Shown: piece after piece, positions 1 through 64,000 of the stretch | Layout: the number at the start of each line of letters is the position of its first letter | Position numbering within the stretch: position 1 is the first letter of the stretch | Assembly: GCF_045037415.1 (NCBI RefSeq) | Contig: NZ_CP173438.1 | DNA: 64,000 nucleotides | Origin: Escherichia coli | GTDB lineage: Bacteria; Pseudomonadota; Gammaproteobacteria; Enterobacterales; Enterobacteriaceae | Direction: 5' to 3' (one strand) | Made by a program: the position numbers and the translations under genes | The notes under the pieces: model-generated | Seen by the model: only the letters and a program-made list of their open reading frames with translations | What the model was told of the DNA's origin: nothing | The model's database searches: none

Positions 1-521
1 TGGCACGTGAAGCGTTAGGCACAAACTGGCTAAAATTGGAGATTCACCCTGACGCCCGCTGGCTGTTGCCCGATCCCATCGAAACCCTGAAAGCCGCCGA
101 AACGCTGGTACAACAGGGATTTGTCGTGCTGCCTTACTGCGGGGCCGATCCGGTATTGTGTAAACGTCTGGAAGAAGTCGGCTGTGCAGCGGTGATGCCG
201 CTCGGCGCGCCGATTGGCTCGAATCAGGGACTGGAAACCCGCGCCATGCTGGAGATTATTATCCAGCAGGCCACCGTTCCGGTGGTTGTCGATGCTGGCA
301 TCGGCGTTCCCAGCCATGCCGCGCAGGCGCTGGAAATGGGGGCCGACGCGGTGTTAGTGAATACGGCGATTGCCGTCGCGGACGATCCCGTCAACATGGC
401 GAAGGCATTTCGTCTGGCGGTAGAAGCAGGCCTGCTGGCACGTCAGTCCGGACCGGGCAGCCGCAGTCATTTTGCTCATGCCACCAGCCCGCTGACTGGA
501 TTTCTGGAGGCATCGGCATGA
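1..521 (+). CDS. thiG: thiazole synthase ThiG, 5'-truncated by window start (C-terminal ~161 aa visible)
   Basis: ORF 36..521 translation matches ThiG C-terminus; 4-nt ATGA overlap with thiH start; synteny thiG-thiH. Confidence 0.85.
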
Positions 522-1651
522 AAACCTTCAGCGATCGCTGGCGACAACTGGACTGGGATGACATCCACCTGCGTATCAACGGCAAAACGGCTGCTGACGT
601 AGAGCGGGCGCTAAATGCCTCGCAACTCACCCGCGACGACATGATGGCATTGCTATCACCCGCCGCCAGTGGCTATCTGGAACCACTGGCCCAGCGAGCG
701 CAACGTCTGACTCGTCAGCGATTTGGCAACGTCGTCAGCTTCTACGTCCCGCTTTATCTTTCCAATCTTTGCGCTAACGACTGTACTTATTGCGGATTTT
801 CTATGAGCAACCGCATCAAGCGCAAAACGCTGGATGAAGCGGATATTGCCAGGGAAAGCGCCGCTATACGGGAGATGGGCTTTGAACATCTGCTATTAGT
901 CACTGGTGAACATCAGGCGAAAGTGGGGATGGATTACTTTCGTCGTCATCTCCCTGCCCTGCGTGAACAGTTCTCTTCACTACAGATGGAAGTGCAACCG
1001 CTGGCGGAGGCGGAATATGCCGAGTTAAAACAGCTTGGCCTCGATGGAGTAATGGTTTATCAGGAGACATATCATGAGGCGACTTATGCCCATCATCATC
1101 TGAAAGGTAAAAAACAGGACTTCTTCTGGCGGCTGGAAACGCCGGATCGGCTAGGGCGTGCGGGGATTGATAAGATAGGCCTCGGCGCGCTAATCGGCCT
1201 TTCCGACAGCTGGCGAGTTGACTGCTATATGGTTGCCGAACATTTGCTATGGCTGCAACAGCATTACTGGCAAAGCCGCTACTCTGTCTCCTTCCCACGC
1301 CTGCGTCCATGTACTGGCGGCATTGAGCCTGCGTCGATTATGGATGAACGCCAGTTAGTGCAAGCCATCTGCGCTTTCCGGCTGCTTGCACCGGAGATTG
1401 AACTGTCACTCTCCACGCGGGAATCACCGTGGTTTCGCGATCGCGTGATTCCGCTGGCAATTAATAACGTCAGCGCTTTTTCGAAAACGCAGCCAGGTGG
1501 CTATGCCGACAACCACCCCGAGCTGGAACAGTTCTCACCGCACGACGATCGCAGACCGGAAGCGGTTGCTGCCGCGTTAACCGCTCAGGGTTTGCAGCCG
1601 GTATGGAAAGACTGGGACAGCTATCTGGGACGCCCATCGCAAAGGCCATGA
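518..1651 (+). CDS. thiH: 2-iminoacetate synthase ThiH (radical SAM)
   Basis: 377 aa; radical SAM CxxxCxxC motif ([10 protein letters not shown]); follows thiG. Confidence 0.9.
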
Positions 1652-1846
1652 GACAGAATGTAAGAACGTAAATTTATTCCGAGCCGCTACGGAAGATGAA
1701 AAACGCAAGGTTGTTGAAAGCGTTGTGTTTTTTTATGGTAGTGCCGTCAGCAGGAATGTTGTCCAGGGCGAAAAGCTTCTTCCTCGTTTCGCCCTGCCTT
1801 TCTTAATATTTCCCGTGAAGACTTTGCCCTCTGAATAACACCCATA

Positions 1847-1876
1847 AAAAAACCCGCCGAAGCGGGTTTTTACGTT
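1847..1876. terminator. Bidirectional intrinsic terminator between convergent thiH and rpoC
   Basis: GC-rich hairpin aaacccgc-cgaa-gcgggttt flanked by A-run upstream and T-run downstream, so usable on both strands. Confidence 0.7.
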
Positions 1877-1892
1877 ATTTGCGGATTAACGA

Positions 1893-4800
1893 TTACTCGT
1901 TATCAGAACCGCCCAGACCTGCGTTCAGCAGTTCTGCCAGGCTGGCAGATGCGTCTTCTGCAGTCACCTGCGGTGCAGCCGGAGCTTCACCCGCAGCACG
2001 GCGACGCATACGATCCTGGTGGTACGCGTAACCGGTACCTGCCGGGATCAGACGACCCACGATAACGTTCTCTTTCAGGCCGCGCAGTTCGTCGCGTTTG
2101 CCCGCAACGGCTGCTTCGGTCAGCACGCGAGTGGTCTCCTGGAACGATGCCGCGGAGATGAAGGACTCGGTTGCCAGAGACGCTTTGGTAATACCCAGCA
2201 GATCGCGGGAGTAAGTTGCACCCACTTTACCGTTCGCTTCCAGTTCGCGGTTTGCGATCTTGACGCGAGAGTATTCAACCTGTTCACCTTCCAGGAAGTC
2301 GGAGCTGCCCGCGTTAACGATGGTAGCTTTACGCAGCATCTGACGAACGATAACTTCGATGTGTTTATCGTTAATCTTAACGCCCTGCAGACGGTATACG
2401 TCCTGTACTTCGTTAACGATGTAACGAGTCACAGCATGAACACCACGCAGACGCAGAATGTCGTGCGGCGCTTCCGGACCGTCGGAAATTACGTCACCAC
2501 GTTCTACACGTTCACCTTCGAACACGTTGAGCTGACGCCATTTCGGAATCATCTCTTCGTACGGATCGCTACCGTCTACCGGGGTGATAACCAGACGACG
2601 TTTACCTTTGGTTTCTTTACCGAAGGAAACGATACCGCTGATTTCAGCCAGGATTGCCGGCTCTTTCGGACGACGTGCTTCGAACAGGTCCGCAACGCGC
2701 GGCAGACCACCGGTGATGTCCTTGGTACCGCCGGATTCCTGCGGAATACGCGCCAGGGTGTCACCAGAGCTGATCTGTACGCCATCTTCCAGCTGAACAA
2801 TCGCTTTACCCGGCAGGAAGTACTGCGCAGGCATATCGGTACCCGGGATCAGAACGTCGTTACCCTGAGCATCAACGATTTTCAGTGCCGGACGCAGATC
2901 TTTACCACCTGCGGTACGTTCTGCGGAATCCAGAACCACCAGCGAAGACAGACCGGTCAATTCGTCGGTCTGACGAGTAATGGTCTGGCCGTCGATCATG
3001 TCAGTAAAGCGTACAAAACCGCTTACTTCGGTGATAACCGGCATGGTGTGCGGGTCCCAGTTTGCAACGGTTTCGCCGCCAGCAACCTGTTCGCCATCGC
3101 CTTTCGCCAGTACCGCACCGTAAGGTACTTTGTAGCTTTCTTTGGTACGACCGAATTCGTCGATCAGTTTCAGTTCGGTGTTACGGGAAGTGATAACCAG
3201 TTTACCGCTGGAGTTCACAACCGACTTCACGTTGCTGAGCTTGATGCTACCTTTGTTTTTCACCTGGATGCTGGATTCAGCAGCCGCACGAGATGCCGCA
3301 CCACCGATGTGGAACGTACGCATGGTCAGCTGTGTACCCGGTTCACCGATGGACTGTGCCGCGATAACACCGATTGCTTCACCTTTATTGATGATGTGGC
3401 CACGCGCCAGGTCACGACCGTAGCAGTGCGCACATACACCAAAGTCGGTGTCACAAGATACAACAGAACGTACTTTAACCGCGTCGACAGAGTTCTCTTC
3501 CAGCAGGTCACACCACTGTTCGTGCAGCAGCGTGTTGCGCGGAACGAGGATATCAGCAGTACCCGGCTTCAGAACGTCTTCAGCAGTTACACGACCCAAT
3601 ACGCGATCGCGCAGCGGCTCTTTAACGTCACCACCCTCGATAACCGGAGTCATCATGATACCTTCATGGGTACCACAATCGTCTTCGGTAACCACCAGGT
3701 CCTGCGCCACGTCAACCAGACGACGAGTCAGGTAACCGGAGTTCGCCGTTTTCAGTGCGGTATCCGCCAGACCTTTACGAGCACCGTGGGTGGAGATGAA
3801 GTACTGGAGTACGTTCAGACCTTCACGGAAGTTCGCGGTGATTGGCGTTTCGATGATGGAGCCATCCGGCTTCGCCATCAGACCACGCATACCAGCAAGC
3901 TGACGAATCTGTGCCGCAGAACCACGCGCACCGGAGTCGGCCATCATGTAGATGCTGTTGAAGGAAACCTGCTTCTCTTCCTGACCGTCACGGTTAATAA
4001 CGGTTTCAGTTTGCAGGTTATCCATCATCGCTTTGGATACACGATCGTTCGCCGCAGCCCAGATATCGATAACTTTGTTGTAGCGTTCGCCCGCAGTTAC
4101 CAGACCAGACTGGAACTGCTCCTGAATTTCAGCAACTTCTGCTTCTGCCTCGGAGATGATTTCGTGTTTCTTCTCCGGGATGACCATGTCATCGATACCA
4201 ACAGATGCACCAGAACGCGCTGCATATGCAAAGCCGGTATACATGATCTGGTCCGCAAAAATAACGGTCGGTTTCAGACCGAGAATGCGGTAGCAGGTGT
4301 TCAGCATTTTGGAGATTGCTTTTTTACCCAGCGCCTGGTTGACGATGGTGTAAGGCAGACCTTTCGGTACAATCATCCACAGAATGGCACGGCCAACAGT
4401 CGTGTCTTTCAGGCTGGTTTTCGCCACTAATTCACCGTTAGCATCTTTTTCATACTCGGTGATACGCACTTTAACGCGCGCATGCAGAGAAGCCAGACCA
4501 GAGCGATACAGACGTTCTGCTTCTTTCGGGCCAGTCAGCACCATGCCTTCGCCTTTGGCGTTAACACAGTCGCGGGTCATGTAGTACAGACCCAGTACAA
4601 CGTCCTGAGACGGAACGATGATTGGTTCGCCGTTCGCCGGGGACAGGATGTTGTTGGTAGACATCATCAGCGCACGCGCTTCCAGCTGGGCTTCCAGCGT
4701 CAGCGGTACGTGAACGGCCATCTGGTCACCATCGAAGTCGGCGTTATATGCCGCACAAACCAGCGGGTGCAGCTGGATAGCTTTACCTTCGATCAGTACC

Positions 4801-6116
4801 GGTTCAAATGCCTGGATACCCAGACGGTGCAGAGTCGGTGCACGGTTCAGCAGTACCGGGTGTTCGCGGATAACTTCGTCCAGGATATCCCAAACGACAG
4901 CTTCTTCGCGCTCAACCATTTTCTTCGCAGCTTTGATGGTGGTAGCAAGACCACGCAGTTCCAGCTTGCCGTAGATGAACGGTTTGAACAGCTCCAGCGC
5001 CATTTTCTTCGGCAGACCGCACTGATGCAGACGCAGGTATGGACCTACGGTGATTACAGAACGACCGGAGTAGTCAACACGCTTACCGAGCAGGTTCTGA
5101 CGGAAACGACCCTGTTTACCTTTGATCATGTCGGCCAAAGATTTCAGAGGACGCTTGTTAGAACCGGTGATTGCACGACCGCGACGACCGTTATCCAGCA
5201 GGGCGTCTACCGCTTCCTGCAGCATACGTTTTTCGTTACGTACGATGATATCCGGCGCAGCCAGGTCCAGCAGACGTTTCAGACGGTTGTTACGGTTAAT
5301 GACGCGACGATACAGATCGTTCAGGTCAGAAGTCGCGAAACGACCACCATCCAGCGGAACCAGCGGACGCAGATCTGGCGGCAGTACCGGCAGAACGGTC
5401 AGGATCATCCACTCTGGTTTGTTACCAGACTGAACGAACGCTTCCAGCAGTTTGATACGCTTGGTCAGCTTTTTACGCTTGGTTTCGGAGTTGGTTTCGT
5501 TCAGCTCTTCACGCAGCTGTTCGCACTCTTGCTCCAGATCCATGCTCTTCAGCAGGGCCTGGATTGCTTCCGCCCCCATCTTCGCGTCGAATTCGTCACC
5601 GAACTCTTCCAGCGCGTCCAGATACTGCTCTTCAGTCAGGATCTGCTGACGCTCCAGGTTGGTCATACCACCTTCGATAACCACATAGGATTCGAAGTAC
5701 AGTACGCGTTCGATATCGCGCAGCGGCATATCGAGCAGCAGGCCGATACGGGACGGCAGCGATTTCAGGAACCAGATGTGCGCAGTCGGGGAAGCCAGTT
5801 CGATGTGGCCCATACGCTCACGGCGTACTTTAGTCTGGGTCACTTCAACGCCGCACTTCTCACAGATGACGCCACGGTGTTTCAGGCGCTTGTACTTACC
5901 GCACAGGCACTCGTAATCTTTTACCGGCCCAAAGATACGGGCGCAGAAAAGGCCGTCACGTTCTGGTTTGAACGTACGGTAGTTGATGGTTTCCGGCTTT
6001 TTAACTTCACCGAAAGACCATGAACGGATCATGTCTGGCGAAGCCAGAGCAATTTTGATCGCATCAAACTCTTCGGTTTTAGTCTGCGCTTTCAGAAACT
6101 TTAATAAATCTTTCAC
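1893..6116 (-). CDS. rpoC: DNA-directed RNA polymerase subunit beta' (RpoC)
   Basis: 1407 aa; catalytic NADFDGDQM motif; 76-bp gap to rpoB. Confidence 0.98.
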
Positions 6117-6192
6117 GGATTTGCTCCCGTCGGAGTTAGCACAATCCGCTGCCGGGTTTTACCCCGACAGCAGTGACCTGTTTGAGCGAGAA

Positions 6193-9100
6193 TTACTCGT
6201 CTTCCAGTTCGATGTTGATACCCAGCGAACGAATCTCTTTCAACAATACGTTGAAGGATTCTGGCATGCCCGGCTCCATCTGATGGTTGCCGTCCACGAT
6301 GTTTTTATACATCTTAGTACGACCGTTCACGTCATCAGACTTAACGGTGAGCATTTCCTGCAGGGTGTATGCTGCGCCGTATGCTTCCAGCGCCCACACT
6401 TCCATCTCCCCGAAACGCTGACCACCGAACTGTGCCTTACCACCCAGCGGCTGCTGAGTAACCAGGCTGTAAGAACCGGTGGAACGCGCGTGCATCTTGT
6501 CGTCGACCAGGTGGTTCAGTTTCAGCATGTACATGTAACCAACGGTTACCGGACGTTCGAACTGTTCACCAGTGCGACCGTCGTACAGGCGGATCTGACC
6601 AGAAGTCGGCAGGTCGCCAAGTTTCAGCAGCTCTTTAATTTCTGCTTCTTTCGCACCGTCGAAGACCGGCGTTGCGATTGGCATACCTTTGCGCAGGTTT
6701 TCAGCCAGACGCATAACTTCTTCATCGCTGAAGGTACTCAGGTCAACTTTCTGACGAACATCAGCGCCCAGATCGTACGCACGCTGGATGAATTCGCGCA
6801 GTTTCGCGACTTCTTGCTGCTGTTTCAGCATGGCGTTGATCTTGTCGCCGATACCTTTCGCAGCCATACCCAGGTGGGTTTCGAGGATCTGACCAATGTT
6901 CATACGAGACGGTACGCCCAGCGGGTTCAGTACGATGTCTACCGGAGTACCGTTTTCATCGTAAGGCATATCTTCGATCGGGTTGATCTTAGAAATTACA
7001 CCCTTGTTACCATGACGGCCTGCCATCTTGTCACCAGGCTGGATACGGCGTTTAACCGCCAGATATACCTTAACAATCTTCAGCACGCCCGGTGCCAGAT
7101 CGTCGCCCTGGGTGATTTTGCGGCGTTTCGCTTCGAGTTTCTTCTCGAACTCGTGTTTCAGTTCGTCATACTGCTCAGCCAGCTGTTCCAGCTGATTTTG
7201 TTTCTCTTCGTCGGTCAGGCCCAGCTCCAGCCAGCGATCGCGCGGCAGTTTGTCGAGCTTCTCAGCTTCAACGCCACCGGCTACCAGCACAGCACGGATA
7301 CGGCTGAACAGACCTGCTTCGAGGATCTGCAGTTCTTCAGACAGGTCTTTCTTCGCCTGTTTGAGCTGCATTTCTTCGATTTCCAGCGCACGTTTATCTT
7401 TTTCTACGCCATCGCGAGTAAAGACCTGAACGTCGATAACCGTACCGGATACACCGTTTGGTACGCGCAGAGAAGAGTCTTTAACGTCAGACGCTTTCTC
7501 ACCGAAGATCGCACGCAGCAGTTTTTCTTCTGGGGTCAGCTGAGTTTCACCTTTCGGCGTTACCTTACCAACCAGAATGTCGCCACCGGTCACTTCCGCA
7601 CCAATGTAAACGATACCGGATTCATCCAGTTTGGAGAGCGCAGCTTCACCCACGTTCGGGATGTCAGCGGTGATCTCTTCCGGCCCCAGCTTGGTATCAC
7701 GGGACACACACGCCAGTTCCTGAATATGGATGGTGGTGAAACGGTCTTCCTGAACAACACGCTCGGATACGAGGATGGAGTCTTCGAAGTTGTAACCATT
7801 CCACGGCATGAACGCTACGCGCATGTTCTGACCAAGCGCCAGTTCACCGAGGTCGGTGGACGGACCGTCTGCCAGCACGTCGCCACGTTCTACCGGTTCA
7901 CCCAGAGACACACACGGCATCTGGTTGATACAGGTGTTCTGGTTAGAACGGGTGTACTTGGTCAGGTTGTAGATGTCGATACCTGCTTCACCCGGATACA
8001 TCTCGTCTTCGTTAACTTTGATAACGATACGGGAAGCATCCACGTACTGAACGACACCACCACGTTTAGCAACCGCAGTTACACCAGAGTCAACGGCAAC
8101 AGCACGTTCCATACCCGTACCAACCAGCGGCTTATCAGCACGCAGAGTCGGAACGGCCTGACGTTGCATGTTCGCACCCATCAATGCACGGTTGGCGTCA
8201 TCGTGTTCCAGGAACGGGATCAGGGACGCACCGACGGATACCACCTGCTGGGTGGATACGTCCATGTAGTCAACCTGGTCGCGGCTGAACAAGCTGGATT
8301 CGCCTTTGCTACGGCAAGTTACCAGGTCTTCTACGAAGTGGCCTTCTTCATCCAGGTTGGAGTTCGCCTGGGCGATAACGTAGTTGCCTTCTTCGATAGC
8401 AGACAGATAGTGAATTTCGTCAGTTACAACACCGTCGGTCACTTTACGATACGGAGTCTCAAGGAAGCCGTATTCGTTAGTCTGTGCGTACACGGACAGG
8501 GAGTTGATCAGACCGATGTTCGGACCTTCAGGGGTTTCGATTGGACATACGCGACCGTAGTGAGTCGGGTGTACGTCTCGAACTTCGAAGCCTGCACGTT
8601 CACGGGTCAGACCGCCTGGGCCGAGTGCCGAGATACGACGTTTGTGCGTAATCTCAGACAGCGGGTTGTTCTGGTCCATAAACTGAGACAGCTGGCTGGA
8701 ACCGAAGAACTCTTTCACTGCTGCGGAAATCGGCTTGGCGTTGATCATATCCTGAGGCATCAGGGTATCCAGATCGCCCAGAGACAGACGCTCTTTCACC
8801 GCACGCTCTACACGTACCAGGCCAACGCGGAACTGGTTTTCCGCCATTTCGCCAACAGAACGGATACGACGGTTGCCGAGGTGGTCGATATCATCGACTT
8901 CGCCTTTACCGTTACGGATATCGATGAGCTTTTTCATAACATCAATGATGTCGTCTTTGCTCAGGATACCGGAACCTTCGATTTCTTCGCGCAGCAGAGA
9001 ACGGTTGAACTTCATACGACCAACCGCAGACAGGTCATAGCGGTCTTCGGAGAAGAACAGGTTCTCAAACAGGCTTTCAGCTGCTTCACGAGTCGGCGGC

Positions 9101-10221
9101 TCGCCAGGGCGCATCATACGGTAGATTTCTACCAGTGCGCTCAGACGGTCGTTAGTTGGGTCGACACGTAAGGTTTCAGAGATATATGGGCCGTGATCCA
9201 GATCGTTGGTGAACAGCGTTTCGATACGCTTGTGACCAGACTGGCTCAGCTTAGCCAGCAGATCCAGGCTCAGCTCCATGTTCGCTGCGCAGATCAGCTC
9301 GCCGGTAGACTCATCAATATAGTCTTTAGCAACCACTTTACCTGCGATGTACTCAACCGGGACTTCGATCAGTTTGACGTCGTCTTTTTCCAGCTGGCGA
9401 ATGTGGCGCGCAGTAATACGGCGGCCTTTTTCTACGTACACTTTACCGTTAGCTTCGATGTCGAAAGATGCGGTTTCACCACGCAGGCGTTCCGGCACCA
9501 GTTCCATCTGCAGCTTGTTATCACGGATTTCAAAGATAACTTTTTCAAAGAACAGGTCGAGGATCTGCTCTGTGGTGTAGTTCAGGGCACGCAGAATGAT
9601 GGTCGCAGGCAGTTTACGGCGACGGTCGATACGTACGAACAGGTTGTCCTTCGGATCGAATTCGAAGTCCAGCCAGGAACCACGGTAAGGGATGATGCGC
9701 GCGTTATACAGCACTTTACCCGAAGAGTGGGTTTTACCTTTGTCGGAGTCAAAGAAGACGCCCGGACTACGGTGCAGCTGGGAAACGATAACACGCTCAG
9801 TACCGTTGATAACAAAGGTACCGTTGTCCGTCATGAGCGGAATTTCGCCCATGTAGACTTCTTGTTCTTTAATGTCTTTTACGGTGCCTTCCGGCGCTTC
9901 GCGCTCATAGATCACCAGACGCAGTTTAACGCGCAGCGGTGCGGAATAGGTCACGCCACGGATTTGACATTCCTGGACGTCAAACACCGGTTCGCCAAGG
10001 CGGTAGCTGACGTATTGCAGCTCGGAATTACCGCTGTAGCTCTGAATCGGGAATACGGAACGGAAAGCAGCTTCCAGACCATACTGCCCTTCAGGATCTT
10101 GCTCGATAAATTTCTGAAACGAGTCAAGCTGGATAGAAAGGAGATAAGGTACATCCAGAACTTGTGGACGTTTACCAAAATCCTTACGAATACGTTTTTT
10201 CTCGGTATAGGAGTAAACCAT
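6193..10221 (-). CDS. rpoB: DNA-directed RNA polymerase subunit beta (RpoB)
   Basis: Track ORF is 1353 aa; trimmed to the internal Met ([13 protein letters not shown]...) giving the canonical 1342 aa. Confidence 0.97.
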
Positions 10222-10459
10222 AGGGTTCCTCAGCTCGCTGACAAGTCGACCCATCTGTCCATTGAGCGGACAGTTTGTGCAACACTATTTTGTTGACCGG
10301 AAAATGGAACACTTTCCGCAATGCCTGTTGCTATCACGCTTAAACCATTTCATTGCGATTTACACAGAACGGGCGTCCTGTCGCAGTATATTAAGTCGTC
10401 GATAGAAACAAGCATTGAAAGGCACAGCAGTAGTCAAACAGTGTGAAACGCTACTGGCG

Positions 10460-10500
10460 CCTTACAGCGCAAAAAGGCTGGTGACTAAAAAGTCACCAGC
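10460..10500 (-). promoter_or_regulatory. rplL-rpoB intercistronic attenuator hairpin
   Basis: Perfect palindrome ctggtgact-aaaa-agtcaccag followed on the minus strand by a T-run; lies between rplL stop and rpoB start. Confidence 0.6.
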
Positions 10501-10540
10501 CATCAGCCTGATTTCTCAGGCTGCAACCGGAAGGGTTGGC

Positions 10541-10906
<366 letters not shown>

Positions 10907-10972
10907 TTAAATTGTTCCTGAATATCAGAATAAGTTTATACGTAAGCGAATGCGTTAAAAAGATAACTGCGA

Positions 10973-11470
10973 TTAAGCAGCTTCTTTCGCATCGCGTACA
11001 GCAGCCAGAGTACGAACCAGTTTGCCAGCCGAAGCTTCTTTCATGGTTGCCATCAGGCGTGCAATTGCTTCTTCGTAGGTCGGCAGAGTTGCCAGGCGGT
11101 CGATCTGAGACGCCGGGATCAGCTCACCTTCAAAGGCAGCGGCTTTGACCTCAAATTTTGCATTCGCTTTCGCGAACTCTTTGAACAGACGAGCAGCAGC
11201 GCCCGGGTGTTCCATAGAGTATGCAATCAGGGTCGGACCAACAAACGCGTCTTTCAGGCACTCGAACGGAGTACCTTCAACAGCACGGCGCAGCAGGGTG
11301 TTACGAACAACACGCATGTATACGCCAGCTTCGCGACCTGCTTTACGCAGTTCAGTCATTTTATCTACAGTTACGCCACGGGAATCCGCAACTACTGCAG
11401 ACAGCGCGCCTTTGGCTACTTCGCTGACTTCAGCAACAATCGCTTGTTTGTCTTGAAGATTTAAAGCCAT
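10973..11470 (-). CDS. rplJ: 50S ribosomal protein L10
   Basis: 165 aa; synteny rplJ-rplL. Confidence 0.97.
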
Positions 11471-11761
11471 TAGCTTTGCTCCTGGATGTTTGCCAGAGAA
11501 AATCTCTGGAACTCACTTCACTCCTCCAAACGGAGAGAGCGTCTTAATTACGGTGAGCAGAAACAAGCCAGAATATAAAAGAATAATCTTAGCGTTCTGT
11601 CACCGTCTACGCAGGGGATTAAGTTTCTTGCGAAACTCCTGCGGTCTTCGACGGAGGCCTGGATAGGCCAGGCTCCAACGAACAAATCTTTTTAGCTGCT
11701 AACTTTCGTTAGCGTACGTGGGGGTAAGATTGTAGACAAAATCACCGCCCACGTAAAGGCA
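11471..11761 (-). promoter_or_regulatory. rplJ promoter and long untranslated leader (L10-L12 autoregulation target)
   Basis: 291-bp non-coding gap between rplA and rplJ; position matches the known rplJL leader; exact sites not resolved. Confidence 0.5.
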
Positions 11762-13056
<1,295 letters not shown>

Positions 13057-13602
13057 TTAAGCTTTTTCAACCTGGCTGAAGTCCAGCTCTACAGGGGTCG
13101 CACGACCGAAGATAGAAACAGACACTTTCAGACGAGATTTCTCGTAATCAACTTCTTCAACAACGCCGTTGAAGTCAGCGAACGGACCATCATTAACACG
13201 GACCATTTCACCCGGTTCAAACAACGTTTTCGGACGCGGCTTATCACCAACCTGCTGCAGGCGGTTCATAATCGCATCGACTTCTTTATCGCTGATTGGC
13301 GCAGGACGATCGGAAGTACCGCCGATGAAGCCCATCACACGCGGTACGCTGCGCACCAGGTGCCAGCTCGCGTCGTTCATCACCATCTGAACGAGGACGT
13401 AGCCAGGGAAGAATTTACGTTCGCTTTTGCGACGCTGACCGCCACGGATTTCAACCACTTCTTCGGTTGGTACCATGACTTCACCAAACAACTCTTCCAT
13501 GTTGTGTAATTTGATATGCTCACGCAGCGACGTTGCTACGCGGCCTTCAAAACCGGAAAACGCCTGAACGACGTACCAGCGCTTTTTAGGAGCTTCAGAC
13601 AT
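13057..13602 (-). CDS. nusG: Transcription termination/antitermination factor NusG
   Basis: 181 aa; immediately downstream of secE. Confidence 0.97.
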
Positions 13603-13603
13603 C

Positions 13604-13987
13604 TCAGAACCTCAGGCCAGTGATAAAGGATACCAGGCGAACCAGAATACCATCCAGTCCCCACAGGATCAGTGACATTACTGCGGTAACCGCAGCCACA
13701 ATCAGCGTGGTGTGCAATGTTTCCTGGCGAGTCGGCCAAATGACCTTACGGACTTCGGTACGCGCTTCACGGGCAAAAGCAACGGTTGCTTTACCTTTTG
13801 TCGTTAACAGCGCGACACCACCCGCTGCAGCAATCAGAATTACTACGGCCAGCGCACGCAGCGGCAGCATAATGTCGCGATAAAGGTAGTTGCCGACAAT
13901 CGCTACCAGGAGCAATGCCACCACAACGACCCACTTCATCGCTTCCAGGCCGCGCCCGCTTCCTTGAGCTTCGGTATTCGCACTCAT
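13604..13987 (-). CDS. secE: Preprotein translocase subunit SecE
   Basis: 127 aa, hydrophobic; secE-nusG pair. Confidence 0.95.
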
Positions 13988-14159
13988 AAACCAACCTGTC
14001 AGAAGTATTCTACAAACATTTTCACCCCGCGATCGCGAGGCAAACCAAATCGAAACGCGTATTAGCTTTTCGGATTATACGCCCTCAACAGAGCCTGTCT
14101 CAGCAATGATTATGACAAAGAAAATCACTGATGAGCCAGGTTCTGGTACGAAAGCGTGC

Positions 14160-14192
14160 AAAAAGGGCATCAAATGATGCCCTTTTAGTGCG
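14160..14192 (-). terminator. tufB intrinsic terminator
   Basis: Hairpin aaaagggcatca-aatgatgccctttt just downstream of tufB stop, with a T-run on the minus strand. Confidence 0.6.
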
Positions 14193-14216
14193 CATTGCGT
14201 CAAATGTTATCGGCAA

Positions 14217-15437
<1,221 letters not shown>

Positions 15438-15515
15438 TCACCACATCAACCAGGCAACATGCCCGACTTGTTGAATGCAATAAACAGAAGGAAAAAACAG
15501 GGAGGAGAAAAGAAG

Positions 15516-15591
15516 TGGTGCTGATAGGCAGATTCGAACTGCCGACCTCACCCTTACCAAGGGTGCGCTCTACCAACTGAGCTATATCAGC
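15516..15591 (-). tRNA. thrT: tRNA-Thr (GGT)
   Basis: Reverse complement reads GCTGATATAGCTCAGTTGGTAGAGCGCACCCTTGGTAAGGGTGAGGTCGGCAGTTCGAATCTGCCTATCAGCACCA. Confidence 0.95.
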
Positions 15592-15597
15592 ACATCT

Positions 15598-15672
<75 letters not shown>

Positions 15673-15788
15673 ATCCTGGAACTCGGCTACCTGATTTTCA
15701 TTCTGCACTGAATATCGAGAGAAGCTCTCTTTATTCGAGCCGGTAAGCGAACTTATCGTCTCGGGCTACGCCATCGCGTGGCCGAAAT

Positions 15789-15873
<85 letters not shown>

Positions 15874-15881
15874 GGACTTGA

Positions 15882-15957
<76 letters not shown>

Positions 15958-15964
15958 ATCAAGT

Positions 15965-16080
15965 AGCGCGCATTCTATGGAGACATGCGAGTTCATGCAA
16001 CTAAAAAATTGCATAATTTGTTTTATTGGTCACATTTTATGCGACACGATGAAGAAACAGCCGAACGGAGGGCAGATTAG
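15965..16080 (-). promoter_or_regulatory. thrU-tyrU-glyT-thrT-tufB operon promoter with AT-rich upstream region
   Basis: On the minus strand: -35 TTGCAT, -10 TAGAAT, GC-rich discriminator GCGCGC just before the first tRNA; AT-rich tract further upstream. Confidence 0.5.
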
Positions 16081-16318
16081 CACACTTTTTCAACATCATT
16101 GTGCTCAACAATGTGCTCCTGCTAAACCATAATTCTTTTTATCAGATGGAATATCTGTCACATTGCTTTTCAACGATAGCTTCCTGGGAGAGATTTTTTC
16201 TTATTATTCCTCCCCATCTGGTGTTACCCTCCTGCCCATTAACCCATTCAACAGAACTGTGACGCGCCATGGCAAATATCGCTTTGCCGATAGAGCTATG
16301 ACCGCCAGAAACATGCTT

Positions 16319-17269
16319 ATGAGTATAAAAGAGCAAACGTTAATGACGCCTTACCTACAGTTTGACCGCAACCAGTGGGCAGCTCTGCGTGATTCCGTAC
16401 CTATGACGTTATCGGAAGATGAGATCGCCCGTCTCAAAGGTATTAATGAAGATCTCTCGTTAGAAGAAGTTGCCGAGATCTATTTACCTCTGTCACGTTT
16501 GCTGAACTTCTATATAAGCTCGAATCTGCGCCGTCAGGCAGTTTTGGAACAGTTTCTTGGTACCAACGGGCAACGCATTCCTTACATTATCAGTATTGCT
16601 GGTAGTGTCGCGGTGGGGAAAAGTACAACCGCCCGTGTATTGCAGGCGCTATTAAGCCGTTGGCCGGAACATCGTCGTGTTGAACTGATCACTACAGATG
16701 GCTTCCTTCACCCTAATCAGGTTCTGAAAGAACGTGGTCTGATGAAGAAGAAAGGCTTCCCGGAATCGTATGATATGCATCGCCTGGTGAAGTTTGTTTC
16801 CGATCTCAAATCCGGCGTGCCAAACGTTACAGCCCCTGTTTACTCGCATCTTATTTATGATGTGATCCCGGATGGAGATAAAACGGTTGTTCAGCCTGAT
16901 ATTTTAATTCTTGAAGGGTTAAATGTCTTACAGAGCGGGATGGATTATCCACACGATCCACATCATGTATTTGTTTCTGATTTTGTCGATTTTTCGATAT
17001 ATGTTGATGCACCGGAAGACTTACTTCAGACGTGGTATATCAACCGTTTTCTGAAATTCCGCGAAGGGGCTTTTACAGACCCGGATTCCTATTTTCATAA
17101 CTACGCGAAATTAACTAAAGAAGAAGCTATTAAGACTGCCATGACATTGTGGAAAGAGATCAACTGGCTGAACTTAAAGCAAAATATTCTACCTACTCGC
17201 GAGCGTGCCAGTTTGATCCTGACGAAAAGTGCTAATCATGCAGTAGAAGAGGTCAGACTACGCAAATAA
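16319..17269 (+). CDS. coaA: Pantothenate kinase (type I)
   Basis: Track ORF is 368 aa; trimmed to MSIKEQTL (316 aa); P-loop GSVAVGKST. Confidence 0.93.
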
Positions 17270-17274
17270 TTTTC

Positions 17275-17296
17275 AGGGGAGCTAATGCTCCCCTTT
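17275..17296. terminator. Bidirectional terminator between convergent coaA and birA
   Basis: Hairpin ggggagc-taat-gctcccc with T-rich flank. Confidence 0.55.
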
Positions 17297-17297
17297 C

Positions 17298-18263
17298 TTA
17301 TTTTTCTGCACTACGCAGGGATATTTCACCGCCCATCCAGGGTTTTATTATTCCATCCTGCTCAAGTAATAAAGCACCCTGTTTGTCTATTCCGCGTGAA
17401 ATGCCAAATATTTCTTTATCACCAATGATAAGTTTCACTGGGCGATTAATAAAATTATCCAACTTTTCCCAGCGCGAAAGATAAGGTGCCAATCCTTCTT
17501 GCTCGAAGAGTTCCAGCGCCGCGCGTAATTCACGTATCAGCATGGCCGCAAGACTATTACGATCGAGATTGATCCCGGCTTCCTGCAGCGTGATCCACCC
17601 TTGATTAACGACACTCTCTTCAACACGACGCATTGCCATGTTGATCCCTGCGCCAATGACTATTTGCGCCGCATCGCCGGTTTTGCCAGTCAGCTCCACA
17701 AGAATGCCTGCCAGCTTGCGATCCTGCAGATAGAGGTCATTAGGCCATTTAACACGAACTTTATCTGCACCCAGCTTGCGTAATACTTCCGCCATCACGA
17801 TACCGATAACCAGACTTAAACCAATCGCCGCCGCCGGGCCTTGTTCCAGACGCCAGAACATCGACAAATATAAGTTTGCGCCAAAAGGCGAAAACCATTT
17901 CCGACCCCGGCGACCACGGCCAGCCTGCTGGTATTCTGCAACACAGGCATCGCCCGATTTAAGCTCTCCGATACGATCAAGAAGGTACTGATTCGTGGAG
18001 TCAATAACGGGCAGCACAGTTACACTACCGCCATCCAGCTGACCCAATATCTGTTCAGCATTAAGTAACTGGATAGGCTCAGGCAGGCTGTATCCTTTAC
18101 CCGGAACGGTAAAGACATCAACGCCCCAGTCACGCAGTGTCTGAATGTGTTTATTAATAGCCGCCCGGCTCATTCCTAACGATTCACCCAACTGCTCACC
18201 AGAGTGAAATTCGCCATTCGCTAACAGCGCGATTAATTTCAGCGGAACGGTATTATCCTTCAT
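17298..18263 (-). CDS. birA: Bifunctional biotin-[acetyl-CoA-carboxylase] ligase / biotin operon repressor
   Basis: 321 aa; 4-nt overlap with murB. Confidence 0.95.
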
Positions 18264-19288
18264 GAAATCGTCTCCACTGCGCTAACTTCACCTGATGCAC
18301 CAATAAAGCGAACTTCAGGCTCAAGCCAGACATTAAATTTTTCACCCACTTTTTGTCTTACATGAAGTGCCAGTTGCACCACATCTTCGCTTTTTGCATT
18401 GTCTTCATTAATGAGGACTAACGCCTGTTGACGGTGCACCGCAGCCCTACCCATTTGCATCCCTTTTAGCTGGCACTGATCGATAAGCCAACCTGCTGCC
18501 AGTTTTACTGAACCATCCGCCTGGGGATAATTTGGTGCTGTTGGAAATTGTGCCAGTAATACTTTAGCCGTTTCGGCAGATACAACAGGGTTTTTGAAGA
18601 AACTACCGGCATTGCCATTCACTTTTGGATCAGGGAGTTTGGTGGTGCGCATATGACACACCGCATTAAATACTTGCTGTGGCGTTACTGTTGTAGGATC
18701 CAGACGAGTTAAGTCACCATACGTCAGTACAGGTTGCCACTCTTTTGGCAGACGCAGGCCTACGGCTACAATAGCGAAGCGATCCTGGTATTCATGTTTA
18801 AAAATACTGTCGCGATAGCCAAAACGGCACTCTTTGGCAGTTAAGCGCACTTGCTTGCCTGTCGCCAGTTCAACACAATCAACATAAGCGCAAACTCGCT
18901 GTAATTCTACGCCATAAGCACCAATATTCTGGATAGGTGATGAGCCGACACAACCAGGAATTAATGCCAGATTTTCCAGACCAGGCATACCTTCCTGCAA
19001 AGTGTATTTTACAAGGCGATGCCAGTTTTCTCCGGCTCCTACATGTAAATACCACGCATCAGGTTCATCATGAATTTCGATACCTTTGATCCGGTTGATG
19101 ATCACCGTGCCGCGATAGTCTTCCAGAAAAAGTACATTACTTCCTTCACCCAGAATAAGAACGGGTTGTCCTTCTGCGGTTGCATGCTGCCAGGCATTGA
19201 GTAATTGTTGTTCGTCTTCGGCACATACAATGTGCTGAGCATTATGATCAATGCCAAATGTGTTCCAGGGTTTTAAGGAGTGGTTCAT
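18260..19288 (-). CDS. murB: UDP-N-acetylenolpyruvoylglucosamine reductase
   Basis: 342 aa; directly downstream of the rRNA operon. Confidence 0.95.
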
Positions 19289-19381
19289 AGCTGCTTTCCT
19301 GATGCAAAAACGAGGCTAGTTTACCGTATCTGTGGGGGGATGGCTTGTAGATATGACGACAGGAAGAGTTTATAGAAACGC

Positions 19382-19410
19382 AAAAGGCCCAGTCTTCCGA
19401 CTGGGCCTTT
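19382..19410 (-). terminator. rRNA operon terminator (single hairpin)
   Basis: Hairpin aaaggcccagtc-ggaag-actgggccttt immediately 3' of the 5S gene, with T-run on the minus strand. Confidence 0.7.
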
Positions 19411-19421
19411 CGCTTAATTTG

Positions 19422-19541
19422 ATGCCTGGCAGTTCCCTACTCTCGCATGGGGAGACCCCACACTACCATCGGCGCTACGGCGTTTCACTTCTGAGTTCGG
19501 CATGGGGTCAGGTGGGACCACCGCGCTAAGGCCGCCAGGCA
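19422..19541 (-). rRNA. rrf: 5S ribosomal RNA
   Basis: 120 nt; reverse complement reads TGCCTGGCGGCCTTAGCGCGGTGGTCCCACCTGACCCCATGCCGAACTCAG...GGGAACTGCCAGGCAT. Confidence 0.95.
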
Positions 19542-19641
19542 AATTCTGTTTTATCAACACGTCCCGTTATGACCTGTCGATTTAATCTGCTATCAAGCTT
19601 ACTTATCGATGTCTCTTCCGCCAAAACATCTTCGGCGTTGT

Positions 19642-22545
<2,904 letters not shown>

Positions 22546-22727
22546 TCACAACCCGAAGATGTTTCTTGCGATTCATCATCGTGTCGCGAAAATTTGAGAG
22601 ACTCACGAACAACTTTCGTTGTTCAGTGTTTCAATTTTCAGCTTGATCCAGATTTTTAAAGAGCAAAACTTCGCAGTGAACCTTTGCAGGTACACTCTGA
22701 AGTATTTTTATTTAATCACTACAGAGA

Positions 22728-22803
22728 TGGTGGAGCTATGCGGGATCGAACCGCAGACCTCCTGCGTGCAAAGCAGGCGCTCTCCCAGCTGAGCTATAGC
22801 CCC
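22728..22803 (-). tRNA. tRNA-Ala (TGC), spacer tRNA
   Basis: Reverse complement reads GGGGCTATAGCTCAGCTGGGAGAGCGCCTGCTTTGCACGCAGGAGGTCTGCGGTTCGATCCCGCATAGCTCCACCA. Confidence 0.95.
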
Positions 22804-22845
22804 ATAACATGTAGTTAAAACCTCTTCAAATTTGCGGTGCAAATT

Positions 22846-22922
<77 letters not shown>

Positions 22923-22990
22923 GTAGAGGTTTTACTGCTCATTTTCATCAGACAATCTGTGTGAGCACTTCAAAGTACGCTTCTTTAAGG

Positions 22991-24532
<1,542 letters not shown>

Positions 24533-24699
24533 AAAAGTTTGATGCTCGTGAATTAAACTTCGTAATGAATTACGTGTTCACTCAGAGACTTGGTATTCAT
24601 TTTTCGTCTTGCGACGTCAAGAATCCGTATCTTCGAGTGCCCACACAGATTGTCTGATAAATTGTTAAAGAGCAGTGCCGCTTCGCTTTTCTCAGCGGC

Positions 24700-24880
24700 G
24701 CGGGGTATACATAATACGCTTTCCCGCTACAGAGTCAAGCATTTTTTTGCTTTCCTCTGTTGAGATTCTCAGGAGAACCCCGCTGACCCGGCGGCGTGTT
24801 TGCCGTTGTTCCGTGTCAGTGGTGGCGCATTATAGGGAGTTATTCCGGCCTGACAAGAGGAAATTTAAAATAATTTTCTG
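24700..24880 (-). promoter_or_regulatory. rRNA operon tandem promoters P1 and P2 with UP element
   Basis: P1: UP element AGAAAATTATTTTAAATTTCCT, -35 TTGTCA, -10 TATAAT, discriminator GCGCCACC; P2: -35 TTGACT, -10 TATTATG (all read on the minus strand). Confidence 0.8.
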
Positions 24881-24901
24881 ACCGCGCAACATTCAACCAA
24901 A

Positions 24902-25759
24902 TCAATCTAAAACTGCCAGTTTTTCGAGCGTTTCGAAGCCGTAACGCTGTAAAACGGGCAATAATTGTTCAGCTTCTGGCGTCATTGCCATACAAAATGC
25001 AATATTCGCATCGGCAGATTTTGCATCCGGGGCTTCATGCTCTAACAACCAGGCCGTTCGGCGAGCAATCGCTGCGCCAGAATCCACCAGCCGGGTTCCC
25101 TCTGGCAGCACTTGTAATAGTTCTTCTTGTAGTAGAGGGAAATGGGTGCAACCCAATACAACTGTATCTGGCGGCTCTTTCATTCTTAACCACGGGCGTA
25201 GGATACGTTTTAGCGCATCCAGAGAAACATCTTCGCCATGCAGCTTCGCTTCAGCCAACTCAACCATCTCTGCCGAGCCCAGCATTTCTATCTGGCATTC
25301 ATTAGCGAAACGCGCGATCAGCTCATGAGTATAAGAACGTTTAACAGTTCCGCGGGTTGCCAGTAATCCGACAATGCCATTTGCCGTCAGACGTGCAGCA
25401 GGTTTAATCGCCGGCACGACACCAACAACCGGGAAGTCGAACTTTTCGCGTAATGCAGGAAGTGAAACGGTACTGGCGGTGTTGCAAGCGACCACAGCCA
25501 GCGCAAGGGGATAACGTTCTTGCACTGCGGTGACAATTTCCACCACTCGCTCAACAATAAACACTTCGCTTTTTTCGCCATACGGGAAAGCGACGTTATC
25601 GAAAGCATAAATGTAATGGAGATCCGGCAAGAGATGCCGGATCTCGTCATAGACCGACAACCCACCGACGCCGGAGTCAAACACCAGCACGGTGGGACGT
25701 GGTTCAGAAGGTGTAGCTGCCAGACAAGGTGTATTCCCGTCCTGCAGTTTGGTAGCCAT
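24902..25759 (-). CDS. murI: Glutamate racemase
   Basis: 285 aa; start overlaps the btuB 3' end. Confidence 0.95.
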
Positions 25760-27548
25760 AGACTGTCTCGTAATCTTTGTCGAACAGGTTGGCTATTTTA
25801 CCACGAACTGTCAGGTGAGAGGTGACCGGATATGCAACAGCAAGATCCCACAAGCTCACCCCGCCCATTTTCACTGTTTGATACGGATAAGAGGAGTAAT
25901 CCTTATCATAACGAGAACCTAAGTACTGATAAGTAATCCCCCAGTCGAAGTCATACAACTGCCAGTCGAGCTGGTATTTCACCTGCTGTTTAGCACGGCG
26001 TAACAACGGCGTGTCAGTAATCGCATTGCGCGCATCAACATAATCATAACTCACAGTATGCGTCAGTGGTCCGGTATCAAAATTGGCGGTCGCCTCGACA
26101 CCCTTAATCCGCGCTTTCCCTTCGTTGTAATATTTCAGGGTGTGATCATCATAATCGATCAAGTCACTGACATCGTTACGATATCCGGAAATACGCCAGT
26201 TCACCCCAGCAGTTAAGCCTTCAAACGCGCCTTCCCACTGTTTGCTTTTCTCAGGGTCGAGATTCGGATTTCCGTAGAAACCATACAGTTGTCCAAGATT
26301 TGGTGCCTTATAAGATGTCCCGTAGGAAGCAATAAAGCGATAACCTTCGATAAATTCCCAACCGGCGCTGGTTTGCCAGGTGCCATGACGACCAAACTGT
26401 GAGTTATCGTCGCTACGTGCTGCGCCTTCAAAGGTAAAATCGCCAACTTGTTGCAGCCCGGTCAGATAGATGCCGGTATTACGTTGATCATATCCATCCT
26501 CAACATAAGCTGTGCCCGGTGCCGTGCTCTGCTTCTGCCAGTCAACACCCGCACCAATATTACCGTGGCCAATGATGATGTTGTTTGCCCACTGGACGGT
26601 GTACTGTTTCATCTCATCGAGCGTCGCGGATGAATCATAACGACCATAATGCGGATCGTAGTTGTAATCTTTGCTATGGCTGTAGCTGGTAATCAGTTGT
26701 GATTTAATCAGTTCACCGTTATAGCGCAGTCCGGCATCCCAACTTTGGCTATAGAGTTTACGGGTATCGACCAGTGGCGAGCCGGGAGAATAATATGCGT
26801 CATAATTGGTACGATTATCATAGCCATAGCCGCGCACAAAGCCGCTCCAGACATCAGTAAAATTATGCTCCAGCGCGCCATAAAGCGTTTTACTTAAAAA
26901 ACCATCGTTATCTGGCTGCGCTTGCGTTCCGGTATTACCATAGGCGACAACATCATAACCATGAGTATGGGCATAATCGCCCAACAGCGTTACCCGTGTC
27001 TTATCCCCCAGTTGTTGCTGTGTAGAGACATCATAGTTCTGATAACTATTGCTTCCCCACCCTGCTGAAATTTCCGTTCCGGGGTGATCGCGCGTCGTGA
27101 TGATATTCACGACCCCGCCTATTGCATCTGAACCATAAACAGCGGAGCGCGGCCCACGGATATATTCAACACGCTGGACAAGCGCAATAGGGAACTGACT
27201 AAGATCAGCAGAACCACTCACCCCCGCCAAATTCAGGCGGACGCCATCAATTAACACCAACACATGACTGGCATTTGTACCGCGAATAAAAATAGATGAG
27301 AGCTGACCTGAACCGCCGTTTTGGGTGATATCCACGCCCGGAAGACGGCGCAGCACATCATTGACCGAGGTCGACTGCCAGCGGTCGATATCCTGACGCG
27401 TCACAACAGTAGTTGGCGCAAGCACAGTGCTGCGCGGTTGTTCAAAACGGTTAGCAGTAACGACGAGAGTATCCGGGCTGGTATCCTGTGCCCAAGCGGA
27501 AAATGCCGTGACGGAACACGCCGTCAGCAGCGAAGCTTTTTTAATCAT
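25704..27548 (-). CDS. btuB: TonB-dependent outer-membrane vitamin B12 transporter
   Basis: Track ORF is 629 aa; trimmed to MIKKASLL (614 aa); signal peptide, TonB box DTLVVTA, C-terminal aromatic residue. Confidence 0.95.
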
Positions 27549-27790
27549 TGTAAAGCATCCACAATAGAAGAAGGATGCCGCAGGTTTCATCAATATTACG
27601 CGATGATGAGAACCAGATGCGACGTTGGCCGGCAGGTCTTCGGGCTTGGAGGGGTATCTAAGATACTAAGAGATGATGACTTCCCACCGGATGGCAGTGT
27701 CCGCATAACGCAATCATCGCACCTTTCCTTACCGCTGCGCGTCAGCTCCAGATTCGCACTGGATTCCCTATTAACTCACAGGACCGGCAA
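27549..27790 (-). promoter_or_regulatory. btuB 5' leader containing the cobalamin (AdoCbl) riboswitch
   Basis: About 240-nt leader upstream of btuB; B12-box-like element AAGCCCGAAGACCTGCCGG on the minus strand; boundaries approximate. Confidence 0.75.
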
Positions 27791-27916
27791 GTGGATGCTA
27801 CAGGTTGTAACAAGTTACTGTCCAGACGTAGCTCACAAATAGGAATTCATCAAGATCTGGACATCTGATGAGCAATCCCTACAATCGCCGCGTACTTTAA
27901 TTTTTCAGGATACATC

Positions 27917-29017
27917 ATGACCCCCGAACACCTTCCAACAGAACAGTATGAAGCGCAGTTAGCCGAAAAAGTGGTACGTTTGCAAAGTATGATGGCACCG
28001 TTTTCTGACCTGGTTCCGGAAGTGTTTCGCTCGCCGGTCAGTCATTATCGGATGCGTGCGGAGTTCCGCATCTGGCACGATGGCGATGACCTGTACCACA
28101 TCATTTTCGATCAACAAACCAAAAGTCGTATCCGTGTGGATAGCTTCCCCGCCGCCAGTGAACTTATCAACCAGTTGATGACGGCGATGATTGCGGGTGT
28201 GCGTAATAATCCCATTCTGCGCCACAAGTTGTTCCAGATTGATTACCTCACTACGCTAAGCAATCAAGCGGTTGTTTCCTTGCTGTACCATAAAAAGCTG
28301 GATGATGAGTGGTGTCAGCAGGCGGAAGCCCTGCGCGATGCACTGCGCGCGCAGAATCTGAATGTGCATCTGATTGGTCGGGCAACGAAAACCAAAATCG
28401 CGCTGGATCAGGATTACATCGACGAACGTCTGCCGATCGCGGGGAAAGAGATGATCTACCGTCAGGTAGAAAACAGCTTTACCCAACCGAACGCGGCGAT
28501 GAATATTCAGATGCTGGAATGGGCGCTGGACGTAACCAAAGGCTCAAAAGGCGATTTACTGGAGCTATACTGCGGCAACGGTAACTTTTCATTAGCGCTG
28601 GCACGCAATTTTGATCGGGTATTAGCCACCGAAATCGCCAAGCCGTCAGTCGCCGCCGCGCAATACAACATTGCCGCTAACCATATTGATAACGTACAAA
28701 TTATTCGTATGGCGGCAGAAGAATTTACTCAGGCGATGAATGGTGTGCGCGAGTTTAACCGCCTGCAAGGAATCGACTTAAAGAGTTATCAGTGCGAAAC
28801 CATTTTTGTCGACCCACCGCGCAGCGGTCTGGACAGTGAAACCGAGAAAATGGTGCAGGCGTATCCACGTATTCTGTATATCTCCTGCAATCCGGAAACG
28901 TTATGCAAGAATCTGGAAACATTAAGCCAGACGCACAAGGTCGAACGTCTGGCTCTATTTGATCAGTTCCCCTACACGCACCATATGGAGTGCGGCGTAT
29001 TACTGACCGCGAAGTAA
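27917..29017 (+). CDS. trmA: tRNA (uracil54-C5)-methyltransferase
   Basis: 366 aa; divergent from btuB. Confidence 0.95.
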
Positions 29018-29056
29018 AACCCATGTCGGATGCGCCTGCATCCGGCATGATGCTGA

Positions 29057-29416
29057 TTACTCAGCAACGTCCTGCTTACGGTTACGCATCTTCGCGCCAA
29101 TCCAGAACACCATAATGACGGACAGTACTGCCGGGAAGAAGTTGGAACCGATATCCGGATATTCCGCACGAACTACCGTGCTGTACAGCAGTACGCCGAG
29201 AATAAAACAAGCAGCTGCCAGACCCGGCAAGCCTACCGGCATAGTGCGATTAAGATAACGTTGATGCAGGCAGTAAACTGTCAACACCAGGGAAATAATC
29301 GGGAATACAGAAAATGGTACAATGGAGCTAAACAGCGCTGCGAAAGTACCATTAATCGATAAGCCAGCCACTAGCGCCAGCAGCAGCGTACCTCTATCTT
29401 GATTTGCTTGTTTCAT
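29057..29416 (-). CDS. yijD: Inner-membrane protein YijD
   Basis: 119 aa, hydrophobic; immediately downstream of fabR. Confidence 0.9.
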
Positions 29417-30063
29417 TACTCGTCCTTCACATTTCCCGGAATAATTGCGGTTTTCTCTTGTTCACGGCGATACCAGTAATAAGCCCCTTTCGAAATCATT
29501 CGCAGCTGCAGTACCAGTCGCTCTTCTAATTGCCGACGTTGCTCGACGCCGACATCCAACGCCTCGGCCCCCGCACTGAAGACAATCGTCACCATTGCTT
29601 CGGCTTGCGCTTCAGTAAACGCACGCGGCATATGGTTTTCGAGTTCCAGATAGTCCGCAAGTTCCGCAATGAAGTGCTGAATTTCACGCGCAACGGCGGC
29701 ACGAAACGCAGCGGAGGTGCCGGAGCGTTCCCGCAATAATAACCGGAAGGCGTTAGGATTATTACCGATGAACTCCATAAATGTGGAGACCGAGGTGCGG
29801 ATCACACTCCCGCCTTTGGCGATACGCTGACGCGCCTGACGCATGAGTTGGCGTAGCATTAAACCGCTCTCATCAACCATGGTCAGACCCAGTTCGTCTA
29901 CGTCGCGGAAATGCCGATAAAAAGAGGTGGGAGCAATGCCTGCTTCTCGTGCCACTTCACGCAAACTCAGGCTGGCGAAGCTGCGTTCAGCACTTAATTG
30001 GCTAAATGCGGCTTCCACCAGCGAACGGCGGGTTTTTTCTTTTTGTTGCGCTCTTACGCCCAT
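29416..30063 (-). CDS. fabR: TetR-family repressor of unsaturated fatty-acid biosynthesis
   Basis: Track ORF is 247 aa; trimmed to [10 protein letters not shown] (215 aa); the start is ambiguous and longer versions begin at 30120 or 30159. Confidence 0.85.
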
Positions 30064-30169
30064 CACGATGTCTGAATCCTTGCCAAAAGTACTGCTGGCA
30101 CTATACCAGAGAATGAACATACTGGATTGCTCCAGTGTTGTGAATGAACGGTAACGCAATAAAACATAT

Positions 30170-31486
30170 TTACTGCAATTCTTTGGCCGGTTCTTTTACG
30201 TACAACAACGCCAGCATCGACAGCAACGTGCCTCCACCCAGATACCACGCCGGAGCCGTCAGACTATCCAGCAACACGATGGATTGCGTAGCGAAATATT
30301 GAGCAAAACCGCCAAAGATTGCCACACCAATGCTATAAACCAGCGCAAAACCCAATGCCCGAATCCGTTTCGGCAACAGTTCAGAGATCAACAACATCAC
30401 TGGCACACCGCCAAGCGTGGTAAAGCTGACCATCACGAAAACCACCGTCAGCAACATGCCAGGGCTTGGGTAATTCACCAACAGCCAGAATGACGGCCAG
30501 CTACAGAGAAGCACCATCACACGGGAGATTAAAATCAGCTTTTTACGCCCGACCGAATCGCACAACATCCCCACAAGCAGCGCACCCACAAACGTAACAA
30601 CGCCCGCCAGTAACATCGCTGCATGAGAATAATGTTGAGGCATCGCCAGATACTTCGCCGCCCAGGTGCCGTAATAAAAGAGGGAGATATAGGTTGCGAC
30701 CGTGCTACCAATAGCGAGTAAAACGCCATTAACGATAGTCGCCTTATGTTGCAGGAGCAGAGAAAACGCGCTTTCGCTGGTAGCAGCTTTTTTATTGCGC
30801 ACAGGCTCAGGTACGTCATTTTCCAGGCTCAGACGCAACCAGCAACCGATAGGTGCTAATAACACACCAATAAAAAACGGCACACGCCAGCCCCATTCTG
30901 CCATTACGGTTTCTGAACCTGTGGCGAACGGTAGCCATGCGCTTAAACCTAAAGCGACAACACCGCCAAAAGTTGTTGCCAGGCCTTGAGTCGCCAGTGA
31001 CCAACTGCTGTAAAAGCCACGACGATTTGCCGGAGCTGACTCCACCAGTAGCGACATTGAAGCCCCGACTTCACCACCTGCCGCAACGCCCTGAATCAAA
31101 CGCGCCAGCACCAGCGTTGCGGTTCCCCAATAGCCCGCCGTTTCATACGTCGGTGCGATGCCGATCATCAGCGTACCGAGGCTCATCAGAGCAATAGTGA
31201 ACACCATCGCCGGTTTACGCCCGAAGCGATCGGCCCAGGCACCAACGATAATCCCACCGAGCGGACGCATAAAAAAGCTCACACCAAACGTTGCAAATGC
31301 CAGTAACAGCGCGACGTTATGATCGGCACTGGGTGGGAAGAAAAGCGTACTGATATAGACCACAAAAAAGTTGTAAACGCCAAAATCAAAAAATTCGAGC
31401 GCATTGCCAAACGCCGAGGCAAAGATCACCCGCCTGCCGCTGGGCTTTTTCTTCACACTCACGGTTTCATTTACGATCGCCGTCAT
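30170..31486 (-). CDS. MFS transporter, metabolite:H+ symporter-like
   Basis: 438 aa, multi-spanning hydrophobic profile; N-terminal [12 protein letters not shown] and loop GWADRFGRK motifs typical of MFS; not present at this position in K-12 as I recall it. Confidence 0.8.
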
Positions 31487-31528
31487 TCCATGTTCCTTGC
31501 CAAAAAGTGTTGTTGTGTGTTGTTTTAT

Positions 31529-32695
31529 TTATTGCAGCCAGGCTTCAACCAGTGCGCCCCAGTAGCTGCTTGCCGGGACCAGGCTTGCATCGTTAAAGTC
31601 GTAACCGGGGTTATGCACCATGCAGGAACCTTCCCCGACATCGCCATTACCGAATAACAGGAAACCGCCTTTGGGTTGGGCCTCCAGCATGAAAGAGAAA
31701 TCTTCACTGCCCATCAGGGGTTTGATGCCAAACTCAGCCCGATCTTCACCAAATGTTTTGCACGCCACCTGCCAGGCGAAGCGCGCCATCTCCTCGTCAT
31801 TTACTAATACCGGTGTACCGTTAACATGCGTAACCTCAGCCGTAGCGCCAAAGCTGGCAGCCTGGGTTTGTGCAAGAGCAGGAATACGGGTCAGAAGAAG
31901 TTGTCGGGTATCGCGGCTAAGAGAGCGGACACTGATTTTCATCTCAGCACTGTCAGGAATGACGTTAGCCGCCTCACCCGCAACAATGCTGCCGACGGTA
32001 ATTACCGCCGCTTCCAGCGGATCGACATTGCGCGACACAATGCTTTGTAATGCGGTGGTGATATGTGCGGCAACCAGCACTGGATCGATGGCTTTGTGCG
32101 GGATCGCACCGTGTCCGCCACAACCACGAACCGTAATATGGAACTGATCCATTGACGCCATCAGCGCCCCAGGCTGGAAGAAAAACTTGCCGACCGGCAA
32201 ACCCGGCATGTTGTGCATCCCGAAAATGACATCGCAGGGGAAACGATCAAAAAGCCCCTCTTTAACCATGATCTCACCGCCGTTAATCATCTCTTCCGCT
32301 GGCTGGAAGATAAGGCGTAACGTGCCGTTAAAACGGCGGGTTTCGGCAAAATAACGCGCGGCCCCCAGCAGTATGGTGGTATGCCCGTCATGCCCGCAGG
32401 CGTGCATTAAACCAGGATGTTTACTGGCCCAGGGCTTGCCACTATTTTCATAAATCGGCAACGCATCCATATCCGCCCGCAGGCCAATACTTTTCTCTCC
32501 GTCGCCCACTTTTAACGTGGCTACCACGCCGGTTGTCGCCAGCCCTTGCTCAACCTCATAGCCCCACTGGCGCAGCTTTTCCGCAACCAAAGCACTGGTT
32601 TTAAATTCTTGTAATCCCAGCTCCGGGTTTTCGTGGATCTGATGGCGGATCTCGCGAAGTTCTTCCTCAAACCCACGAATATAGTGTTCGATCAT
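31529..32695 (-). CDS. M20D-family amidohydrolase (hippurate hydrolase / N-acyl-amino-acid amidohydrolase-like)
   Basis: 388 aa; metal-binding ACGHDGH motif; 42-bp gap to the downstream MFS gene suggests a two-gene operon. Confidence 0.8.
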   Translation of the reverse strand: MIEHYIRGFEEELREIRHQIHENPELGLQEFKTSALVAEKLRQWGYEVEQGLATTGVVATLKVGDGEKSIGLRADMDALPIYENSGKPWASKHPGLMHACGHDGHTTILLGAARYFAETRRFNGTLRLIFQPAEEMINGGEIMVKEGLFDRFPCDVIFGMHNMPGLPVGKFFFQPGALMASMDQFHITVRGCGGHGAIPHKAIDPVLVAAHITTALQSIVSRNVDPLEAAVITVGSIVAGEAANVIPDSAEMKISVRSLSRDTRQLLLTRIPALAQTQAASFGATAEVTHVNGTPVLVNDEEMARFAWQVACKTFGEDRAEFGIKPLMGSEDFSFMLEAQPKGGFLLFGNGDVGEGSCMVHNPGYDFNDASLVPASSYWGALVEAWLQ

Positions 32696-33024
32696 CGGCT
32701 ATTCCTTTATTCACTTATAAACAGGCTAATTAACGGATTTTATTGATGGTATAAATACAAATAACCCATCAATATAAAATATTTATACATTTGTTTTATA
32801 AGAAGATTTCATAAAGACAATAACAAAAAAGCACGCTTCGGCAAGATAAAACTATCAGCCATAAGAAAAAGCGATTAATAGTGAATAAATAAAATAAGAA
32901 GGAGGAAGACAAAGCAAAGGCCGCTCACGATATAGCCAGATAAATGACGGGGATCAATTGGCTTACCCGCGATAAAATGTTACCATTCTGTTGCTTTTAT
33001 GTATAAGAACAGGTAAGCCCTACC

Positions 33025-34425
33025 ATGCCACATTCCTACGATTACGATGCCATAGTAATAGGTTCCGGCCCCGGCGGCGAAGGCGCTGCGATGGGCCTGG
33101 TTAAGCAAGGTGCGCGCGTCGCAGTTATCGAGCGTTATCAAAATGTTGGCGGCGGTTGCACCCACTGGGGCACCATCCCGTCGAAAGCTCTCCGTCACGC
33201 CGTCAGCCGCATTATAGAATTCAATCAAAACCCACTATACAGCGACCATTCCCGACTGCTCCGCTCTTCTTTTGCCGATATCCTTAACCATGCCGATAAC
33301 GTGATTAATCAACAAACGCGCATGCGTCAGGGATTTTACGAACGTAATCACTGTGAAATATTGCAGGGGAACGCTCGCTTTGTTGATGAGCATACGTTGG
33401 CGCTGGATTGCCCGGACGGCAGCGTCGAAACACTAACTGCTGAAAAATTTGTTATTGCCTGCGGTTCTCGTCCATATCATCCAACAGATGTTGATTTCAC
33501 CCATCCACGCATTTATGACAGCGACTCAATTCTTAGCATGCACCACGAACCGCGCCATGTACTTATTTACGGTGCTGGAGTGATCGGCTGTGAATATGCG
33601 TCGATCTTCCGCGGTATGGATGTAAAAGTGGATCTGATCAACACCCGCGATCGCCTGCTGGCATTTCTCGATCAAGAGATGTCAGATTCTCTCTCCTATC
33701 ACTTCTGGAACAGTGGCGTAGTGATTCGTCACAACGAAGAGTACGAGAAGATCGAAGGCTGTGATGACGGTGTGATCATGCATCTGAAGTCGGGTAAAAA
33801 ACTGAAAGCTGACTGTCTGCTCTATGCCAACGGTCGCACCGGTAATACCGATTCGCTGGCGTTACAGAACATTGGGCTGGAAACTGACAGTCGCGGACAG
33901 CTGAAGGTCAACAGCATGTATCAGACCGCACAGCCGCACGTTTACGCGGTGGGCGACGTGATTGGTTATCCGAGCCTGGCGTCGGCAGCCTATGACCAGG
34001 GGCGCATTGCCGCGCAGGCGCTGGTGAAAGGTGAAGCCACCGCACATCTGATTGAAGATATCCCTACCGGCATTTACACCATCCCGGAAATCAGCTCTGT
34101 AGGCAAAACCGAACAGCAGCTGACCGCGATGAAAGTGCCATATGAAGTAGGCCGCGCCCAGTTTAAACATCTGGCACGTGCACAAATCGTCGGCATGAAC
34201 GTGGGCACGCTGAAAATTTTGTTCCATCGGGAAACAAAAGAGATTCTGGGTATTCACTGCTTTGGCGAGCGCGCTGCCGAAATTATTCATATCGGTCAGG
34301 CGATTATGGAACAGAAAGGTGGCGGCAACACTATTGAGTACTTCGTCAACACCACCTTTAACTACCCGACGATGGCGGAAGCCTATCGGGTAGCTGCGCT
34401 AAATGGCTTAAACCGCCTGTTTTAA
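33025..34425 (+). CDS. sthA: Soluble pyridine nucleotide transhydrogenase
   Basis: 466 aa; FAD-binding GSGPGG; 3' end overlaps oxyR convergently. Confidence 0.95.
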
Positions 34426-35325
34426 CACTTTATCGAAATGGCCATCCATTCTTGCGCGGATGGCCTCTGCCAGCTGCTCATAGCGGCTGCGCAGCGGTGA
34501 GCCAGGACGATAAACCAGGCCAATAGTGCGGCGTGGTTCCGGCTTAATGCACGGCAGATAAACAACCCCATCGCGTTTGCGTTCCGGCGGCACAGCCAGC
34601 GCAGGCAGTAAAGTGATCCCGCTACCTGCCGCCACCATGTTGCGCAGAGTTTCCAGGCTGGTCGCGCGGAAGTGTGTATCTTCATCCGCCCCGGCTTCAA
34701 AACAGAAACCCATTGCCTGATCGCGCAAACAGTGACCATCTTCCAGCATCAGCAGTTTTTCCCCTGCCAGATCGGCCATCGGTACGCATTCGCGGTTCGC
34801 CCACGGGTGGTCTTCATAGATAGCCAGCAACATTGGCTCATCAAACAACGGCACTTCAATGAATGCTTCGCTCTCTTTCACCAGCGCGAGGATCACGCAA
34901 TCGAGTTTGCCGCTGTCCAGTTGCGCCAGTAACTGGTGGGTCTGTGCTTCATGCAGATACATTTCCAGCTTTGGAAAGGTCTGGTGCAGCATCGGGATAA
35001 TATGCGGTAGCAGGTACGGTCCAACCGTGGGAATCAAACCAATATGCAGCGGTCCGGACATCGTCTCGCCCTGCTGGCTTGCCATCTCTTTAAGGACTTT
35101 CACCTCACGCAGCACGGTACGCGCCTGATCCACCAGCAGCATTCCCGCCTGGGTGAATAACACTTTACGGCTGGTCCGCTCCAGCAACATCACGCCCAGC
35201 TCATCTTCCAGCTTACGAATTTGCCCGCTAAGCGTCGGCTGGCTAACGTGGCAGGAATCTGCCGCACGCCGAAAATGGCGGTGTTCAGCCAATGCCACCA
35301 GGTACTCAAGATCACGAATATTCAT
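34408..35325 (-). CDS. oxyR: LysR-family hydrogen peroxide-sensing regulator
   Basis: Track ORF is 315 aa; trimmed to MNIRDLEYL (305 aa); redox cysteines within [13 protein letters not shown]. Confidence 0.95.
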
Positions 35326-35420
35326 TATCCATCCTCCATCGCCACGATAGTTCATGGCGATAGGTAGAATAGCAATGAACGATTATCCCTATCAAGCATT
35401 CTGACTGATAATTGCTCACA
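35326..35420. promoter_or_regulatory. Divergent oxyR/oxyS promoter region (OxyR binding region)
   Basis: Position between oxyR start and oxyS start; individual sites not resolved. Confidence 0.5.
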
Positions 35421-35529
35421 GAAACGGAGCGGCACCTCTTTTAACCCTTGAAGTCACAGCCCGTTTCGAGAGTTTCTCAGCTCGAATAACTAAAGCCAAC
35501 GTGAACTTTTGCGGATCTCCAGGATCCGC
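35421..35529 (+). ncRNA. oxyS: OxyS small regulatory RNA
   Basis: 109 nt beginning GAAACGGAGCGGCACCTCTTTTAACCC and ending in hairpin GGATCTCCAGGATCCGC plus T-run; divergent from oxyR. Confidence 0.9.
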
Positions 35530-35591
35530 TTTTTTTTGCCATAAAAAAGCCCAGCGATAAGCCAGGCTCAAATTTATACATATAAATGTTC

Positions 35592-36965
35592 TTACCCCAA
35601 CCGCGCCTGCGCAAAAGCAATCGCCTGCGCCACCTGTTGCGGTGAGACACCGCCTTTTGCCGCACGCTTGTCGAGGCACGATTGCAGCGACAGAATCGGA
35701 TAGACATCTTCGCCAATCACCAGGCTGAATTTCTGCAACTCACTGAGTGGCAGATCTTCCAGCGGTTTGCCCTGACGAATGGCTTCCACCACCGCTTCAC
35801 CCACAATATGGTGCGCCTCGCGGAACGGTACGCCTTTCGCCACCAGATAATCCGCCAGTTCAGTAGCGTTGGAGTAACCCTGCTGCGCCGCTTCCTGGCA
35901 ACGCGGACGTTTCACCTGAATGCCGTCCAGCACCAGCGCCGCCATATGCAGGCAGTCCAGCCAGGTATCGAGCGCGTCGAACAGACCTTCTTTGTCTTCC
36001 TGCATATCTTTGTTGTAAGCCAGCGGCAAACCTTTCAGCGTCATCATCATGCCGGTTAACGCCCCCTGCACCCGACCGCATTTACCGCGAATCAGCTCCA
36101 GCGCATCCGGGTTTTTCTTCTGCGGCATTAATGATGAACCGGAAGTCACACGGTCAGAAAGCTCCACAAACCCCGCTTCGCCGGTGTTAAAGAAAATCAG
36201 ATCTTCAGCAAAACGCGACAGATGCACCATGCCGATAGCGGCAGCAGAAAGCAGTTCCAACACATGGTCACGGTCAGAAACGCTGTCGAGACTGTTACGG
36301 GTCGCCGAAGCAAAGCCCAGCCAACCTGCTAACTGTTCACGGTCGATTTCATAGGCCGTTCCTGCCAGTGCGCCACAGCCTAGCGGGCTGACATCCAGAC
36401 GCTTAAGCGCATCCTGCAAACGGCTTTCATCACGCGCCAGCATCTCAACGTAGGCCAGGCACCAGTGCGCGAACGTCACCGGCTGGGCGCGTTGCAGGTG
36501 GGTGTAACCCGGCATCACCGCGTCCTGATTGTTCTGCGCGGTCTCGACCAGAGCGGATTGTAACTGCCGGTTAGCCGTCAGCAACTCGCTAACGGTATCT
36601 TTGCACCACAGTTTCAGGTCAGTTGCTACCTGATCATTACGGCTACGCCCGGTATGCAATTTTTTGCCTAACTGACCCACTTTGTCGATCAGTTTGCCTT
36701 CCACCCAGCTATGGATATCTTCGGCGTCGCTTTCAAGGATTTGTTGTGGCCTGGCGCGAACATCTTCCAGCAGCACGTTCAGCGCCTCTTCCAGTTGCGC
36801 CTGCTCTTCTGCGGTTAACACGCCGACCGTTACCAGGGCTTTGGACCAGGCCACAGAGCCAACAATATCCTGCTCCGCCAGACGGTAATCAAAGCGCAGT
36901 GAGTCGTTGAATTGTTTGAACCGTTGATCTGCTGCCTGGGTAAAACGCCCGCCCCAAAGTGCCAT
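35592..36965 (-). CDS. argH: Argininosuccinate lyase
   Basis: 457 aa; last gene of argCBH. Confidence 0.95.
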
Positions 36966-37025
36966 AACTCTGTTTCCTTATTTTGAAATTCAATGCCGGA
37001 AAGCTGCGCCTCCGGCCAACAAAAC

Positions 37026-37802
37026 TTAAGCTAAAATCCGCGTCCCCATCGGCATACCGTTAAACAGTGCCGGAAGCTGTTCCGCATGACGCCAGGAGGC
37101 GATATCTACCGGACGGCCCAACGTGCGCGCAGCATCCAGCGCCGCGTTCACTTTCACAATCATGCCGTCAGTAATAATGCCCTGCTCAATCAGTTGTTCT
37201 GCTTTCGCGGCGGTCATTTCGGCAATACGTTGCCCTTTGCCGTCGAGAATGCCGCTGACGTCAGAGAGCAAAATCAGATCCGCGCCCAGCGTTGCCGCCA
37301 GCGCCGTCGCCGCCTGGTCGGCATTGACGTTCATCAGTTGCCCTTCGTCTGTTACGCCAATGGAGCTGACCACCGGCAGATAACCGTTCTCCAGCAAACT
37401 GTTGATAAGCTTAGGCGAACCTGGCTGCGCCAGTCCAACATGGCCTAACTCTTCATCAAGCTGGGTCACTTTGATGCTGTCGCCGTCACCGAGAAACAAA
37501 CCTACGGCCGCAATCTGATGTTTCTTCGCCCATGCCAGCAGGGTTTTATTTGCCGTTCCCGCCAGTGCTCCGGTGATAATGTCTATCTGATCCGCAGGCG
37601 TCACCCGCAGGCCATTTTTCTTTTTCACCGGCAGATTCAGCCCTTTCATCAGCTCATCCACCACACAACCGCCGCCGTGCACAATCACCAGCGGACGCTG
37701 ATGTGACTCGCGATAATTCACCAGTGCGCTAAACAGACGTTCCAGCGCCTCTTCACTATCCAGCAGTACGCCACCCAGTTTGATAATTAATGGATTCATC
37801 AT
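37026..37802 (-). CDS. argB: Acetylglutamate kinase
   Basis: Track ORF is 269 aa; trimmed to [11 protein letters not shown] (258 aa). Confidence 0.93.
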
Positions 37803-37809
37803 TGCACCC

Positions 37810-38814
37810 TTAAATAAGAGACTGCGTTTCCGCATAGCCGAAACGAATATTGGCGCACTGCACCGCTTGTGCCGCCGCGCCTTTCAGTAAGTTGTCTTCG
37901 GTCGCCACAATAATCAGATGCTCGCCCTGAACGGCAAAACCGATATCGCAGAATGGCAGTCCAACGACATTTTTCAGCGCCGGAACGCCTTTGTCATACA
38001 GCCGCACCAGTGGTTTATGGGCATACGCCTGCTGTAACGCTTGCGCCACTTGCACCTGGCTCACACCCGGTTTCAGGCGGCAGGTAATGGTTTCGAGAAT
38101 GCCGCGCGGGAAATTGCCCAGATGCGGGGTGAAGATAACGTCAGCACCGAGGTGTGTGGCGATCTCTGGTTGATGGCGATGGGTAAAGACGCCATACGGT
38201 TGCAGGCTAACTTCACAAAAACTATTTGAAATCGCTGCCTTACGTCCTGCACCGCTCACGCCGCTGGTGGCGTTGATCACCGGCCACTGATTGAGGTCAA
38301 GAAGATCGGCATCAATCAACGGTTTCAGCGCCAGCTGTGCTGCCGTCGGATAACAGCCTGGCACGGCAATCAAGTTCGCTTCTTTTAATTTATTACCGCA
38401 CCACTCCGCCAGACCGTAGGCTGCCTGTTCCAGCAGTTCCGGGTATTGATGGGTAAAGCCGTAATATTTTTCATAGAAGGCGACATCGTTAACACGAAAC
38501 GCGCCGGAAAGGTCGAACACCACACAGCCTGCTTCAAGAAATTGCGGCGCTAAATCGTGGCTGACTTCATGGGCGGTGGCGAGAAACACCACGTCCACCC
38601 CTGGGCTAAACTCGCCGATATCCGACATCGGCTGCAACGGCAGATCAACGATGCCTTTTAGCTGCGGATGCAAATCGGAGATTAACTTTCCCGCATCATT
38701 GCTTTGCGCTGAAACAGTCAAAGCGGTTATGTTCATATGCGGATGGCGATTTACATAGGTCACTAGCTCTGCGCCAGCGTAGCCACTGGCACCCACAATC
38801 AGCGTATTCAACAT
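37810..38814 (-). CDS. argC: N-acetyl-gamma-glutamyl-phosphate reductase
   Basis: 334 aa; first gene of argCBH. Confidence 0.95.
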
Positions 38815-38889
38815 CGGGGCTATTCACCTTCTTATGTCTGGTTGCCAGGTTAAACGTAAAACATTCACCTTACGGCTGGTGGGTTTTAT

Positions 38890-38950
38890 TACGCTCAACG
38901 TTAGTGTATTTTTATTCATAAATACTGCATGAATATTGATACTATCATGA
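38890..38950. promoter_or_regulatory. argE/argCBH divergent control region with ARG-box-like operators
   Basis: TGAAT-AT-rich-ATTCA-like elements (ttattcataaatactgcatgaatattgatac) between the divergent arg starts. Confidence 0.55.
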
Positions 38951-38967
38951 CCAGAGGTGTGTCAACA

Positions 38968-40119
38968 ATGAAAAACAAATTACCGCCATTTATCGAGATT
39001 TACCGTGCTCTGATTGCCACACCTTCAATAAGCGCCACGGAAGAGGCACTCGATCAAAGCAATGCAGATTTAATCACTCTGCTGGCGGACTGGTTTAAGG
39101 ATTTAGGCTTCAATGTGGAAGTGCAGTCTGTGCCAGGAACTCGCAACAAATTTAATATGCTGGCCAGTTGCGGACAGGGGGCTGGCGGTTTGTTGCTGGC
39201 GGGGCATACCGATACGGTGCCATTTGATGACGGACGCTGGACGCGCGATCCATTTACGTTGACGGAGCATGACGGCAAGCTTTACGGCTTAGGCACCGCC
39301 GACATGAAAGGCTTTTTTGCGTTTATCCTTGATGCGCTACGCGATGTCGACGTCACGAAGCTTGCAAAACCGCTCTACATTCTGGCGACTGCCGATGAAG
39401 AAACCAGTATGGCCGGAGCGCGTTATTTTGCCGAAACTACCGCCCTGCGCCCGGATTGCGCCATCATTGGCGAGCCAACGTCGCTGCAACCGGTACGCGC
39501 ACATAAAGGCCACATCTCAAATGCCATTCGAATTATGGGTCAGTCGGGCCACTCCAGCGATCCGTCGCGCGGGGTTAACGCTATCGAACTGATGCACGAC
39601 GCCATCGGCCATATTTTGCAATTGCGCGATAACCTGAAAGAACGCTATCACTATGAAGCGTTTACCGTGCCATACCCCACACTCAACCTCGGGCATATTC
39701 ACGGCGGCGACGCCTCTAACCGTATTTGCGCTTGTTGTGAGTTGCATATGGATATTCGTCCGCTGCCAGGCATGACACTCAATGAACTTAATGGTTTGCT
39801 CAACGATGCATTGGCTCCAGTGAGCGAACGCTGGCCGGGTCGTCTGACGGTCGACGAGCTGCACCCGCCGATCCCTGGCTATGAATGCCCACCGAATCAT
39901 AAACTGGTTGAAGTGGTTGAGAAATTGCTCGGAGCAAAGACCGAAGTGGTGAATTACTGTACCGAAGCGCCGTTTATTCAAACGTTATGCCCGACGCTGG
40001 TTCTGGGGCCTGGCTCAATTAATCAGGCTCATCAGCCTGATGAATATCTGGAGACGAGGTTTATCAAGCCCACCCGCGAACTGATCACCCAGGTGATTCA
40101 CCATTTTTGCTGGCATTAA
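38968..40119 (+). CDS. argE: Acetylornithine deacetylase
   Basis: Track ORF is 396 aa; trimmed to [15 protein letters not shown] (383 aa). Confidence 0.93.
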
Positions 40120-40122
40120 AAC

Positions 40123-40172
40123 GTAGGCCAAACAATGTCGGATGCGATGCTTGCGCATCTTATCCGACCTAC
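40123..40172. repeat. REP-type palindromic element
   Basis: gtaggcc...gtcggatgcgatgcttgcgcatcttatccgacctac palindromic unit after argE. Confidence 0.6.
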
Positions 40173-40420
40173 ACCTTTGGTGTTACTCGAGGCGATTTTT
40201 TAACATTCCCATAAGTTACGCTTATTTAAAGCGTCGTGAATTTAATGGCGTAAATTCCTGCTATTTATTCGTTTGCTGAAGCGATTTCGCAGCATTTGAC
40301 GTCACCGCTTTTACGTGGCTTTATAAAAGACGACGAAAAGCAAAGCCCGAGCATATTCGCGCCAATGCGACGTGAAGGATACAGGGCTATCAAACGATAA
40401 GATGGGGTGTCTGGGGTAAT

Positions 40421-43072
40421 ATGAACGAACAATATTCCGCATTGCGTAGTAATGTCAGTATGCTCGGCAAAGTGCTGGGAGAAACCATCAAGGATGCGTT
40501 GGGAGAACACATTCTTGAACGCGTAGAAACTATCCGTAAGTTGTCCAAATCTTCACGCGCTGGCAATGATGCTAACCGCCAGGAGTTGCTCACCACCTTA
40601 CAAAATTTGTCGAACGACGAGCTGCTGCCCGTTGCGCGTGCGTTTAGTCAGTTTCTGAACCTGGCCAACACCGCTGAGCAATACCACAGCATTTCGCCGA
40701 AAGGCGAAGCTGCCAGCAACCCGGAAGTGATCGCCCGCACCCTGCGTAAACTGAAAAACCAGCCGGAACTGAGCGAAGACACCATCAAAAAAGCAGTGGA
40801 ATCGCTGTCGCTGGAACTGGTCCTCACGGCTCACCCAACCGAAATTACCCGTCGTACACTGATCCACAAAATGGTGGAAGTGAACGCCTGTTTAAAACAG
40901 CTCGATAACAAAGATATCGCCGACTACGAACACAACCAGCTGATGCGCCGCCTGCGCCAGTTGATCGCCCAGTCATGGCATACCGATGAAATCCGTAAAC
41001 TGCGCCCAAGCCCGGTAGATGAAGCCAAATGGGGCTTTGCCGTAGTAGAAAACAGCCTGTGGCAAGGCGTACCGAATTACCTGCGCGAACTGAACGAACA
41101 ACTGGAAGAGAACCTCGGCTACAAACTGCCCGTCGAATTTGTTCCGGTACGTTTTACCTCGTGGATGGGCGGTGACCGCGACGGCAATCCGAACGTCACT
41201 GCCGATATCACCCGCCACGTCCTGCTACTCAGCCGCTGGAAAGCCACCGATTTGTTCCTGAAAGATATTCAGGTTCTGGTTTCTGAACTGTCGATGGTTG
41301 AAGCCACCCCTGAACTGCTGGCACTGGTTGGCGAAGAGGGTGCCGCAGAACCGTATCGCTATCTGATGAAAAACCTGCGTTCTCGCCTGATGGCGACACA
41401 GGCATGGCTGGAAGCGCGCCTGAAAGGCGAAGAACTGCCAAAACCAGAAGGTCTGCTGACACAAAACGAAGAACTGTGGGAACCGCTCTACGCTTGCTAC
41501 CAGTCACTTCAGGCGTGTGGCATGGGTATTATCGCCAATGGCGATCTGCTCGACACCCTGCGCCGCGTGAAATGTTTCGGCGTACCGCTGGTGCGTATTG
41601 ATATCCGTCAGGAGAGCACCCGCCATACCGAAGCGCTGGGCGAGCTGACCCGCTACCTCGGTATCGGCGACTACGAGAGCTGGTCAGAAGCCGACAAACA
41701 GGCGTTCCTGATCCGCGAACTGAACTCCAAACGTCCGCTTCTACCGCGCAACTGGCAACCAAGCGCCGAAACGCGCGAAGTGCTCGATACCTGCCAGGTG
41801 ATTGCCGAAGCGCCGCAAGGCTCCATTGCCGCCTACGTGATCTCGATGGCGAAAACGCCGTCCGACGTGCTGGCTGTCCACCTGCTGCTGAAAGAAGCGG
41901 GTATCGGGTTTGCGATGCCGGTTGCTCCGCTGTTTGAAACCCTCGATGACCTGAACAACGCCAACGATGTCATGACCCAGCTGCTGAATATCGACTGGTA
42001 TCGCGGCCTGATTCAGGGCAAACAGATGGTGATGATTGGCTATTCCGACTCAGCAAAAGATGCGGGCGTGATGGCAGCTTCCTGGGCGCAATATCAGGCA
42101 CAGGATGCATTAATCAAAACCTGCGAAAAAGCGGGTATTGAGCTGACGTTGTTCCACGGTCGCGGCGGTTCCATTGGTCGCGGCGGCGCACCTGCCCATG
42201 CGGCGCTGCTGTCACAACCGCCAGGAAGCCTGAAAGGTGGCCTGCGCGTGACCGAACAGGGCGAGATGATCCGCTTTAAATATGGTCTGCCAGAAATCAC
42301 CGTCAGCAGCCTGTCGCTGTACACCGGGGCGATTCTGGAAGCCAACCTGCTGCCACCGCCTGAGCCGAAAGAGAGCTGGCGTCGCATTATGGATGAACTG
42401 TCAGTCATCTCCTGCGATCTCTACCGTGGCTACGTACGTGAAAACAAAGATTTTGTGCCTTACTTCCGCTCCGCTACGCCGGAACAAGAATTGGGTAAAC
42501 TGCCGTTGGGTTCACGTCCGGCGAAACGTCGCCCGACCGGCGGCGTCGAGTCGCTGCGCGCCATTCCGTGGATTTTTGCCTGGACGCAAAACCGCCTGAT
42601 GCTCCCCGCCTGGCTGGGTGCAGGTACGGCGCTGCAAAAAGTGGTCGAAGATGGCAAACAGAGCGAGCTGGAAGCCATGTGCCGCGATTGGCCATTCTTC
42701 TCGACGCGTCTCGGCATGCTGGAGATGGTCTTCGCCAAAGCAGACCTGTGGCTGGCAGAATACTATGACCAACGCCTGGTCGACAAAGCACTGTGGCCGT
42801 TAGGTAAAGAGTTACGCAATCTGCAAGAAGAAGACATCAAAGTGGTGCTGGCGATTGCCAACGATTCTCACCTGATGGCCGATCTGCCGTGGATTGCAGA
42901 GTCTATTCAGCTACGGAATATTTACACCGACCCGCTGAACGTATTGCAGGCCGAGTTGCTGCACCGCTCCCGCCAGGCAGAAAAAGAAGGCCATGAACCG
43001 GATCCTCGCGTCGAGCAGGCGTTAATGGTCACTATTGCCGGGATTGCGGCAGGTATGCGTAATACCGGCTAA
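40421..43072 (+). CDS. ppc: Phosphoenolpyruvate carboxylase
   Basis: 883 aa; [24 protein letters not shown]. Confidence 0.97.
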
Positions 43073-43254
43073 TCTTCCTCTCCTGCAAACCCTCGTGCTT
43101 TTGCGCGAGGGTTTTCTGAAATACTGCTGTTCTAACACCCTCGTTTTCAATATATTTCTGTCTGCATTTTATTCAAAATCTGGATATCCCTTCAGATATC
43201 CTTAAGGAATTGTCGTTACATTCGGCGATATTTTTTTCAAGACAGGTTCTTACT

Positions 43255-44988
43255 ATGCATTCCACAGAAGTCCAGGCTAAACCCCTTTTTAGCTGGAAAG
43301 CCCTGGGTTGGGCACTGCTCTACTTTTGGTTTTTCTCTACTCTGCTACAGGCCATTATTTACATCAGTGGTTATAGTGGCACTAACGGCATTCGCGACTC
43401 GCTGTTATTCAGTTCGCTGTGGTTGATCCCGGTATTCCTCTTTCCGAAGCGGATTAAAATTATTGCCGCAGTGATCGGCGTGGTGCTATGGGCGGCCTCT
43501 CTGGCGGCGCTGTGCTATTACGTCATCTACGGTCAGGAGTTCTCGCAGAGCGTTCTGTTTGTGATGTTCGAAACCAACACCAACGAAGCCAGCGAGTATT
43601 TAAGCCAGTATTTCAGCCTGAAAATTGTGCTTATCGCGCTGGCCTATACGGCGGTGGCAGTTCTGCTGTGGACACGCCTGCGCCCGGTCTATATTCCAAA
43701 GCCGTGGCGTTATGTTGTCTCTTTTGCCCTACTTTATGGCTTGATTCTGCATCCGATCGCCATGAATACGTTTATCAAAAACAAGCCGTTTGAGAAAACG
43801 TTGGATAACCTGGCATCGCGTATGGAGCCTGCCGCACCGTGGCAATTCCTGACCGGCTATTATCAGTATCGTCAGCAACTAAACTCGCTAACAAAGCTAC
43901 TGAATGAAAATAATGCATTGCCGCCGCTGGCTAATTTCAAAGATGAATCGGGTAACGAACCGCGCACCTTAGTGCTGGTAATTGGCGAATCGACCCAGCG
44001 TGGACGCATGAGCCTGTACGGTTATCCGCGTGAAACCACGCCGGAGCTGGATGCGCTGCATAAAACCGATCCGAATCTGACCGTGTTTAATAACGTGGTT
44101 ACGTCTCGTCCGTACACCATTGAAATCCTGCAACAGGCGCTGACCTTTGCCAATGAAAAGAACCCGGATCTGTATCTGACGCAGCCGTCGCTGATGAACA
44201 TGATGAAACAGGCGGGTTATAAAACCTTCTGGATCACCAACCAGCAGACAATGACCGCCCGCAATACGATGCTGACGGTATTTTCGCGCCAGACCGACAA
44301 GCAGTACTACATGAACCAGCAACGTACGCAGAGTGCGCGTGAATACGACACCAACGTGCTGAAGCCGTTCCAGGAAGTGCTGAAGGACCCTGCGCCGAAG
44401 AAACTGATCATCGTTCATCTGCTGGGTACGCATATCAAGTACAAGTACCGTTATCCGGAAGATCAGGGCAAATTTGACGGTAATACAGAGCATGTTCCAC
44501 CGGGATTAAACGCAGAAGAGCTGGAGTCATATAATGATTATGACAATGCTAACCTGTACAACGATCACGTGGTTGCCAGCCTGATTAAAGACTTTAAAGC
44601 GACCGATCCGAACGGTTTCCTGGTTTATTTCTCTGACCACGGTGAAGAGGTTTACGACACGCCGCCGCACAAAACTCAGGGGCGTAATGAAGACAATCCG
44701 ACGCGTCATATGTACACCATTCCGTTCCTGCTGTGGACGTCAGAAAAATGGCAAGCGACTCATCCGCGTGATTTCTCACAGGATGTTGATCGTAAATACA
44801 GCCTGGCGGAACTGATCCACACCTGGTCAGATTTGGCGGGCTTATCTTACGACGGTTACGATCCAACCCGTTCAGTGGTGAATCCGCAGTTCAAAGAAAC
44901 TACCCGCTGGATTGGTAACCCGTATAAGAAAAACGCACTGATCGATTACGACACTCTGCCGTATGGCGATCAGGTGGGTAATCAGTAA
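43255..44988 (+). CDS. eptC: Phosphoethanolamine transferase (LPS core modification)
   Basis: Track ORF is 592 aa; trimmed to MHSTEVQAKPLFSW (577 aa); N-terminal membrane helices plus sulfatase-like domain. Confidence 0.9.
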   Translation: MHSTEVQAKPLFSWKALGWALLYFWFFSTLLQAIIYISGYSGTNGIRDSLLFSSLWLIPVFLFPKRIKIIAAVIGVVLWAASLAALCYYVIYGQEFSQSVLFVMFETNTNEASEYLSQYFSLKIVLIALAYTAVAVLLWTRLRPVYIPKPWRYVVSFALLYGLILHPIAMNTFIKNKPFEKTLDNLASRMEPAAPWQFLTGYYQYRQQLNSLTKLLNENNALPPLANFKDESGNEPRTLVLVIGESTQRGRMSLYGYPRETTPELDALHKTDPNLTVFNNVVTSRPYTIEILQQALTFANEKNPDLYLTQPSLMNMMKQAGYKTFWITNQQTMTARNTMLTVFSRQTDKQYYMNQQRTQSAREYDTNVLKPFQEVLKDPAPKKLIIVHLLGTHIKYKYRYPEDQGKFDGNTEHVPPGLNAEELESYNDYDNANLYNDHVVASLIKDFKATDPNGFLVYFSDHGEEVYDTPPHKTQGRNEDNPTRHMYTIPFLLWTSEKWQATHPRDFSQDVDRKYSLAELIHTWSDLAGLSYDGYDPTRSVVNPQFKETTRWIGNPYKKNALIDYDTLPYGDQVGNQ

Positions 44989-45008
44989 TTATCAGCCAGA
45001 TGTTATTT

Positions 45009-45090
<82 letters not shown>

Positions 45091-45213
45091 AATACAAGTC
45101 GACTGAAACTGCCGCAATGTTTACATCTCACTCCCATCAGGCCACACTTTTCAGGTGGCCTTTTTTCATAATGCCAGTTACTGTTTTCCCGTCTACATAC
45201 CTAAGGGAATAAC

Positions 45214-46065
45214 ATGTATCACGACGTCAGCTATCTGCTCTCCCGCCTGATCAACGGCCCGCTGTCCCTGCGCCAGATTTACTTTGCCAGCAGCAACGGC
45301 CCGGTGCCCGATCTTGCGTATCAGGTCGATTTTCCACGTCTGGAAATTGTGCTGGAAGGTGAGTTTATTGATACCGGCGCTGGAGCAGCGTTAGTTCCCG
45401 GCGATGTGCTGTACGTCCCTGCTGGTGGCTGGAATTTTCCACAATGGCAAGCCCCCGCCACGACCTTTAGCGTGCTATTTGGCAAACAGCAACTCGGCTT
45501 CAGCGTCGTGCAATGGGATGGCAAACAATATCAAAATCTGGCGAAGCAACACGTCGCCCGACGCGGCCCACGCATTGGTTCTTTTCTGCTACAAACGCTC
45601 AATGAAATGCAAATGCAGTCGCAGGAGCAGCAAACGGCCAGACTTATCGTCGCCAGCCTGCTTAGCCACTGCCGCGATTTGCTCGGCAGCCAAATACAGA
45701 CCGCCTCACGCAGCCAGGCTCTATTCGAAGCTATTCGTGATTATATCGACGAACGCTATGCCTCCGCACTTACCCGCGAATCTGTCGCACAGGCGTTCTA
45801 TATTTCGCCAAATTACCTCTCGCACCTGTTTCAAAAAACGGGGGCCATTGGTTTTAACGAATACCTGAATCACACGCGACTGGAGCACGCTAAGACATTA
45901 TTGAAAGGCTATGACCTGAAGGTAAAAGAAGTGGCGCACGCCTGCGGCTTTGTCGACAGCAACTACTTCTGCCGTCTGTTTCGTAAAAATACCGAACGCT
46001 CGCCGTCGGAATATCGTCGGCAGTACCACAGCCAACTGACAGAAAAACCGACTACTCCAGAATAA
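45214..46065 (+). CDS. yijO: AraC-family transcriptional regulator
   Basis: 283 aa; C-terminal AraC HTH region. Confidence 0.88.
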   Translation: MYHDVSYLLSRLINGPLSLRQIYFASSNGPVPDLAYQVDFPRLEIVLEGEFIDTGAGAALVPGDVLYVPAGGWNFPQWQAPATTFSVLFGKQQLGFSVVQWDGKQYQNLAKQHVARRGPRIGSFLLQTLNEMQMQSQEQQTARLIVASLLSHCRDLLGSQIQTASRSQALFEAIRDYIDERYASALTRESVAQAFYISPNYLSHLFQKTGAIGFNEYLNHTRLEHAKTLLKGYDLKVKEVAHACGFVDSNYFCRLFRKNTERSPSEYRRQYHSQLTEKPTTPE

Positions 46066-46393
46066 GATGGGTTTGCTGCGGCGCAGAAAGCACTTTGCGC
46101 ACTGCGCTCATCACCCTCTGCGGCTCACGCAGGAAAGCGTAGATGCTGCATTGCACGTAGCGACAATGTTCAAATCGCTCAGCACCGGCAAGCTCGATAT
46201 CCGTAATTAACAGCGCAACATCCGCCCGGCGGATATCCTCGTCCGCTAAACGATTCTCCGTTCCCAACGCGCCCTGAGTTTCAATGCTGACGCCCCACTT
46301 CTCTAACTGGCACAACTTTTCCAGCCGTTCCGCCGCCATATAAGTATGCGCCACGCCGCTTACGCAGGCGGTTACTGCCACCAGATATGCCAT
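46052..46393 (-). CDS. frwD: PTS fructose-like IIB component
   Basis: Track ORF is 141 aa; trimmed to MAYLVAVTACVSGVAHTYMAAE (113 aa). Confidence 0.88.
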   Translation of the reverse strand: MAYLVAVTACVSGVAHTYMAAERLEKLCQLEKWGVSIETQGALGTENRLADEDIRRADVALLITDIELAGAERFEHCRYVQCSIYAFLREPQRVMSAVRKVLSAPQQTHLILE

Positions 46394-46394
46394 T

Positions 46395-47273
46395 TTAACC
46401 TCCCACGGTAACCTGAAATCCGGCCCGTTCTGCCATTTCACGCATCGTTGCCACATCGGCTGACGACGGCGCAGCAACCTCTTTCATCGACCATGTTTTC
46501 CCCAGCAGGCGGTATTTCGGCTCGCCGTACTGATGAAACGGTAACAGATGGATCTGCTTGATATTCAGCGGGATCAGCACGTCCAGCGCCTGCTGCATAT
46601 TCTCCCGGCTGAGCGTGAAACCAGGGATCAGCGGTAAACGCGGGATCACGTTGACACCCTCACTCACCAGCAAACGCAGATTCTCCAGCACGCGTTGCAG
46701 GTTCATCTTCACCACATCCCGCGCCTGAGCCGCATCCATAATTTTTAAATCGAACAACACTTCATCGCACAATTTCGCCAGCGGTAACAGCTTGCTGGCT
46801 GGCGCGTCTCCGGCAGTTTCGATGGCGCATGACACACCCCATAGCCGCAGTCGCTGTAAAAAACGGGTCGCAAACTCCGCCTGCATTAACACTTCGCCGC
46901 CAGAAAGCGTGACGCCGCCGCCGGACGTGCGAAAGAAAATGTCATCTTTCATCACTTCCCGTTCCAGCGCGTCAAGGCTGATATCGCGGCCAATCCGTTC
47001 AAATGCCCCGGAGGGGCATTCATCCGCATCACGCAAACATTTCGCGCAGTGCAGACATTTCGCCTCTCTGCGCACCGTCTGGATTTTGCCGGAGATCGAC
47101 TCCGGATTAGCACACCATGGGCAAAGATGCGGACAGCCTTTAAAAAAGACCACCGTACGAATGCCCTCGCCGTCATTCAGTGAATAACGCTGAATGTTGA
47201 AAATGCGCGCCACATCATCGCGGCGCGTTTCCACAACGTTACAGCTGATGCGCTGTCCGGCGGATGATGTCAT
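46395..47273 (-). CDS. pflC: Glycyl-radical enzyme activating enzyme (radical SAM)
   Basis: Track ORF is 315 aa; trimmed to MTSSAGQRISC (292 aa); CxxxCxxC cluster CPHLCPWC. Confidence 0.88.
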   Translation of the reverse strand: MTSSAGQRISCNVVETRRDDVARIFNIQRYSLNDGEGIRTVVFFKGCPHLCPWCANPESISGKIQTVRREAKCLHCAKCLRDADECPSGAFERIGRDISLDALEREVMKDDIFFRTSGGGVTLSGGEVLMQAEFATRFLQRLRLWGVSCAIETAGDAPASKLLPLAKLCDEVLFDLKIMDAAQARDVVKMNLQRVLENLRLLVSEGVNVIPRLPLIPGFTLSRENMQQALDVLIPLNIKQIHLLPFHQYGEPKYRLLGKTWSMKEVAAPSSADVATMREMAERAGFQVTVGG

Positions 47274-49536
47274 CCTGGATCTCCTTCGACAGTTCGACAA
47301 AGAAGGCGCTGTATCCGGCAACGCGCACCACCAGCCCGGCATAATCTTGTGGGCGCTGTTGCGCTTCCCGTAACGTGTCGGCGTTCACCACGTTAAACTG
47401 AATATGCTGCAACTTAAGCTGGGTAAACGCCCGTAAGAAGTCGGCCAGTTTGCGTAATCCCGCTTCACCTTCGAGGGTCGCCGGAGTGAATTTCACGTTC
47501 AGCAATGTACCGTTAGAAAGCAGTGTGTTATCGAGCTTACTGACTGATTTCAGTACCGCCGTTGGTCCTTGTGCGTCCTGACCCAGCATGGGTGACAAGC
47601 CACCGTCTGCCAGTTGCTCTCCGGCAAAGCGACCGTCTGGCGTCGCGCCAACCACCGCTCCCAACGGGACATGAGCAGAAACGGTATACGATCCCGGCGT
47701 GAAGTAGCCGCCGCGCGGGTTCTGGTATTTTTCCACTTCTTTGCAGTAGTGGCGTAACAGTTCGGCGCTAATGTTATCCACCTCGTCGATATCGTTACCG
47801 TATTTCTCGAAGCGGTTAATTAAGCGAGCGCGGACTTTTTCGCCTTCTGGCGTGGCGAAGTTGGCTTTTAATACCGACAGCAATTCGTCAAAACTTAAAC
47901 GCTGTTGATCAAAAATCATCCCTTTCAACGCATGGAGAGAATCGCTCAGGTTGGCGATACCGATCCCCTGTACGCCGGAGAAGTTATAACGCGCGCCGCC
48001 ATCGGTAATATCGCGACCTTTTTCCAGACAATCGCTGATAAAAGACGAGAGTAGCGGTACAGGTGCCCAGTCGCGATGGCCGATATCACAAATATTGCTG
48101 CCCTCAACCATCAGGGTGATGTAGTGGCTGATCTTGGCGCGGATCTGTTCCAGTAAACCTTCATAAGTCAGCGCAGCGTTGCCTTCATTTTCATGCAGGC
48201 AGATTTCCATCACTTTCAGCAGGTTAAACATCGCGATGTCATGCAAGCCGTAGGTTCTGCCGGGAATAGATAATTCCACACAGCCCACTACGGAATAGTC
48301 GCGCGCATCTTCCAGCAAAACGCCACGGTTGAGGAACGCTGGCACTACCACTTCATCGTTAAAGATTTGCGGAATACCGGTGCCGAGGCGAATGGTTTCT
48401 GCGGTTTTCATCAGGAACGGCGTGTCGATCAAGGCGTTAGTGCGCACGCCGAGGTTCGGTTGCGGTAATTGCACGCTTTGATAAGCGTCAAGGCAAAGGA
48501 ACGAAAGCACGTTCACCGCGCTACGTCCGTTCTCGGTTAACCCGCCGAGCAGTGCGGTATAGCCGGTAGGGAAACCGGCGAAATAACGCGCGCTACTGGT
48601 GGAGCGCAACAGCACGATGTCGTTGCATTTCACCCATAAAGATTCGAGCAGTTCTTTCAGGAATGCCGGATCTTCGCCCTGGGTTAATGATGTCTGATAG
48701 AACGGCAACATATACTGGTCGAAGCGCCCCAACGATAGCGAACTGGCGTTGGATTCGTATTGCAGAATGATGTTCATGTACCAGAATAACTGGCACGCCT
48801 GCCAGAACGTCTGCGGCTTATGTTCGGCGTTATGGCGGGAGATCTCCGCAATAGTCAGCAATTCTTCGCGACGCGGGCCATCAGTGCAGCTTGCCGCCAT
48901 CGTTTCCGCCAGTTCGGCGTAACGCAAAATATGTTTCTGCGAGGCTTCCAGCAGTAACAGCGCTGCCTGATAAAAGTGATTCTCCGGCTGTTGCTGACAA
49001 TGTTGCTGCATCTGTGCCACCAGCTCCCCCAGCCCGTGATTCAGCAGGCGCGGGTAATCAATAATAATGTGCCCCTGGCCTTTATCCGTCTGGTTGATGC
49101 TGAAAATCTGCGTGCTGGTCGCGGCTTTTACTTCATCCGTCATCTGCCCGTTGATGAAATCTTTCATCGAACGTTTTTCCCAGTACGGGAACAACTCTTC
49201 GCGGTAGATACGTTTATCTTCTTCGCTGATAGCAAAGCGGTCCTGCGGACGCGTCGGGAATTGATCCAGTTCTTTCAGCAGCCAGTAAGGGTCCATTTCC
49301 GGCGACATAATCCCGGCGCGTGGTTTTACGGTGCGGTTACCGGCAATCAGTTCTTCATCACGAATCGAAATTTCAACGTGTTCAAGGATATACGCTGTTG
49401 CTTTCGCCCGACGCATTATCACCGGCTCCCCTTCGGTTTGCCGATGGCTGGCGGTATAAAGCAACGCCCGCTCCAGCGAGATTTCACGGGTATTGGCAAA
49501 CAGTGCAGTTTTGAGGCGAGAGATACGATTCGTCAT
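47239..49536 (-). CDS. pflD: Pyruvate formate-lyase-like glycyl radical enzyme
   Basis: 765 aa; glycyl radical motif RVAGYSA near the C-terminus. Confidence 0.93.
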   Translation of the reverse strand: MTNRISRLKTALFANTREISLERALLYTASHRQTEGEPVIMRRAKATAYILEHVEISIRDEELIAGNRTVKPRAGIMSPEMDPYWLLKELDQFPTRPQDRFAISEEDKRIYREELFPYWEKRSMKDFINGQMTDEVKAATSTQIFSINQTDKGQGHIIIDYPRLLNHGLGELVAQMQQHCQQQPENHFYQAALLLLEASQKHILRYAELAETMAASCTDGPRREELLTIAEISRHNAEHKPQTFWQACQLFWYMNIILQYESNASSLSLGRFDQYMLPFYQTSLTQGEDPAFLKELLESLWVKCNDIVLLRSTSSARYFAGFPTGYTALLGGLTENGRSAVNVLSFLCLDAYQSVQLPQPNLGVRTNALIDTPFLMKTAETIRLGTGIPQIFNDEVVVPAFLNRGVLLEDARDYSVVGCVELSIPGRTYGLHDIAMFNLLKVMEICLHENEGNAALTYEGLLEQIRAKISHYITLMVEGSNICDIGHRDWAPVPLLSSFISDCLEKGRDITDGGARYNFSGVQGIGIANLSDSLHALKGMIFDQQRLSFDELLSVLKANFATPEGEKVRARLINRFEKYGNDIDEVDNISAELLRHYCKEVEKYQNPRGGYFTPGSYTVSAHVPLGAVVGATPDGRFAGEQLADGGLSPMLGQDAQGPTAVLKSVSKLDNTLLSNGTLLNVKFTPATLEGEAGLRKLADFLRAFTQLKLQHIQFNVVNADTLREAQQRPQDYAGLVVRVAGYSAFFVELSKEIQDDIIRRTAHQL

Positions 49537-49586
49537 GAGGAACTCCTGTGGGAAAGCGAACCCGCCCTTGCGGGCGGGATAAGAAC

Positions 49587-49907
49587 TTAAGCGGTTTGTG
49601 CCAGGTGAGCTTCAATTTTGCTCATAATGGCGTCAGCACGCTTTACCGCGTCGCTGATGTTGACACGCACGATAGTCTTGCCAGCAAAACGCTCTTCAAA
49701 TTTGATGCCGATATCTTTGGTCAAAATCACCATATCGGCGCTTGCCACGTCTTCCGCAGTCAGTTCATTTTCCAGACCAATCGACCCCTGGGTTTCTACT
49801 TTTACTTCCCAGCCTTTCGCTTTCGCGGCGCTTTCCAGCGCCTCTGCCGCCATATAAGTATGGGCAACACCTGAAGGACATGCGGTTACTGCGATAATTT
49901 TCGTCAT
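49587..49907 (-). CDS. frwB: PTS fructose-like IIB component
   Basis: 106 aa; MTKIIAVTACPSGVAHTYMAAEALE. Confidence 0.9.
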   Translation of the reverse strand: MTKIIAVTACPSGVAHTYMAAEALESAAKAKGWEVKVETQGSIGLENELTAEDVASADMVILTKDIGIKFEERFAGKTIVRVNISDAVKRADAIMSKIEAHLAQTA

Positions 49908-49921
49908 GGCTCGTTCCTCAA

Positions 49922-51001
49922 TTAATTAATTTCAAAATCCAGATCCAGGTCGTCTTCCTTCTCTTCAGTTGAAGACCCATTTTTACGCGCCAGACTTTTC
50001 AGCACGTTCACGCAGACTGCCGTCACAACCGCCCCGACAGCCACTGCCGCGATGTAACCCAACTTACCTTCAACCACCGGCAGCACAATCAGACCACCCC
50101 AGCCTGCATAGCACTGCGCACCGACCAGCGCCGCAGTTACCGCACCACAAACTGAACCGACCATGATGGAAGGAATGACACGCAGCGGATCGGCAGCGGC
50201 GAAAGGAATCGCCCCTTCAGTAACGCCAACACAGCCCATCACCAGTGCCGCCTTGCCGGTTTCGCGCTCTTCTGCGGAGAAATTTTTACGACCAATCAGC
50301 GTCGCCAGCCCCATCCCCAGCGGTGGAACACAAATCCCAACAGCGGCAATAGCCACCACGGTATAAACACCCTGAGCAACGCAAATCAGCATGAAGGCAT
50401 AGGCCACTTTGTTAACCGGGCCGCCCATATCGAACGCCAGCATCAGACCCATGATCACCGCCAGCATAACAATGCTGCCCTGCTGCATCCCCTGAAGCCA
50501 CTGGGTCAGGCTGTTGGTCAACGCCCCCACCGGCTCGCCCAGCCCCCACATCATGACGCCAGCGGTAATCAGTGTGCCGACGATTGGAATGATGAAGATT
50601 GGCATTACCGAGCGCAGAACTTTATGCACTGGAATTTTCTTCAGGTAATGCACCACGATGCCGCCGATAATCCCGGCGATCAGCGCACCAAAGAAGCCCG
50701 CGCCAAAGCTGTTACCAACCCAGGCACCGATAGCGCATGGAGCCAGCGCAGAACGTTCTGCAATGGAATAACCGATGTAAGCGGCGAGGAAAGGCACCAT
50801 CAGCGTCAAACCTGCAACGCCGATATCAAACAGTTTTTTCAGATTCGGATCGGCTACGGCATCCGGCACTGCGCCTTTGCCATACAACATGACGGAAACC
50901 GCCAGCAAAATACCGCCCGATACCACGAAGGGAATCATGTGTGAAACGCCCGTCATTAAATGCTGACGGGTATTTTTCAGGATCTGCACCAACTCATTCA
51001 T
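49922..51001 (-). CDS. frwC: PTS fructose-like IIC permease
   Basis: 359 aa, polytopic membrane protein. Confidence 0.92.
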   Translation of the reverse strand: MNELVQILKNTRQHLMTGVSHMIPFVVSGGILLAVSVMLYGKGAVPDAVADPNLKKLFDIGVAGLTLMVPFLAAYIGYSIAERSALAPCAIGAWVGNSFGAGFFGALIAGIIGGIVVHYLKKIPVHKVLRSVMPIFIIPIVGTLITAGVMMWGLGEPVGALTNSLTQWLQGMQQGSIVMLAVIMGLMLAFDMGGPVNKVAYAFMLICVAQGVYTVVAIAAVGICVPPLGMGLATLIGRKNFSAEERETGKAALVMGCVGVTEGAIPFAAADPLRVIPSIMVGSVCGAVTAALVGAQCYAGWGGLIVLPVVEGKLGYIAAVAVGAVVTAVCVNVLKSLARKNGSSTEEKEDDLDLDFEIN

Positions 51002-51309
51002 AAGCTGCTCCCGGGCTTGCGAAAGCCCATGTCCATATTTTTGATGGAAGAAACAATAGGCAATCGCAGGCGGAGCAAACAGTGGATAAAAAGGCCATTT
51101 ACTGGACTTTTGTAATATCAGTACAAAAATGCGATCCGCCTCATAACTTGCGATAATCCGGAAGTACGCCGCAAAACGGCGTCTTGTGAGACGCGTCGCA
51201 AATTGACGGTTACATTACATTTGTCCAGCTTTTGGCAGATTTGTCACATGGCAGGCCGTTGCCGTGCGCTCTTATCCTGTAAACAGAAAACCGTACCGGG
51301 AGAAAGGCA

Positions 51310-53811
51310 ATGGCCCTGATTGTGGAATTTATTTGTGAGCTACCTAACGGCGTCCATGCGCGTCCGGCAAGCCACGTTGAAACGCTGTGTAATACTTTTT
51401 CATCACAAATTGAGTGGCATAACCTGCGCACTGACCGCAAGGGCAACGCCAAAAGCGCCCTTGCGCTGATTGGCACCGATACGCTGGTGGGCGATAACTG
51501 CCAGTTACTGATTTCCGGGGCCGACGAACAGGAAGCGCACCAGCGTTTAAGCCAATGGCTGCGCGATGAATTCCCCCACTGCGACGCACCGCTGGCGGAA
51601 GTAAAATCTGACGAACTGGAACCACTGCCGGTTTCACTGACCAATCTGAATCCGCAAATTATCCGCGCTCGCACCGTGTGCAGCGGTAGCGCAGGCGGCA
51701 TTCTGACGCCGATCTCTTCTTTAGATCTCAATGCGCTGGGTAATCTTCCCGCAGCCAAAGGCGTTGACGCCGAACAATCCGCACTGGAAAACGGTCTGAC
51801 GCTGGTACTGAAAAACATAGAGTTTCGTCTGCTGGATAGCGACGGTGCTACCAGCGCGATTCTGGAAGCGCACCGATCCCTGGCTGGCGATACTTCCCTG
51901 CGCGAACATTTACTGGCAGGTGTCAGCGCCGGATTAAGCTGCGCCGAAGCGATTGTTGCCAGTGCGAATCACTTTTGCGAAGAGTTCGCCCGTTCCAGCA
52001 GCAGTTACCTGCAAGAACGTGCCCTGGACGTACGCGACGTCTGCTTCCAGTTACTCCAGCAAATCTACGGTGAGCAACGCTTCCCGGCACCGGGCAAACT
52101 GACGCAGCCCGCCATTTGTATGGCTGATGAACTGACCCCCAGCCAGTTCCTCGAACTGGATAAAAATCATCTCAAAGGTCTGTTACTGAAAAGTGGCGGC
52201 ACCACATCACATACGGTGATCCTTGCCCGTTCGTTCAACATTCCGACGCTGGTAGGTGTGGATATTGATGCCCTTACTCCGTGGCAGCATCAGACGATTT
52301 ATATCGACGGCAACGCAGGGGCGATTGTGGTTGAGCCAGGGGAATCCGTGGCCCGTTATTATCAGCAAGAAGCCCGCGTACAGGACGCTCTGCGTGAGCA
52401 ACAGCGTGTCTGGCTGACCCAGCAAGCGCGTACCGCTGACGGTATCCGCATTGAAATTGCCGCTAACATCGCTCACTCCGTGGAAGCGCAGGCCGCATTC
52501 GGCAATGGTGCGGAAGGCGTTGGTTTGTTCCGCACTGAAATGCTCTATATGGATCGCACCAGTGCACCGGGTGAAAGCGAGCTGTACAACATCTTTTGTC
52601 AGGCGCTGGAGTCTGCCAACGGACGCAGCATTATTGTGCGCACTATGGACATTGGTGGTGACAAACCCGTTGATTATCTGAACATTCCCGCAGAAGCTAA
52701 CCCGTTCCTCGGTTATCGCGCGGTGCGTATTTATGAAGAATACGCGTCGTTGTTTACCACACAACTACGATCGATCCTGCGCGCCTCTGCTCACGGCAGC
52801 CTGAAAATCATGATCCCGATGATCTCCTCAATGGAAGAGATCTTATGGGTGAAAGAAAAACTGGCGGAAGCCAAACAGCAACTGCGTAACGAACACATTC
52901 CGTTTGATGAGAAGATCCAGCTCGGCATCATGCTGGAAGTGCCGTCGGTGATGTTCATCATCGATCAATGCTGCGAAGAGATTGATTTCTTTAGTATTGG
53001 TAGTAATGACCTGACGCAATATCTACTGGCAGTGGATCGCGATAACGCTAAGGTGACTCGTCACTACAACAGCCTGAATCCGGCCTTCTTGCGGGCGCTC
53101 GATTACGCCGTGCAGGCGGTGCATCGCCAGGGCAAATGGATTGGTCTGTGCGGTGAACTGGGAGCGAAAGGTTCCGTGCTGCCGTTGCTGGTCGGTTTAG
53201 GGCTGGATGAACTCAGCATGAGCGCACCATCAATTCCGGCGGCGAAAGCGCGGATGGCGCAACTTGATAGCCGTGAGTGCCGCCAGTTGCTCAACCAGGC
53301 AATGGCCTGCCGTACTTCGCTGGAAGTGGAACACCTGCTGGCGCAATTCCGCATGACCCAACAGGACGCACCGCTGGTCACCGCCGAGTGCATCACACTG
53401 GAAAGCGACTGGCGCAGCAAAGAAGAAGTGCTCAAAGGCATGACCGATAACCTGCTGCTGGCGGGCCGCTGCCGCTATCCGCGTAAACTGGAAGCCGACT
53501 TGTGGGCGCGCGAGGCCGTTTTCTCTACCGGACTGGGCTTTAGTTTCGCCATTCCCCACAGTAAATCGGAACACATTGAGCAATCCACCATCAGCGTAGC
53601 GCGTCTGCAAGCGCCAGTGCGCTGGGGCGATGATGAAGCGCAATTCATCATTATGTTAACCCTGAACAAACACGCCGCGGGCGATCAACATATGCGCATT
53701 TTCTCGCGCCTCGCTCGTCGCATCATGCACGAAGAATTCCGTAATGCGCTGGTTAACGCCGCCTCTGCCGACGCTATCGCCAGCCTGCTGCAACATGAAC
53801 TGGAACTGTAA
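51310..53811 (+). CDS. ptsA: Multiphosphoryl transfer protein (HPr-EI-IIA fusion)
   Basis: 833 aa; HPr-like N-terminus, enzyme I core, IIA-like C-terminus; divergent from frwC. Confidence 0.92.
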
Positions 53812-53822
53812 AAGGAAACATC

Positions 53823-54485
53823 ATGGAACTGTATCTGGACACCGCTAACGTCGCAGAAGTCGAACGTCTGGCACGCATATTCCCGATTGCCGGGGTGACA
53901 ACTAACCCGAGCATTATCGCTGCCAGCAAGGAGTCCATCTGGGAAGTGCTGCCGCGCCTGCAAAAAGCGATCGGTGATGAGGGCATTCTGTTTGCTCAGA
54001 CCATGAGCCGCGACGCGCAGGGTATGGTGAAAGAAGCGAAACGCCTGCGCGACGCTATTCCGGGCATTGTGGTGAAAATTCCGGTAACCTCTGAAGGTCT
54101 GGCAGCAATTAAAATGCTGAAGAAAGAAGGCATTACTACGCTGGGAACCGCAGTGTACAGCGCCGCGCAAGGATTACTGGCGGCGCTGGCTGGAGCCAAA
54201 TACGTTGCTCCATACGTTAACCGCGTAGATGCCCAGGGCGGTGACGGCATTCGTACTGTACAGGAGTTGCAAGCGTTACTGGAAATGCATGCGCCAGAAA
54301 GCATGGTGCTGGCTGCCAGCTTTAAAACACCACGTCAGGCGCTGGATTGTTTGCTGGCAGGATGTGAATCCATCACACTGCCCTTAGATGTAGCGCAACA
54401 AATGCTTAACACCCCTGCGGTAGAGTCAGCTATAGAGAAGTTCGAGCACGACTGGAATGCCGCATTTGGCACTACTCATCTCTAA
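53823..54485 (+). CDS. fsaB: Fructose-6-phosphate aldolase 2
   Basis: 220 aa; transaldolase-like [13 protein letters not shown]. Confidence 0.92.
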
Positions 54486-54495
54486 AGGAGTAATT

Positions 54496-55599
54496 ATGGA
54501 CCGCATTATTCAATCACCAGGTAAATACATCCAGGGCGCAGATGTAATTAATCGTCTGGGCGAGTACCTGAAGCCACTGGCGGAACGCTGGTTAGTGGTG
54601 GGTGACAAATTTGTTTTAGGTTTTGCTCAATCCACTGTCGAGAAAAGCTTTAAAGATGCTGGACTGGTAGTAGAAATTGCGCCGTTTGGCGGTGAATGTT
54701 CGCAAAATGAGATCGACCGTCTGCGTGGCATCGCGGAGACTGCGCAGTGTGGCGCAATTCTCGGTATTGGTGGCGGAAAAACCCTCGATACTGCCAAAGC
54801 ACTGGCACATTTCATGGGTGTTCCGGTAGCGATCGCACCGACTATCGCTTCTACCGACGCACCGTGCAGCGCATTGTCTGTTATCTACACCGATGAGGGT
54901 GAGTTTGACCGCTATCTGCTGTTGCCAAATAACCCGAATATGGTCATTGTCGACACCAAAATCGTCGCTGGCGCGCCCGCGCGTCTGTTAGCGGCGGGTA
55001 TTGGCGATGCGCTGGCAACCTGGTTTGAAGCGCGTGCCTGTTCCCGTAGCGGCGCGACCACCATGGCGGGTGGCAAGTGCACTCAGGCAGCGCTGGCACT
55101 GGCTGAACTGTGCTACAACACCCTGCTGGAAGAAGGCGAAAAAGCGATGCTTGCCGCCGAACAGCATGTAGTGACTCCGGCGCTGGAGCGCGTGATTGAA
55201 GCGAACACCTATTTGAGTGGCGTTGGTTTTGAAAGCGGCGGGCTGGCGGCGGCACACGCGGTACATAACGGCCTGACCGCTATCCCGGACGCGCATCACT
55301 ATTATCATGGTGAAAAAGTGGCATTCGGTACGCTGACGCAGCTGGTTCTGGAAAACGCGCCGGTGGAGGAAATCGAAACCGTAGCTGCGCTTAGCCATGC
55401 GGTAGGTTTGCCAATAACTCTCGCTCAACTGGATATTAAAGAAGATGTCCCGGCAAAAATGCGAATTGTGGCAGAAGCGGCATGTGCAGAAGGTGAAACC
55501 ATCCACAACATGCCTGGCGGCGCGACGCCAGATCAGGTTTACGCCGCACTGCTGGTAGCCGACCAGTATGGTCAGCGTTTCCTGCAAGAGTGGGAATAA
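54496..55599 (+). CDS. gldA: Glycerol dehydrogenase
   Basis: Track ORF is 380 aa; trimmed to [17 protein letters not shown] (367 aa). Confidence 0.93.
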
Positions 55600-55607
55600 T
55601 CTACTCC

Positions 55608-55632
55608 AAACTCCCGGCTTGTCCGGGAGTTT
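55608..55632 (+). terminator. gldA intrinsic terminator
   Basis: Hairpin aaactcccggc-ttg-tccgggagttt directly after the gldA stop. Confidence 0.55.
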
Positions 55633-55644
55633 GAACGCAAAATT

Positions 55645-55744
55645 GCCTGATGCGCTACGCTTATCAGGCCTACGCAATCTCTGCAATATAGTAAATTTAC
55701 GTACTTTTGTAGACCGGATAAGGCGTTCACGCCGCATCCGGCAC
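55645..55744. repeat. REP elements (two units)
   Basis: gcctgatgcgctacgcttatcaggcctac and gtagaccggataaggcgttcacgccgcatccggcac. Confidence 0.7.
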
Positions 55745-55874
55745 GCTGTGCCAGTAATCTGAAACTTCCACGTTGTTCGGGTGTTTTTTTATCCGCTTCT
55801 GGACATTTTCTCCACAGAACAATCGTTAGCCCGGAAGGTCGAATCTGTGACTCTTATTTTCACGGACGAAACAG

Positions 55875-56492
55875 ATGAAAGCTTCACTGGCGTTATTCAG
55901 TCTTCTGACGGTATTTACCAGTTACTCCTTAAAATCTCCCGCCGTTCCACCAACCGTGGTACAAATCCAGGCCAACACCAATCTTGCCATCGCAGACGGC
56001 GCCAGACAGCAAATCGGCAGCACGCTATTTTACGATCCGGCGTATGTGCAGCTTACCTATCCTGGCGGTGATGTCCCGCAAGAACGCGGCGTATGTTCCG
56101 ATGTGGTGATCCGTGCATTGCGCAGCCAGAAGGTCGATTTGCAGAAACTGGTGCACGAAGATATGGCGAAGAATTTTGCTGCGTACCCGCAAAAATGGCA
56201 GTTAAAGCGCCCGGACAGCAACATCGATCACCGTCGGGTGCCTAATCTGGAAACCTGGTTTACCCGCCACGATAAAACACGCCCCACCAGCAAGAACCCC
56301 AGTGACTATCAAGCGGGCGATATTGTCTCCTGGCGATTAGATAACGGGCTGGCACATATTGGGGTGGTGTCAGATGGCTTCGCCCGCGACGGTACGCCGC
56401 TGGTGATACATAACATTGGCGCAGGCGCGCAGGAAGAAGATGTACTGTTTAGCTGGCGGATGGTGGGGCACTATCGGTATTTTGCTAAATAA
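55875..56492 (+). CDS. yijF: Secreted protein YijF
   Basis: 205 aa with N-terminal signal peptide. Confidence 0.88.
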   Translation: MKASLALFSLLTVFTSYSLKSPAVPPTVVQIQANTNLAIADGARQQIGSTLFYDPAYVQLTYPGGDVPQERGVCSDVVIRALRSQKVDLQKLVHEDMAKNFAAYPQKWQLKRPDSNIDHRRVPNLETWFTRHDKTRPTSKNPSDYQAGDIVSWRLDNGLAHIGVVSDGFARDGTPLVIHNIGAGAQEEDVLFSWRMVGHYRYFAK

Positions 56493-56518
56493 GAGATCTC
56501 CCCACATGAAGAAAAAAT

Positions 56519-57424
56519 TCAGATCCTTTTTACACTGACGGCTTCTTTTTTCTTACGGCTCACCAGCGCCAGTGCCAGTACAATCAGCACAATACCGCTA
56601 CCTTCAACTGCCCCCGGATTCTCACCGAGCAGCCACCAGGAAAAGAGTACGCCGCAAACGGGAACGGCCAGTGTGCTTAAGCTGGCAATACTGGCAGGCA
56701 AGTTTTTCAATACAAACAACCATAAGCTCCACGCCAGCGCTGTCGCCAGAATCGCACTGTAGGCCAGCGCCCAGAACACGGTGGGTTGCCAGTCAATTTC
56801 ACGTTGCGGCACCAGTAAAGCGACCACGCTCATCACCAGCGCCGCATACAGCATCTGCCAGGATGTTAGCGACAATAAATCCACGCGCGGATGGCGGGCA
56901 TACAGACGTTTAGCAACAATCGCGCTCGCCCCCCAACTCACACCGGAGAGGATTGCCAGCATGGCACTTTTCATCGAAGAGAAATCGAGTTGCCACGGCT
57001 GCAACACCAAAAATAAGCCGAAAGCGGCAATCAGTATCGCGAAATATTGCCCACGTCGCAGGCGTTCACCGAGAAACAACGCGGCGAAAATCACCACCCA
57101 GAACGGCATGGTATAGCTCAGGATTGCCACCTTCCCCGCTCCGCCGCTGACCAGCGCCCACTGTGCCAGGCCAACCATCCCGCAGGTTTGTAACAGGGCA
57201 ATGGCTAAGGTGTATTTAAACGGCGTCGGGCGCATTCCGCGACCACGTAATAAAAGAACGATGAATAAAACGAGAGCGCCGAAAATGCAGCGTAAGGCGG
57301 TGAAGTCGAAGGCACCGATGTAGCTGGTGACTTGCTTCATGAAAATCCAGCTATAACTCCAGATAAGTGTGAGCACAACCAGGCCACTGATTGCCAGTGG
57401 GTTGCTCTTTCCTGCGGCAGACAT
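56519..57424 (-). CDS. yijE: EamA/DMT-family inner-membrane transporter
   Basis: Track ORF is 323 aa; trimmed to [14 protein letters not shown] (301 aa); ten-helix DMT-like profile. Confidence 0.88.
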
Positions 57425-57517
57425 GAGAGATCCAGTGTGTAGTTTTCCTGTGGACACTATACGCCGGTAAAGAAACTTCAGCGACTGCATGAAAGGCAGT
57501 CGCTGAAGAAGGTCAGA

Positions 57518-59830
<2,313 letters not shown>

Positions 59831-60026
59831 CGTAATTAAGACTTTTTGATTATGTCCGATTTAGGACAAATGCTTTATAAAAAAGGGTTTTAGATTTGTA
59901 TCCTTCAAGTAATGAGGGAGAAAACAAGGCTGATAACCTTATTTTCCCGCCCTCATTTCGAGGCAGCATTTTGTGCTCTGTTTAAAATTTGTGAACACTG
60001 TGTGATTTTCACAAAAGGCACAATAC

Positions 60027-60920
<894 letters not shown>

Positions 60921-60949
60921 TTACCTCATCAATCGCTTATCGTTATATG

Positions 60950-60995
60950 TTGTGTTGTGCACATCTATCCGTTTAGACGTCCAGATGTAAAGATG
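60950..60995 (-). promoter_or_regulatory. metF promoter with tandem MetJ-box-like 8-mers
   Basis: Minus strand reads ACATCTGGACGTCTAAACGGATAGATGT, resembling repeated AGACGTCT met boxes, just upstream of metF. Confidence 0.6.
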
Positions 60996-61213
60996 AAGGA
61001 AAAGCCGAAGGGCGTCAACCGAAAAATAACCAATGATGGTGAGGAAAAATCAGGGAAGATGAAAAAAACTCATCTTAATTAGAGGCGATAAAAGATTTCT
61101 CTATAGCGCAATCCACCTCGCACGTTTTGACTCATATTCTGACAACACAGCGACACCTGGGCTAATTCGAAAAACAACGTCCTGCCACCGGATGGTGATG
61201 TTAAGGCATCTGA

Positions 61214-61241
61214 TTCGGCCTGCGCCCTCGCGTAGGCCGAA
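61214..61241. repeat. REP-like imperfect palindrome
   Basis: ttcggcctgcg-ccctcg-cgtaggccgaa; no adjacent T-run, so probably not an intrinsic terminator. Confidence 0.35.
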
Positions 61242-61298
61242 TACAGGATCTGCGCAATCAACGGGTAACAAACAGTTGAGTCAATTCAGTGCGCACTT

Positions 61299-62852
61299 TT
61301 ATTTGATATCCTTCACGCGCATACCGTTGAGCTGTTCATCCGTAATGGTGTTGCCCGCTTTGAAGTAATCAACCACCGCGTGATAAACGTAATAACCGCC
61401 CGTTGTGTTACGCGCTTTCCCTTCGGTAAAGGCGGTAAAACCATCTCCACCATCAGCAAGGAAACTCTGAGTAGCAATGTGATAAACCGTCGCATCTTCA
61501 ATGGGTTTGCCATTCAAAGTCAGTGTGATTACCCGCTGACCAACCGGCCTGTTGCTGTCGTACTTCATTTCCAGGCCTTTCGATACCTGTAAAACGCCAT
61601 TGCTTAAACTTGCGCCGTGTTCCATCAGACTGCGTAATTGTTTACCCATGAGTTCCATCGTCACCAGTTCGTTGGGGAACGGAAACGTACTGATGACGCC
61701 GCCCATCGTGATCGCCCCTGCGGGGATCTCATTGCGGATACCACCAGAGTTTGTTAACGCCAGTTGGGTGTTTTTACCCGCCGCTACCAATAAAGCGTCA
61801 GCCGCCAGGTTCCCGAGGGAAGCCGATTCACCATAGGCACGTTTTAATTCAACCGGCGATTGCGCCACCGTTTGTTGCACCACTTCATCAAGCTTTTTAT
61901 TCCAGCCGTCGATCACCTGTTTCGTTTGCGGATCGGGCTTCCACTCGTCAGCGTAAATGGTTTTAAGCTCGAAGTTTTTCACCGTAAAATTATGCGGCTT
62001 CTCTTTGTAGTCGAGAACCAGTTTGCCCACATCAATCCCGCCGCTGTCAGTGGAGAGGATGAGCGTATTGCCGACTTTAATCGGTTCCGGCGTACCCACA
62101 TGTGCATGTCCGGTGATCAAAATATCCAGCCCTTTCACCTGACTTGCCGTCTGAATATCTTTATCCAACGCGCGACGCACATCTGTGCCTCCCATACTGG
62201 ACTGGCGGGCTGGAACACCTTCGTGGATCAGGGCGACGGTCAAATCAACCTTGCCTTTGAGTTCATCGATATAACGTTGTAGCCATTTAATTTCATCGCG
62301 CGCTTCAATACCCACGCGCGTGGCAGCAGATACCGTATCATTAAAGGCAAATACTCCGTGCAAACCAATAACGCCTATTTTCACACCGTCTTTTTCGATG
62401 ATGGTATAGGGCTTATCCCAGAATGATTTACTGCTGTTCTGATAAAAAATATTGCCCTGCACAATAGGGAATTTTGCCTGGCTCAACTGTAATAATGTGT
62501 TGTCCCAGCCGTGGTCAAATTCATGGTTGCCTATTGTGACGGCATCAAACGGCATAGTATTCATAATATCGATAATAGCCTTACCTTTGGTCAGGCTGCT
62601 GATATATGGCCCGGTAAAATAGTCGCCCGCATCAAAAAACCATGTCGCTTTATTTTTTGCTTTTTCTTGCTTAACCAGCGTAGTGATATTTGCCCAGCCG
62701 CCAATATCCCGTTTACCGTCAGCGATCCACGGCACTTTATAAGGCTCGACATGTGCATGGAGGTCGTTGGTATAAATGATGGTGACATCTTTAGCGCAAG
62801 CCCAGAATGGCAGTGTTAATGCGATACCCGCAGCAAGTATTTTAATTTTCAT
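61299..62852 (-). CDS. Secreted bifunctional metallophosphatase / 5'-nucleotidase-family protein
   Basis: 517 aa; N-terminal signal peptide [20 protein letters not shown]; calcineurin-like motifs DLHAH, GDYF, GNHEFD, GHAH; C-terminal 5'-nucleotidase-type domain; not at this locus in K-12 as I recall it. Confidence 0.8.
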
Positions 62853-62984
62853 AAACAGTCCCTTTCAGTGAGATAAAGGATTGCTACATTACGTTCTGAA
62901 AGACTTATTTATGTGAGAGTAATCACATCCGCAGGGGATAGTTGCCGGACAAAATCAACGACCTTGTGAAATCGTTGGTGATAT

Positions 62985-64000
62985 ATGTCGACTCTGTTTA
63001 CGATTAATGCCTGTAAGTCGTTTGGTTGCCGTAATTTAGGGCAGCCAACATCGACAGATTATAGCTGGCCCGACTATCGACTGGGTTATCCGGCACTGCA
63101 CTGTCGGGCATGTGGCAGTTACCCGCCGTTGTTTGACGAGCAACAATTTCGTGACTGGTTGACAGTTCACTTATCTACTTTTGCAACAGAGAAAGGCCAT
63201 TTTTGCCCGGTATGTTATGGCACAGAGACGATTTGTTATGGTCACAATCCACAGGGTTCGCAACGCATTCAATGCCGTAACTGCAAAAAAGTATGGACAC
63301 CCAAACAATATCAGAAAGAAATAACGACTCCCGAAATAATCGAAACGGTTGCTTTGCTCGTGCCATTTCAGGGAGTCAGCAGCGGGCAGAAACTGTATGT
63401 TTTAATCAGTTTTGATGCTCTTCGCGGTAATATTCTTCATCTTTCTACTAATTACACGCAGCATCAGGCTGGAGAAAGTCTGCATTATCGATACAGAGGA
63501 AATGCAGAACCAGAGTTACACGACAATAATATTGTACAACGCGTTGATATGCGCGAAGCACAATTTCTACGCCGCAGTCAGTTTGATGAAATTCAGTATG
63601 GCAGCGCAGCGCTCAAGCGCAATGCCAAAGGCGCTATTCTGCGTCCGGTTATCACTGCACACGGGCATTTCAGAGTACTGAATATTTTATTCCCTACAGT
63701 AAAAACACATGTAATTTCACACGAGTGTTTTTTAAGAGGTGCCATTATTACGGCCTGGGCTGATCTGTTTCGCCAACAGCAAGGTGAAATTTGGTTTATT
63801 GAAGAGGAAATAGCTGACGATACCGATAATATGCCCTGGCGTTTTCAGGGAAAAACTTATCACGGCTGGTGGAAAAATCAGTGGCAACTCTGGGTTCAGG
63901 GAAAAAATCGTAAAATGGTATGTGCATTAACGGGCGGAAAGAGTAGCAAAGCAGAAATGCTCTCTTTAGCAACCAGCAGACATTTTATCGACTGGCTACA
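62985..64000 (+). CDS. Cys-rich zinc-ribbon protein, 3'-truncated by window end (at least 338 codons); function unknown, possibly transposase-like
   Basis: ATG at 62985 preceded by in-frame TGA; frame stays open to position 64000; two CxxC...CxxC clusters (CKSFGC..HCRACG and FCPVCYG..QRIQCRNCKKVW); absent from the ORF track because no stop lies inside the window. Confidence 0.6.
   Translation, partial: MSTLFTINACKSFGCRNLGQPTSTDYSWPDYRLGYPALHCRACGSYPPLFDEQQFRDWLTVHLSTFATEKGHFCPVCYGTETICYGHNPQGSQRIQCRNCKKVWTPKQYQKEITTPEIIETVALLVPFQGVSSGQKLYVLISFDALRGNILHLSTNYTQHQAGESLHYRYRGNAEPELHDNNIVQRVDMREAQFLRRSQFDEIQYGSAALKRNAKGAILRPVITAHGHFRVLNILFPTVKTHVISHECFLRGAIITAWADLFRQQQGEIWFIEEEIADDTDNMPWRFQGKTYHGWWKNQWQLWVQGKNRKMVCALTGGKSSKAEMLSLATSRHFIDWL

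What the first reader, a model, noticed from the sequence alone, without database searches (positions are those of the whole stretch)
1652..1892. No yjaZ/htrC between rpoC and thiH
As I recall the K-12 map, the small heat-shock/stationary-phase gene yjaZ (htrC, about 540 bp) sits between the end of rpoC and the end of thiH. Here the two convergent genes are separated by only 241 bp, containing a bidirectional terminator hairpin and no ORF of 60 aa or more on either strand. The gene therefore appears deleted or never present in this lineage.
Basis: partly seen in the sequence, partly recalled or inferred. Interest (0 to 1): 0.3.

Follow-up and report, generated by a model that had tools for sequence, protein, structure and literature searches.

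The report
Common E. coli yjaZ–sroH deletion allele
This ST131-type E. coli lacks the small gene yjaZ and the neighbouring small-RNA gene sroH between rpoC and thiH, but the gap is an old deletion allele found in about 30% of complete E. coli genomes and already reported, so it is ordinary.

Summary
thiH (518-1651, +) and rpoC (1893-6116, -) converge on a 241-bp spacer that has no ORF of 60 aa or more and carries the rpoC terminator hairpin. In K-12 MG1655 the same spacer is 1,161 bp and holds yjaZ (htrC) and the sRNA gene sroH.

This is a frequent allele, not a private loss. Of 5,426 complete E. coli genomes, 1,634 have the short form (CFT073, Nissle, E2348/69 and ST131 strains identical to the window). 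yjaZ is present in 3,738, and 50 (IAI39, CE10) carry a 6.6-kb island at the site instead. The 1,684 genomes with no yjaZ-like DNA anywhere equal 1,634 + 50, so the gene has not moved elsewhere.

Deletion is favoured over "never present". One genome (HH45) has a 304-bp intermediate that keeps yjaZ nt 71-116 exactly, and the ends of its filler match the window's 27 nt.

Loss of sroH in B2+D strains was published in 2012, and the heat-shock role of htrC has been retracted. Verdict: real, already known, low interest.

The parts
518..1651 (+). thiH, the last gene of the thiCEFSGH operon. It converges on rpoC.
   Evidence: 377-aa ORF. Annotated as thiH in the identical strain SK1144. Differs from K-12 thiH at 64 of 1,134 nt.
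1652..1813 (+). Block downstream of thiH shared by all E. coli alleles at this site. It contains three hairpins: 1677-1694; 1699-1734 (A-run, stem, U7); and 1763-1796 followed by a U-rich tail at 1797-1811. These are the likely thi operon terminators (inferred).
   Evidence: Aligns to K-12 within a 414-nt block at 96% identity. Conserved in short, long, HH45 and island alleles and in two other Escherichia species, up to ...CCTTTCTTAA(A/T)A. Hairpins fold at -14.6 and -15.0 kcal/mol. Termination activity was not tested.
1814..1840 (.). 27-nt junction (CGTGAAGACTTTGCCCTCTGAATAACA) standing where K-12 has 947 nt (yjaZ promoter region, yjaZ, shared terminator, sroH and its upstream region). It is read as a deletion scar. 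Positions 1822-1831 (CTTTGCCCTC) are the reverse complement of yjaZ nt 106-115.
   Evidence: Pairwise and multiple alignments. All four short alleles examined share the same junction. Both ends are colinear with the HH45 filler, which keeps yjaZ nt 71-116 exactly. On its own the 27-mer is not significantly similar to the K-12 segment (212 of 2,000 shuffles score as well).
1841..1892 (-). rpoC terminator region. The hairpin at 1846-1871 (CCCGC-CGAA/TTCG-GCGGG) has U7 on the rpoC sense strand and U5 on the thi sense strand, so it is potentially bidirectional.
   Evidence: Terminator scan and folds at -18.5 and -14.1 kcal/mol. Lies inside a 426-nt block 99% identical to K-12, with no mismatch in 1841-1892. 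The same hairpin follows rpoC in Citrobacter, Enterobacter, Lelliottia, Cedecea, Kosakonia and others.
1893..6116 (-). rpoC (RNA polymerase beta' subunit).
   Evidence: 1,407-aa ORF; annotation in SK1144 and K-12.

Best explanation
The 241-bp spacer is the common 'short' allele of the E. coli rpoC-thiH interval. It consists of a thiH-distal block with terminator-like hairpins, a 27-nt deletion scar, and the ancestral rpoC terminator.

An ancestor carried the 947-bp yjaZ-sroH module between the two terminator regions. Nested deletions removed it, passing through an intermediate like that of strain HH45, and left about 10-20 nt of yjaZ codons 32-41.

Both flanking terminator regions survive. The convergent thi and rpoBC transcripts should therefore still end correctly (inferred, not tested), and the loss carries no obvious cost. 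The allele is old. It is fixed in B2 lineages such as ST131, from which the window comes, and it has moved onto other flanking haplotypes by recombination.
For: Shown directly:
- K-12 has a 1,161-bp spacer with yjaZ and sroH. The window has 27 nt in place of 947 nt.
- The Rfam sroH model hits K-12 at 201 bits and hits nothing in the window.
- 1,634 of 5,426 complete genomes carry the contiguous short form. The junction is the same in the four short alleles aligned, which differ only by point changes.
- yjaZ-like DNA occurs in 3,742 genomes even with sensitive blastn. The remaining 1,684 equal 1,634 short + 50 island genomes.
- HH45 has a 304-bp spacer whose filler matches yjaZ nt 71-116 exactly. 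The 15 nt next to its thiH-side flank match the short form at 14 of 15 positions but the K-12 flank at only about 4 of 15.
- yjaZ alleles differ by 2-3.7% within E. coli while staying at this site, so the gene has been resident for a long time.
- yjaZ also decays independently elsewhere: O157:H7-type strains have a 71-nt internal deletion between CTGA repeats.

Published: sroH loss on the B2+D branch was inferred as secondary loss (PMC3318445).

Inferred: the order of the deletions, and that both transcripts still terminate.
Against: - The 27-nt filler alone is not significantly similar to yjaZ (p about 0.1). The case for a scar rests on one intermediate genome, HH45, out of 5,426.
- 35 nt of the HH45 filler have no identifiable source, so HH45 is not a simple two-deletion product of a K-12-like allele.
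- No outgroup with yjaZ at this site was found. The two other Escherichia species recovered carry a different island, and 78 loci from other genera have no yjaZ next to thiH.
- The module is AT-rich (41.5% GC against 52% for the window). YjaZ belongs to a patchy, plasmid-borne family, so it was itself probably acquired at some earlier time.
Confidence: 0.8

Rival explanations
1. Never present. The short spacer is the ancestral E. coli state, and the 947-bp yjaZ-sroH module was inserted between the two terminators only in the ancestor of the A/B1/E/D-type lineages. HH45 would then be a later oddity.
For: The module has low GC (41.5%). YjaZ-family genes sit on 559 plasmids and on plasmid-like contigs near rdgC, umuDC-like and higBA genes. 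No yjaZ lies at this site in 80 loci from other Enterobacteriaceae, where the gap varies from 329 to more than 5,800 bp and behaves as an insertion hot spot. The filler's similarity to yjaZ is not significant on its own.
Against: The short-form filler is homologous to the HH45 filler at both ends, and in HH45 that sequence runs straight into 46 nt of exact yjaZ coding sequence. Under this rival, HH45 would need a 66-nt patch insertion exactly at a chance 10-nt match. yjaZ alleles are 2-3.7% diverged at this locus, as old as the flanking haplotypes. A published reconstruction favours secondary loss.
Confidence: 0.15
2. Relocated. yjaZ and sroH are still in this genome but at another locus or on a plasmid.
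For: Nine E. coli plasmid records carry yjaZ-like DNA at 60-80% identity. 23 Escherichia plasmids encode YjaZ-family proteins.
Against: The 64-kb window has no meaningful hit (best tblastn E = 0.83; no blastn hit at E <= 1). Only 3,742 of 5,426 genomes hold any yjaZ-like DNA, and the remaining 1,684 equal the short plus island genomes. At most 4 short-form genomes could carry even a distant plasmid copy.
Confidence: 0.02
3. Assembly or sequencing artefact that collapsed the spacer.
For: None.
Against: The same 451-bp stretch is contiguous in 1,634 independent complete genomes, including CFT073, Nissle, E2348/69 and many ST131 strains.
Confidence: 0.01

Closest known systems
E. coli K-12 MG1655 rpoC-yjaZ-sroH-thiH interval (b3988-b3990, b4691)
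   Same: Same convergent genes. The thiH-distal block lies in a 414-nt alignment at 96% identity, and the 52-nt rpoC terminator region has no mismatch.
   Different: K-12 has 947 nt (yjaZ, sroH and their control regions) where the window has a 27-nt scar, giving spacers of 1,161 and 241 bp.
Published phyletic pattern of sroH: loss in B2 + D strains (Skippington & Ragan 2012, PMC3318445)
   Same: The window belongs to a B2 (ST131-type) lineage and lacks sroH, the loss listed in that paper.
   Different: That study scored presence or absence of the sRNA in 27 genomes. It did not describe the junction, the co-loss of yjaZ, the HH45 intermediate or the frequency in thousands of genomes.
Bidirectional intrinsic terminators between convergent genes (general class; my own knowledge of Term-seq and long-read transcriptome studies)
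   Same: A GC-rich stem with a tetraloop, an A-run upstream and a T-run downstream, placed between two convergent operons.
   Different: Only the sequence and the predicted fold were examined here, not termination. The thi side also has its own upstream hairpins, so the rpoC hairpin may serve only as a back-stop for thi read-through.
IAI39/CE10-type island allele at the same site
   Same: Same left boundary, just after ...CCTTTCTTAAAA downstream of thiH.
   Different: It carries 6.6 kb (DUF4867 protein, 884-aa protein, split permease, ribokinase) and a different, Klebsiella-like rpoC terminator. It occurs in 50 genomes, and at about 90% identity in E. whittamii and Escherichia sp. MOD1-EC7003.

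Membership tests
Short (yjaZ-sroH-less) rpoC-thiH allele of E. coli, B2 type | Contiguous thiH end, 27-nt junction and rpoC terminator with no insert | tested here: met
   The 451-bp query is covered in one piece in 1,634 genomes. Hits are 100% identical in SK1144 and ST131-type strains. The 83-bp junction is identical in CFT073, Nissle and E2348/69.
Short (yjaZ-sroH-less) rpoC-thiH allele of E. coli, B2 type | No yjaZ-like DNA elsewhere in the genome | tested here: inconclusive
   Absent from the 64-kb window. At population level, the 1,684 genomes without yjaZ-like DNA equal 1,634 short + 50 island genomes. The rest of this particular genome could not be read.
YjaZ family (NCBIfam NF007263; Pfam PF27200) | An ORF of about 180 aa matching the family profile | tested here: not met
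   No ORF of 60 aa or more in the spacer. No meaningful tblastn hit in the window (best E = 0.83). K-12 YjaZ itself scores 430 bits against NF007263.
sroH sRNA (Rfam RF00372) | Match to the covariance model at or above the gathering score (80 bits) | tested here: not met
   K-12 scores 201 bits; the window has no match at gathering threshold. sroH is not among the sub-threshold hits in 1600-1950, which are all driven by the terminator hairpin.
Rho-independent (intrinsic) terminator, bidirectional | GC-rich stem-loop followed by a U-tract on each strand | tested here: met
   Positions 1846-1871: 10-pair stem including A-U pairs, 4-nt loop, U5 on the + strand and U7 on the - strand.
Rho-independent (intrinsic) terminator, bidirectional | Transcript 3' ends map to the U-tracts in vivo | not testable with these tools
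   Needs Term-seq or 3' RACE in a short-allele strain.

The most novel reading that the evidence does not exclude
The gap between the thi and rpoC terminators may be a recurrent capture-and-loss site for mobile cargo in Enterobacteriaceae. YjaZ may be a plasmid-derived protein with a remote RelE/ParE/HigB-like fold (an orphan toxin-like or plasmid-maintenance factor) that E. coli captured together with sroH and that B2 lineages later purged. The presence or absence of the module would then be a functional difference between phylogroups, not neutral decay.
Probability: 0.1. Interest if true: 0.3.

Novelty: already known. Interest (0 to 1): 0.1.

Why it matters
It matters little. The result explains a difference between K-12 and B2/ST131 gene maps, and it warns against treating K-12 gene order as the species norm. 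It shows that yjaZ (whose htrC heat-shock role has been retracted) and the poorly characterised sRNA SroH are dispensable accessory genes, missing from about 31% of complete E. coli genomes.

The small new details are the exact junction, the yjaZ vestige, the single HH45 intermediate and the four-allele structure of the site. They could serve as a phylogenetic marker or as a safe-harbour insertion site; one study already placed resistance markers in what it called a featureless region between htrC and rpoC (PMC7160681).

Tried and rejected
- Small protein or sRNA in the spacer: the ORFs are 37 aa or shorter and have no support. Rfam sub-threshold hits (rsmX, Trp leader and others) all sit on the terminator hairpin and were dismissed.
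- Testing the 27-nt filler directly against the K-12 segment: not significant (212 of 2,000 shuffles), so the scar argument had to go through HH45.
- Source of the 35 unexplained nt in HH45: no similarity to the K-12 region upstream of yjaZ nt 71, no other E. coli genome, no YjaZ homologue with a matching N-terminus, and no hit in JGI metagenomes.
- Searching for further HH45-like intermediates in metagenomes using the junction pattern: no hit.
E. albertii, E. fergusonii and E. marmotae were not seen.
- The E. fergusonii YjaZ homologue (78% identity) is on an 88-kb plasmid-like contig, not at this site.
- A literature search for 'sroH' alone returned only papers on self-rated oral health.

Full report
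**1. Checking the observation**

The window starts in the thi operon. thiG is at 36-521 and thiH at 518-1651 on the + strand. rpoC is at 1893-6116 on the - strand. The two converge on 1652-1892, which is 241 bp. No ORF of 60 aa or more lies in that interval. The largest internal ORFs are 36, 37 and 32 aa.

A hairpin, AAAAAAACCCGCCGAAGCGGGTTTTT, lies at 1846-1871. The terminator scan detects it on the + strand. On the rpoC sense strand it folds and is followed by U7. The description is accurate in every respect.

**2. Comparison with K-12**

In NC_000913.3, rpoC ends at 4189573 and thiH ends at 4190735. The 1,161 bp between them contain yjaZ (4189786-4190325) and the sRNA gene sroH (4190327-4190487, on the thiH strand).

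BLASTN aligns the window to K-12 up to position 1813 on the thiH side (414 nt, 96%) and from 1841 on the rpoC side (426 nt, 99%). In between, the window has 27 nt where K-12 has 947 nt, at 4189626-4190572. The missing block holds the yjaZ upstream region, yjaZ, the terminator shared by yjaZ and sroH, sroH, and 85 nt upstream of sroH.

The Rfam sroH model scores 201 bits on K-12 and finds nothing in the window. YjaZ has no meaningful tblastn hit in the 64 kb (best E = 0.83), and the 947 nt have no blastn hit at E <= 1. The window therefore lacks two K-12 genes, not one.

**3. How common the allele is**

The window is E. coli. Its region 40000-62000 is 100% identical to many genomes that I recognise as ST131, phylogroup B2 (JJ1887, O25b:H4, ZH063, MNCRE44, 81009). 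The strain typing is my own knowledge.

| Allele at the rpoC-thiH site | Complete genomes (of 5,426) | Example strains |
|---|---|---|
| yjaZ-sroH (long form) | 3,738 | K-12, O157:H7, IAI1 |
| Short form (as in the window) | 1,634 | CFT073, Nissle, E2348/69, 'Seattle 1946', NGF1 |
| 6.6-kb island | 50 | IAI39, CE10 (phylogroup F, my knowledge) |
| 304-bp intermediate | 1 | HH45 |

- The short-form count comes from a 451-bp query too short for the tool to bridge a 920-bp insert. The 83-bp junction is identical in the example strains listed.
- The island encodes a DUF4867 protein, an 884-aa protein, a split permease and a ribokinase.
- With sensitive blastn, yjaZ-like DNA is found in 3,742 genomes. 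The other 1,684 equal 1,634 + 50. Genomes with the short allele therefore do not carry yjaZ elsewhere.

**4. Deleted or never present?**

Four short alleles from different backgrounds share the same junction and differ only by point changes. That implies a single origin.

HH45 has a 304-bp spacer. Its 92-nt filler contains a run identical to yjaZ nt 71-116. The 15 nt next to its thiH-side flank (GAGGGCAAAGTCTTT) match the short form (GAGGGCAAAGTCTTC) at 14 of 15 positions, but match the K-12 flank at only about 4 of 15. The rpoC-side end (G-run followed by TTAT) is also shared between HH45 and the short form and not with K-12. The simplest reading is that the short form descends from an HH45-like form by a further loss of about 63 nt. 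On that reading, window 1822-1831 is a vestige of yjaZ nt 106-115.

Three further results support this reading:
- yjaZ alleles at this locus differ by 2.0-3.7%, comparable to the flanking thiH haplotypes. The gene is therefore an old resident.
- O157:H7-type strains show independent decay: a 71-nt deletion between CTGA repeats gives a 147-aa product.
- Skippington & Ragan (2012) had already listed sroH as lost on the B2+D branch, in a section arguing for secondary loss (PMC3318445).

The reading has four weaknesses:
- The 27-mer alone is not significantly similar to yjaZ (212 of 2,000 shuffles score as well).
- HH45 is one genome out of 5,426.
- 35 nt of its filler have no identifiable source.
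- I found no outgroup with yjaZ at this site.

I put deletion at about 0.8 and 'never present in this lineage' at about 0.15.

**5. The site in a wider frame**

I recovered 80 loci from other Enterobacteriaceae using ThiH. None encodes a YjaZ relative near thiH. Where rpoC is within reach, the thiH-rpoC gap ranges from 329 bp to more than 5.8 kb.

The rpoC terminator hairpin AAAAACCCGCTTCGGCGGGTTTTTTT is conserved across many genera. Sequence diverges immediately after it. On the thiH side, all E. coli alleles and two other Escherichia species agree up to ...CCTTTCTTAA(A/T)A and diverge after that. The space between the two terminator regions therefore behaves as a replaceable cassette site.

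E. whittamii and Escherichia sp. MOD1-EC7003 carry the IAI39-type island at about 90% identity. In IAI39 the island comes with a different rpoC terminator that resembles those of Klebsiella, Raoultella and C. amalonaticus.

**6. What was lost**

- YjaZ matches NCBIfam NF007263, 'stationary phase growth adaptation protein'. The protein database tags its family as PF27200.
- The family is patchy: Enterobacterales, Aeromonas, Oceanimonas and cyanobacteria. It is encoded on 559 plasmids, 371 of them from Klebsiella, including a 5.8-kb ColE1-type plasmid.
- The 78%-identical E. fergusonii copy lies on an 88-kb plasmid-like contig near rdgC and higBA. A 70% homologue lies next to umuDC-like genes.
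- The K-12 module is 41.5% GC, against 52% for the window. It was therefore probably acquired horizontally before it was lost here.
- There is no match in PADLOC, PHROGs or by sequence in the PDB.
- The htrC heat-shock designation has been retracted (PMC11551758). SroH is described as under-characterised, with kbl as one in-vitro target (PMC6172242).

**7. How the spacer most likely works**

The 162-nt thiH-distal block carries two terminator-like hairpins. One is at 1699-1734 (A-run, stem, U7; -14.6 kcal/mol). The other is at 1763-1796 with a U-rich tail (-15.0 kcal/mol). The rpoC hairpin has U-tracts on both strands.

I infer that thi transcripts end mainly at the first two hairpins, with the rpoC hairpin as a back-stop, and that rpoBC transcripts end at the rpoC hairpin as in K-12. 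No transcript data were available, so this step is inference.

**8. Verdict**

The feature is real and correctly described. It is an ordinary, widespread and previously reported presence/absence polymorphism. The new details are minor: the exact junction, the vestige, the HH45 intermediate, the co-loss of sroH, and the four-allele structure of the site.

Novelty: already known. Interest: about 0.1.

Noticed in passing
window 22728-22922 (rrn operon 19424-24532, minus strand): The 16S-23S spacer of this rrn operon (the one next to murB/murI, rrnB in K-12) carries tRNA-Ile(GAT) and tRNA-Ala(TGC). K-12 rrnB carries tRNA-Glu (gltT) there. The spacer type has therefore been switched in this lineage.
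   Followed up: partly
L094 (IAI39) 13850-20469; L008 and L009 7135 onward: A third allele at the same site. It is a 6.6-kb island (DUF4867 protein, 884-aa hypothetical protein, split cytosine/purine permease, PfkB-type ribokinase) in 50 E. coli genomes including IAI39 and CE10. It also occurs at about 90% identity in E. whittamii and Escherichia sp. MOD1-EC7003. In IAI39 it brings a different, Klebsiella-like rpoC terminator.
   Followed up: partly
L002 (HH45) 2466-2500: 35 nt (TTATCGTGGGATGCGCGAGGAAAAAAAGACGGTCT) in the HH45 intermediate spacer match nothing in the K-12 module, in other E. coli genomes or in JGI metagenomes. Their origin is unexplained.
   Followed up: yes
L007 (strain 08-3914, O157:H7-type) 987-1430: O157:H7-type strains carry yjaZ with a 71-nt internal deletion flanked by CTGA repeats, annotated as a 147-aa 'protein HtrC'. 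This is independent decay of the same gene. An intact version of this divergent allele (3.7% from K-12) exists in metagenome contig L099.
   Followed up: partly
window 518-1651 compared with L001, L004, L005, L006: thiH differs from K-12 at 64 of 1,134 nt (5.6%), while the last 600 nt of rpoC differ at only 5. The short allele sits on at least three thiH haplotypes, one of them identical to K-12 over 552 nt (strain PRO_A-1412). The interval is a recombination mosaic.
   Followed up: partly
L001 4787-5326 (K-12 yjaZ); L088, L091, L096: YjaZ-family genes are common on plasmids (559 records, mostly Klebsiella). They lie near rdgC, umuDC-like and higBA genes. The confident AlphaFold model has only weak RelE/ParE/HigB-like fold matches. 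The function remains unknown.
   Followed up: partly
window 10475-10536 and 22553-22661: Rfam gathering-level hits to 'Pseudomonas sRNA P26' and to StyR-44 (inside the rrn operon, next to the 23S rRNA match). I read both as routine hits in conserved ribosomal operons, and by position the P26 hit should fall in the ribosomal-protein/rpoB operon region. I did not check either further.
   Followed up: no

Follow-up and report, generated by a model that had tools for sequence, protein, structure and literature searches.

The 56-nt btuB–murI overlap of Escherichia coli is constrained by both reading frames and adjoins a conserved promoter-like stretch

Introduction

On the minus strand of a 64,000-nt stretch of Escherichia coli DNA (hereafter "the window"), the last codons of btuB and the first codons of the essential gene murI appear to be read from the same nucleotides. 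This raises the question of whether murI truly begins inside btuB and, if so, what restrains change in the shared nucleotides and in those around them. To address this question, we analyzed the geometry of the junction, its conservation across 84 genomes and the pattern of synonymous change on both sides of the overlap.

Results and discussion

Genomic context of the junction

The minus strand carries, in this order, a cobalamin riboswitch, btuB, murI and an rrn operon. Both coding sequences were identified from their open reading frames and Pfam matches, supplemented for btuB (25704..27548, minus strand; 614 aa, MIKKAS...GSYTF*) by the RefSeq annotation of a 100% identical strain and for murI (24902..25759, minus strand; 285 aa) by a match to PDB 2JFN. 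The btuB product combines a Plug (PF07715) and a TonB_dep_Rec_b-barrel (PF00593) domain, i.e., it is a TonB-dependent vitamin B12 outer-membrane receptor; its C-terminus reads ...SY[TN]F in the nine genomes compared, and Phe614 is invariant among 79 aligned Enterobacteriaceae. The murI product is a glutamate racemase with an Asp_Glu_race domain (PF01177, E = 1e-21) and invariant catalytic residues Cys92 and Cys204 (32 sequences). It is near-identical to PDB 2JFN over residues 1–284, and its AF2 model has a mean pLDDT of 92.5. A 701-bp query across the junction (25400–26100) was 100% identical to several sequenced strains, including E. coli SK1144, and found a match in 5425 of 5426 complete E. 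coli genomes.

The riboswitch occupies the btuB leader (27614..27803, minus strand; Rfam RF00174, 86.8 bits, also annotated as a riboswitch by RefSeq in the identical strain) and is the source of the B12 repression of btuB. Next to it, btuB codons 1–25 (27474–27548, minus strand) display reduced synonymous change, with 6–9 changes per codon vs 14.5, consistent with the riboswitch expression platform reaching into the coding region. At the other end of the locus, the rrn operon lies 3′ of murI, with the 16S gene at 22991–24532 followed by tRNA-Ile, tRNA-Ala, 23S and 5S (all minus strand). Its spacer (22728–22922, minus strand) holds tRNA-Ile/tRNA-Ala where E. coli STEC409 has tRNA-Glu, as does K-12 rrnB. 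Two sequences in the gap between murI and the 16S gene (24711–24856, minus strand) match the sigma-70 consensus strongly, TTGTCA-16-TATAAT and TTGACT-16-TATTAT; these are presumably P1 and P2 of the rrn operon.

Overlap geometry and its conservation

The out-of-frame overlap (25704..25759, minus strand) spans 56 nt when the btuB stop codon is counted and 53 nt when only sense codons are. It encodes BtuB residues 597–614 plus the stop as well as MurI residues 1–19, and is read such that murI codon position 1 is btuB codon position 2. The murI ATG (25759–25757, minus strand) is embedded in the btuB codons Tyr597–Gly598 (T-AT-G-GC), while the btuB stop (25706–25704, minus strand) is a TGA, as in 69 of 80 species, with TAA in the other 11. 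RefSeq annotates an identical overlap both in the 100% identical strain and in K-12 MG1655 (btuB 4163639–4165483, murI 4165428–4166285). In addition, a benchmarking paper refers to btuB–murI as "well-characterized overlapping ORFs ... which share 56 bp", and both ORFs were called translated by most Ribo-seq tools (PMC8921622).

The conservation of this arrangement was evaluated in 84 genomes from three families: 80 species-level Enterobacteriaceae loci plus Proteus, Serratia odorifera, Xenorhabdus nematophila and Providencia, these four distant genera being reached through distant MurI representatives. All 84 genomes have the gene order trmA–btuB–murI, and an ATG at the E. coli position with the btuB stop 56 nt later was found in 80/80 Enterobacteriaceae and 4/4 distant genera. 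No other start codon is shared by all 84 genomes, and the murI frame crosses the overlap without a stop codon in any of them. Because TAC at Tyr597 would destroy the ATG, the start codon requires TAT at this position. Across a tree of 79 species, this TAT codon indeed underwent 0 synonymous changes, vs at least 2 for each of 22 other conserved Tyr codons (mean of 16). An open alternative frame over 18 codons is in itself not unusual, with a rough chance of (61/64)^18, i.e., ~0.4; what exceeds chance is the conservation of the overlap, not the openness of the second frame.

In-frame starts upstream of the murI ATG are sporadic. A second in-frame ATG was observed 12 nt upstream in Serratia, Xenorhabdus, Providencia, Proteus and one Escherichia, and arises from TAT instead of TAC at btuB codon 593 (positions 2989–2991 of loci L083, L086, L087 and L088; locus L005). 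The overlap could be 68 nt long in these genomes (product MR..-M...), if that ATG is used. Separately, the btuB frame is broken upstream of the junction in Intestinirhabdus alba and Citrobacter amalonaticus AUH_CA_2023_1, reflecting either a pseudogene or an assembly error, with the junction and murI unchanged.

Overall, the coordinates and the K-12 annotation agree with the preliminary description of this locus, in which 56 nt were held to be common to the btuB 3′ end and the murI 5′ end in different frames. Its view of the overlap as conserved and previously described is likewise borne out, the overlap being fixed in 84/84 genomes and named in PMC8921622. The locus is thus very probably best explained as the genuine, already described btuB–murI overlap of E. 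coli. The overlap itself is already known, and only the conserved promoter-like stretch just upstream of it is possibly new.

Both reading frames restrict substitution

Variation at the junction was measured as entropy from an alignment of 81 sequences, and as synonymous changes counted by parsimony (Fitch) on a neighbor-joining tree of 79 species. At btuB third positions, which are murI second positions, entropy was 0.13 in the overlap vs 1.29 over the 600 nt before it. At murI third positions, which are btuB first positions, it was 0.08 in the overlap vs 1.23 after it. All three codon positions ranged from 0.08 to 0.13 inside the overlap, vs 1.2–1.3 at third positions elsewhere. The parsimony counts followed the same pattern: btuB codons 31–565 and murI codons 61–260 accumulated 14.5 and 20.6 synonymous changes per codon, respectively, and overlap codons about 1, with synonymous change in btuB dropping about ten-fold across the overlap. 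An alignment across Enterobacteriaceae had been suggested as the check on the earlier claim that changes in the overlap are constrained by both proteins, and here entropy and Fitch counts concur in supporting it. As judged from these aligned sequences, both reading frames restrict substitution, and almost no site of the overlap is free to change.

The substitutions that do occur are those which one protein tolerates and to which the other is silent or also tolerant. Such tolerated pairs include BtuB Gln600 with MurI Thr3/Lys4, BtuB Thr607 with MurI Thr10/Pro11, and BtuB Arg604, where a silent CGG/CGA exchange accompanies MurI Gly8/Glu. Within Enterobacteriaceae, MurI residues 1–18 change at about the average MurI rate (~2.4 amino acid changes per codon), and BtuB residues 597–614 change at only about a quarter of the BtuB average. 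In a comparison of E. coli with Proteus, 13 of 18 residues are identical in the BtuB tail and 8 of 19 in the MurI peptide, the latter vs 67% for MurI as a whole. Since the BtuB tail is conserved while the MurI peptide drifts at distance, BtuB is the dominant constraint and the MurI extension the more plastic partner.

The constrained zone exceeds the overlap: it begins ~50 nt upstream and, in weaker form, continues to about murI codon 50. Its core (25704..25808, minus strand) runs from btuB codon 581 to the stop, with sliding windows at 1.8–3.3 synonymous changes per codon vs ~14.5, and murI codons 21–50 still show only about half the normal synonymous rate. Within this zone of reduced synonymous change, and outside the overlap, murI codons 39–47 include an 11-bp perfect hairpin (25619..25645, minus strand), GAGAUCCGGCA-UCUCU-UGCCGGAUCUC. 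A 56-nt stretch comprising this hairpin and a 4-bp helix folds with a dG of −24.3 kcal/mol (z −5.3). Nine to 11 of the hairpin pairs are kept in 62/62 distinct Enterobacteriaceae sequences, and two double changes were detected, one converting A-U to G-C via I40V plus GAT to GAC, the other converting C-G to U-A via ATT plus D46N. The hairpin is also kept in Serratia (10/11 pairs), and is lost in Proteus and Providencia.

The two peptides encoded by the overlap

Outer-membrane proteins need a C-terminal strand ending in Phe for assembly, and we infer that the BtuB residues encoded by the overlap form this terminal beta-strand. On the MurI side, the alignment with other solved glutamate racemases begins only at about residue 20–26. 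Homologues at ~50% identity start directly at the core (e.g., MAKVVIFDSG) and have no btuB upstream, and in reduced, endosymbiont-like genomes murI follows argG–argH and carries short unrelated extensions. In the AlphaFold model, pLDDT is <50 for MurI residues 1–13, averages 60 for residues 11–20 and is >90 for the rest. The MurI residues encoded by the overlap are an N-terminal extension missing from other glutamate racemases, and this extension is predicted to be disordered.

As to function, the N-terminal ~20 residues of MurI were reportedly linked, by Ho et al. in 1995 and Doublet et al. in 1996, to activation by UDP-MurNAc-L-Ala. The PDB 2JFN chain includes the full 285 aa, but derives from a recombinant construct. 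Transposon insertions inside the overlap are viable, mainly in one orientation and with a ten-fold bias, and this tolerance indicates that MurI residues 1–19 are not strictly essential in the laboratory (preprint 10.1101/2025.12.01.691526).

Length variation between genomes arises directly after the btuB stop and never inside the overlap. The simplest history would be an extension of the murI N-terminus into btuB in an ancestor of Enterobacterales, with a single length kept since then.

A frozen stretch upstream of the murI start codon

In the ~50 nt of btuB before the murI ATG (25760–25808, minus strand), synonymous change is suppressed without dual coding. Across the 79 species, 8 of the 16 codons upstream of the ATG displayed zero synonymous changes, vs 0 of 347 conserved degenerate background codons in both genes. 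The zero-change codons are btuB codons 581–584 (GTT CGT GGT AAA), 587, 589, 591 and 594. This stretch includes a candidate extended −10 element, TGGTAAAAT (25803–25795, minus strand), 44–36 nt upstream of the ATG in btuB codons Arg582–Ile585. The pattern TGnTA(A/G)AAT is invariant in the 84 genomes, including Serratia, Xenorhabdus, Providencia and Proteus. Variation is confined to two of its sites: the "n", where Xenorhabdus has Ala instead of Gly, and hexamer position 3, the least conserved position of the −10 consensus, where Lys is replaced by Arg in several genomes. The two third positions immediately after the block vary freely (12 and 15 changes). The site has the composition of an extended −10 element, i.e., a TGn immediately upstream of a TAnnnT hexamer, and four consecutive codons with zero synonymous changes indicate selection beyond the needs of the protein.

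Closer to the start codon, a weak Shine-Dalgarno-like GAGA (25766..25769, minus strand) lies 7–10 nt upstream of the ATG in btuB codons Glu594–Thr595. The GAG of codon 594 underwent 0 synonymous changes vs at least 6 for each of 20 other conserved Glu codons, and GAGAC is conserved in 84/84 genomes. Near TGGTAAAAT, no −35 hexamer was recognizable and a simple consensus promoter scan did not flag the site; a match to TGnTAnAAT alone would be expected several times by chance in 64 kb. From its conservation, TGGTAAAAT is likely to represent a murI-specific extended −10 promoter.

The btuB body upstream of this stretch is itself variable in E. coli. In the natural isolate NR3838 (NZ_AP040232.1; locus L095, 505–1202), btuB is a pseudogene that carries an IS1 in opposite orientation 160 nt before the murI ATG, and murI is intact. 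A mosaic btuB allele of 628 aa, with a body 57% identical in protein, is present in about 370 of 5425 complete E. coli genomes; in STEC409 (NZ_CP041422.1; locus L096, 791–2674) it corresponds to about 25860–27490 of the window. The first 60 nt and the last ~100–150 nt of this allele are 97–100% identical to the window allele, and its 3′ breakpoint is located about 100–120 nt upstream of the murI ATG. The NR3838 insertion, the retained 3′ end of the mosaic allele and the orientation bias of transposon insertions in the overlap all speak for the candidate murI promoter. A promoter-like TTATCA-16-TATGAT further upstream (25932–25905) was considered as a required murI promoter and is unlikely to be one, as the IS1 of NR3838 lies inside this site and the mosaic allele replaces it.

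We propose, with the chances seeming to us evenly balanced, that the last ~105 nt of btuB are an order-wide frozen expression module for murI, which insulates D-glutamate synthesis and marks a recombination boundary. Its parts would be the extended −10 TGnTAxAAT (−44 to −36), a short leader of ~30 nt bearing the weak Shine-Dalgarno, and the murI ATG, all embedded in codons for the BtuB C-terminal strand. The proposed interleaving of promoter, ribosome-binding site, start codon and BtuB C-terminal strand would account for the near-frozen segment. With a murI-specific promoter, expression of the essential racemase would continue while adenosylcobalamin turns btuB off via the riboswitch, and the module would thereby shield D-glutamate synthesis from the repression of btuB by riboswitch, Rho and sRNA. 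Initiation of murI would occur independently at its ATG via the weak GAGA Shine-Dalgarno and not through termination-reinitiation. The module may also mark the limit of recombination in exchanges of the E. coli btuB body for the 57%-identical allele, and the hairpin in murI codons 39–47 might add a further regulatory layer.

Alternative explanations

A very different reading of the junction is that murI starts past btuB, at GTG codon 24 or 26, and that the overlap was annotated only because the longest ORF was chosen. These two in-frame codons (25682..25690, minus strand) are the only conceivable alternative starts: located 13 and 19 nt past the btuB stop, they closely precede the conserved core, near the position where other glutamate racemases begin. 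A TraDIS preprint (10.1101/2025.12.01.691526) suggests an alternative murI start given the viable insertions in the overlap, and the disorder predicted for the overlap-encoded MurI peptide points in the same direction. However, neither GTG is conserved, each being GTG in 59/84 genomes with 13 and 16 independent synonymous changes, respectively, and in 10 of the 84 species the interval from murI codon 2 to the catalytic core lacks ATG, GTG and TTG altogether. The universal ATG, the TAT codon frozen around it and a murI frame uninterrupted across the overlap in every genome all stand against a downstream start, and an untranslated murI frame would leave the ten-fold constraint at btuB third positions unexplained. 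As for the insertions, their orientation bias fits rescue by a transposon-borne promoter or start, and would fit the loss of a native promoter just upstream followed by such rescue. A murI start downstream of btuB, which the preliminary description had named as the observation that would overturn the overlap, was looked for and did not materialize, and we consider this reading very improbable. The pair instead has the properties of true overlapping genes: both frames are open, both products belong to recognizable families, the embedded start is conserved with no conserved alternative outside btuB, and each frame limits synonymous change in the other. At the level of sequence comparison, these data show murI translation to start at the ATG at 25759–25757, 56 nt before the btuB stop.

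With murI starting inside btuB, the conservation upstream of the ATG could still reflect something other than a promoter, and a role at the RNA level is the main rival. The 50 nt before the ATG would then act as an A/U-rich site for ribosomal protein S1 or standby binding, or as a structure controlling access to the start on the long btuB–murI mRNA, and the btuB promoter would be the sole source of murI transcripts. Such a role would be in line with the unbroken suppression of synonymous change from about −50 through the murI start codon, with the A/U-rich UAAAAU upstream of murI, with a minimum-free-energy fold in which UAGCCA (−36 to −31) pairs with UGGCUA (+1 to +6) and encloses the Shine-Dalgarno, and with the treatment of btuB–murI as a single operon in one paper. 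However, the 151-nt junction fold does not exceed shuffled sequence in stability (z = −0.12), so that a stable RNA structure spanning the junction is unsupported. Positions −35 and −32 in the 5′ arm of the helix are freely varying ones, and the invariant block matches TGnTAxAAT position by position. In addition, murI is kept where btuB is disrupted by a polar IS1 (one isolate) or has had its body replaced, and we would expect the coupling of an essential gene to a B12-repressed one to be hazardous. An RNA-level role is weakened by the unremarkable fold, and we hold it to be possible though rather unlikely. A third gene, i.e., an antisense ORF or sRNA across the junction, is scarcely credible as the source of the extreme nucleotide conservation. 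Two antisense ORFs of 101 and 76 aa do cross the junction in the window (25520–25825 and 25692–25922, plus strand), but they are interrupted by stops in 47/80 and 69/80 species, respectively, and were rejected as a cause because they are broken in most species; furthermore, Rfam detected no RNA family in the interval from the riboswitch to the 16S gene.

Implications

The overlap already has practical consequences: btuB is not cleanly deletable and hence is missing from the Keio collection, and murI shows up as a false hit in btuB-centered transposon screens (10.1101/2025.12.01.691526). The present analysis adds a quantitative demonstration that both frames constrain the 56 nt, and the finding that constraint runs ~50 nt further upstream in a pattern fitting a murI-specific promoter. 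A real promoter here would account for the continued expression of an essential cell-wall enzyme from downstream of a B12-repressed gene, and btuB engineering (for phage or colicin resistance, or B12 uptake) should then spare at least the last ~120 nt of the gene. The candidate promoter, the murI hairpin and the mosaic btuB are side observations that may already be recorded in databases.

Comparison with known systems

The closest reference is btuB–murI of K-12 MG1655 (murI also dga/glr; b3966/b3967), which has the same geometry, the same ATG and TGA, and an overlap without any difference from the window. Between the window MurI and the K-12/2JFN protein, about four residues differ, none of them in the overlap. 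The window represents another E. coli lineage, in which the downstream rrn spacer contains tRNA-Ile/tRNA-Ala instead of tRNA-Glu.

Bacterial gene overlaps usually measure 1 or 4 nt. The btuB–murI overlap is much longer, is of one constant length across three or more families, and involves an essential downstream gene. It resembles cases of overprinting by an N-terminal extension of the downstream gene, in that a lineage-specific, predicted disordered extension of MurI is laid over an older and more constrained BtuB strand. With gene pairs translated by termination-reinitiation (ATGA or TAATG junctions), btuB–murI shares adjacency, a common strand and a single annotated operon. However, the btuB stop is 56 nt downstream of the murI start and neither overlaps it nor lies within a few nucleotides of it; since reinitiation would require a terminating ribosome to backtrack by 56 nt, this mechanism is unlikely for murI.

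Finally, a parallel exists for the candidate promoter. The ftsZ promoters of the dcw cluster sit inside ftsA/ddlB, i.e., they are internal promoters for an essential gene. The candidate promoter internal to btuB differs from these in that it is deduced only from synonymous-site conservation. As a sigma-70-type element embedded in btuB, it would likewise free an essential cell-wall gene from its upstream neighbor.

Follow-up and report, generated by a model that had tools for sequence, protein, structure and literature searches.

We analyzed a window of 64,000 nucleotides from Escherichia coli (contig NZ_CP173438.1, assembly GCF_045037415.1), focusing on the interval between the divergent core genes fabR and sthA. 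This interval holds two intact open reading frames in the ORF list, both on the fabR (minus) strand: a gene for an M20D-type amidohydrolase/aminoacylase, followed by a gene for a permease of the major facilitator superfamily (MFS) (Table 1). An earlier description made from the DNA letters alone (the sequence-only reading) had placed an accessory module at 30064-33024; the locus was right, but the truly variable segment lies slightly inside these bounds.

Table 1. Features of the fabR-sthA locus, in positions of the window
Feature	Position	Strand	Basis and remarks
fabR	29416-30066	-	Flanking core gene; NCBIfam FabR equivalog 413.6 bits; RefSeq annotation
fabR promoter-like site TTCACA-17-TATGTT	30116-30144	-	Consensus scan match only; 3' of transporter stop
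Escherichia-specific DNA relative to the Salmonella empty site	30148-32955, about +/-10 nt		Aligned K-12, Salmonella and Serratia intergenic regions
MFS permease gene, metabolite:H+ symporter (MHS) type, 438 aa	30170-31486	-	RefSeq name "citrate-proton symporter"
Last 35 nt of transporter ORF, K-12 deletion scar	30170-30204	-	Read from sequence
Segment differing between alleles	30205-32906		2702 bp here, 74-nt filler in K-12 type; blastn junctions against MG1655
Intercistronic spacer, 42 nt	31487-31528	-	AAGGAA ribosome-binding site 5' of transporter ATG
M20D (TIGR01891) amidohydrolase/aminoacylase gene, 388 aa	31529-32695	-	CFT073 c4924, "putative hippuricase"
Divergent regulatory region common to operon and sthA	32696-33024		329 nt, 33% GC
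Inverted repeat TTTTATTGATGG-N16-CCATCAATATAA	32738-32777		Candidate operator; 12-nt arms, 92% complementary
AT-rich motif	32774-32802	-	78 nt upstream of M20D ATG
sthA	33025-34425	+	Flanking core gene; NCBIfam SthA equivalog 805.7 bits; RefSeq annotation

fabR and sthA lie 2958 nt apart in the window, against 330 nt in MG1655; the net difference of 2628 nt agrees with the "about 2.6 kb" first estimated, and K-12 lacks both genes. Since no terminator-like site was seen in the 42-nt spacer, we treat the two genes as one operon. Their GC content (0.52 and 0.54) and third-position GC content (GC3; 0.57 and 0.58) match those of the neighboring genes, and no regulator gene adjoins the pair at the locus. 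The spacing, the shared strand, the E. coli-like composition and the missing regulator had all been described in the sequence-only reading and were borne out. We saw no integrase, transposase, tRNA or flanking repeats around the module at this locus. The part of the ancestral intergenic region with the fabR promoter-like site is common to K-12 and, partly, to Salmonella. Overall, the pair is real and intact but ordinary: it is already annotated in RefSeq, and a 2010 comparative study listed it as a UPEC-associated gene set (PMC2831201).

The assignment of the first protein to the M20D family, originally made from its ACGHDGH metal site, was confirmed by profile searches. The protein matched Pfam PF01546 (Peptidase_M20, E=5.7e-44, residues 72-384) and PF07687 (M20_dimer, E=8e-13, residues 184-279), such that the catalytic domain is interrupted by the lid/dimerization domain, as expected for the family. 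It scored 358.3 bits against the NCBIfam model TIGR01891 (cut-off 153.75). Metal-ligand motifs were found at residues 98 (HACGHDGH), 131 (QPAEE), 159 (GMHN) and 361 (HNPGYDF), and all five Cys/His/Glu/His/His metal-ligand motifs align with those of YxeP (E=2.4e-71 in PDB) and ILL2 (4.1e-69). A signal peptide is absent. The protein thus has the domain layout and the five metal-ligand motifs of known M20D/TIGR01891 members such as Bacillus subtilis YxeP (1YSJ), Arabidopsis ILL2 (1XMB), the Corynebacterium N-alpha-acyl-glutamine aminoacylase (6SLF) and Campylobacter jejuni HipO. Unlike any one characterized member, it is approximately equidistant from all of them (218-244 bits against PDB relatives), and it missed the NCBIfam equivalogs that it resembles, namely the CpsA carboxypeptidase, its second-best NCBIfam match (336 bits, cut-off 500), and the DoeB2 deacetylase (321.9 bits, cut-off 550). 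Because of this equidistance, and since no equivalog-level model was passed, the substrate specificity of a known enzyme is not transferable to this one. Our literature searches found no published enzyme assay of a c4924-type M20D protein.

The second protein matched Pfam PF00083 (Sugar_tr, 115.6 bits, E=3.6e-33) and PF07690 (MFS_1, 97.7 bits). Its hydropathy profile shows about 12 hydrophobic segments, with peaks consistent with about 12 transmembrane helices, and the MFS motif A occurs twice, as DRFGRK after TM2 (residue 86) and as DSVGRK after TM8 (residue 310). The best NCBIfam match was TIGR00883 (324.2 bits, cut-off 443.45), followed by TcuC (287 bits, cut-off 445) and then PRK10406, ProP and ShiA, all of them MHS members, in agreement with the original description of an MHS-like transporter. 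The protein shares with the MHS family (TC 2.A.1.6; TcuC, KgtP, CitA/CitH, ProP, ShiA) its best matches, the duplicated motif A and the number of segments, but it lies under every curated cut-off. This argues for a divergent MHS member whose substrate is not inferable from these models; the transport direction and class of substrate suggested below are drawn from family resemblance. A PDB search returned no close solved structure. Plasmid-borne enterobacterial MHS carriers were about 32% identical to the permease, with no match reaching 60%.

Comparison with MG1655 revealed that the K-12 interval is a remnant of the longer one. Nucleotides 1-138 of the K-12 intergenic region correspond to 30067-30204 of the window (99.3% identity by blastn), and of the Escherichia-specific DNA, K-12 keeps about 57 nt at the left and about 49 nt at the right end. 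Since K-12 retains the 3'-terminal 35 nt of the transporter gene as well as both of these ends, its state is the product of a deletion rather than the lack of an insertion: a single event replaced 2702 bp by a 74-nt filler. Local alignment of the filler with three module alleles gave a score within the range of shuffled sequences. The filler was not found elsewhere in E. coli genomes and had no match in phages; its "plasmid" matches were only megabase-sized E. coli replicons with the same locus. The sthA-fabR intergenic region of K-12 is thus what a deletion left behind and does not show the ancestral state; this matters when promoter maps of K-12 sthA and fabR are applied to other strains.

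The two alleles account for nearly all complete E. coli genomes (5423/5425). The module is present in 1505 of 5426, and one common K-12-type allele of scar plus filler, identical throughout, is carried by 3918 (about 72%). Carriers of the module include B2 strains (ST131, Nissle, ATCC 25922) and O157:H7, while the filler allele is found in K-12 (phylogroup A) and in 042 (phylogroup D). Since 042 (D) is without the module and O157:H7 (E) carries it, the pattern must be less simple than a single loss on a tree unless recombination has carried the one deletion allele between lineages. The pair belongs to the minor differences, not tied to islands, by which B2/UPEC and O157 strains depart from K-12-like ones. 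Occasional IS insertions were also observed among module loci.

Outside E. coli, the pair occupies the same locus in the same orientation in E. albertii and in contigs of cryptic-clade Escherichia, and the same synteny was seen in contigs with E. ruysiae-, E. whittamii- and Shigella-type proteins. In Salmonella and Serratia, by contrast, the site between sthA and fabR is empty. In the cryptic-clade contigs, the dS of the module (0.41-0.45) is similar to that of its flanks (0.29-0.41). The nearest relatives outside Escherichia are at most 63% identical and betaproteobacterial; a broad protein search for homologues in the intermediate range of identity was filled by near-identical E. coli entries and added no new ones. 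Because outgroup Escherichia carry the pair, the Salmonella and Serratia site is empty and K-12 has a remnant, the module was gained before the diversification of the genus and lost later. The gain, of approximately 2.8 kb between sthA and fabR, postdates the separation from Salmonella and predates the divergence of E. coli, E. albertii and the cryptic clades; the module has since been inherited vertically. The sequence-only reading, which had favored an old, strain-variable indel over a recent acquisition, was correct in this respect. Every lineage examined has intact ORFs; in E. albertii a stop comes three codons early. In every lineage pair compared dN/dS was 0.02-0.06, at dS up to 0.67 (0.03-0.06 for the M20D gene and 0.02-0.05 for the permease gene), which shows strong purifying selection on the two genes.

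The divergent regulatory region is conserved across Escherichia in length and sequence: its copies in E. coli B2, O157, E. albertii and the cryptic-clade contigs share 93-97% identity, while the dS of the neighboring genes is 0.3-0.5. The 211 nt upstream of the operon have a GC content of 27%. The inverted repeat in this stretch is largely kept in O157 and E. albertii. Scanning the regulatory region with simple motifs revealed no CRP, sigma-54 or Fur matches, and the region had no Rfam match. ATA-N9-TAT matches were set aside, given that chance alone would produce them at 27% GC. An AT-rich motif is reported to be enriched upstream of TosR-responsive CFT073 genes, and the published account gives for c4924 the same 78-nt distance that we found here (PMC5956150). 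When tosR was overexpressed, that account reports a log2 fold change of 6.6 for c4924, approximately 100-fold; the text and five supplementary files of the same paper contain no entry for c4925.

A hydrolase gene followed by an MHS gene is not confined to Escherichia. The arrangement recurs in nine loci of Burkholderia, Paraburkholderia and Pseudomonas (L006, L009, L011, L015, L018, L020, L027, L046 and L055), in the same order and on the same strand, with hydrolases 51-58% and permeases 36-45% identical to those described here. Unlike in Escherichia, these pairs, all of them uncharacterized, usually have a divergent LysR-type gene beside the hydrolase; beyond this gene, we found no other conserved neighbor, catabolic or otherwise. 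A related and better studied arrangement is the Pseudomonas putida KT2440 cluster of PP_2701 (LysR), PP_2703 (MFS) and PP_2704 (HipO), whose purified HipO showed strong hydrolysis of hippurate and weak hydrolysis of N-acetyl-L-alanine (bioRxiv 10.64898/2025.12.09.693157). Both systems place an M20D hydrolase next to an MFS transporter, but in KT2440 the transporter gene precedes hipO and a LysR gene adjoins them, whereas in Escherichia the hydrolase comes first and no regulator is adjacent. We considered whether the P. plecoglossicida locus (L018) could represent the P. putida hipO cluster and rejected it, as its upstream genes encode RHS proteins and it is a different cluster.

Within E. coli itself, abgR-abgABT serves the uptake and hydrolysis of p-aminobenzoyl-glutamate, with an M20-family amidohydrolase cleaving the aroyl-amino-acid amide bond in the cytoplasm. 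The initial comparison with abgT/abgAB holds as an analogy of logic, a transporter combined with an M20-family amidohydrolase, and the AbgB-like structure 3IO1 is a detectable relative of the enzyme. It does not hold in the components: AbgT is not an MFS protein, Abg has two M20 subunits and a LysR regulator where here there is one hydrolase gene, and the AbgB type is far more distant (125 bits for 3IO1) than YxeP (244 bits) or ILL2.

These observations are best read together as an ancestral Escherichia operon for the catabolism of N-acyl amino acids, which was lost in K-12 and most E. coli by a single old internal deletion; we regard this combined reading as probable. Uptake and hydrolysis of an N-acyl amino acid or a related amide is our best inference for the function of the pair. 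The MHS-type permease would import an anionic N-acyl-L-amino acid (hippurate-like or N-acetyl/N-acyl) by proton symport, and the M20D enzyme, holding two metal ions in its active site, would cleave the amide bond in the cytoplasm. The products, a free amino acid and a carboxylic acid, could then enter existing nitrogen and carbon metabolism. Transcription is predicted to start in the conserved upstream region of 27% GC. Judging from the AT content and the TosR response, the promoter is probably silent in laboratory culture through silencing of the H-NS type, and TosR, a PapB-family regulator, may derepress it by the roughly 100-fold reported. Given the strong conservation and this inducibility, a defined substrate could explain a niche trait. 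As known now, the pair is an ordinary uncharacterized catabolic operon.

A more specific proposal is that the enzyme is a HipO-type hydrolase of hippurate (N-benzoylglycine) and that the permease imports hippurate, which would allow B2 and O157 strains to gain glycine from a compound abundant in urine and gut. The names "hippurate hydrolase" and "putative hippuricase" in the sources point this way, as do the activity of the P. putida enzyme from a LysR-MFS-M20D cluster and an association of the KO hipO with UPEC clades (PMC4819403). However, the names were transferred at the level of the family, and among the Pseudomonas homologues compared the closest (P. plecoglossicida, 52.6% identical) is not from a KT2440-type cluster. 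Furthermore, characterized MHS carriers (TC 2.A.1.6) mostly move di-/tricarboxylates or zwitterions, not aromatic monocarboxylates. Direct tests also disagree: ATCC 25922, in which the module genes are intact, is hippuricase-negative (PMC12635141), and hydrolysis of N-benzoylglycine was reportedly negative in 42/42 E. coli strains (Perry 1998, as cited in PMC4867780). With an inducibility of approximately 100-fold, basal expression should be low, and activity could be masked in routine tests. Hippuricase-negative carriers thus mean either that hippurate is not the substrate or that the operon was silent in those assays. On balance, we find hippurate as the dedicated substrate rather unlikely. 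A peptidase resembling S. aureus SAPEP (dipeptidase) or Sulfolobus CpsA (carboxypeptidase), supplied by the permease with small peptides or modified amino acids, would fit the rank of the CpsA model, the match to the M20 peptidase 4ewt (218 bits in PDB) and the promiscuity of M20D enzymes between N-acyl amino acids and dipeptides. Yet the CpsA score is far under its cut-off, E. coli already takes up peptides via Opp, Dpp and POT systems, and MHS carriers are not known to transport peptides, making this quite improbable. The case for citrate (or tricarballylate) utilization starts from the RefSeq name of the permease, its second-best match to TcuC and the label "citrate metabolism" given to the pair, as SAC 14, in the 2010 survey (PMC2831201). 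Against it, all MHS models score below their cut-offs, the plasmid-borne enterobacterial MHS carriers are only distantly similar, and the partner conserved across phyla is an amidohydrolase and not an enzyme of a citrate pathway. E. coli, B2 and O157 included, is moreover classically citrate-negative in aerobic tests, and we consider a citrate module very unlikely. Both labels from the databases, "hippurate hydrolase" for the enzyme and "citrate-proton symporter" for the permease, are unverified guesses at the family level, at odds with E. coli being classically negative for hippurate and citrate.

Two further alternatives concern history rather than substrate. The pair could be a silent, non-functional relic drifting towards loss, as its loss from 72% of genomes, the occasional IS insertions, the early stop in E. 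albertii and the negative hippuricase tests might suggest; this is highly improbable in view of the low dN/dS in every lineage pair, the intact ORFs in all lineages examined and the conserved promoter region. It could instead be an islet specific to UPEC/B2 strains, recently inserted into a K-12-like ancestral site. Its absence from K-12 agrees with this, as does the 2010 survey, which scored the pair in B2 strains only (PMC2831201). But locus and orientation are the same in E. albertii, cryptic-clade contigs, Shigella and O157:H7, K-12 holds remnants of both segment ends, and the divergence of the module tracks that of its flanks. With native GC3 and with integrase, tRNA and flanking repeat absent, a recent insertion is extremely unlikely.

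The ancestral-operon reading can be extended, although we hold the extension to be unlikely as a whole. The module would be a normally silenced niche system of B2/O157-type E. coli for host- or diet-derived amino-acid conjugates, such as urinary or intestinal hippurate, other glycine or glutamine conjugates, or another N-aroyl amino acid. Presence and absence would form an old polymorphism kept by selection, with alleles exchanged across phylogroups by recombination. By removing 211 nt of highly conserved DNA, the deletion would in addition have rewired the control region upstream of sthA. Expression has also been recorded for a gene labeled "O157": ECs4893, which judging from gene order is probably the transporter gene, was up 2.09-fold at the growth transition (PMC2241611).

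The locus in the window reads btuB (-), trmA (+), yijD (-), fabR (-), two open reading frames (ORFs, both -), sthA (+) and oxyR (-). The sthA-fabR interval spans 2958 nt, compared with 330 nt in MG1655, where no gene lies between the two. The ORFs encode an M20D amidohydrolase (hereafter, the hydrolase) and an MFS transporter, which starts 42 nt past the hydrolase stop codon. The sequence-only reading had placed this pair on the fabR strand with that spacing, took it to be absent from K-12, assigned its products to M20D and metabolite:H+ symporter (MHS)-like proteins, and judged its composition E. coli-like. This description was correct wherever it could be checked: ORF coordinates agree with spacing and strand, the MG1655 gap is gene-free, Pfam and NCBIfam profile matches agree with both identities, and the GC and GC3 of both genes equal those of neighbouring genes. 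The observation is real, and its interpretation holds.

Features of the sthA-fabR region, in window coordinates
Feature	Position	Strand	Details
M20D amidohydrolase ORF	31529-32695	-	388 aa
MFS transporter ORF	30170-31486	-	438 aa
fabR	start 30066	-	216-aa form, RefSeq choice
fabR promoter-like site (candidate)	within the ancestral 103 nt 3' of the transporter stop		
Inverted repeat	32738-32777		inside the 211 nt gone from K-12
AT-rich motif	32774-32802		78 nt 5' of the hydrolase ATG

Alignment with MG1655 confirmed the absence and located both junctions. Nucleotides 1-138 of the K-12 intergenic region correspond to window 30067-30204 and its last 118 nt to window 32907-33024, with 74 nt between them that have no window counterpart (2306-2379 of the MG1655 locus, L001). 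As the left junction falls inside the transporter gene, K-12 keeps the transporter stop codon and last eleven codons. In Salmonella and Serratia, where the sthA-fabR gap is about 200 nt, homology to Escherichia ends on the fabR side at about window 30147 and restarts on the sthA side at about 32956; the Escherichia-specific segment is about 2.8 kb, and by these limits K-12 holds about 57 nt at its left end and about 49 nt at its right. We rejected the reading of the K-12 locus as an empty site because both segment ends are still present; sequence comparison identifies it as an internal deletion derivative. The 74-nt filler was found nowhere else in E. coli genomes, does not resemble module sequence, and had no match in phage and true plasmid collections.

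Surveying presence and absence across E. coli, as had been proposed, revealed a biallelic locus. The full module occupies the sthA-fabR locus in 1505 of 5426 complete genomes, and the K-12-type allele, always with identical junctions and identical filler, is found in 3918. Together, these alleles account for 5423 of the 5425 genomes with any match, making the locus a clean two-allele polymorphism that goes back to a single event. Module carriers include ST131/O25:H4 (100% identity to the window), EC958, UM146, Nissle, ATCC 25922, and O157:H7; K-12 (phylogroup A) and 042 (phylogroup D) carry the scar. By identity to the window, the modules form three groups, at least 99% (566 genomes), 95-99% (543), and 90-95% (398), the last consisting mostly of O157:H7 at 93.9%. 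With the module missing from 042 (D) but present in O157:H7 (E), homologous recombination must also have carried one of the two alleles, scar or module, from phylogroup to phylogroup. Individual genomes showed further changes: an IS1A element inside the module in the ST131-like O25:H4 strain CU568-3 (NZ_CP082775.1, 251077-255554), and an IS481-family transposase in the K-12-type intergenic region of UTME-10 (NZ_CP157104.1). RM13322 (NZ_CP050498.1) matched on the sthA side only, pointing to another rearrangement there. In IAI39 (NC_011750.1, 4515000-4560000), the rRNA operon after the yieP/mdtD side abuts murB-birA, an rrn-bounded rearrangement that places sthA off the coordinate predicted from K-12 or 042.

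Beyond E. coli, the gene order in E. albertii is oxyR-sthA-M20D-MFS-fabR-yijD-trmA-btuB, the two module genes showing 97% and 95% protein identity, and the same arrangement occurs in contigs with transporter variants that database sources attribute to E. ruysiae, E. whittamii, and Shigella. In the E. ruysiae-type and E. whittamii-type contigs, the flanks share 93-94% identity with the window, a level that cryptic clades would be expected to show, and dS is similar in the module (0.41-0.45) and in the flanks (0.29-0.41). The shared locus in E. albertii and cryptic-type contigs, together with the K-12 scar, bears out the suggestion of an old, strain-variable indel rather than a recent foreign gain. 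Judged by substitution patterns, the module genes are under purifying selection (dN/dS 0.02-0.06 in all comparisons). Among the matches listed for species representatives, the closest hydrolase outside Escherichia is from Silvimonas (63%), followed by Bordetella and Paraburkholderia (58%), and no other enterobacterial hydrolase is comparably close. In the simplest history, the pair would have been acquired after the Salmonella split and before Escherichia diversified, probably from a betaproteobacterium-like source, would then have descended vertically under purifying selection, and would last have undergone one deletion within E. coli. The O157-type transporter allele (2271-3587 of the O157:H7 locus, L002) is unusually divergent, as distant from the B2 allele as cryptic-clade alleles are, with dS of 0.37 against 0.08-0.13 in the flanks and 0.17 in the hydrolase; this points to a donor lineage that has not been sampled, or else to alleles of great age. 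In the E. albertii locus (L003, about 7156-7158), TGG to TGA three codons ahead of the normal M20D stop removes the last three residues. The Shigella chromosome CP026845.1 has sthA split into two ORFs and trmA truncated (562-1961 and 5969-6808 of its locus, L090); its M20D and MFS genes are intact.

The enzyme class of the hydrolase is well supported. Pfam finds a Peptidase_M20 domain (E=5.7e-44) into which M20_dimer is inserted, and the score of 358 bits for NCBIfam TIGR01891 "amidohydrolases" clears the curated threshold of 153.75. The protein reaches the cut-off of no equivalog-level NCBIfam model, and its sequence shows no signal peptide. In alignment with YxeP and ILL2, the M20D ligand motifs (Cys/His/Glu/His/His) are kept. 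Its relatives of solved structure (218-244 bits: YxeP, ILL2, N-alpha-acyl-glutamine aminoacylase, and an M20 peptidase) act on N-acyl-amino-acids or amino-acid conjugates. The transporter matches Sugar_tr and MFS_1 in Pfam, its top NCBIfam matches are all metabolite:H+ symporters (TIGR00883, 324 bits; TcuC, 287 bits), and it shares about 32% identity with MHS carriers encoded on enterobacterial plasmids.

Nine loci in Burkholderia, Paraburkholderia, and Pseudomonas repeat the hydrolase-then-MHS order, usually with a divergent LysR gene and with no further conserved neighbour, the mark of a self-contained uptake-and-cleavage unit whose products would feed into metabolism already in place. Among systems studied by experiment, the closest analogue we found is in P. 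putida KT2440, a cluster of PP_2701 (LysR), PP_2703 (MFS), and PP_2704 (HipO), whose purified HipO cleaves hippurate well and N-acetyl-L-alanine weakly (bioRxiv 10.64898/2025.12.09.693157). Based on enzyme family, recurring pair, and this analogue, we adopted an import-then-hydrolysis reading: the transporter would import an anionic N-acyl-L-amino acid coupled to protons, both direction and substrate being predicted, and the hydrolase would cleave its amide in the cytoplasm.

The specificities in the database names are not supported. E. coli is classically citrate-negative, and the transporter named "citrate-proton symporter" scores under the cut-off of all MHS models. As for "hippurate hydrolase", both genes are intact in ATCC 25922, which is hippuricase-negative (PMC12635141), and assays of N-benzoylglycine hydrolysis employ E. 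coli as their negative control, all 42 strains tested having been reported negative (PMC4867780). These hippurate-negative results are compatible with another substrate as well as with an operon that is silent.

The region between the hydrolase and sthA start codons (32696-33024) measures 329 nt in five of six lineages compared and 328 nt in the Shigella contig. With 93-97% identity across Escherichia, this non-coding region is far better conserved than adjacent synonymous sites (dS 0.3-0.5); an Rfam scan matched no known RNA family. K-12 lacks 211 nt of it (27% GC), and the two alleles may therefore differ in how sthA is controlled from upstream. The AT-rich motif at 32774-32802 is also given, at an equal distance from the ATG, for c4924, the CFT073 M20D gene ("putative hippuricase"), in the supplement of a study in which TosR overexpression in CFT073 raised c4924 by a log2FC of 6.6 (PMC5956150). 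TosR is a PapB-family regulator, which that study describes as predicted both to bind AT-rich DNA and to counteract H-NS and Lrp (PMC5956150). We infer an operon that is kept silent under ordinary culture conditions and is derepressible, with a putative role for H-NS.

The module is an accessory operon of well-known families that had been annotated and noticed before: RefSeq annotates both genes, and the KO hipO was associated with a UPEC clade in a metagenomic study (PMC4819403). A 2010 synteny survey reported the c4924-c4926 set, labelled "citrate metabolism", in F11, 536, UTI89, and E2348 and not in others (PMC2831201); O157:H7 was scored without it, which our detection of the module there contradicts. 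Our literature search found no published work characterising the pair. Our analysis shows in which direction the indel went and that it arose once, dates the operon to the level of the genus, and adds evidence of constraint and caution on names. The mechanically called fabR ORF reaches a TTG at 30159 (29416-30159, 247 aa), and some gene callers report 230-234 aa; such long forms would come to within 11 nt of the transporter stop, which probably explains the three colinear genes counted in 2010. An identical 12-mer, TTTTGGCAAGGA, lies directly 5' of the transporter and fabR start codons (31494-31505 and 30077-30088; blastn E about 0.1) and may be a coincidence.

Follow-up and report, generated by a model that had tools for sequence, protein, structure and literature searches.

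The spacer between an M20-family aminoacylase gene and sthA in Escherichia coli is probably a pair of independent control regions lying back to back, with the sthA promoter on one side and the upstream region of an M20-MFS operon on the other. This is the best overall explanation for a 329-bp sequence (positions 32696-33024; 32.8% G+C) within the 64-kb stretch of DNA that we analyzed (hereafter, the window). To its left is a minus-strand gene (31529-32695) that both NCBIfam and Pfam assign to the M20 family of amidohydrolases/aminoacylases, followed by the second gene of the module, which encodes an MFS metabolite/H+ symporter (30170-31486, minus strand). To its right is sthA (33025-34425, plus strand), encoding the soluble pyridine nucleotide transhydrogenase. 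Beyond the MFS gene lie fabR, yijD, and trmA, and beyond sthA lie oxyR and argH. An earlier reading of this DNA, made from the letters alone (the sequence-only reading), had proposed that divergent control regions share the spacer. Our analysis agrees, assigning 32907-33024 to the sthA promoter and 32696-32906 to the upstream region of the M20-MFS pair.

Composition of the spacer and the sthA promoter

The spacer is the lowest-G+C 329-bp stretch of the entire window, for which the mean is 51.9%; just 0.08% of all 329-bp stretches have a G+C content of 33% or less. The sequence-only reading had pointed to three features here: a sequence far more AT-rich than its surroundings, an inverted repeat, and a short palindrome. 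All three are present, and the AT-richness is far beyond chance, being the sole one of the three to exceed it. G+C content is also uneven across the spacer, at 27.0% over the 211 bp nearest the M20 gene (32696-32906) and 43.2% over the 118 bp nearest sthA (32907-33024). None of the small open reading frames in the spacer (20 to 38 amino acids) has a credible start context. One other low-G+C intergenic stretch was found in the window (~59738-60026; less than 36% in 329-bp windows), and it separates two minus-strand open reading frames at 57518-59737 and 60027-60917.

Alignment of a K-12-type reference (JME65) to the window divides the spacer in two. The reference aligns at 29280-30204 (98.4% identity) and again at 32907-33206 (99.3% identity), and the 2,702 bp in between (30205-32906) are replaced in K-12-type genomes by an unrelated 74 bp. 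Judged from this alignment, the boundary between the ancestral sthA promoter and module DNA falls at 32906/32907. The 118 bp on the sthA side (plus strand) are 99% identical to the K-12-type sequence and, because K-12-type DNA aligns there, are common to nearly all E. coli; the sthA-proximal part of our query was matched in 5,425 of 5,426 complete genomes. The 211 bp on the other side, which lie upstream of the minus-strand operon, are missing from K-12-type genomes. Upstream of position −107 relative to the sthA start, the two arrangements differ entirely: K-12 has 74 bp and then the fabR promoter region, whereas the window has 211 bp at 27% G+C and then a divergent gene. With only 118 of its 329 bp K-12-like, the spacer as a whole is not an unchanged K-12 sthA promoter. 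The alignment to K-12 that the sequence-only reading had suggested therefore recovers the original sthA promoter in those 118 bp, but it assigns the 211 bp that hold the repeat and the palindrome to the module.

The control elements of sthA are the unchanged K-12 ones. In K-12, ChIP and motif analysis have placed an ArcA site at sthA that extends from −36 to −5 relative to the transcription start and consists of three direct repeats (PMC3798270 supplement, Park et al. 2013). ArcA-dependent repression was seen in the same organism, with sthA de-repressed 18-fold in an arcA mutant (PMC3798270), and ArcA repression of sthA is also reported by Federowicz et al. 2014 (PMC3974632). An exact copy of this 32-mer, with the three direct repeats ATGTTACCATTCTGTTGCTTTTATGTATAAGA, is at 32977-33008 (plus strand). 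It occurs once in the window, and its end is 17 bp from the ATG (33025), the same distance as in K-12. Because the site corresponds to −36 to −5 in the published coordinates, sthA transcription would start near 33013, leaving a 12-nt leader. Promoter scoring together with the position of the ArcA site places the core promoter at 32980-33013 (plus strand), comprising a −35 element (TTACCA, 32980-32985), a 16-bp spacer, and a −10 element (TATAAG, 33002-33007). The three direct repeats of the ArcA operator extend over both elements, and ArcA bound there would repress sthA. Over 70 bp separate all of these control elements from the AT-rich block.

It is hardly credible that all 329 bp belong to the sthA promoter, with the AT-rich part serving as an upstream element or activator platform for this gene. 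An AT-rich stretch ahead of a promoter can stimulate transcription, and the spacer is physically common to both genes, but the sthA start and the ArcA site are within the last 50 bp, and that start is 107 bp downstream of the AT-rich part. Furthermore, the AT-rich part is replaced by unrelated DNA in 3,900 of 5,426 genomes (72%) with a fully functional sthA promoter, and K-12, in which this promoter was mapped, has the replaced sequence.

Distribution and ancestry of the M20-MFS module

Among the 5,426 complete E. coli genomes, 1,507 carry the AT-rich 211 bp, almost always as a single copy and at 95 to 100% identity (four genomes fall between 90 and 95%). The 74-bp K-12-type allele, which is single-copy, accounts for the 3,900 genomes given above, and the two alleles are effectively exclusive. 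Module carriers include O157:H7, O145, O83:H1, and O18:H1 strains. The AT-rich 211 bp occurs only in genomes that have the M20-MFS pair, and these include E. albertii, in which it is 96.7% identical and the order of genes is the same as in the window (sthA, M20, MFS, fabR, yijD, trmA). Across 100,044 species-representative genomes, E. albertii provides the only close relative of the M20 protein outside E. coli (97% amino acid identity). The next-best match, from Silvimonas, is 63% identical, and it is followed by matches from Burkholderiales, Pseudomonas, and Rhizobiales. The sthA-fabR spacer polymorphism is not discussed in any of the papers that we found.

The left edge of the replaced segment (30204) interrupts the coding sequence of the MFS gene (codon 428/429 of 438), such that K-12-type genomes keep the final 10 codons of the gene plus its stop codon (30170-30204). 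This retained tail aligns in nine distant homologs of 436 to 438 residues, all of which have E432 and conform locally to (K/R/D)-E-(P/T)-A; the K-E-(P/T)-A motif is among the codons kept. Since distant homologs align through it, the tail is native MFS coding sequence rather than host DNA read by accident, and K-12-type genomes carry an MFS stump. The MFS gene is 88.5% identical between the window and E. albertii, a species-level divergence like that of its neighbors. The kept tail, together with this divergence and the presence of the module at the same site in E. albertii, indicates that the K-12 state is probably a derived one that arose by deletion, and that the module is ancestral in Escherichia. 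The ancestor common to E. coli and E. albertii would already have carried the module here, and its deletion would have followed in K-12-type lineages. The sequence-only reading had spoken of an inserted module; the polarity is thus reversed.

We also considered, and rejected, a genomic island brought in by site-specific or transpositional recombination. No direct or inverted repeats of at least 8 bp were found at the two module junctions, no mobility genes were found in the module, and its left edge is inside the MFS frame. Its genes have a host-like G+C content (52 to 54%), with no compositional anomaly. The 74-bp filler of K-12-type genomes (2927-3000 of the JME65 locus) starts with a small hairpin-like sequence, GCGGAAACCTGCCGC, and nothing related to it was detected in the module: neither local nor semi-global alignments of the filler to the module or the AT-rich spacer were significant against shuffles. 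A junction similarity in the O157-type allele (GGG...CAGAC), seen by eye, could not be substantiated. Note that a second presence/absence polymorphism occurs a few kilobases away in some module-bearing strains. At the equivalent of ~35590, M1/5 (6478-7501 of its locus) and ZJ3920 (6333-7162 of its locus) have an MFS transporter annotated beside oxyR, in the position that argH occupies in the window.

The spacer of the window shares 96.7% identity with that of E. albertii, compared with 74 to 88% for third codon positions of neighboring genes and 88 to 90% for other spacers of the locus. Counted per 100 bp, it has 0 to 5 differences, against 8 to 14 in the adjoining coding DNA. Within E. coli, the AT-rich part differs between the window and O157:H7 at 11 of 211 positions (94.8% identity), and third positions are 90% identical in the M20 gene and 80% identical in the MFS gene. 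These comparisons suggest that the entire spacer is under moderate functional constraint, and its conservation could reflect selection on specific sites, possibly including the repeat. Note that near-identical recombination tracts (31400-32199) are present in the locus; low divergence is therefore not clean evidence of constraint, and part of the conservation signal may stem from recent exchange.

Divergence from E. albertii is mosaic at 31400-32199 and 32600-32799, with segments of 0 to 6 differences per 100 bp next to segments of 8 to 20, a pattern that indicates likely interspecies recombination tracts within the module. The MFS gene of the window is 91.6% identical to that of O157:H7 at the nucleotide level, whereas fabR, sthA, and oxyR are 98 to 99% identical. 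This divergence within E. coli is nearly as great as that from E. albertii and suggests that the alleles are old or were imported from other Escherichia lineages. Adjacent substitutions clustered at 32891-32895 separate two spacer haplotypes: the window, M1/5, and E. albertii read AAAAT, and O157:H7 and GPT24-02 read GGGTT. The cluster immediately precedes an AAGGAGG run, which no start codon follows.

The inverted repeat and the palindrome

The inverted repeat was first noted as TTGATGG-N16-CCATCAA (32743-32749 and 32766-32772). It extends to 9 perfect bases per arm, or to 12 with one mismatch, to give TTTTATTGATGG-N16-CCATCAATATAA at 32738-32777, with arms at 32738-32749 and 32766-32777 that are complementary at 11 of 12 positions. 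The same scan returned 20 further inverted repeats in the spacer, one of which also has perfect 9-base arms and interleaves with this repeat. For comparison, we shuffled the region 500 times with dinucleotide content preserved. An inverted repeat of at least 9 perfect bases with a gap of 3 to 40 bp arises in 10.8% of shuffles, one of at least 12 bases with at most one mismatch in 7.2%, and the 7-bp version in 74%. The repeat is within chance expectation. The palindrome AAATATTT (32777-32784) is likewise at chance level: it is the only perfect palindrome of at least 8 bp in the spacer, whereas shuffles contain 2.45 on average and 92% of them have at least one.

The repeat is conserved no better than the remaining spacer. 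Seven spacer positions differ between the window and E. albertii, and one of these (C32766T) is in the repeat arms, amounting to 1 change in 24 arm positions compared with 6 in 187 elsewhere. Position 32766, part of the innermost pair, is also polymorphic within E. coli, being C in the window and GPT24-02 and T in O157:H7 and M1/5, as in E. albertii. A natural disruption of the M20–sthA spacer was observed in E. coli ZJ3920, in which IS1B is inserted in the AT-rich part at the equivalent of ~32745, inside or beside the left repeat arm; this fits the liking of IS1 for AT-rich targets.

The repeat might still be a true operator, at which an unlinked dimeric or tetrameric regulator binds the TATTGATGG arms and controls the M20-MFS pair according to its substrate (an N-acyl amino acid or hippurate-like compound). 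We regard this as unlikely. The repeat is real, with 9 perfect bases in each arm, and its location 43 to 82 bp upstream of the M20 ATG is a usual one for operators; 11 of 12 arm positions are identical in E. albertii, and the arms coincide with −35/−10-like hexamers on the M20 strand, such that a bound protein would occlude RNA polymerase. However, comparable repeats turn up in 7 to 11% of shuffles, the arms have changed at 1 of 24 positions against 6 of 187 elsewhere, and the innermost pair varies among E. coli strains. The half-site centers are 25 bp apart (~2.4 helical turns), which is not an integral number of turns and puts them on different faces of the helix. The module has no regulator gene, and the only regulator between fabR and sthA is fabR itself. 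In addition, the TTGAT...ATCAA repeat was not found upstream of the 11 distant homologous loci that we scanned (six with a divergent open reading frame of LysR size, four of them confirmed as LysR-type). Spacer motifs were also compared by eye with motifs for FNR, CRP, IHF, ArgR, RcsAB, and sigma-54 sites, and none fitted. The sequence-only reading had offered an operator or a nucleoid-protein target. The first of these, a specific operator role for the repeat, finds no backing in its chance-level occurrence, polymorphic pair, ordinary conservation, off-phase centers, and lack of a module regulator, whereas a nucleoid-protein target fits both the composition and a published TosR response (PMC5956150).

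Two candidate promoters were predicted for the M20 gene, both on the minus strand, and we infer the position of the transcription start from them. The best-scoring sigma-70 candidate (32817-32844) comprises TTGCCG, a 16-bp spacer, and TG-n-TATTGT, with a predicted start near 32810. The alternative is formed from the repeat arms (32746-32772), with TTGATG as the −35 element, a 15-bp spacer, and TACCAT as the −10 element; its start would be near 32739. A strict consensus scan of the spacer for promoters and terminators found none. Promoter prediction, another of the checks put forward earlier, returned the TTACCA/TATAAG pair of sthA, which the ArcA site brackets; in a scoring-matrix scan, both M20 candidates scored within the range of shuffled sequence.

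If transcription does begin near 32810, as the best candidate predicts, the repeat would lie inside a 115-nt leader of the M20 transcript. There it might act as RNA, with a hairpin of 9-bp stem modulating mRNA stability or translation. The minus-strand RNA folds at −12.6 kcal/mol (z-score of −2.9 against shuffles), and the C32766T variant still pairs, as G-U on the M20 strand. Even so, we consider such a role decidedly improbable. The promoter prediction on which this leader depends is no better than that for shuffled sequence, and there is no meaningful Rfam match up to an E-value of 10. The hairpin is AU-rich, weak, and more than 40 nt from the ribosome-binding site, and no terminator-like T-run follows the stem. 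Furthermore, the sole arm change yields G-U, and there is thus no covariation.

Most likely, the repeat and AAATATTT are by-products of low-complexity AT-rich DNA, and they would not form a dedicated operator. Their contribution would at most consist of −35/−10-like hexamers or of a weak leader hairpin, and the repeat presumably lacks a function.

TosR response and silencing of the M20-MFS operon

In uropathogenic E. coli CFT073, a putative TosR motif, CTTATAAAACAAATATATAAATATTTTAT, has been reported 78 bp upstream of the ATG of c4924 (PMC5956150 Table S2), which is annotated as a 'putative hippuricase'. The corresponding AT-rich motif instance in the window is at 32774-32802 (minus strand), where it departs from the CFT073 sequence by one mismatch and is equally far from the ATG. 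The motif match and this distance together confirm c4924 as the M20 gene of the window; oxyR of CFT073 is c4922. In the window, the motif takes in the palindrome AAATATTT and borders on the right repeat arm.

The gene yjjQ and the auf, yqi, and yfc fimbrial genes are typical H-NS-silenced loci. Together with these, c4924 is among the five genes most induced by TosR (PMC5956150), its expression rising by log2 6.6, or ~100-fold, when tosR is overexpressed in CFT073 (PMC5956150 Table 1). TosR belongs to the PapB family and is predicted to bind AT-rich DNA and to antagonize silencing by H-NS/Lrp (PMC5956150). An induction of ~100-fold implies a very low basal level of c4924, and we therefore read 32696-32906 as a promoter region that is most likely silenced by nucleoid proteins. 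Note that the effect of TosR on c4924 could be indirect.

The AT-rich upstream DNA would serve as a binding platform for nucleoid-associated silencers (of the H-NS type, possibly Lrp or StpA), which would keep the M20-MFS operon nearly off in laboratory conditions. Competitors for AT-rich DNA, such as the PapB-family protein TosR, would relieve this silencing, and the operon would have no dedicated regulator in Escherichia. Both the composition of the upstream DNA (27% G+C compared with 51.9% for the window) and, from the literature, a low basal expression relieved by a protein that binds AT-rich DNA (PMC5956150) are as expected for silencing, and H-NS-type occupancy is the most likely interpretation of the composition and the TosR overexpression result. 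The high-affinity H-NS nucleation motif, taken as tCGwTwAATT, has only four matches in the spacer, each with two mismatches, and its window-wide counts equal those of shuffles. We found no published H-NS, StpA, or Lrp occupancy and no hns-mutant expression for the M20–sthA locus.

The locus resembles AT-rich promoters of the xenogeneic-silencing type that are silenced by H-NS (tos, pap, and yjjQ-bglJ), in that low G+C is confined to the region upstream of a strain-variable operon, and in that the CFT073 ortholog is induced ~100-fold by TosR and has an AT-rich motif 78 bp upstream (PMC5956150). This likeness comes from composition and the TosR response, and H-NS binding at the M20 locus is a prediction. 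The locus differs from such promoters in the host-like G+C of its operon genes (52 to 54%) and in that the module appears to be old in Escherichia and not recently acquired. The same gene pair is also found in the LysR-regulated M20-MFS operons of Burkholderiales and relatives, with amino acid identities of 50 to 58% for M20 and 36 to 45% for MFS. Among these distant loci, six of nine have a divergent open reading frame of LysR size, and all four that were tested are confirmed as LysR-type. Their upstream regions have 53 to 74% G+C and are without the TTGAT...ATCAA repeat. In contrast, the Escherichia module has no regulator gene, a 27% G+C spacer, and sthA as its divergent neighbor; no remnant of a LysR-type gene was detected in the spacer or the module.

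Two published gene lists touch on the module. The genes c4924-c4926 are listed as a UPEC-associated 'citrate metabolism' gene set (PMC2831201). ECs4893, an 'O157-specific' gene that from its numbering would belong to the module, is 2.1-fold up at entry into stationary phase (PMC2241611). At the other end of the operon, the 103-bp spacer between the MFS gene and fabR (30067-30169), which is common to K-12, contains two weak terminator-like hairpins and a promoter-like site (TTCACA, 17-bp spacer, TATGTT; 30144-30116, minus strand). The M20, MFS, fabR, and yijD genes are codirectional, and read-through from the module into fabR is conceivable.

A further reading would join the two halves of the spacer into a bidirectional switch coupling redox metabolism to the operon. 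Nucleoid-protein filaments starting from 32696-32906 would reach the sthA promoter, at a distance of 74 bp, and the repeat would be the opening site of the M20 promoter, acted on by an unlinked regulator or by supercoiling-driven extrusion. We think it very improbable that all of this holds. If it did, module-bearing lineages (B2, E, and E. albertii) and K-12-type lineages would regulate their soluble transhydrogenase differently.

Taken as two independent control regions, the spacer is an ordinary pair, of which the sthA half is already characterized, and no new mechanism is implied. The exact boundary between the conserved sthA promoter and strain-variable DNA is useful for comparing transhydrogenase regulation and for engineering sthA in strains other than K-12. 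The polarity of the polymorphism is also corrected, with K-12 likely having lost an aminoacylase-transporter pair, rather than pathogenic lineages having gained it. Finally, an uncharacterized operon present in ~28% of complete E. coli genomes is linked to a published TosR response.

What the first reader, a model, noticed from the sequence alone, without database searches (positions are those of the whole stretch)
46052..51001. Cryptic frw PTS / pflDC glycyl-radical cluster intact, with compact overlaps
All five genes (frwC, frwB, pflD, pflC, frwD) are full length with no frameshifts. The pflD stop lies 35 nt inside the pflC start, and the frwD 3' end overlaps the convergent yijO by 14 nt. 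This tight packing suggests translational coupling, and the intact state is worth noting because this cluster is regarded as cryptic in K-12. It is expected core content, not novel.
Basis: partly seen in the sequence, partly recalled or inferred. Interest (0 to 1): 0.15.

Follow-up and report, generated by a model that had tools for sequence, protein, structure and literature searches.

The report
Known E. coli frw/pflDC sugar-alcohol operon

Summary
On the minus strand lie frwC (49922-51001), frwB (49587-49907), pflD (47239-49536), pflC (46395-47273) and frwD (46052-46393). Each has the same length as in K-12 and no internal stops. pflD and pflC overlap by 35 nt, and frwD overlaps convergent yijO by 14 nt, exactly as in K-12. 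5389 of 5426 complete E. coli genomes carry the region.

Across 65 loci from Enterobacterales and Gilliamella, 576 conserved degenerate pflD codons were scored. Exactly three never vary synonymously: AAG and GAG (the AAGGAG ribosome-binding site) and GAT (which supplies pflC's ATG). The non-overlapping GTG start is missing in many genera. The overlap is therefore genuine and under selection.

Translational coupling is plausible for pflD-pflC and pflC-frwD but untested. It cannot apply to the convergent frwD/yijO pair. "Cryptic" is outdated: Ma et al. 2024 and PDB 8YJO identify PflD as a glycyl-radical enzyme acting on 1,5-anhydromannitol-6-phosphate.

One extra finding: a stem-loop immediately after frwB is conserved in structure, not sequence, in 61 of 70 loci.

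Verdict: already known, low interest.

The parts
49922..51001 (-). frwC, PTS fructose-family EIIC, 359 aa
   Evidence: ORF. Annotated. Same length as K-12 with 3 aa differences. NCBIfam NF007787 matches 1-359/359. GGGAG lies 6 nt before the ATG.
49587..49907 (-). frwB, PTS EIIB, 106 aa
   Evidence: Protein identical to K-12. NF007783 matches 1-106/106. EIIB motif TACPSGVAHTYMAA is present. The spacer after frwC is 14 nt and contains GAGGAA.
49561..49578 (-). Intercistronic stem-loop CCCGCCC-GCAA-GGGCGGG, starting 8 nt after the frwB stop and followed by TTCGCTTTCC. It looks like an intrinsic terminator or an RNA-stabilising hairpin.
   Evidence: Top terminator-like hit. The 50-nt spacer folds at dG -18.2, z -2.3. 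A hairpin of dG <= -10 is present at this position in 61/70 related loci, with 31 different stem sequences, against 2.6% of size-matched pflD coding windows. No Rfam family matches.
47239..49536 (-). pflD, glycyl-radical enzyme of the PFL2/glycerol-dehydratase family, 765 aa. Reported to act on 1,5-anhydromannitol-6-phosphate.
   Evidence: Pfam PFL-like plus Gly_radical domains. NF007437 matches 1-765/765 and TIGR01774 also matches. PDB 8YJO 'Probable dehydratase PflD' covers residues 1-765. RVAGY at 738 and GCVE at 418. Function taken from PMC12441222, which cites Ma et al. 2024.
47281..47286 (-). Shine-Dalgarno AAGGAG of pflC, formed by pflD codons K751 (AAG) and E752 (GAG), 7 nt before the ATG
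   Evidence: Sequence read. Both codons are invariant in 65 loci, whereas AAA and GAA are the commoner synonymous choices elsewhere in the same genes. The motif is lost (AAA GAA) in the Vibrio loci whose other in-frame ATG overlaps pflD by only 11 nt.
47239..47273 (-). 35-nt pflD/pflC overlap, from the pflC ATG (47273-47271, inside pflD codons GAT GAC) to the pflD TAA (47241-47239)
   Evidence: Identical to K-12. Conserved in all Enterobacterales and Gilliamella loci. The GAT codon shows no synonymous variation.
46395..47273 (-). pflC, radical-SAM activating enzyme for the glycyl-radical enzyme, 292 aa
   Evidence: Pfam Radical_SAM plus Fer4_12. NF007483 matches 1-292/292. CPHLCPWC at residue 47 and a second Cys cluster at C73/C76/C79/C86. 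Orthologues are 292 aa in Citrobacter, Phytobacter, Kluyvera and Pluralibacter.
46399..46404 (-). Shine-Dalgarno GGGAGG of frwD, inside the last codons of pflC. pflC TAA is at 46397-46395, followed by a 1-nt spacer and the frwD ATG at 46393.
   Evidence: Sequence read.
46052..46393 (-). frwD, second PTS EIIB, 113 aa
   Evidence: NF007747 matches 1-113 against model positions 2-114/114. Motif TACVSGVAHTYMAA is present.
46052..46065 (.). 14-nt tail-to-tail overlap between frwD (-) and yijO (+)
   Evidence: The same 14-nt overlap occurs in most Escherichia, Citrobacter, Enterobacter, Lelliottia, Pluralibacter and Atlantibacter loci. Other lineages range from a 136-nt gap to a 29-nt overlap.
45214..46065 (+). 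yijO, AraC-family regulator, 283 aa. It sits convergent to frwD in many lineages and is a candidate regulator of the cluster (inference).
   Evidence: Pfam HTH_18 and HTH_AraC. It stays adjacent and convergent to frwD even in Vibrio and Pseudovibrio loci, where two extra genes separate pflC from frwD.
51002..51309 (.). Divergent control region between frwC and ptsA. It contains a CRP-like site, TGTGAGACGCGTCGCA, at 51185-51200.
   Evidence: Sequence and K-12 comparison. Pattern scan finds 1 mismatch to TGTGA-N6-TCACA. Binding was not tested.
51310..55599 (+). Divergent ptsA-fsaB-gldA operon: ptsA 51310-53811, fsaB 53823-54485, gldA ending at 55599. These are the partner genes of the pathway: phosphoryl transfer, aldolase and reductase.
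   Evidence: ORFs. Annotation. ptsA has the same length as K-12. An FSA-type aldolase and an SDR are encoded inside the cluster in Vibrio barjaei L067, which supports a functional link.

Best explanation
The region is the conserved E. coli operon frwC-frwB-pflD-pflC-frwD, with convergent yijO and the divergent ptsA-fsaB-gldA operon alongside.

Published function (not tested here): a fructose-family PTS takes up and phosphorylates 1,5-anhydromannitol. The PTS consists of FrwC (EIIC) and FrwB/FrwD (EIIB), with PtsA assumed to be the phosphoryl donor. PflD, a glycyl-radical enzyme of the glycerol-dehydratase branch, is switched on anaerobically by the radical-SAM activase PflC. PflD converts the 6-phosphate into 1-deoxyfructose-6-phosphate. 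From my own recollection of Ma et al. 2024, FsaB then cleaves this product and GldA reduces the hydroxyacetone that results.

Shown here:
- All genes are intact and the same length as in K-12, with pflD/pflC junction sequence and both overlap lengths unchanged.
- pflC translation starts at the ATG at 47273, 35 nt inside pflD, served by an AAGGAG made of pflD codons K751 and E752. Both the ribosome-binding site and the ATG are under absolute synonymous constraint across Enterobacterales and Gilliamella.
- frwD starts 1 nt after the pflC stop, with GGGAGG inside pflC.

Inferred:
- Ribosomes finishing pflD and pflC help load the next cistron, keeping activase and the second EIIB tied to enzyme synthesis.
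- The conserved stem-loop after frwB separates transporter mRNA from enzyme mRNA, either as a leaky terminator or as a stabiliser.
- The tail-to-tail frwD/yijO overlap simply reflects two conserved C-termini with no terminator between them.
For: Identity and intactness:
- Searches cover annotation and the K-12 comparison.
- Searches give full-length family matches.
- One search confirms the catalytic motifs.
- One search shows the region is present in 5389/5426 genomes.

pflC start:
- AAGGAG, 7 nt, then ATG with a 35-nt overlap in every Enterobacterales and Gilliamella locus.
- Of 576 conserved degenerate pflD codon columns in 65 loci, the only three without any synonymous variation are AAG, GAG and GAT. 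These are exactly the ribosome-binding site and the start codon. By chance, three zero-variation columns would fall on those three sites with probability about 1 in 3x10^7.
- The constraint is relaxed where that start shows no sign of being used. Four Vibrio loci (L065, L067, L077, L081) read AAA GAA there, and three loci lack the ATG (GAC GAC in Vibrio hannami L060, Hahella L069 and Photobacterium L080). All seven have an in-frame ATG at an 11-nt overlap. The Clostridium and Tissierellia loci have an 8-nt spacer.
- The non-overlapping GTG is absent in many genera.

Function:
- PMC12441222 summarises Ma et al. 2024.
- PDB 8YJO is 'Probable dehydratase PflD', and PflD is far closer to B12-independent glycerol dehydratase (E 1.6e-192) than to PflB (E 6e-33).
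- An FSA aldolase gene lies inside the cluster in Vibrio.
- frwC-frwB-pflD-pflC-frwD synteny is conserved across many genera.
Against: - No expression, start-site or coupling data were available. A strong ribosome-binding site could act independently of pflD translation.
- A 35-nt overlap is longer than the 1- or 4-nt overlaps typical of termination-reinitiation coupling.
- The predicted local hairpin that masks the pflC ribosome-binding site (-8.8 kcal/mol) is not better than shuffled sequence in its wider context (z -0.77). It also shows no covariation beyond what the fixed PflD peptide imposes.
- The primary paper (Ma et al. 2024) could not be read. Substrate and pathway details therefore rest on a review's summary and on my memory.
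- Roles for YijO and for the CRP-like site are guesses.
Confidence: 0.88

Rival explanations
1. pflC really starts downstream of the pflD stop, at GTG 47234, giving a 279-aa protein whose N-terminal lead is similar in length to PflA's. On this view there is no overlap, and the ATG and AAGGAG inside pflD are by-products of the conserved PflD C-terminal peptide.
For: Some JGI gene calls for orthologues use exactly this start (P0090 and P0093, 279 aa, beginning VEPRSD). The GTG lies 4 nt after the pflD stop. The K-E-I-Q-D-D peptide of PflD is itself invariant, so part of the nucleotide conservation is explained by the protein.
Against: The GTG has no ribosome-binding site. It is absent in many genera, including Pluralibacter, C. 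braakii, C. koseri, Yersinia, Atlantibacter, Raoultella, Serratia and Intestinirhabdus. Amino-acid conservation cannot explain why only the third positions of AAG, GAG and GAT, out of 576 degenerate codons, never vary, while neighbouring codons vary freely. The reading frame stays open from the ATG through N-terminal segments of 15 to 40 codons in different lineages.
Confidence: 0.04
2. The overlaps carry no regulatory meaning. Each cistron is initiated independently at its own strong ribosome-binding site, and the overlap is only genome compaction frozen in place by the dual coding constraint.
For: AAGGAG with a 7-nt spacer and GGGAGG with a 5-nt spacer are strong enough for de novo initiation. 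No significant structure sequesters the pflC initiation region. The overlap length differs between lineages (35, 11 or none), so no particular geometry is required.
Against: The start stays within or next to the last 12 codons of pflD in all Gammaproteobacteria examined. A ribosome-binding site is kept inside the upstream gene, which is the usual signature of coupled cistrons. No direct evidence favours either view.
Confidence: 0.3
3. The cluster is a silent relic in E. coli, intact only through recent common descent, as the word 'cryptic' implies.
For: The older K-12 annotation still calls every product 'putative'.
Against: The gene order frwC-frwB-pflD-pflC-frwD is kept from Escherichia to Serratia and Yersinia, with PflD 83-93% identical, which indicates purifying selection. 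Fine-scale selection acts on the internal ribosome-binding site and ATG. A biochemical function, a growth phenotype and a structure are reported.
Confidence: 0.03

Closest known systems
E. coli K-12 frwCB-pflDC-frwD cluster (b3949-b3953) with yijO and ptsA-fsaB-gldA
   Same: Same genes, order, lengths, start and stop codons, and both overlaps (35 nt and 14 nt). The pflD/pflC junction is identical base for base.
   Different: Only allelic differences: 14 to 65 nucleotide and 0 to 12 amino-acid substitutions per gene in frwC-frwD. The window comes from a non-K-12 lineage that is 100% identical to several human isolates.
YbiW/YbiY, the paralogous E. coli glycyl-radical enzyme and activase pair acting on 1,5-anhydroglucitol-6-phosphate
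   Same: Same enzyme family and the same product, 1-deoxyfructose-6-phosphate, according to PMC12441222. Both structures are deposited as 'Probable dehydratase' (8YJO; 8YJN and 8ID7).
   Different: A distant paralogue: E 1.7e-142 against 0 for PflD itself. Its substrate is the C2 epimer. It lies at a different locus, which was not examined here.
B12-independent glycerol dehydratase with its activase (Clostridium butyricum, PDB 1R8W)
   Same: Closest characterised enzyme outside the PflD and YbiW group (E 1.6e-192). It belongs to the same TIGR01774 subfamily. It shares the GCVE Cys-Glu loop and the RVxGY glycyl loop. Its activase is also of the TIGR02494 type with extra Cys clusters.
   Different: Different substrate (glycerol) and no PTS genes in its context.
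PflB/PflA pyruvate formate-lyase system, the source of the gene names and the RefSeq product names
   Same: Glycyl-radical domain and a radical-SAM activase.
   Different: Only a weak, partial match (E 6e-33). TIGR01255 scores 120 bits against a cut-off of 994. 'Formate C-acetyltransferase' is therefore a misleading name for PflD.
Translationally coupled overlapping cistrons in bacterial operons (for example trpE/trpD or trpB/trpA in E. coli; cited from general knowledge)
   Same: Same strand, with the downstream start and its ribosome-binding site embedded in the end of the upstream gene.
   Different: The overlap is 35 nt rather than the usual 1 or 4 nt, and coupling has not been measured here.

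Membership tests
Glycyl-radical enzyme, PFL2/glycerol-dehydratase subfamily (TIGR01774) | Full-length PFL-like barrel plus C-terminal glycine-radical domain | tested here: met
   Pfam PF02901 covers residues 1-626 and PF01228 covers 645-747. TIGR01774 scores 1340 bits against a cut-off of 678. NF007437 matches 1-765/765.
Glycyl-radical enzyme, PFL2/glycerol-dehydratase subfamily (TIGR01774) | Glycyl-radical motif RVxG[YF] and a catalytic Cys loop (GCxE in the dehydratase branch) | tested here: met
   RVAGY at residue 738 and GCVE at 418.
Glycyl-radical enzyme, PFL2/glycerol-dehydratase subfamily (TIGR01774) | Activity on 1,5-anhydromannitol-6-phosphate | not testable with these tools
   Reported by Ma et al. 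2024 as summarised in PMC12441222. The window protein differs from K-12 PflD at 12 of 765 residues.
Pyruvate formate-lyase proper (TIGR01255, formate C-acetyltransferase) | Score above the equivalog cut-off | tested here: not met
   120 bits against a cut-off of 994, and only a C-terminal stretch matches. The PDB PflB match is E 6e-33. The RefSeq product name should not be taken literally.
Glycyl-radical-enzyme activating enzyme (TIGR02494, radical SAM) | CxxxCxxC radical-SAM cluster motif plus an auxiliary Cys-rich ferredoxin-like insert | tested here: met
   CPHLCPWC at residues 47-54 and C73/C76/C79/C86. Pfam PF04055 and PF13353. TIGR02494 scores 264 bits against a cut-off of 174. NF007483 matches 1-292/292.
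PTS fructose-family EIIC/EIIB components | Full-length match to the EIIC and EIIB models, and the EIIB phosphorylation-site Cys motif | tested here: met
   NF007787 matches 1-359/359, NF007783 matches 1-106/106, NF007747 covers FrwD 1-113. Motif TAC(P/V)SGVAHTYMAA is present in FrwB and FrwD. Pfam itself has no hit for FrwC at E <= 0.001.
Translationally coupled overlapping gene pair | Co-directional genes, with the downstream start and its ribosome-binding site inside the 3' end of the upstream gene, conserved | tested here: met
   for pflD/pflC. for pflC/frwD.
Translationally coupled overlapping gene pair | Downstream translation depends on translation of the upstream cistron | not testable with these tools
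   This needs reporter fusions with premature stops in pflD. The fold of the initiation region gives no significant masking structure.
Intrinsic (Rho-independent) terminator, for the frwB-pflD stem-loop | GC-rich stem-loop directly followed by a U-tract | tested here: inconclusive
   A stem of 7 G-C pairs with a GCAA loop is present. The tail TTCGCTTTCC has only 5 T in 10. T-rich tails occur in the Escherichia, Citrobacter and Enterobacter groups, but A-rich tails occur in Klebsiella. The conserved element is the hairpin, not the U-tract.

The most novel reading that the evidence does not exclude
The operon may carry two conserved post-transcriptional control points that I found described in none of the sources searched.

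1. A stem-loop placed 4-10 nt after the frwB stop in most loci, kept in structure across Enterobacterales, Gilliamella, Vibrio and Pseudovibrio despite 31 different stem sequences. It could act as a leaky terminator or a 3'-end stabiliser that sets the ratio of transporter to enzyme.

2. A ribosome-binding site and ATG for the activase, embedded in the last 12-16 codons of the glycyl-radical enzyme gene. PflC would then be made on the same mRNA, beside the just-completed C-terminal glycyl-radical domain it must activate, which could favour activation in cis.
Probability: 0.25. Interest if true: 0.3.

Novelty: already known. Interest (0 to 1): 0.12.

Why it matters
It matters little beyond housekeeping. 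The cluster is core E. coli content, and its biochemical role has been published. Three things are useful.

1. Comparative evidence fixes the pflC start at the overlapping ATG. Some pipelines call a 279-aa product instead.

2. The product names 'formate C-acetyltransferase' and 'cryptic' are out of date.

3. The conserved hairpin after frwB and the embedded ribosome-binding site and ATG are simple, testable handles for anyone studying how this anaerobic anhydro-sugar pathway balances transporter, enzyme and activase.

Tried and rejected
- Alternative pflC starts. GTG 47234 (279 aa) and ATG 47342 (315 aa, the longest ORF) both lack a ribosome-binding site and are not conserved.
- A hairpin masking the pflC ribosome-binding site as the coupling mechanism. 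A local stem between CUUCUU and AAGGAG exists (-8.8 kcal/mol). However, the 131-nt context folds no better than shuffles (z -0.77). The few variable third positions in the arms pair about as often as their marginal frequencies predict (my reading). Left as unsupported.
- Formal covariation on the frwB-pflD hairpin. MAFFT put the Klebsiella-type stems out of register (alignment A2), so pair counts would have been meaningless. I replaced this with per-locus hairpin detection against a coding-sequence background.
- Rfam search. Nothing inside the cluster, only sub-threshold naRNA4 (REP-derived) hits at 44972-45137, outside it.
- Promoter consensus scan. 3 hits against 4.8 expected, so uninformative.
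- Literature. The first search was swamped by 'PfLDH' malaria papers. Ma et al. 2024 is not held in the library, so its content is cited second-hand from PMC12441222.

Full report
**What is there**

The window is E. coli. Region 45000-52500 is 100% identical to several human isolates, and 5389 of 5426 complete E. coli genomes hold at least 80% of it in one piece.

The mechanical ORF list, the RefSeq annotation of an identical genome and K-12 MG1655 agree on the genes:

| Gene | Window coordinates | Strand | Length |
|---|---|---|---|
| frwC | 49922-51001 | - | 359 aa |
| frwB | 49587-49907 | - | 106 aa |
| pflD | 47239-49536 | - | 765 aa |
| pflC | 46395-47273 | - | 292 aa |
| frwD | 46052-46393 | - | 113 aa |
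| yijO | 45214-46065 | + | 283 aa |
| ptsA | 51310-53811 | + | 833 aa |
| fsaB | 53823-54485 | + | 220 aa |
| gldA | ends 55599 | + | |

A base-by-base comparison with K-12 gives equal lengths, the same start and stop codons, no internal stops, and 0 to 12 amino-acid differences per protein. The pflD/pflC junction is identical.

All five products match their NCBIfam equivalog models end to end. Pfam domains are complete for all but FrwC, which has no Pfam hit at E <= 0.001. The catalytic motifs are present: RVAGY, GCVE, CPHLCPWC with a second Cys cluster, and the EIIB Cys motif.

**Is the 35-nt overlap real or an annotation choice?**

An in-frame GTG lies 4 nt after the pflD stop. It would give a 279-aa PflC with an N-terminal lead about as long as PflA's. 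Some JGI gene calls for orthologues use it (P0090 and P0093).

To test this I fetched 79 loci encoding PflC relatives from one genome per species.

- In every Enterobacterales and Gilliamella locus, the ATG with a 35-nt overlap is preceded by AAGGAG (or AGGAG/GGGAG) at a 7-nt spacing.
- The GTG is missing in many genera.

The ribosome-binding site and the ATG lie inside the invariant PflD tail ...SKEIQDDIIRRTAHQL. I therefore asked whether the nucleotides are conserved beyond what the protein demands.

- In a codon alignment of pflD from 65 loci, 576 columns have a conserved, degenerate amino acid.
- Exactly three of these show no synonymous variation at all: K(-15) AAG, E(-14) GAG and D(-11) GAT. 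These are the Shine-Dalgarno sequence and the codon that supplies pflC's ATG.
- Elsewhere in the same genes AAA, GAA and GAC are common, and the flanking codons vary freely.
- The constraint relaxes where that start shows no sign of being used. Four Vibrio loci (L065, L067, L077, L081) read AAA GAA there, and three loci lack the ATG (GAC GAC in Vibrio hannami L060, Hahella L069 and Photobacterium L080). All seven have an in-frame ATG that overlaps pflD by 11 nt (CAT GAx). The Clostridium and Tissierellia loci have an 8-nt spacer.

The 292-aa start is therefore under purifying selection, and the overlap is genuine.

**Other junctions**

- frwD starts 1 nt after the pflC stop, with GGGAGG inside pflC.
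- frwB follows frwC after 14 nt, with GAGGAA in the spacer.
- The frwB-pflD spacer is not tight. Its 50 nt hold a stem of 7 G-C pairs with a GCAA loop (49561-49578), followed by TTCGCTTTCC. This was the best terminator-like hit in the region.
- Across 70 loci with a measurable spacer, 61 have a hairpin of dG <= -10 at this place, usually starting 4-10 nt after the frwB stop. They carry 31 different stem sequences. Only 2.6% of size-matched windows inside pflD fold as well.
- The T-rich tail is present in the Escherichia, Citrobacter and Enterobacter groups but not in Klebsiella. What is conserved is the hairpin itself.
- Rfam has nothing there.
- I read this as a leaky terminator or a 3'-end stabiliser separating transporter mRNA from enzyme mRNA. 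This is inference only.

**The convergent overlap**

frwD and yijO end tail to tail and share 14 nt. The same 14 nt of overlap recur in Escherichia, Citrobacter, Enterobacter, Lelliottia, Pluralibacter and Atlantibacter. Other lineages range from a 136-nt gap to a 29-nt overlap.

This cannot be translational coupling, because the genes are on opposite strands. It means that neither gene has room for its own terminator, so transcripts must run into each other. Any regulatory use of that is speculation.

yijO stays next to frwD even where two extra genes separate pflC from frwD. That fits a role as the cluster's regulator, but this was not tested.

**What it does**

The cluster is no longer cryptic. 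PMC12441222 summarises Ma et al., J Am Chem Soc 2024, 146:26187. According to that summary:

- Anaerobic pathways for 1,5-anhydroglucitol and 1,5-anhydromannitol begin with PTS phosphorylation.
- YbiW converts the glucitol 6-phosphate, and PflD the mannitol 6-phosphate, into 1-deoxyfructose-6-phosphate.
- E. coli grows on 1,5-anhydroglucitol using these pathways.

The primary paper is not held in the library.

Independent support found here:

- The E. coli PflD structure is in the PDB as 8YJO, 'Probable dehydratase PflD'.
- PflD is far closer to B12-independent glycerol dehydratase (E 1.6e-192) than to PflB (E 6e-33).
- PflD fails the true pyruvate formate-lyase model (120 bits against a cut-off of 994).
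- In Vibrio barjaei an FSA-type aldolase and an SDR are encoded between pflC and frwD. This matches the fsaB-gldA pair that sits divergently in E. coli.

From my own memory of the paper's abstract, FsaA or FsaB cleaves the deoxy-ketose phosphate to glyceraldehyde-3-phosphate and hydroxyacetone, and GldA reduces the latter to 1,2-propanediol.

**Mechanism, shown and inferred**

Shown:
- Intact genes.
- A conserved internal ribosome-binding site and ATG for pflC.
- A ribosome-binding site for frwD inside pflC.
- A conserved hairpin after frwB.
- A conserved 14-nt convergent overlap.

Inferred:
- Coupling of PflC and FrwD synthesis to the upstream cistron.
- The function of the hairpin.
- Regulation by YijO and by the CRP-like site at 51185-51200.

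I looked for a structure that would mask the pflC ribosome-binding site until pflD is translated. A local stem exists (-8.8 kcal/mol). The region as a whole folds no better than shuffled sequence (z -0.77), and there is no covariation beyond coding constraint. The coupling mechanism therefore remains open.

**Verdict**

The finding is ordinary, already-known core content. The only additions are a clean comparative proof of the pflC start and a conserved intercistronic hairpin that has not, to my knowledge, been described. Interest is low.

Noticed in passing
window 49561-49578 (- strand), with tail to about 49551: A GC-rich stem-loop (CCCGCCC GCAA GGGCGGG) starts 8 nt after the frwB stop. A hairpin at the equivalent place occurs in 61/70 related loci with 31 different stems, against 2.6% of control windows. 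It could be a leaky terminator or an mRNA stabiliser.
   Followed up: partly
L060, L065, L067, L069, L077, L080, L081 (Vibrio, Hahella, Photobacterium); L072 and L074 (Clostridium, Tissierellia): The position of the pflC start appears to have moved during evolution. In the Vibrio, Hahella and Photobacterium loci an in-frame ATG overlaps pflD by only 11 nt (CAT GAx), and the AAGGAG is lost or the 35-nt ATG is absent. The Pseudovibrio loci (L063, L066) keep both ATGs. The Clostridium and Tissierellia loci have an 8-nt spacer.
   Followed up: yes
L067 5319-6918 (Vibrio barjaei): An RmlD-like SDR and an FSA-type aldolase are encoded between pflC and frwD. This links the glycyl-radical enzyme to an Fsa aldolase, as in the divergent E. 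coli fsaB-gldA.
   Followed up: partly
window 45007-45092 and 45139-45170: A pair of REP/BIME palindromes lies between eptC and yijO (GCCGGATGCGACG... / GTAGGCCGGATAAGGCG). They give sub-threshold naRNA4 hits and probably explain the roughly 22 megablast places per genome. They are followed by a terminator-like hairpin, AGGCCAC...GTGGCCT plus T6.
   Followed up: partly
window 51185-51200: A CRP-like site, TGTGAGACGCGTCGCA, has 1 mismatch to TGTGA-N6-TCACA. It lies in the 308-nt divergent frwC/ptsA control region. Two weaker matches are at 51130 and 51233.
   Followed up: no
RefSeq annotation of the identical genome (L001) and NCBIfam names: Product names are misleading. pflD is labelled 'formate C-acetyltransferase' although it fails the PFL equivalog and is deposited as a dehydratase. 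PGAP names the gene for the EI-like multiphosphoryl protein PtsA 'ptsP'.
   Followed up: partly
hits H1 (NZ_CP051661.1) and H2 (NZ_AP040168.1): Two otherwise identical E. coli genomes carry an IS3-family insertion (IS1397 or ISEc52) inside this region. Natural disruptions therefore exist but are rare.
   Followed up: no
proteins P0001, P0118, P0006-P0016: Database variants of PflC include a 402-aa PflC-FrwD fusion, a 322-aa product that carries the PflD glycyl-radical tail fused to PflC, and several 258-274-aa forms with internal deletions. These are probably assembly or frameshift artefacts, or pseudogenes.
   Followed up: no
L034, L036, L048, L051, L079 (Kluyvera, Pseudocitrobacter); L042-L057 (Klebsiella, Raoultella): Some genera have pflD-pflC without adjacent frwC, frwB or frwD. 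In Klebsiella and Raoultella the yijO-like gene lies further downstream on the same strand instead of convergent. Across Enterobacterales PflD is much better conserved (83-93%) than PflC (60-82%).
   Followed up: no

Follow-up and report, generated by a model that had tools for sequence, protein, structure and literature searches.

The closest solved relatives of the protein described here, which we call NT5a, are the Protein Data Bank entries 3IVD and 3IVE, both labelled 'Nucleotidase'. We take these to be the putative 5'-nucleotidase c4898 of Escherichia coli CFT073, deposited as structural-genomics entries with uridine and cytidine, and we know of no paper that accompanies them. NT5a is 99% identical to both over residues 19-517 (499 aligned). 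Moreover, at all of the 5-6 residues that differ the PDB chain carries the residue of the CFT073 NT5a, which fits the origin that we assume for it. The entries represent the allele of another B2 strain and record a fold and its ligands, not a measured activity.

The surrounding locus has also been described. In the passages of PMC12928451 (2026) that deal with it, the region from metL to metF is GR 31, common to BEN2908 and other model strains, and nucleoside processing and transport is proposed for it independently. Those passages mention neither the zinc-ribbon gene that adjoins NT5a (here ZnR) nor CRP. NT5a is an accessory gene that many E. coli genomes carry and whose product has already been crystallised, at a locus already on record. 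What we add is a CRP site centred in the 132-bp region that separates the two genes and conserved across genera, together with the observation that the partner has a transposase fold without the acidic triad, is single-copy and under purifying selection, and stays linked to nucleotidase genes as far as Proteus and Enterovibrio. The residual interest lies in the substrate of NT5a and in this seemingly transposase-derived partner.

Domains, active site and export signal of NT5a

In the 64-kb window, the whole stretch of E. coli DNA that was analysed, NT5a is encoded on the minus strand at 61299..62852 by an ATG-initiated ORF of 517 aa, just as the initial annotation had it. It corresponds to the WP_000694070-type protein of CFT073 and to WP_000694068.1 of ST131. 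A Pfam search recovered both domains that had been proposed, each above its cut-off. The calcineurin-like catalytic domain (PF00149 Metallophos, 47.9 bits, cut-off 21.5) spans residues 24-252 (62097..62783, minus strand) and the 5'-nucleotidase C-terminal, substrate-binding domain (PF02872 5_nucleotid_C, 132.3 bits, cut-off 23.6) spans residues 334-477 (61422..61853, minus strand), in the N-to-C order of the 5'-nucleotidase family.

The metal-binding motifs claimed for the protein are present, with a counterpart for every ligand of K-12 UshA on alignment. D30, H32, D77, N109, H210, H249 and H251 correspond, in that order, to UshA D41, H43, D84, N116, H217, H252 and Q254. The catalytic Asp-His dyad H110/D113, which also lies in the Metallophos domain, equals UshA H117/D120, and ligands and dyad alike are invariant in the 14 relatives aligned. 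The nucleotide pocket is kept as well: R373 (phosphate), F392 and F464 (the stacking Phe pair) and N394 and D470 (ribose) equal UshA R410, F429, F498, N431 and D504, respectively. At the level of the alignment R338 is the sole Arg in the segment where UshA has R375 and R379. Values of dN/dS between 0.02 and 0.13 indicate purifying selection on the gene.

None of the curated subfamily models claims NT5a. It scores 151.4 bits, in two stretches, with the UshA model NF007109 (cut-off 600), 99.8 and 97.8 bits with the CpdB models NF006938 and TIGR01390 (cut-offs 486 and 883), 132.4 bits with the NadN model TIGR01530 (cut-off 436) and 152.8 bits with the SoxB model TIGR04486 (cut-off 550); sox genes are absent near NT5a. 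With scores so far under the curated cut-offs, we rejected membership of all four groups, and by its sequence NT5a is a member of the superfamily outside every characterised subfamily. As no NCBIfam equivalog reaches its cut-off, substrate specificity is not transferable to NT5a from a known enzyme. The searchable literature yielded no substrate biochemistry or measured activity for NT5a, and nothing relevant on c4898, 3IVD, 3IVE or the neighbouring CFT073 tags.

The N-terminus has, by inspection, the n-h-c layout of the Sec signal peptide that had been assigned to it: a basic n-region with K2 and K4, a hydrophobic core (Kyte-Doolittle 9-mer mean 2.3) and an A-x-A end. The predicted signal peptide covers codons 1-20 (62793..62852, minus strand), with a putative SPase I site at A-C-A↓K. 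The -1 Ala is invariant in the 14 relatives and Cys19 is replaced among relatives by S, F, M, L or Y, so that cleavage by SPase I is likely and lipidation is not. NT5a is therefore likely to be a Sec-exported, soluble periplasmic protein. Processing as a lipoprotein by SPase II was considered and rejected, Cys19 not being conserved and its FWAC context being non-canonical.

Judged by domains, active-site residues and export signal, NT5a is an exported binuclear metallophosphatase of the UshA/CD73 5'-nucleotidase family, an enzyme class that we regard as secure. The initial annotation had held the function not to be determinable from sequence alone. This still holds for the substrate.

The metL-metF locus across genomes

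The gene order in the window is katG-metF-[NT5a(-), ZnR(+)]-metL, where metF (60027..60917, minus strand) is a core-genome flank and the block that varies relative to K-12-type genomes begins at about 61070. An ST131 chromosome is 100% identical to the window over this whole arrangement. When 5426 complete E. coli genomes were compared with the segment 60900-64000, 1840 of them (about 34%) contained at least 80% of it and the remainder matched its metF end only. In a K-12-type genome about 350 bp separate metF from metL and the site is empty. In a cross-species synteny scan that took one genome per species, the order metB-metL-ZnR-NT5-...-metF was found in several species of Citrobacter and in Klebsiella, Kosakonia, Phytobacter, Superficieibacter and Kluyvera. 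A Salmonella enterica contig that is catalogued as a plasmid shows the metL-metF placement as well, and the pair is syntenic at this site in at least seven genera. A plasmid location was rejected, as the 'plasmid' matches proved to be mislabelled records of chromosomes or chromosomal contigs.

The initial annotation had placed NT5a in an acquired context. This does not survive the neighbourhood comparison across genomes, in which NT5a proves to be a common conserved E. coli gene at this locus: the pair sits between metL and metF in many genera of Enterobacteriaceae and in 1840 of 5426 E. coli genomes, and neither terminal inverted repeats nor a target duplication were found at the NT5a-ZnR block. 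An empty site in K-12 combined with a conserved locus in many genera is better read as ancestral presence with loss, and the simplest history suggested by these comparisons is that the locus is ancestral and was lost in K-12-type lineages. The GC content is 0.43-0.45 over ZnR versus 0.55-0.60 in metL; we weighed this drop no higher than the synteny.

The same site is more elaborate in CFT073, where the order is metF-NT5a-ZnR-NT5b-NT5c-Tsx-like-metL. NT5b and NT5c, at 56% and 68% identity to NT5a, retain every catalytic residue, and the Tsx-like protein scores 492.8 bits against a cut-off of 311 in the NCBIfam Tsx model. This extended form occurs in 659 of the 5426 complete E. coli genomes. In the compact form of the window the final codons of ZnR run into the 3' end of metL. 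Kosakonia and Phytobacter have this arrangement too, and Pseudocitrobacter shares the C-terminal sequence of the compact form's ZnR. The compact form is therefore old, and its origin by recent deletion from a CFT073-type cluster was rejected.

Relatives are also found elsewhere. At a second locus, present in some E. coli, Citrobacter, Enterobacter and E. albertii, a single ZnR is followed by 2-4 tandem nucleotidase paralogues and a Tsx-family gene. Those of Salmonella arizonae and Klebsiella spallanzanii lie beside a sulfatase, a radical-SAM/SPASM maturase and a Tsx-family channel, and those of Providencia beside a sulfatase, an MFS transporter and a PNP/UDP-family phosphorylase. The sulfatase and radical-SAM maturase genes at some of these related loci hint at a class of substrate beyond plain nucleotides.

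The divergent control region and the zinc-ribbon partner

NT5a and ZnR are divergently transcribed, and their two ATGs are separated by the 132 bp originally reported (62853..62984). Near the middle of this region, at 62912..62927, lies a CRP site of perfect consensus, TGTGAgagtaaTCACA, 59 nt from the ATG of NT5a and 57 nt from that of ZnR. It is the single perfect match to TGTGA-N6-TCACA in the 64-kb window, where 0.09 would be expected by chance. For comparison, 20 spacers of orthologous or paralogous loci in about ten genera were aligned. In this set the CRP half-sites are perfect in 14 loci and one base off in 5, whereas the 6 nt between them take 13 distinct forms; a functional CRP site would be expected to keep its half-sites in this way while its spacer varies.

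No consensus sigma-70 promoter was found in the 132 bp, which fits dependence on an activator. Candidate -10 hexamers can be read from the sequence on both sides: TAATGT for NT5a (62886..62891, minus strand), of which TAAnGT is kept in most loci, and CAAAAT for ZnR (62950..62955, plus strand), within a GATTTTG block that is conserved in the alignment. Measured from these, CRP would be centred at about -41.5 for NT5a and about -42 for ZnR, and we infer class II geometry on both sides. Transcription of NT5a is probably activated by cAMP-CRP. In several genera CytR half-sites (TGCAAC/TTGCAT) are visible by eye beside the CRP site, of which there is a single one.

Two further symmetrical elements are conserved. 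The palindrome CAACGA-N10-TCGTTG (62956..62977) lies just upstream of the ATG of ZnR and is a candidate operator; its arms carry 0-2 mismatches in 18 of the 20 loci. The conserved inverted repeat CTTTCAG...CTGAAAG (62862..62902) brackets the candidate -10 and the 5' UTR of NT5a, and one of its arms overlaps the ribosome-binding site. An RNA hairpin at the palindrome was considered and rejected, given that substitutions in the arms are one-sided and fit neither transcript consistently. A search of 60900-63100 against Rfam, with matches accepted up to E 1, gave no RNA family.

ZnR begins at 62985 on the plus strand and runs to the end of the window (62985..64000); the full gene encodes 376 aa and extends 115 nt past that end. 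The protein carries eight nearly invariant Cys in two Cys4 ribbons, and gives sub-threshold matches to the N-terminal zinc-binding models of IS1, IS1595 and IS256; one relative exceeds the InsA cut-off (28.2 versus 26.1 bits). Its fold is RNase H-like, of the DDE-transposase/integrase type. An alignment of 20 family members contains no invariant Asp or Glu, E247 alone being nearly invariant, and the residues that are invariant in the family are His, Arg, Trp, Tyr and Asn. Longer relatives have an HTH-like insert of about 50 aa that is absent from the E. coli type. No Pfam domain was assigned to the ZnR core, ten remote relatives included.

The family is small, with 65 clusters at E <= 1e-30 among 1.84 billion representatives. 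ZnR is present once per locus and always beside nucleotidase genes, an adjacency that reaches Proteus, Providencia, Serratia and Enterovibrio (ZnR 23-38% identity), and its dN/dS of 0.10-0.17 indicates purifying selection. With no triad, terminal repeats, target duplication or mobile copies, an active DDE transposase or insertion sequence was rejected. We read ZnR as a domesticated transposase derivative, and a part as local regulator is plausible. More specifically, it may be a catalytically dead DDE-transposase derivative that now serves as the dedicated regulator, or as a nucleic-acid or nucleotide sensor, of a CRP-dependent module for harvesting periplasmic nucleotides; we offer this tentatively. 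Equally tentative is the make-up of such a module: paralogous nucleotidases and channels of the Tsx type, joined in some genera by sulfatases, and conserved over a range that would extend from Escherichia to Proteus and Enterovibrio. As candidate operators for a ZnR regulator we name the inverted repeat that surrounds the NT5a promoter and the palindrome at 62956-62977. A literature search for domesticated transposases in bacteria returned nothing relevant. Should ZnR prove to be a regulator, it would offer a clean case of transposase domestication in bacteria, fixed beside nucleotidase genes across two orders.

Proposed role and comparison with known systems

Of the roles originally suggested for NT5a, nucleotide scavenging is the best supported, and we think it reasonably probable that NT5a is a cAMP-CRP-induced periplasmic nucleotidase that feeds nucleoside uptake. 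This reading draws on the CRP site, on the gene neighbours in sister strains and, by analogy, on UshA and CpdB. NT5a would be exported by Sec and lose its signal peptide to signal peptidase I. In the periplasm it would act as a two-metal phosphoesterase of the 5'-nucleotidase family, stripping phosphate from nucleotides that are unable to cross the inner membrane, and the freed nucleosides would pass into uptake and catabolism. cAMP-CRP would activate NT5a from a class II promoter, through a central site common to the divergent ZnR, which is the likeliest candidate for a local DNA-binding regulator. The window would thus hold the compact two-gene form of an old Enterobacteriaceae metL-metF locus, to which CFT073-type strains add two paralogous nucleotidases and a Tsx-like, presumed outer-membrane nucleoside channel, and which K-12-type strains appear to have lost. 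Tsx-family channels, a PNP/UDP phosphorylase and an MFS transporter adjoin relatives in other genera. Since the window strain carries neither the Tsx-like gene nor the paralogues, the argument from context is borrowed from other strains.

Two alternatives concern what the enzyme acts upon. The clade might be dedicated to a special substrate in place of ordinary NMPs, with sulfonucleotides (APS/PAPS), nucleotide sugars, NAD or a sulfated nucleoside as candidates. Sulfatase and radical-SAM/SPASM genes accompany relatives in three arrangements (Salmonella arizonae/Klebsiella spallanzanii, Providencia and the second E. coli locus), up to four tandem diverged paralogues (51-68% identity) suggest split specificities, and the SoxB-type and NadN-type models give comparable sub-threshold scores. 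However, there is no sulfatase gene at the locus of the window or at that of CFT073, NT5a retains the stacking Phe pair of UshA together with its residues for binding ribose and phosphate, and the PDB entries contain plain uridine and cytidine; we consider a special substrate rather unlikely. The degradation of extracellular nucleotide signals, also suggested originally, we retain as a rival of slender probability. NT5a would then mainly destroy cyclic di-nucleotides, 2',3'-cNMPs or the ATP/adenosine axis and serve ExPEC as a host-interaction factor, as has already been proposed for CpdB, CdnP and SntA; it belongs to the superfamily of CpdB and CdnP, and the locus is enriched among the ExPEC listed (ST131, CFT073, 83972, UPEC and APEC strains). 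Pro-virulent CpdB-like enzymes are moreover documented in PMC9958556. Against this, NT5a reaches 99.8 of the 486 bits asked by a CpdB model and matches in the N-terminal domain only, the locus is conserved in environmental or plant-associated Kosakonia, Phytobacter and Rahnella, and CRP control together with Tsx and PNP neighbours points to nutrition.

The other two concern the standing of the locus itself. That the window holds a decaying, functionless remnant of a larger CFT073-type cluster would agree with the absence of NT5b, NT5c and Tsx and with a ZnR split by IS1 in at least one strain, but the two ORFs are undamaged, purifying selection acts on each of them, conservation extends to the promoter elements, and the compact form shared with Kosakonia and Phytobacter, with the C-terminus common to Pseudocitrobacter, argues for an old arrangement. 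We hold decay to be very unlikely. A mobile element or its remnant, with ZnR as transposase, NT5a as cargo and a recent acquisition by the window strain, seems to us scarcely credible. The IS1/IS1595-type zinc ribbon, the DDE-transposase/integrase fold, the presence of the block in some E. coli and its absence from others, and the fall in GC over ZnR would all accord with such an element; yet the ZnR family has no invariant acidic residue, the block is bounded by neither terminal inverted repeats nor a target duplication, the 'plasmid' matches are mislabelled chromosomes, and ZnR is maintained under the purifying selection noted above, one per locus, beside nucleotidase genes and at one chromosomal site in at least seven genera. 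About a third of E. coli genomes, those of the ST131 and CFT073 lineages included, carry 1-3 extra periplasmic nucleotidases and K-12 none. Models of how nucleotides, eDNA or eRNA are used in the gut and urinary tract are therefore incomplete for those strains if they consider UshA, CpdB and AphA only.

With UshA, the periplasmic 5'-nucleotidase and UDP-sugar hydrolase of E. coli, NT5a shares the two domains, periplasmic export, the metal ligands, the Asp-His dyad, the Phe pair and the equivalents of R410, N431 and D504. It differs in being only 26% identical to the K-12 protein, in having His (H251) in place of Q254, a common change, and in being 33 aa shorter (517 versus 550 aa). The initial annotation had rightly called it shorter than both UshA and CpdB, the NCBIfam model of the latter having 648 positions. 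The best non-self solved relatives, the 5'-nucleotidase 2Z1A of Thermus thermophilus (E 4.9e-46) and the vertebrate ecto-5'-nucleotidase CD73 (E about 1e-32), align over both domains in the structure-database search; both are distant from NT5a, and CD73 is GPI-anchored, dimeric and equipped with disulfides that NT5a lacks. CpdB, a 2',3'-cyclic phosphodiesterase and 3'-nucleotidase, shares the superfamily and the periplasmic location but aligns with the N-terminal domain only (residues 19-256). Liu and Beacham reportedly found in 1990 that the cpdB promoter is modulated by cAMP-CRP.

The partner compares with the DDE transposases of IS1, IS1595 and IS256/ISCth4, which likewise have an N-terminal zinc ribbon. 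ZnR is without a conserved DDE triad or element ends and, unlike such elements, occurs as a single syntenic copy in a fixed partnership with nucleotidase genes. As for the locus, the chromosomal region is the one treated in the GR 31 passages of PMC12928451, where ORF 4 (1554 bp) corresponds to NT5a. The GR 31 version, as those passages give it for CFT073 and BEN2908, has three nucleotidases and a Tsx-like channel, whereas the window has one nucleotidase.

Control region and the 3′ end of ZnR

NT5a, the periplasmic 5′-nucleotidase-family gene, and its divergent zinc-ribbon partner ZnR are read outwards from a control region that carries a perfect CRP consensus (window 62912-62927) midway between the two start codons. 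A comparison of 20 loci shows that the CRP half-sites are conserved and that the spacer is variable. Moreover, two conserved inverted repeats lie in the same region: CAACGA-N10-TCGTTG (62956-62977), located 5′ of the ZnR ATG, and CTTTCAG...CTGAAAG (62862-62902), which flanks the candidate -10 element and ribosome-binding site of NT5a. A further inverted repeat, with 27-nt arms, is found within the 3′ end of ZnR itself (L001, the ST131 locus, 15107-15165; approximately window 64006-64064, just beyond the window end). This repeat is directly downstream of the stop codon of the convergent metL and may represent the terminator of metBL, placed inside the ZnR reading frame.

In strain AVS0456 (match H1, NZ_CP124490.1) an IS1A insertion divides ZnR into two parts, both annotated as 'cytoplasmic protein'.

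Probable recombination and the extended island

The ZnR alleles of ST131 and CFT073 (L001 vs L078), both of phylogroup B2, differ with a dS of 0.98 and a dN of 0.165, whilst the adjoining NT5a has a dS of only 0.038 between the same two loci. This difference implies a recombination boundary within or next to ZnR. The CFT073 island (L078 3850-7997) is a longer form, which encodes two additional paralogues of the nucleotidase as well as a Tsx-like channel of the outer membrane; 659 of 5426 complete E. coli genomes carry it. The comparison implies that the boundary in or beside ZnR tracks whether these downstream genes are present. Moreover, the E. coli protein P0011 is a mosaic in the NT5 protein alignment (A1): it is of NT5a type towards both its N and C termini, and its middle part, which holds a 20-aa insertion (LQGLDNDNNNRFDKSS), is of the type of the CFT073 paralogue NT5c. 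This arrangement, as read from the alignment, suggests recombination between NT5 paralogues.

The metL-metF site and a second locus in other genera

The extra genes gained at the metL-metF locus differ from genus to genus. In a Salmonella record (L080:3648-5506) metL is separated from ZnR by an mscS-like gene together with a hypothetical gene of 332 aa, and a LysR-type gene with others separates NT5 from metF in Citrobacter and Klebsiella. This Salmonella record, linear, 80 kb long and with metB-metL-...-metF-katG, is one example of several PLSDB 'plasmid' records (H48, H49, H56 and H60) that are mislabelled: they are either contigs of a chromosome or entire chromosomes, the latter 4.9-5.4 Mb in size.

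A second ZnR-nucleotidase locus adjoins kdsA in one E. coli strain (L022:1585-11399) and is also found in Citrobacter, Enterobacter and E. albertii (L024, L025, L021, L026). A single ZnR stands there ahead of a tandem array of up to four nucleotidase paralogues, a gene of the Tsx family and a radical-SAM gene. Lastly, sulfatase and radical-SAM/SPASM (sulfatase-maturase-like) genes repeatedly adjoin ZnR-nucleotidase pairs, in three gene orders (L075:1450-8530, L036:2489-8533 and L029:3528-11961), with an extra MFS transporter and a PNP/UDP phosphorylase in Providencia. These recurrent neighbours may hint that the nucleotidases act on sulfated substrates or sulfonucleotides.

What the first reader, a model, noticed from the sequence alone, without database searches (positions are those of the whole stretch)
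62985..64000. Long open reading frame missing from the ORF track, encoding a double zinc-ribbon protein
Reading the plus strand from the ATG at 62985 gives an uninterrupted frame to the window end. The ORF track only lists ORFs closed by a stop, so this one was invisible. The N-terminal ~100 aa hold two Cys4-type clusters. The second (FCPVCYGTETICYGHNPQGSQRIQCRNCKKVW) follows the spacing CPxC...QR[YI]xCxxCxKxW seen in IS1 InsA and IS1595-type transposase zinc ribbons. The remaining ~240 aa (with a Trp-rich WWKNQWQLW tract) do not match any family I can place by eye. It could be an IS-family transposase marking an island boundary, or a zinc-finger nucleic-acid-binding protein of a different kind.
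Basis: seen in the sequence. Interest (0 to 1): 0.6.

Follow-up and report, generated by a model that had tools for sequence, protein, structure and literature searches.

The report
Tamed IS1-like transposase beside nucleotidase gene
The open frame is a real, conserved E. coli gene descended from an IS1-type transposase that no longer looks able to transpose, always sits next to nucleotide- or nucleoside-scavenging genes, and most likely regulates them together with CRP.

Summary
An ATG at 62985 opens a frame that runs past the window end. The full gene is 376 aa (WP_000105529.1, annotated 'hypothetical' or 'cytoplasmic protein'). It has two conserved Cys4 clusters.

It is not an active insertion sequence. 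There is one copy per genome, no terminal inverted repeats, the same metF–metL site in Escherichia and Citrobacter, and dN/dS of 0.09–0.17.

The family is small and seen only in Gammaproteobacteria. In 32 of 35 genome loci the gene lies directly beside a secreted 5'-nucleotidase gene. Other branches sit beside nupC, deoD-like, deoB-like, tsx or endonuclease I genes.

A 20-bp motif (ACCAACACAAATGGAAACTT) lies 51–52 bp upstream of a CRP-like site in the promoter of every adjacent operon of long-form members. The E. coli short form lost the helix-turn-helix and keeps only ACCAAC at that offset.

Best reading: a domesticated transposase working as a CRP-partnered regulator of nucleotide scavenging. 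DNA binding is untested.

The parts
62985..64000 (+). Codons 1-338 of a 376-codon gene (WP_000105529.1). The ORF continues to a virtual 64115 and overlaps the metL 3' end by 37 nt.
   Evidence: purifying selection
63012..63113 (+). N-terminal zinc ribbon 1 (C10, C15, C40, C43; also N8, K11, Y26 conserved). This domain is extra relative to IS1 InsA.
   Evidence: conservation; AF2 model pLDDT about 96 here
63204..63284 (+). Zinc ribbon 2 (C74, C77, C97, C100), homologous to the IS1 InsA / IS1-IS1595 transposase zinc ribbon.
63285..63335 (+). Short linker (residues 101-117). Longer relatives carry an InsA-like helix-turn-helix of about 60-70 aa here, which is deleted in the Enterobacteriaceae short forms.
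   Evidence: alignment; hhalign; no helix in the model between residues 100 and 118
63336..64000 (+). RNase H-like (DDE-transposase fold) domain from residue 118 onwards. The expected catalytic positions hold T121, R220/P221 and H246-E247. R197, H228 and W300 are invariant. The Trp tract W295-W303 lies at 63867-63893.
62960..62979 (-). Candidate operator remnant. ACCAAC (62974-62979, minus strand) lies 52 bp from the CRP-like site. It is part of the inverted repeat CAACGA-N10-TCGTTG (62955-62978) just upstream of the ATG.
62912..62927 (.). Perfect CRP consensus palindrome TGTGA-N6-TCACA, centred about 65 bp from each of the two divergent start codons.
   Evidence: sequence; conserved in Citrobacter and Klebsiella
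61299..62852 (-). Divergent partner gene: a 517-aa signal-peptide-bearing metallophosphatase/5'-nucleotidase (UshA-like, WP_000694068.1).
   Evidence: adjacency conserved in 32 of 35 loci
61068..64000 (.). The two-gene islet, 3010 bp in full (to a virtual 64077), between metF and metL. K-12 has 197 unrelated bp in its place. The right boundary is exactly the metL stop codon.

Best explanation
The gene encodes a domesticated IS1-like transposase. The protein has an extra N-terminal zinc ribbon, then an InsA-type zinc ribbon, then a transposase-type RNase H-fold domain that no longer conserves the DDE catalytic triad. Long-form relatives also keep an InsA-type helix-turn-helix.

It has stopped being mobile and serves as a dedicated regulator of the neighbouring nucleotide/nucleoside-scavenging genes, here the divergent secreted 5'-nucleotidase.

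Proposed mechanism:
- The N-terminal zinc-ribbon/HTH module binds a conserved upstream element (ACCAAC...) placed five helical turns (51-52 bp) upstream of a CRP site. That CRP site sits where a class II activator would for the scavenging promoter.
- The protein therefore acts together with CRP-cAMP, as co-activator or as CytR-like anti-activator. The direction is unknown.
- In the divergent arrangement the same site lies over its own 5' leader, so it would also autoregulate.
- The inactive transposase core is proposed to serve as an oligomerisation or ligand-sensing domain.

What is shown: gene reality, ancestry of the N-terminal module, the fold, lack of a conserved triad, immobility, gene linkage, and the cis-element architecture.

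What is inferred: that this protein binds the element, its interplay with CRP, ligand sensing, and the mapping of catalytic positions (made from secondary-structure order, not from a 3D superposition).

The E. coli short form has lost the HTH and most of the element. Its DNA binding, if kept, must rest on the zinc ribbons and the ACCAAC/CAACGA repeat.
For: Ancestry:
- hhalign of the family profile against IS1 InsAB' gives 96.3% probability and E 1.5e-9 over InsA residues 5-87, the zinc ribbon plus HTH.
- PF03811 hits 15 of 73 members.
- The AF2 model has pLDDT 93.6 and pTM 0.93.

Not mobile and not catalytic:
- One copy per genome and no terminal inverted repeats.
- The same metF..metL site in Citrobacter and the same divergent pairing with a near-identical (88-91%) 5'-nucleotidase gene in Klebsiella, Salmonella and Superficieibacter.
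- The only universally acidic position in the domain is 247. The beta1 position is T/S in 95% of members and the post-beta4 position is R/K in 79%.
- dN/dS is 0.09-0.17.

Functional linkage:
- 32 of 35 genome loci have a 5'-nucleotidase gene directly adjacent, either in tandem or divergent.
- Proteus, at 23% protein identity and a different chromosomal site, has the same divergent pairing.
- Other branches lie next to nupC plus PNP, deoB-like plus PNP plus a nucleoside symporter, PNP, tsx and an endonuclease I operon.

Cis element:
- The 20-bp motif is found upstream of the adjacent operon in all long-form loci.
- The single best CRP-like site in each promoter of about 300 bp lies at +52 in 22 cases, +51 in 3 and tied in 1.
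- In 790 kb of held DNA, all 29 motif hits that have a CRP site at +51/52 are next to a family gene. The 15 other hits have no CRP site.
- The motif differs by only 3-6 of 20 bases between loci whose proteins are 21-39% identical.
- The clade that lost the HTH also lost the 3' part of the motif but kept ACCAAC at exactly +52.
Against: - No experiment shows DNA binding, and the motif could be the site of another host factor.
- The E. coli protein lacks the HTH, and the full motif scores below 1 bit in its promoter. The regulator model is therefore weakest for the very protein in the window.
- In Vibrionaceae the gene lies downstream of the nucleotidase gene in an operon-like tandem. That arrangement is also typical of enzyme/inhibitor pairs.
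- One family branch sits with sulfatase/anSME genes and has no motif.
- The C-terminal domain has no detectable sequence homology to IS1 InsB (hhalign probability 0.6%), so its IS1 origin rests on fold and on the N-terminal homology.
- The E. coli protein does carry D144, D201 and E247. Residual catalysis cannot be excluded without a 3D superposition.
Confidence: 0.55

Rival explanations
1. It is a cytoplasmic protein partner of the co-encoded secreted 5'-nucleotidase. It would inhibit the enzyme, like an immunity protein, or chaperone it, protecting cytoplasmic nucleotides before export. It would not be a transcription factor.
For: - The nucleotidase gene is adjacent in 32 of 35 loci. In Vibrionaceae the pair is an operon-like tandem with gaps of 20-35 bp in the two loci checked (L018, L019), which would give co-expression.
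- A cytoplasmic protein inhibitor of E. coli UshA is documented; the review gives no gene for it (Glaser 1967 and Innes 2001, as cited in PMC8475336).
- The E. coli form lacks the HTH.
Against: - Other family branches sit next to nupC, PNP or deoB-like genes with no nucleotidase gene nearby.
- The InsA-type DNA-binding module is conserved.
- The motif+CRP composite tracks the family.
- K-12, the source of the classical inhibitor, lacks this gene.
- The E. coli short and long alleles differ by 24% in protein while the divergent nucleotidase is 99% identical.
Confidence: 0.17
2. It is still an enzyme. The RNase H-like domain would act as a nuclease or phosphotransferase on nucleic acids or nucleotides within the scavenging pathway, using a non-canonical active site (E247, H246, H228, R197).
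For: - H246-E247, H228, R197, Y205 and N156 are near-invariant, which is unusual for a pure scaffold.
- The fold is shared with nucleases and PIWI domains.
- The E. coli protein has D144, D201 and E247.
Against: - No conserved acidic pair exists at the metal-binding positions.
- The protein is cytoplasmic, whereas the pathway steps beside it are periplasmic or transport steps.
- Zinc ribbon plus HTH is typical of DNA-binding regulators.
Confidence: 0.1
3. It is an active or recently active IS1/IS1595-family insertion sequence transposase marking the edge of a genomic island.
For: - InsA-type zinc ribbon and transposase fold.
- Some databases call relatives 'IS1 family transposase'.
- The gene abuts the islet boundary at metL.
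Against: - No terminal inverted repeats, and the ORF end overlaps metL, leaving no room for an IS end.
- Single copy and an orthologous position across genera.
- No DDE triad and no Pfam DDE_Tnp_IS1 or IS1595 hit.
- dN/dS is 0.09-0.17 with deep allele divergence.
- Plasmid and phage hits look like mis-binned chromosomes or unannotated short contigs.
Confidence: 0.03
4. It is a decaying remnant with no current function in E. coli: a transposase-derived gene that lost its HTH and is on the way out.
For: - The gene is absent from about two thirds of complete E. coli genomes.
- It is disrupted by IS1A in one strain and truncated in another.
- Many fragmentary entries exist in databases.
- The HTH and most of the operator are lost.
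Against: - An intact ORF of 374-391 aa is kept in Escherichia, Citrobacter, Klebsiella, Salmonella and Enterobacter, with dN/dS of 0.09-0.17.
- The intergenic elements are strongly conserved among these genera.
Confidence: 0.08

Closest known systems
IS1 transposase InsAB' and its InsA repressor
   Different: - It has an extra N-terminal zinc ribbon.
- It is one continuous ORF with no frameshift.
- The core is much larger, with a four-strand beta insertion and a Trp-rich tract.
- It lacks a DDE triad, inverted repeats and mobility.
- It occupies a fixed chromosomal locus.
- The E. coli form lacks the HTH.
Transposase-derived transcription factors (eukaryotic FHY3/FAR1, CENP-B and THAP-type proteins; bacterial TnpB-derived TldR repressors). 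Cited from my own knowledge.
   Same: A transposase DNA-binding module is kept, catalysis is lost, and the gene is single copy under purifying selection at a fixed locus, with target sites near host genes.
   Different: The source here is a bacterial DDE (IS1-like) transposase. It is protein-guided, not RNA-guided. Its regulatory role is inferred from context only. I found no described bacterial case of this kind in the searched literature.
CytR/CRP control of nucleoside-scavenging promoters (deoP2, tsx, nupG, udp, cdd). Cited from my own knowledge.
   Same: The target gene class is the same: nucleoside uptake and catabolism. Both depend on CRP sites. A second protein-binding element lies about 52-53 bp upstream of the promoter-proximal CRP site, the same spacing as the tandem CRP sites of CytR-regulated promoters.
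   Different: The upstream element is not a CRP site (2 of 10 matches to the consensus by my inspection of the motif, not a tool result), and the protein is not a LacI-family member. No evidence yet shows that it touches CRP.
GR31 (metL..metF) genomic region of ExPEC strain BEN2908
   Same: This is the same chromosomal islet in its long form: three UshA-like nucleotidase genes plus tsx. PMC12928451 proposes it as a nucleoside processing and transport system (locus L053).
   Different: The passages retrieved from that paper list no function for the zinc-ribbon gene. The window carries the short two-gene form.

Membership tests
IS1 family transposase (active insertion sequence) | InsA-type N-terminal zinc ribbon | tested here: met
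   Family profile against IS1 InsAB': 96.3% probability, E 1.5e-9. PF03811 hits 15 of 73 members at E<=1e-3. The E. coli protein alone is sub-threshold: 21.8 bits against a cut-off of 28, and Pfam E 0.02.
IS1 family transposase (active insertion sequence) | Helix-turn-helix after the zinc ribbon | tested here: not met
   Present in the long-form relatives and aligned to the InsA HTH. Deleted in the E. coli protein: no helix between residues 100 and 118 in the model.
IS1 family transposase (active insertion sequence) | Conserved DDE catalytic triad on an RNase H-like core | tested here: not met
   The fold is present. The beta1 position is T/S in 95% of members, the post-beta4 position is R/K-P, and only E247 is universally acidic. 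D144 and D201 are acidic in 79% and 86%. There is no PF03400 hit and hhalign against InsB gives 0.6% probability. The mapping was made from secondary-structure order, not from a 3D superposition.
IS1 family transposase (active insertion sequence) | Terminal inverted repeats and target-site duplication around the gene | tested here: not met
   No inverted repeat brackets the gene. The 3' end of the ORF overlaps metL.
IS1 family transposase (active insertion sequence) | Multiple copies at variable sites or on mobile replicons | tested here: not met
   The median is one place per genome, and every second place is the 36-nt metL overlap. The site is the same in Citrobacter. Plasmid and phage hits look like mis-binned chromosomes or unannotated short contigs.
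IS1595 family transposase | Zn_ribbon_IS1595 plus DDE_Tnp_IS1595 domains | tested here: not met
   PF12760 matches only 7 of 73 members at E<=0.1 and none at E<=1e-3. There is no DDE_Tnp_IS1595 hit.
Domesticated transposase acting as host regulator | Single-copy orthologue at a fixed locus under purifying selection, with transposon ends lost | tested here: met
Domesticated transposase acting as host regulator | Sequence-specific binding to sites at host promoters, with an effect on transcription | not testable with these tools
   Only indirect evidence: the conserved motif+CRP composite at every adjacent operon of long-form members.
Known anti-phage defence systems | Match to a PADLOC model | tested here: not met
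   No PADLOC hit for this protein or for the nucleotidase.

The most novel reading that the evidence does not exclude
A bacterial DDE (IS1-type) transposase was captured whole and turned into a transcription factor. Its former end-binding module would now recognise an ACCAAC-type operator set 52 bp from a CRP site. Together with CRP it would control a regulon for scavenging extracellular nucleotides, nucleosides and DNA (5'-nucleotidases, Tsx, NupC, DeoB, DeoD-like, endonuclease I) across Enterobacterales and Vibrionales. The dead RNase H-like core would be reused as the sensor or oligomerisation domain. Enterobacteriaceae would carry a further derived form that works without the helix-turn-helix.
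Probability: 0.45. Interest if true: 0.75.

Novelty: new variant of a known kind. Interest (0 to 1): 0.6.

Why it matters
Domestication of DDE transposases into regulators is well documented in eukaryotes. From my own knowledge it is almost undocumented in bacteria, where transposase-like genes are routinely annotated and dismissed as IS remnants. Relatives of this gene are variously labelled 'IS1 family transposase', 'cytoplasmic protein' and even 'lactate dehydrogenase'.

If the model holds, it would have several consequences:
- It names a new transcription-factor family present in E. coli (about a third of complete genomes), Salmonella, Klebsiella, Citrobacter, Proteus and many Vibrionaceae.
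- It defines a candidate operator and a rigid geometry with CRP.
- It points to an unrecognised control layer for nucleotide and extracellular-DNA scavenging, a trait linked to phosphate and nucleoside nutrition in the gut and in the sea.
- It gives a clean, directly testable case of how a transposase's end-binding function can be reused.

Tried and rejected
- Pfam on the single protein gave only weak zinc-ribbon hits.
- PADLOC gave nothing. PHROGs gave only a weak 'transposase' hit over the zinc ribbon.
- A PDB sequence search gave nothing. With the family profile it gave only compositional matches to C2H2 zinc fingers.
- The first AlphaFold run, on 15 close homologues, failed (pLDDT 35). Only the 73-sequence alignment with distant members gave a usable model.
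- Foldseek against AFDB50 listed only family members among the 50 best matches shown.
A 20-sequence subset worked.
- The profile search with A2 and the IS1 search listed only close relatives among the 120 best hits, so no diverse IS1 profile could be built.
- hhalign of the C-terminal profile against IS1 InsB was not significant.
- Rfam found nothing in the intergenic region. The promoter/terminator scan was uninformative.
- Literature searches by locus tags, accessions and keywords found no characterisation of the protein. One paper describes the long islet but lists no function for this gene in the passages retrieved.
- One protein look-up (P0155) was not on record.
- I considered that the upstream motif is a second CRP site, an IHF site or a CytR octamer. 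I rejected all three on sequence, by inspection.
- I considered a D144/D201/E247 triad, which has the same 57-residue D-D spacing as IS1. I rejected it because only one strand and one helix lie between D144 and D201 in the model, and because those positions are acidic in only 79% and 86% of members.
Full report
**1. The observation**

Translating window 62985-64000 on the plus strand gives 338 sense codons from an ATG with no stop. The ORF lister skips the frame because it runs off the window end. With this base composition a frame that long is expected about 0.06 times in the whole window.

The window is E. coli chromosome. The last 2 kb are 100% identical to many complete genomes. In NZ_AP018784.2 (locus L001) the full CDS is 1131 nt and 376 aa. 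It is WP_000105529.1, annotated 'hypothetical protein', or 'cytoplasmic protein' in other genomes. Its last 37 nt overlap the 3' end of the convergent metL gene.

Both Cys4 clusters (C10/C15/C40/C43 and C74/C77/C97/C100) and the Trp tract (W295, W296, W300) are conserved across 73 homologues that go down to 19% identity; C74 is the exception, invariant in the close homologues but below 80% across all 73. dN/dS against diverged alleles and orthologues is 0.09-0.17. The gene is real and encodes a protein under selection.

**2. Where it sits**

The gene and a divergently transcribed 517-aa, signal-peptide-bearing metallophosphatase/5'-nucleotidase (window 61299-62852, minus strand) form a 3010-bp islet between metF and metL. 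K-12 has 197 unrelated bp there, and the right boundary is exactly the metL stop codon.

The islet is present in 1843 of 5426 complete E. coli genomes, at one place each. A second, long form occurs in B2/ST95-type strains such as BEN2908. It adds two more nucleotidase genes and tsx downstream of a diverged allele of this gene. That region is 'GR31 metL..metF' of PMC12928451, which proposes nucleoside processing and transport. In the passages retrieved, it lists no function for this ORF.

Between the two forms the divergent nucleotidase is 99% identical in protein. This gene is only 76% identical (dS 0.98), which is a sharp break in divergence.

**3. What the protein is**

By sequence, only residues 74-105 match anything, and weakly:
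- Pfam Zn_ribbon_InsA, E 0.02.
- NCBIfam IS1/IS1595 zinc-binding domain, 21.8 bits against a cut-off of 28.
- NCBIfam IS1 transposase, 21.4 bits against a cut-off of 100.

There is no PADLOC hit and no meaningful PDB sequence hit.

The family is small. It has 119 representatives at 50% identity among 1.84 billion proteins, 45 of them full length. It is seen only in Gammaproteobacteria:
- Escherichia, Citrobacter, Klebsiella, Enterobacter, Salmonella, Serratia, Atlantibacter and Proteus.
- Vibrio, Aliivibrio, Photobacterium and Enterovibrio.
- Psychromonas, Celerinatantimonas and Alginatibacterium.

Distant members are 400-520 aa. They carry an extra helical segment of about 60-70 aa between zinc ribbon 2 and the C-terminal domain.

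A profile of the family aligns to IS1 InsAB' with 96.3% probability and E 1.5e-9. The alignment covers InsA residues 5-87, which are the zinc ribbon and the helix-turn-helix. PF03811 matches 15 of 73 members on their own. The Enterobacteriaceae forms, including this one, have deleted the helix-turn-helix.

By sequence the C-terminal domain is not alignable to IS1 InsB (hhalign probability 0.6%). Its IS1 origin therefore rests on the fold plus the clear homology of the N-terminal module.

**4. Is it a working transposase?**

The evidence says no.
- No inverted repeats bracket the gene, and its end overlaps metL.
- It is single copy. It occupies the same metF..metL site in Citrobacter, and keeps the same divergent pairing with a near-identical 5'-nucleotidase gene in Klebsiella, Salmonella and Superficieibacter.
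- Plasmid and phage hits look like mis-binned chromosomes or unannotated short contigs.

I read the model's strand and helix order (beta1 118-128, beta2 135-144, beta3 150-155, alpha1 183-196, beta4 217-219, alpha 221-235, beta5 241-245, alpha 248-263) against the canonical RNase H fold. On that reading the three catalytic positions hold:
- T121, which is T/S in 95% of members.
- R220-P221, where position 220 is R/K in 79%.
- H246-E247, where position 247 is acidic in 100%.

D144 and D201 are acidic in only 79% and 86% of members. They also lie where the fold does not place catalytic residues. This mapping is inferred from secondary structure, because I had no coordinates to superpose. The invariant residues are R197, H228 and W300.

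**5. Context across the family**

In 35 loci from one-genome-per-species contigs, 32 have a 5'-nucleotidase gene directly adjacent. Of the three exceptions, one is a 2.7-kb contig and one is a truncated locus.
- In Vibrionaceae and Psychromonas the nucleotidase gene lies immediately upstream on the same strand, with gaps of 20-35 bp in the two loci I checked.
- In Enterobacteriaceae and two Vibrio paralogues it is divergent.
- Proteus terrae, at 23% protein identity and a different chromosomal site, has the same divergent pairing.

Other branches lie next to:
- a NupC-type transporter plus a nucleoside phosphorylase;
- a phosphopentomutase-like gene plus a phosphorylase plus a nucleoside:H+ symporter;
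- a phosphorylase;
- two nucleotidase genes plus tsx in a Klebsiella;
- an operon ending in endonuclease I;
- a Tsx-like gene plus sulfatase, with an anSME gene in the Atlantibacter locus.

The common theme is scavenging of extracellular nucleic acid, nucleotides and nucleosides.

**6. A conserved cis element**

Upstream of the nucleotidase gene in 18 Vibrionaceae and Psychromonas loci there is a 20-bp motif, ACCAACACAAATGGAAACTT, with 18.7 bits of information.

Scanning other loci with that matrix puts a first- or second-ranked hit of the locus upstream of the operon next to the family gene. This holds for Proteus, the nupC locus, the deoB-like locus, the endonuclease operon and the divergent Vibrio paralogues. 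The motif is always oriented toward the target operon.

With no positional prior, the single best CRP-like site (TGTGA-N6-TCACA, 7-10 of 10 matches) in each promoter of about 300 bp lies 52 bp from the motif start in 22 cases. It lies 51 bp away in 3 cases and is tied in 1.

The 29 that have a CRP-like site at +51/52 are exactly the ones beside family genes. The other 15 have none.

The motif differs by only 3-6 of 20 positions between loci whose proteins are 21-39% identical. Motif distance tracks protein distance (Mantel r 0.34, p 0.002), although shared phylogeny contributes to that.

In the window a perfect CRP palindrome lies at 62912-62927, midway between the two start codons. The full motif is absent there. 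However, ACCAAC (62974-62979, minus strand) sits exactly 52 bp from the CRP site. It lies inside a conserved repeat, ACCAACGATTT-N5-GGTCGTTGATTTTG, shared by Escherichia, Citrobacter and Klebsiella. So the clade that lost the helix-turn-helix also lost the 3' half of the motif and kept the 5' half in register.

By eye, -10-like hexamers lie about 28-30 bp from the CRP centre in both directions. That would make CRP a class II activator and put the element near -91 for the nucleotidase promoter and over the leader of this gene. This point is inference only.

**7. Interpretation**

The best-supported reading is a domesticated IS1-like transposase that now acts as a dedicated regulator of nucleotide/nucleoside-scavenging operons, working with CRP. 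It would bind the ACCAAC element through its InsA-derived module. The dead transposase core would be reused for oligomerisation or ligand sensing. I put this at about 0.55.

From my own knowledge, the geometry recalls CytR-regulated promoters, whose tandem CRP sites are 52-53 bp apart. The upstream element here is not CRP-like, and the protein is unrelated to LacI-family regulators.

The main rival is a post-translational partner of the nucleotidase. A cytoplasmic protein inhibitor of E. coli UshA is documented; the review gives no gene for it (Glaser 1967 and Innes 2001, as cited in PMC8475336). The rival fits the tight tandem pairing. It does not explain the branches without a nucleotidase gene, the conserved DNA-binding module or the cis element. 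K-12, where that inhibitor was found, lacks this gene.

Residual enzymatic activity, an active IS and a decaying remnant are less likely, for the reasons given under rival explanations.

For the E. coli protein itself the model is weakest, because the HTH and most of the operator are gone. It may bind through the zinc ribbons, or it may have shifted function.

**8. Novelty**

I found no paper that characterises this family. Databases label members 'cytoplasmic protein', 'hypothetical', 'IS1 family transposase' or, spuriously, 'lactate dehydrogenase'.

Transposase domestication into regulators is a known kind of event. A bacterial DDE-transposase case with a defined candidate operator and a CRP partnership would be a new variant of it. 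All functional claims here are computational and need the experiments listed under next steps.

Noticed in passing
window 62862-62868 and 62896-62902: The inverted repeat CTTTCAG ... CTGAAAG lies in the leader of the 5'-nucleotidase gene and overlaps its ribosome-binding site. It is conserved in Escherichia, Citrobacter and Klebsiella. It could be a translational control hairpin. Rfam has no match.
   Followed up: partly
L001 17007-17065 (virtual window 64006-64064, just past the window end): A hairpin with 27-nt arms (78% complementary, 5-nt loop) lies inside the last 40 codons of the ORF, just downstream of the metL stop on the other strand. It is probably the metL terminator embedded in this coding region.
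   Followed up: no
L053 (E. coli BEN2908) 3315-10505: This is the long form of the islet: nucleotidase | zinc-ribbon gene, nucleotidase, nucleotidase, tsx. Divergence breaks sharply between the forms. The divergent nucleotidase is 99% identical to the short-islet one, while the zinc-ribbon protein is 76% identical with dS of about 1. This suggests an old allelic replacement.
   Followed up: partly
L053 6195-6260: Upstream of the second nucleotidase gene of the long islet there is a 9/10 CRP-like site (6245). A palindrome, TGACCGTGA-N7-TCATGGTCA, lies about 50 bp upstream of it. The geometry matches the main promoter but the sequence differs.
   Followed up: no
L013 (E. coli AVS0456) 2486-4393: An IS1A copy has inserted into this gene and split it, so a true IS1 disrupts its own distant domesticated relative. 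In strain 2018-05-2CC (L054) only the last 200 nt of the gene and a nucleotidase fragment remain.
   Followed up: no
L055 (E. coli RHB23-SO-C02) 2597-6245; L010 (Atlantibacter) 2519-7263: A second family branch, 25% identical to this protein, sits downstream of a Tsx-like gene and a sulfatase gene, with an anSME gene too in Atlantibacter. In some E. coli it lies between hokC/mokC and nhaA. L010 has no ACCAAC motif.
   Followed up: partly
L018, L026, L029, L030, L031, L037: between the motif and the CRP site: Several Vibrio nucleotidase promoters carry a LacI-type palindrome, GCAAACG(T/A)TTGC, abutting the CRP site. It resembles a PurR or CytR-class operator, which hints at a further layer of purine/nucleoside control.
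   Followed up: no
family members in Photobacterium and Vibrio: Annotation is inconsistent across public databases: 'lactate dehydrogenase', 'IS1 family transposase', 'transposase', 'cytoplasmic protein'. The 'lactate dehydrogenase' label has no support in any search made here.
   Followed up: no
L038 (Vibrio hepatarius DSM 19134) 6903-7785: The motif+CRP composite lies directly upstream of a 5'-truncated family gene, and the nucleotidase gene is missing. Another strain of the species (L023) has the full tandem pair. This is probably a deletion variant.
   Followed up: no
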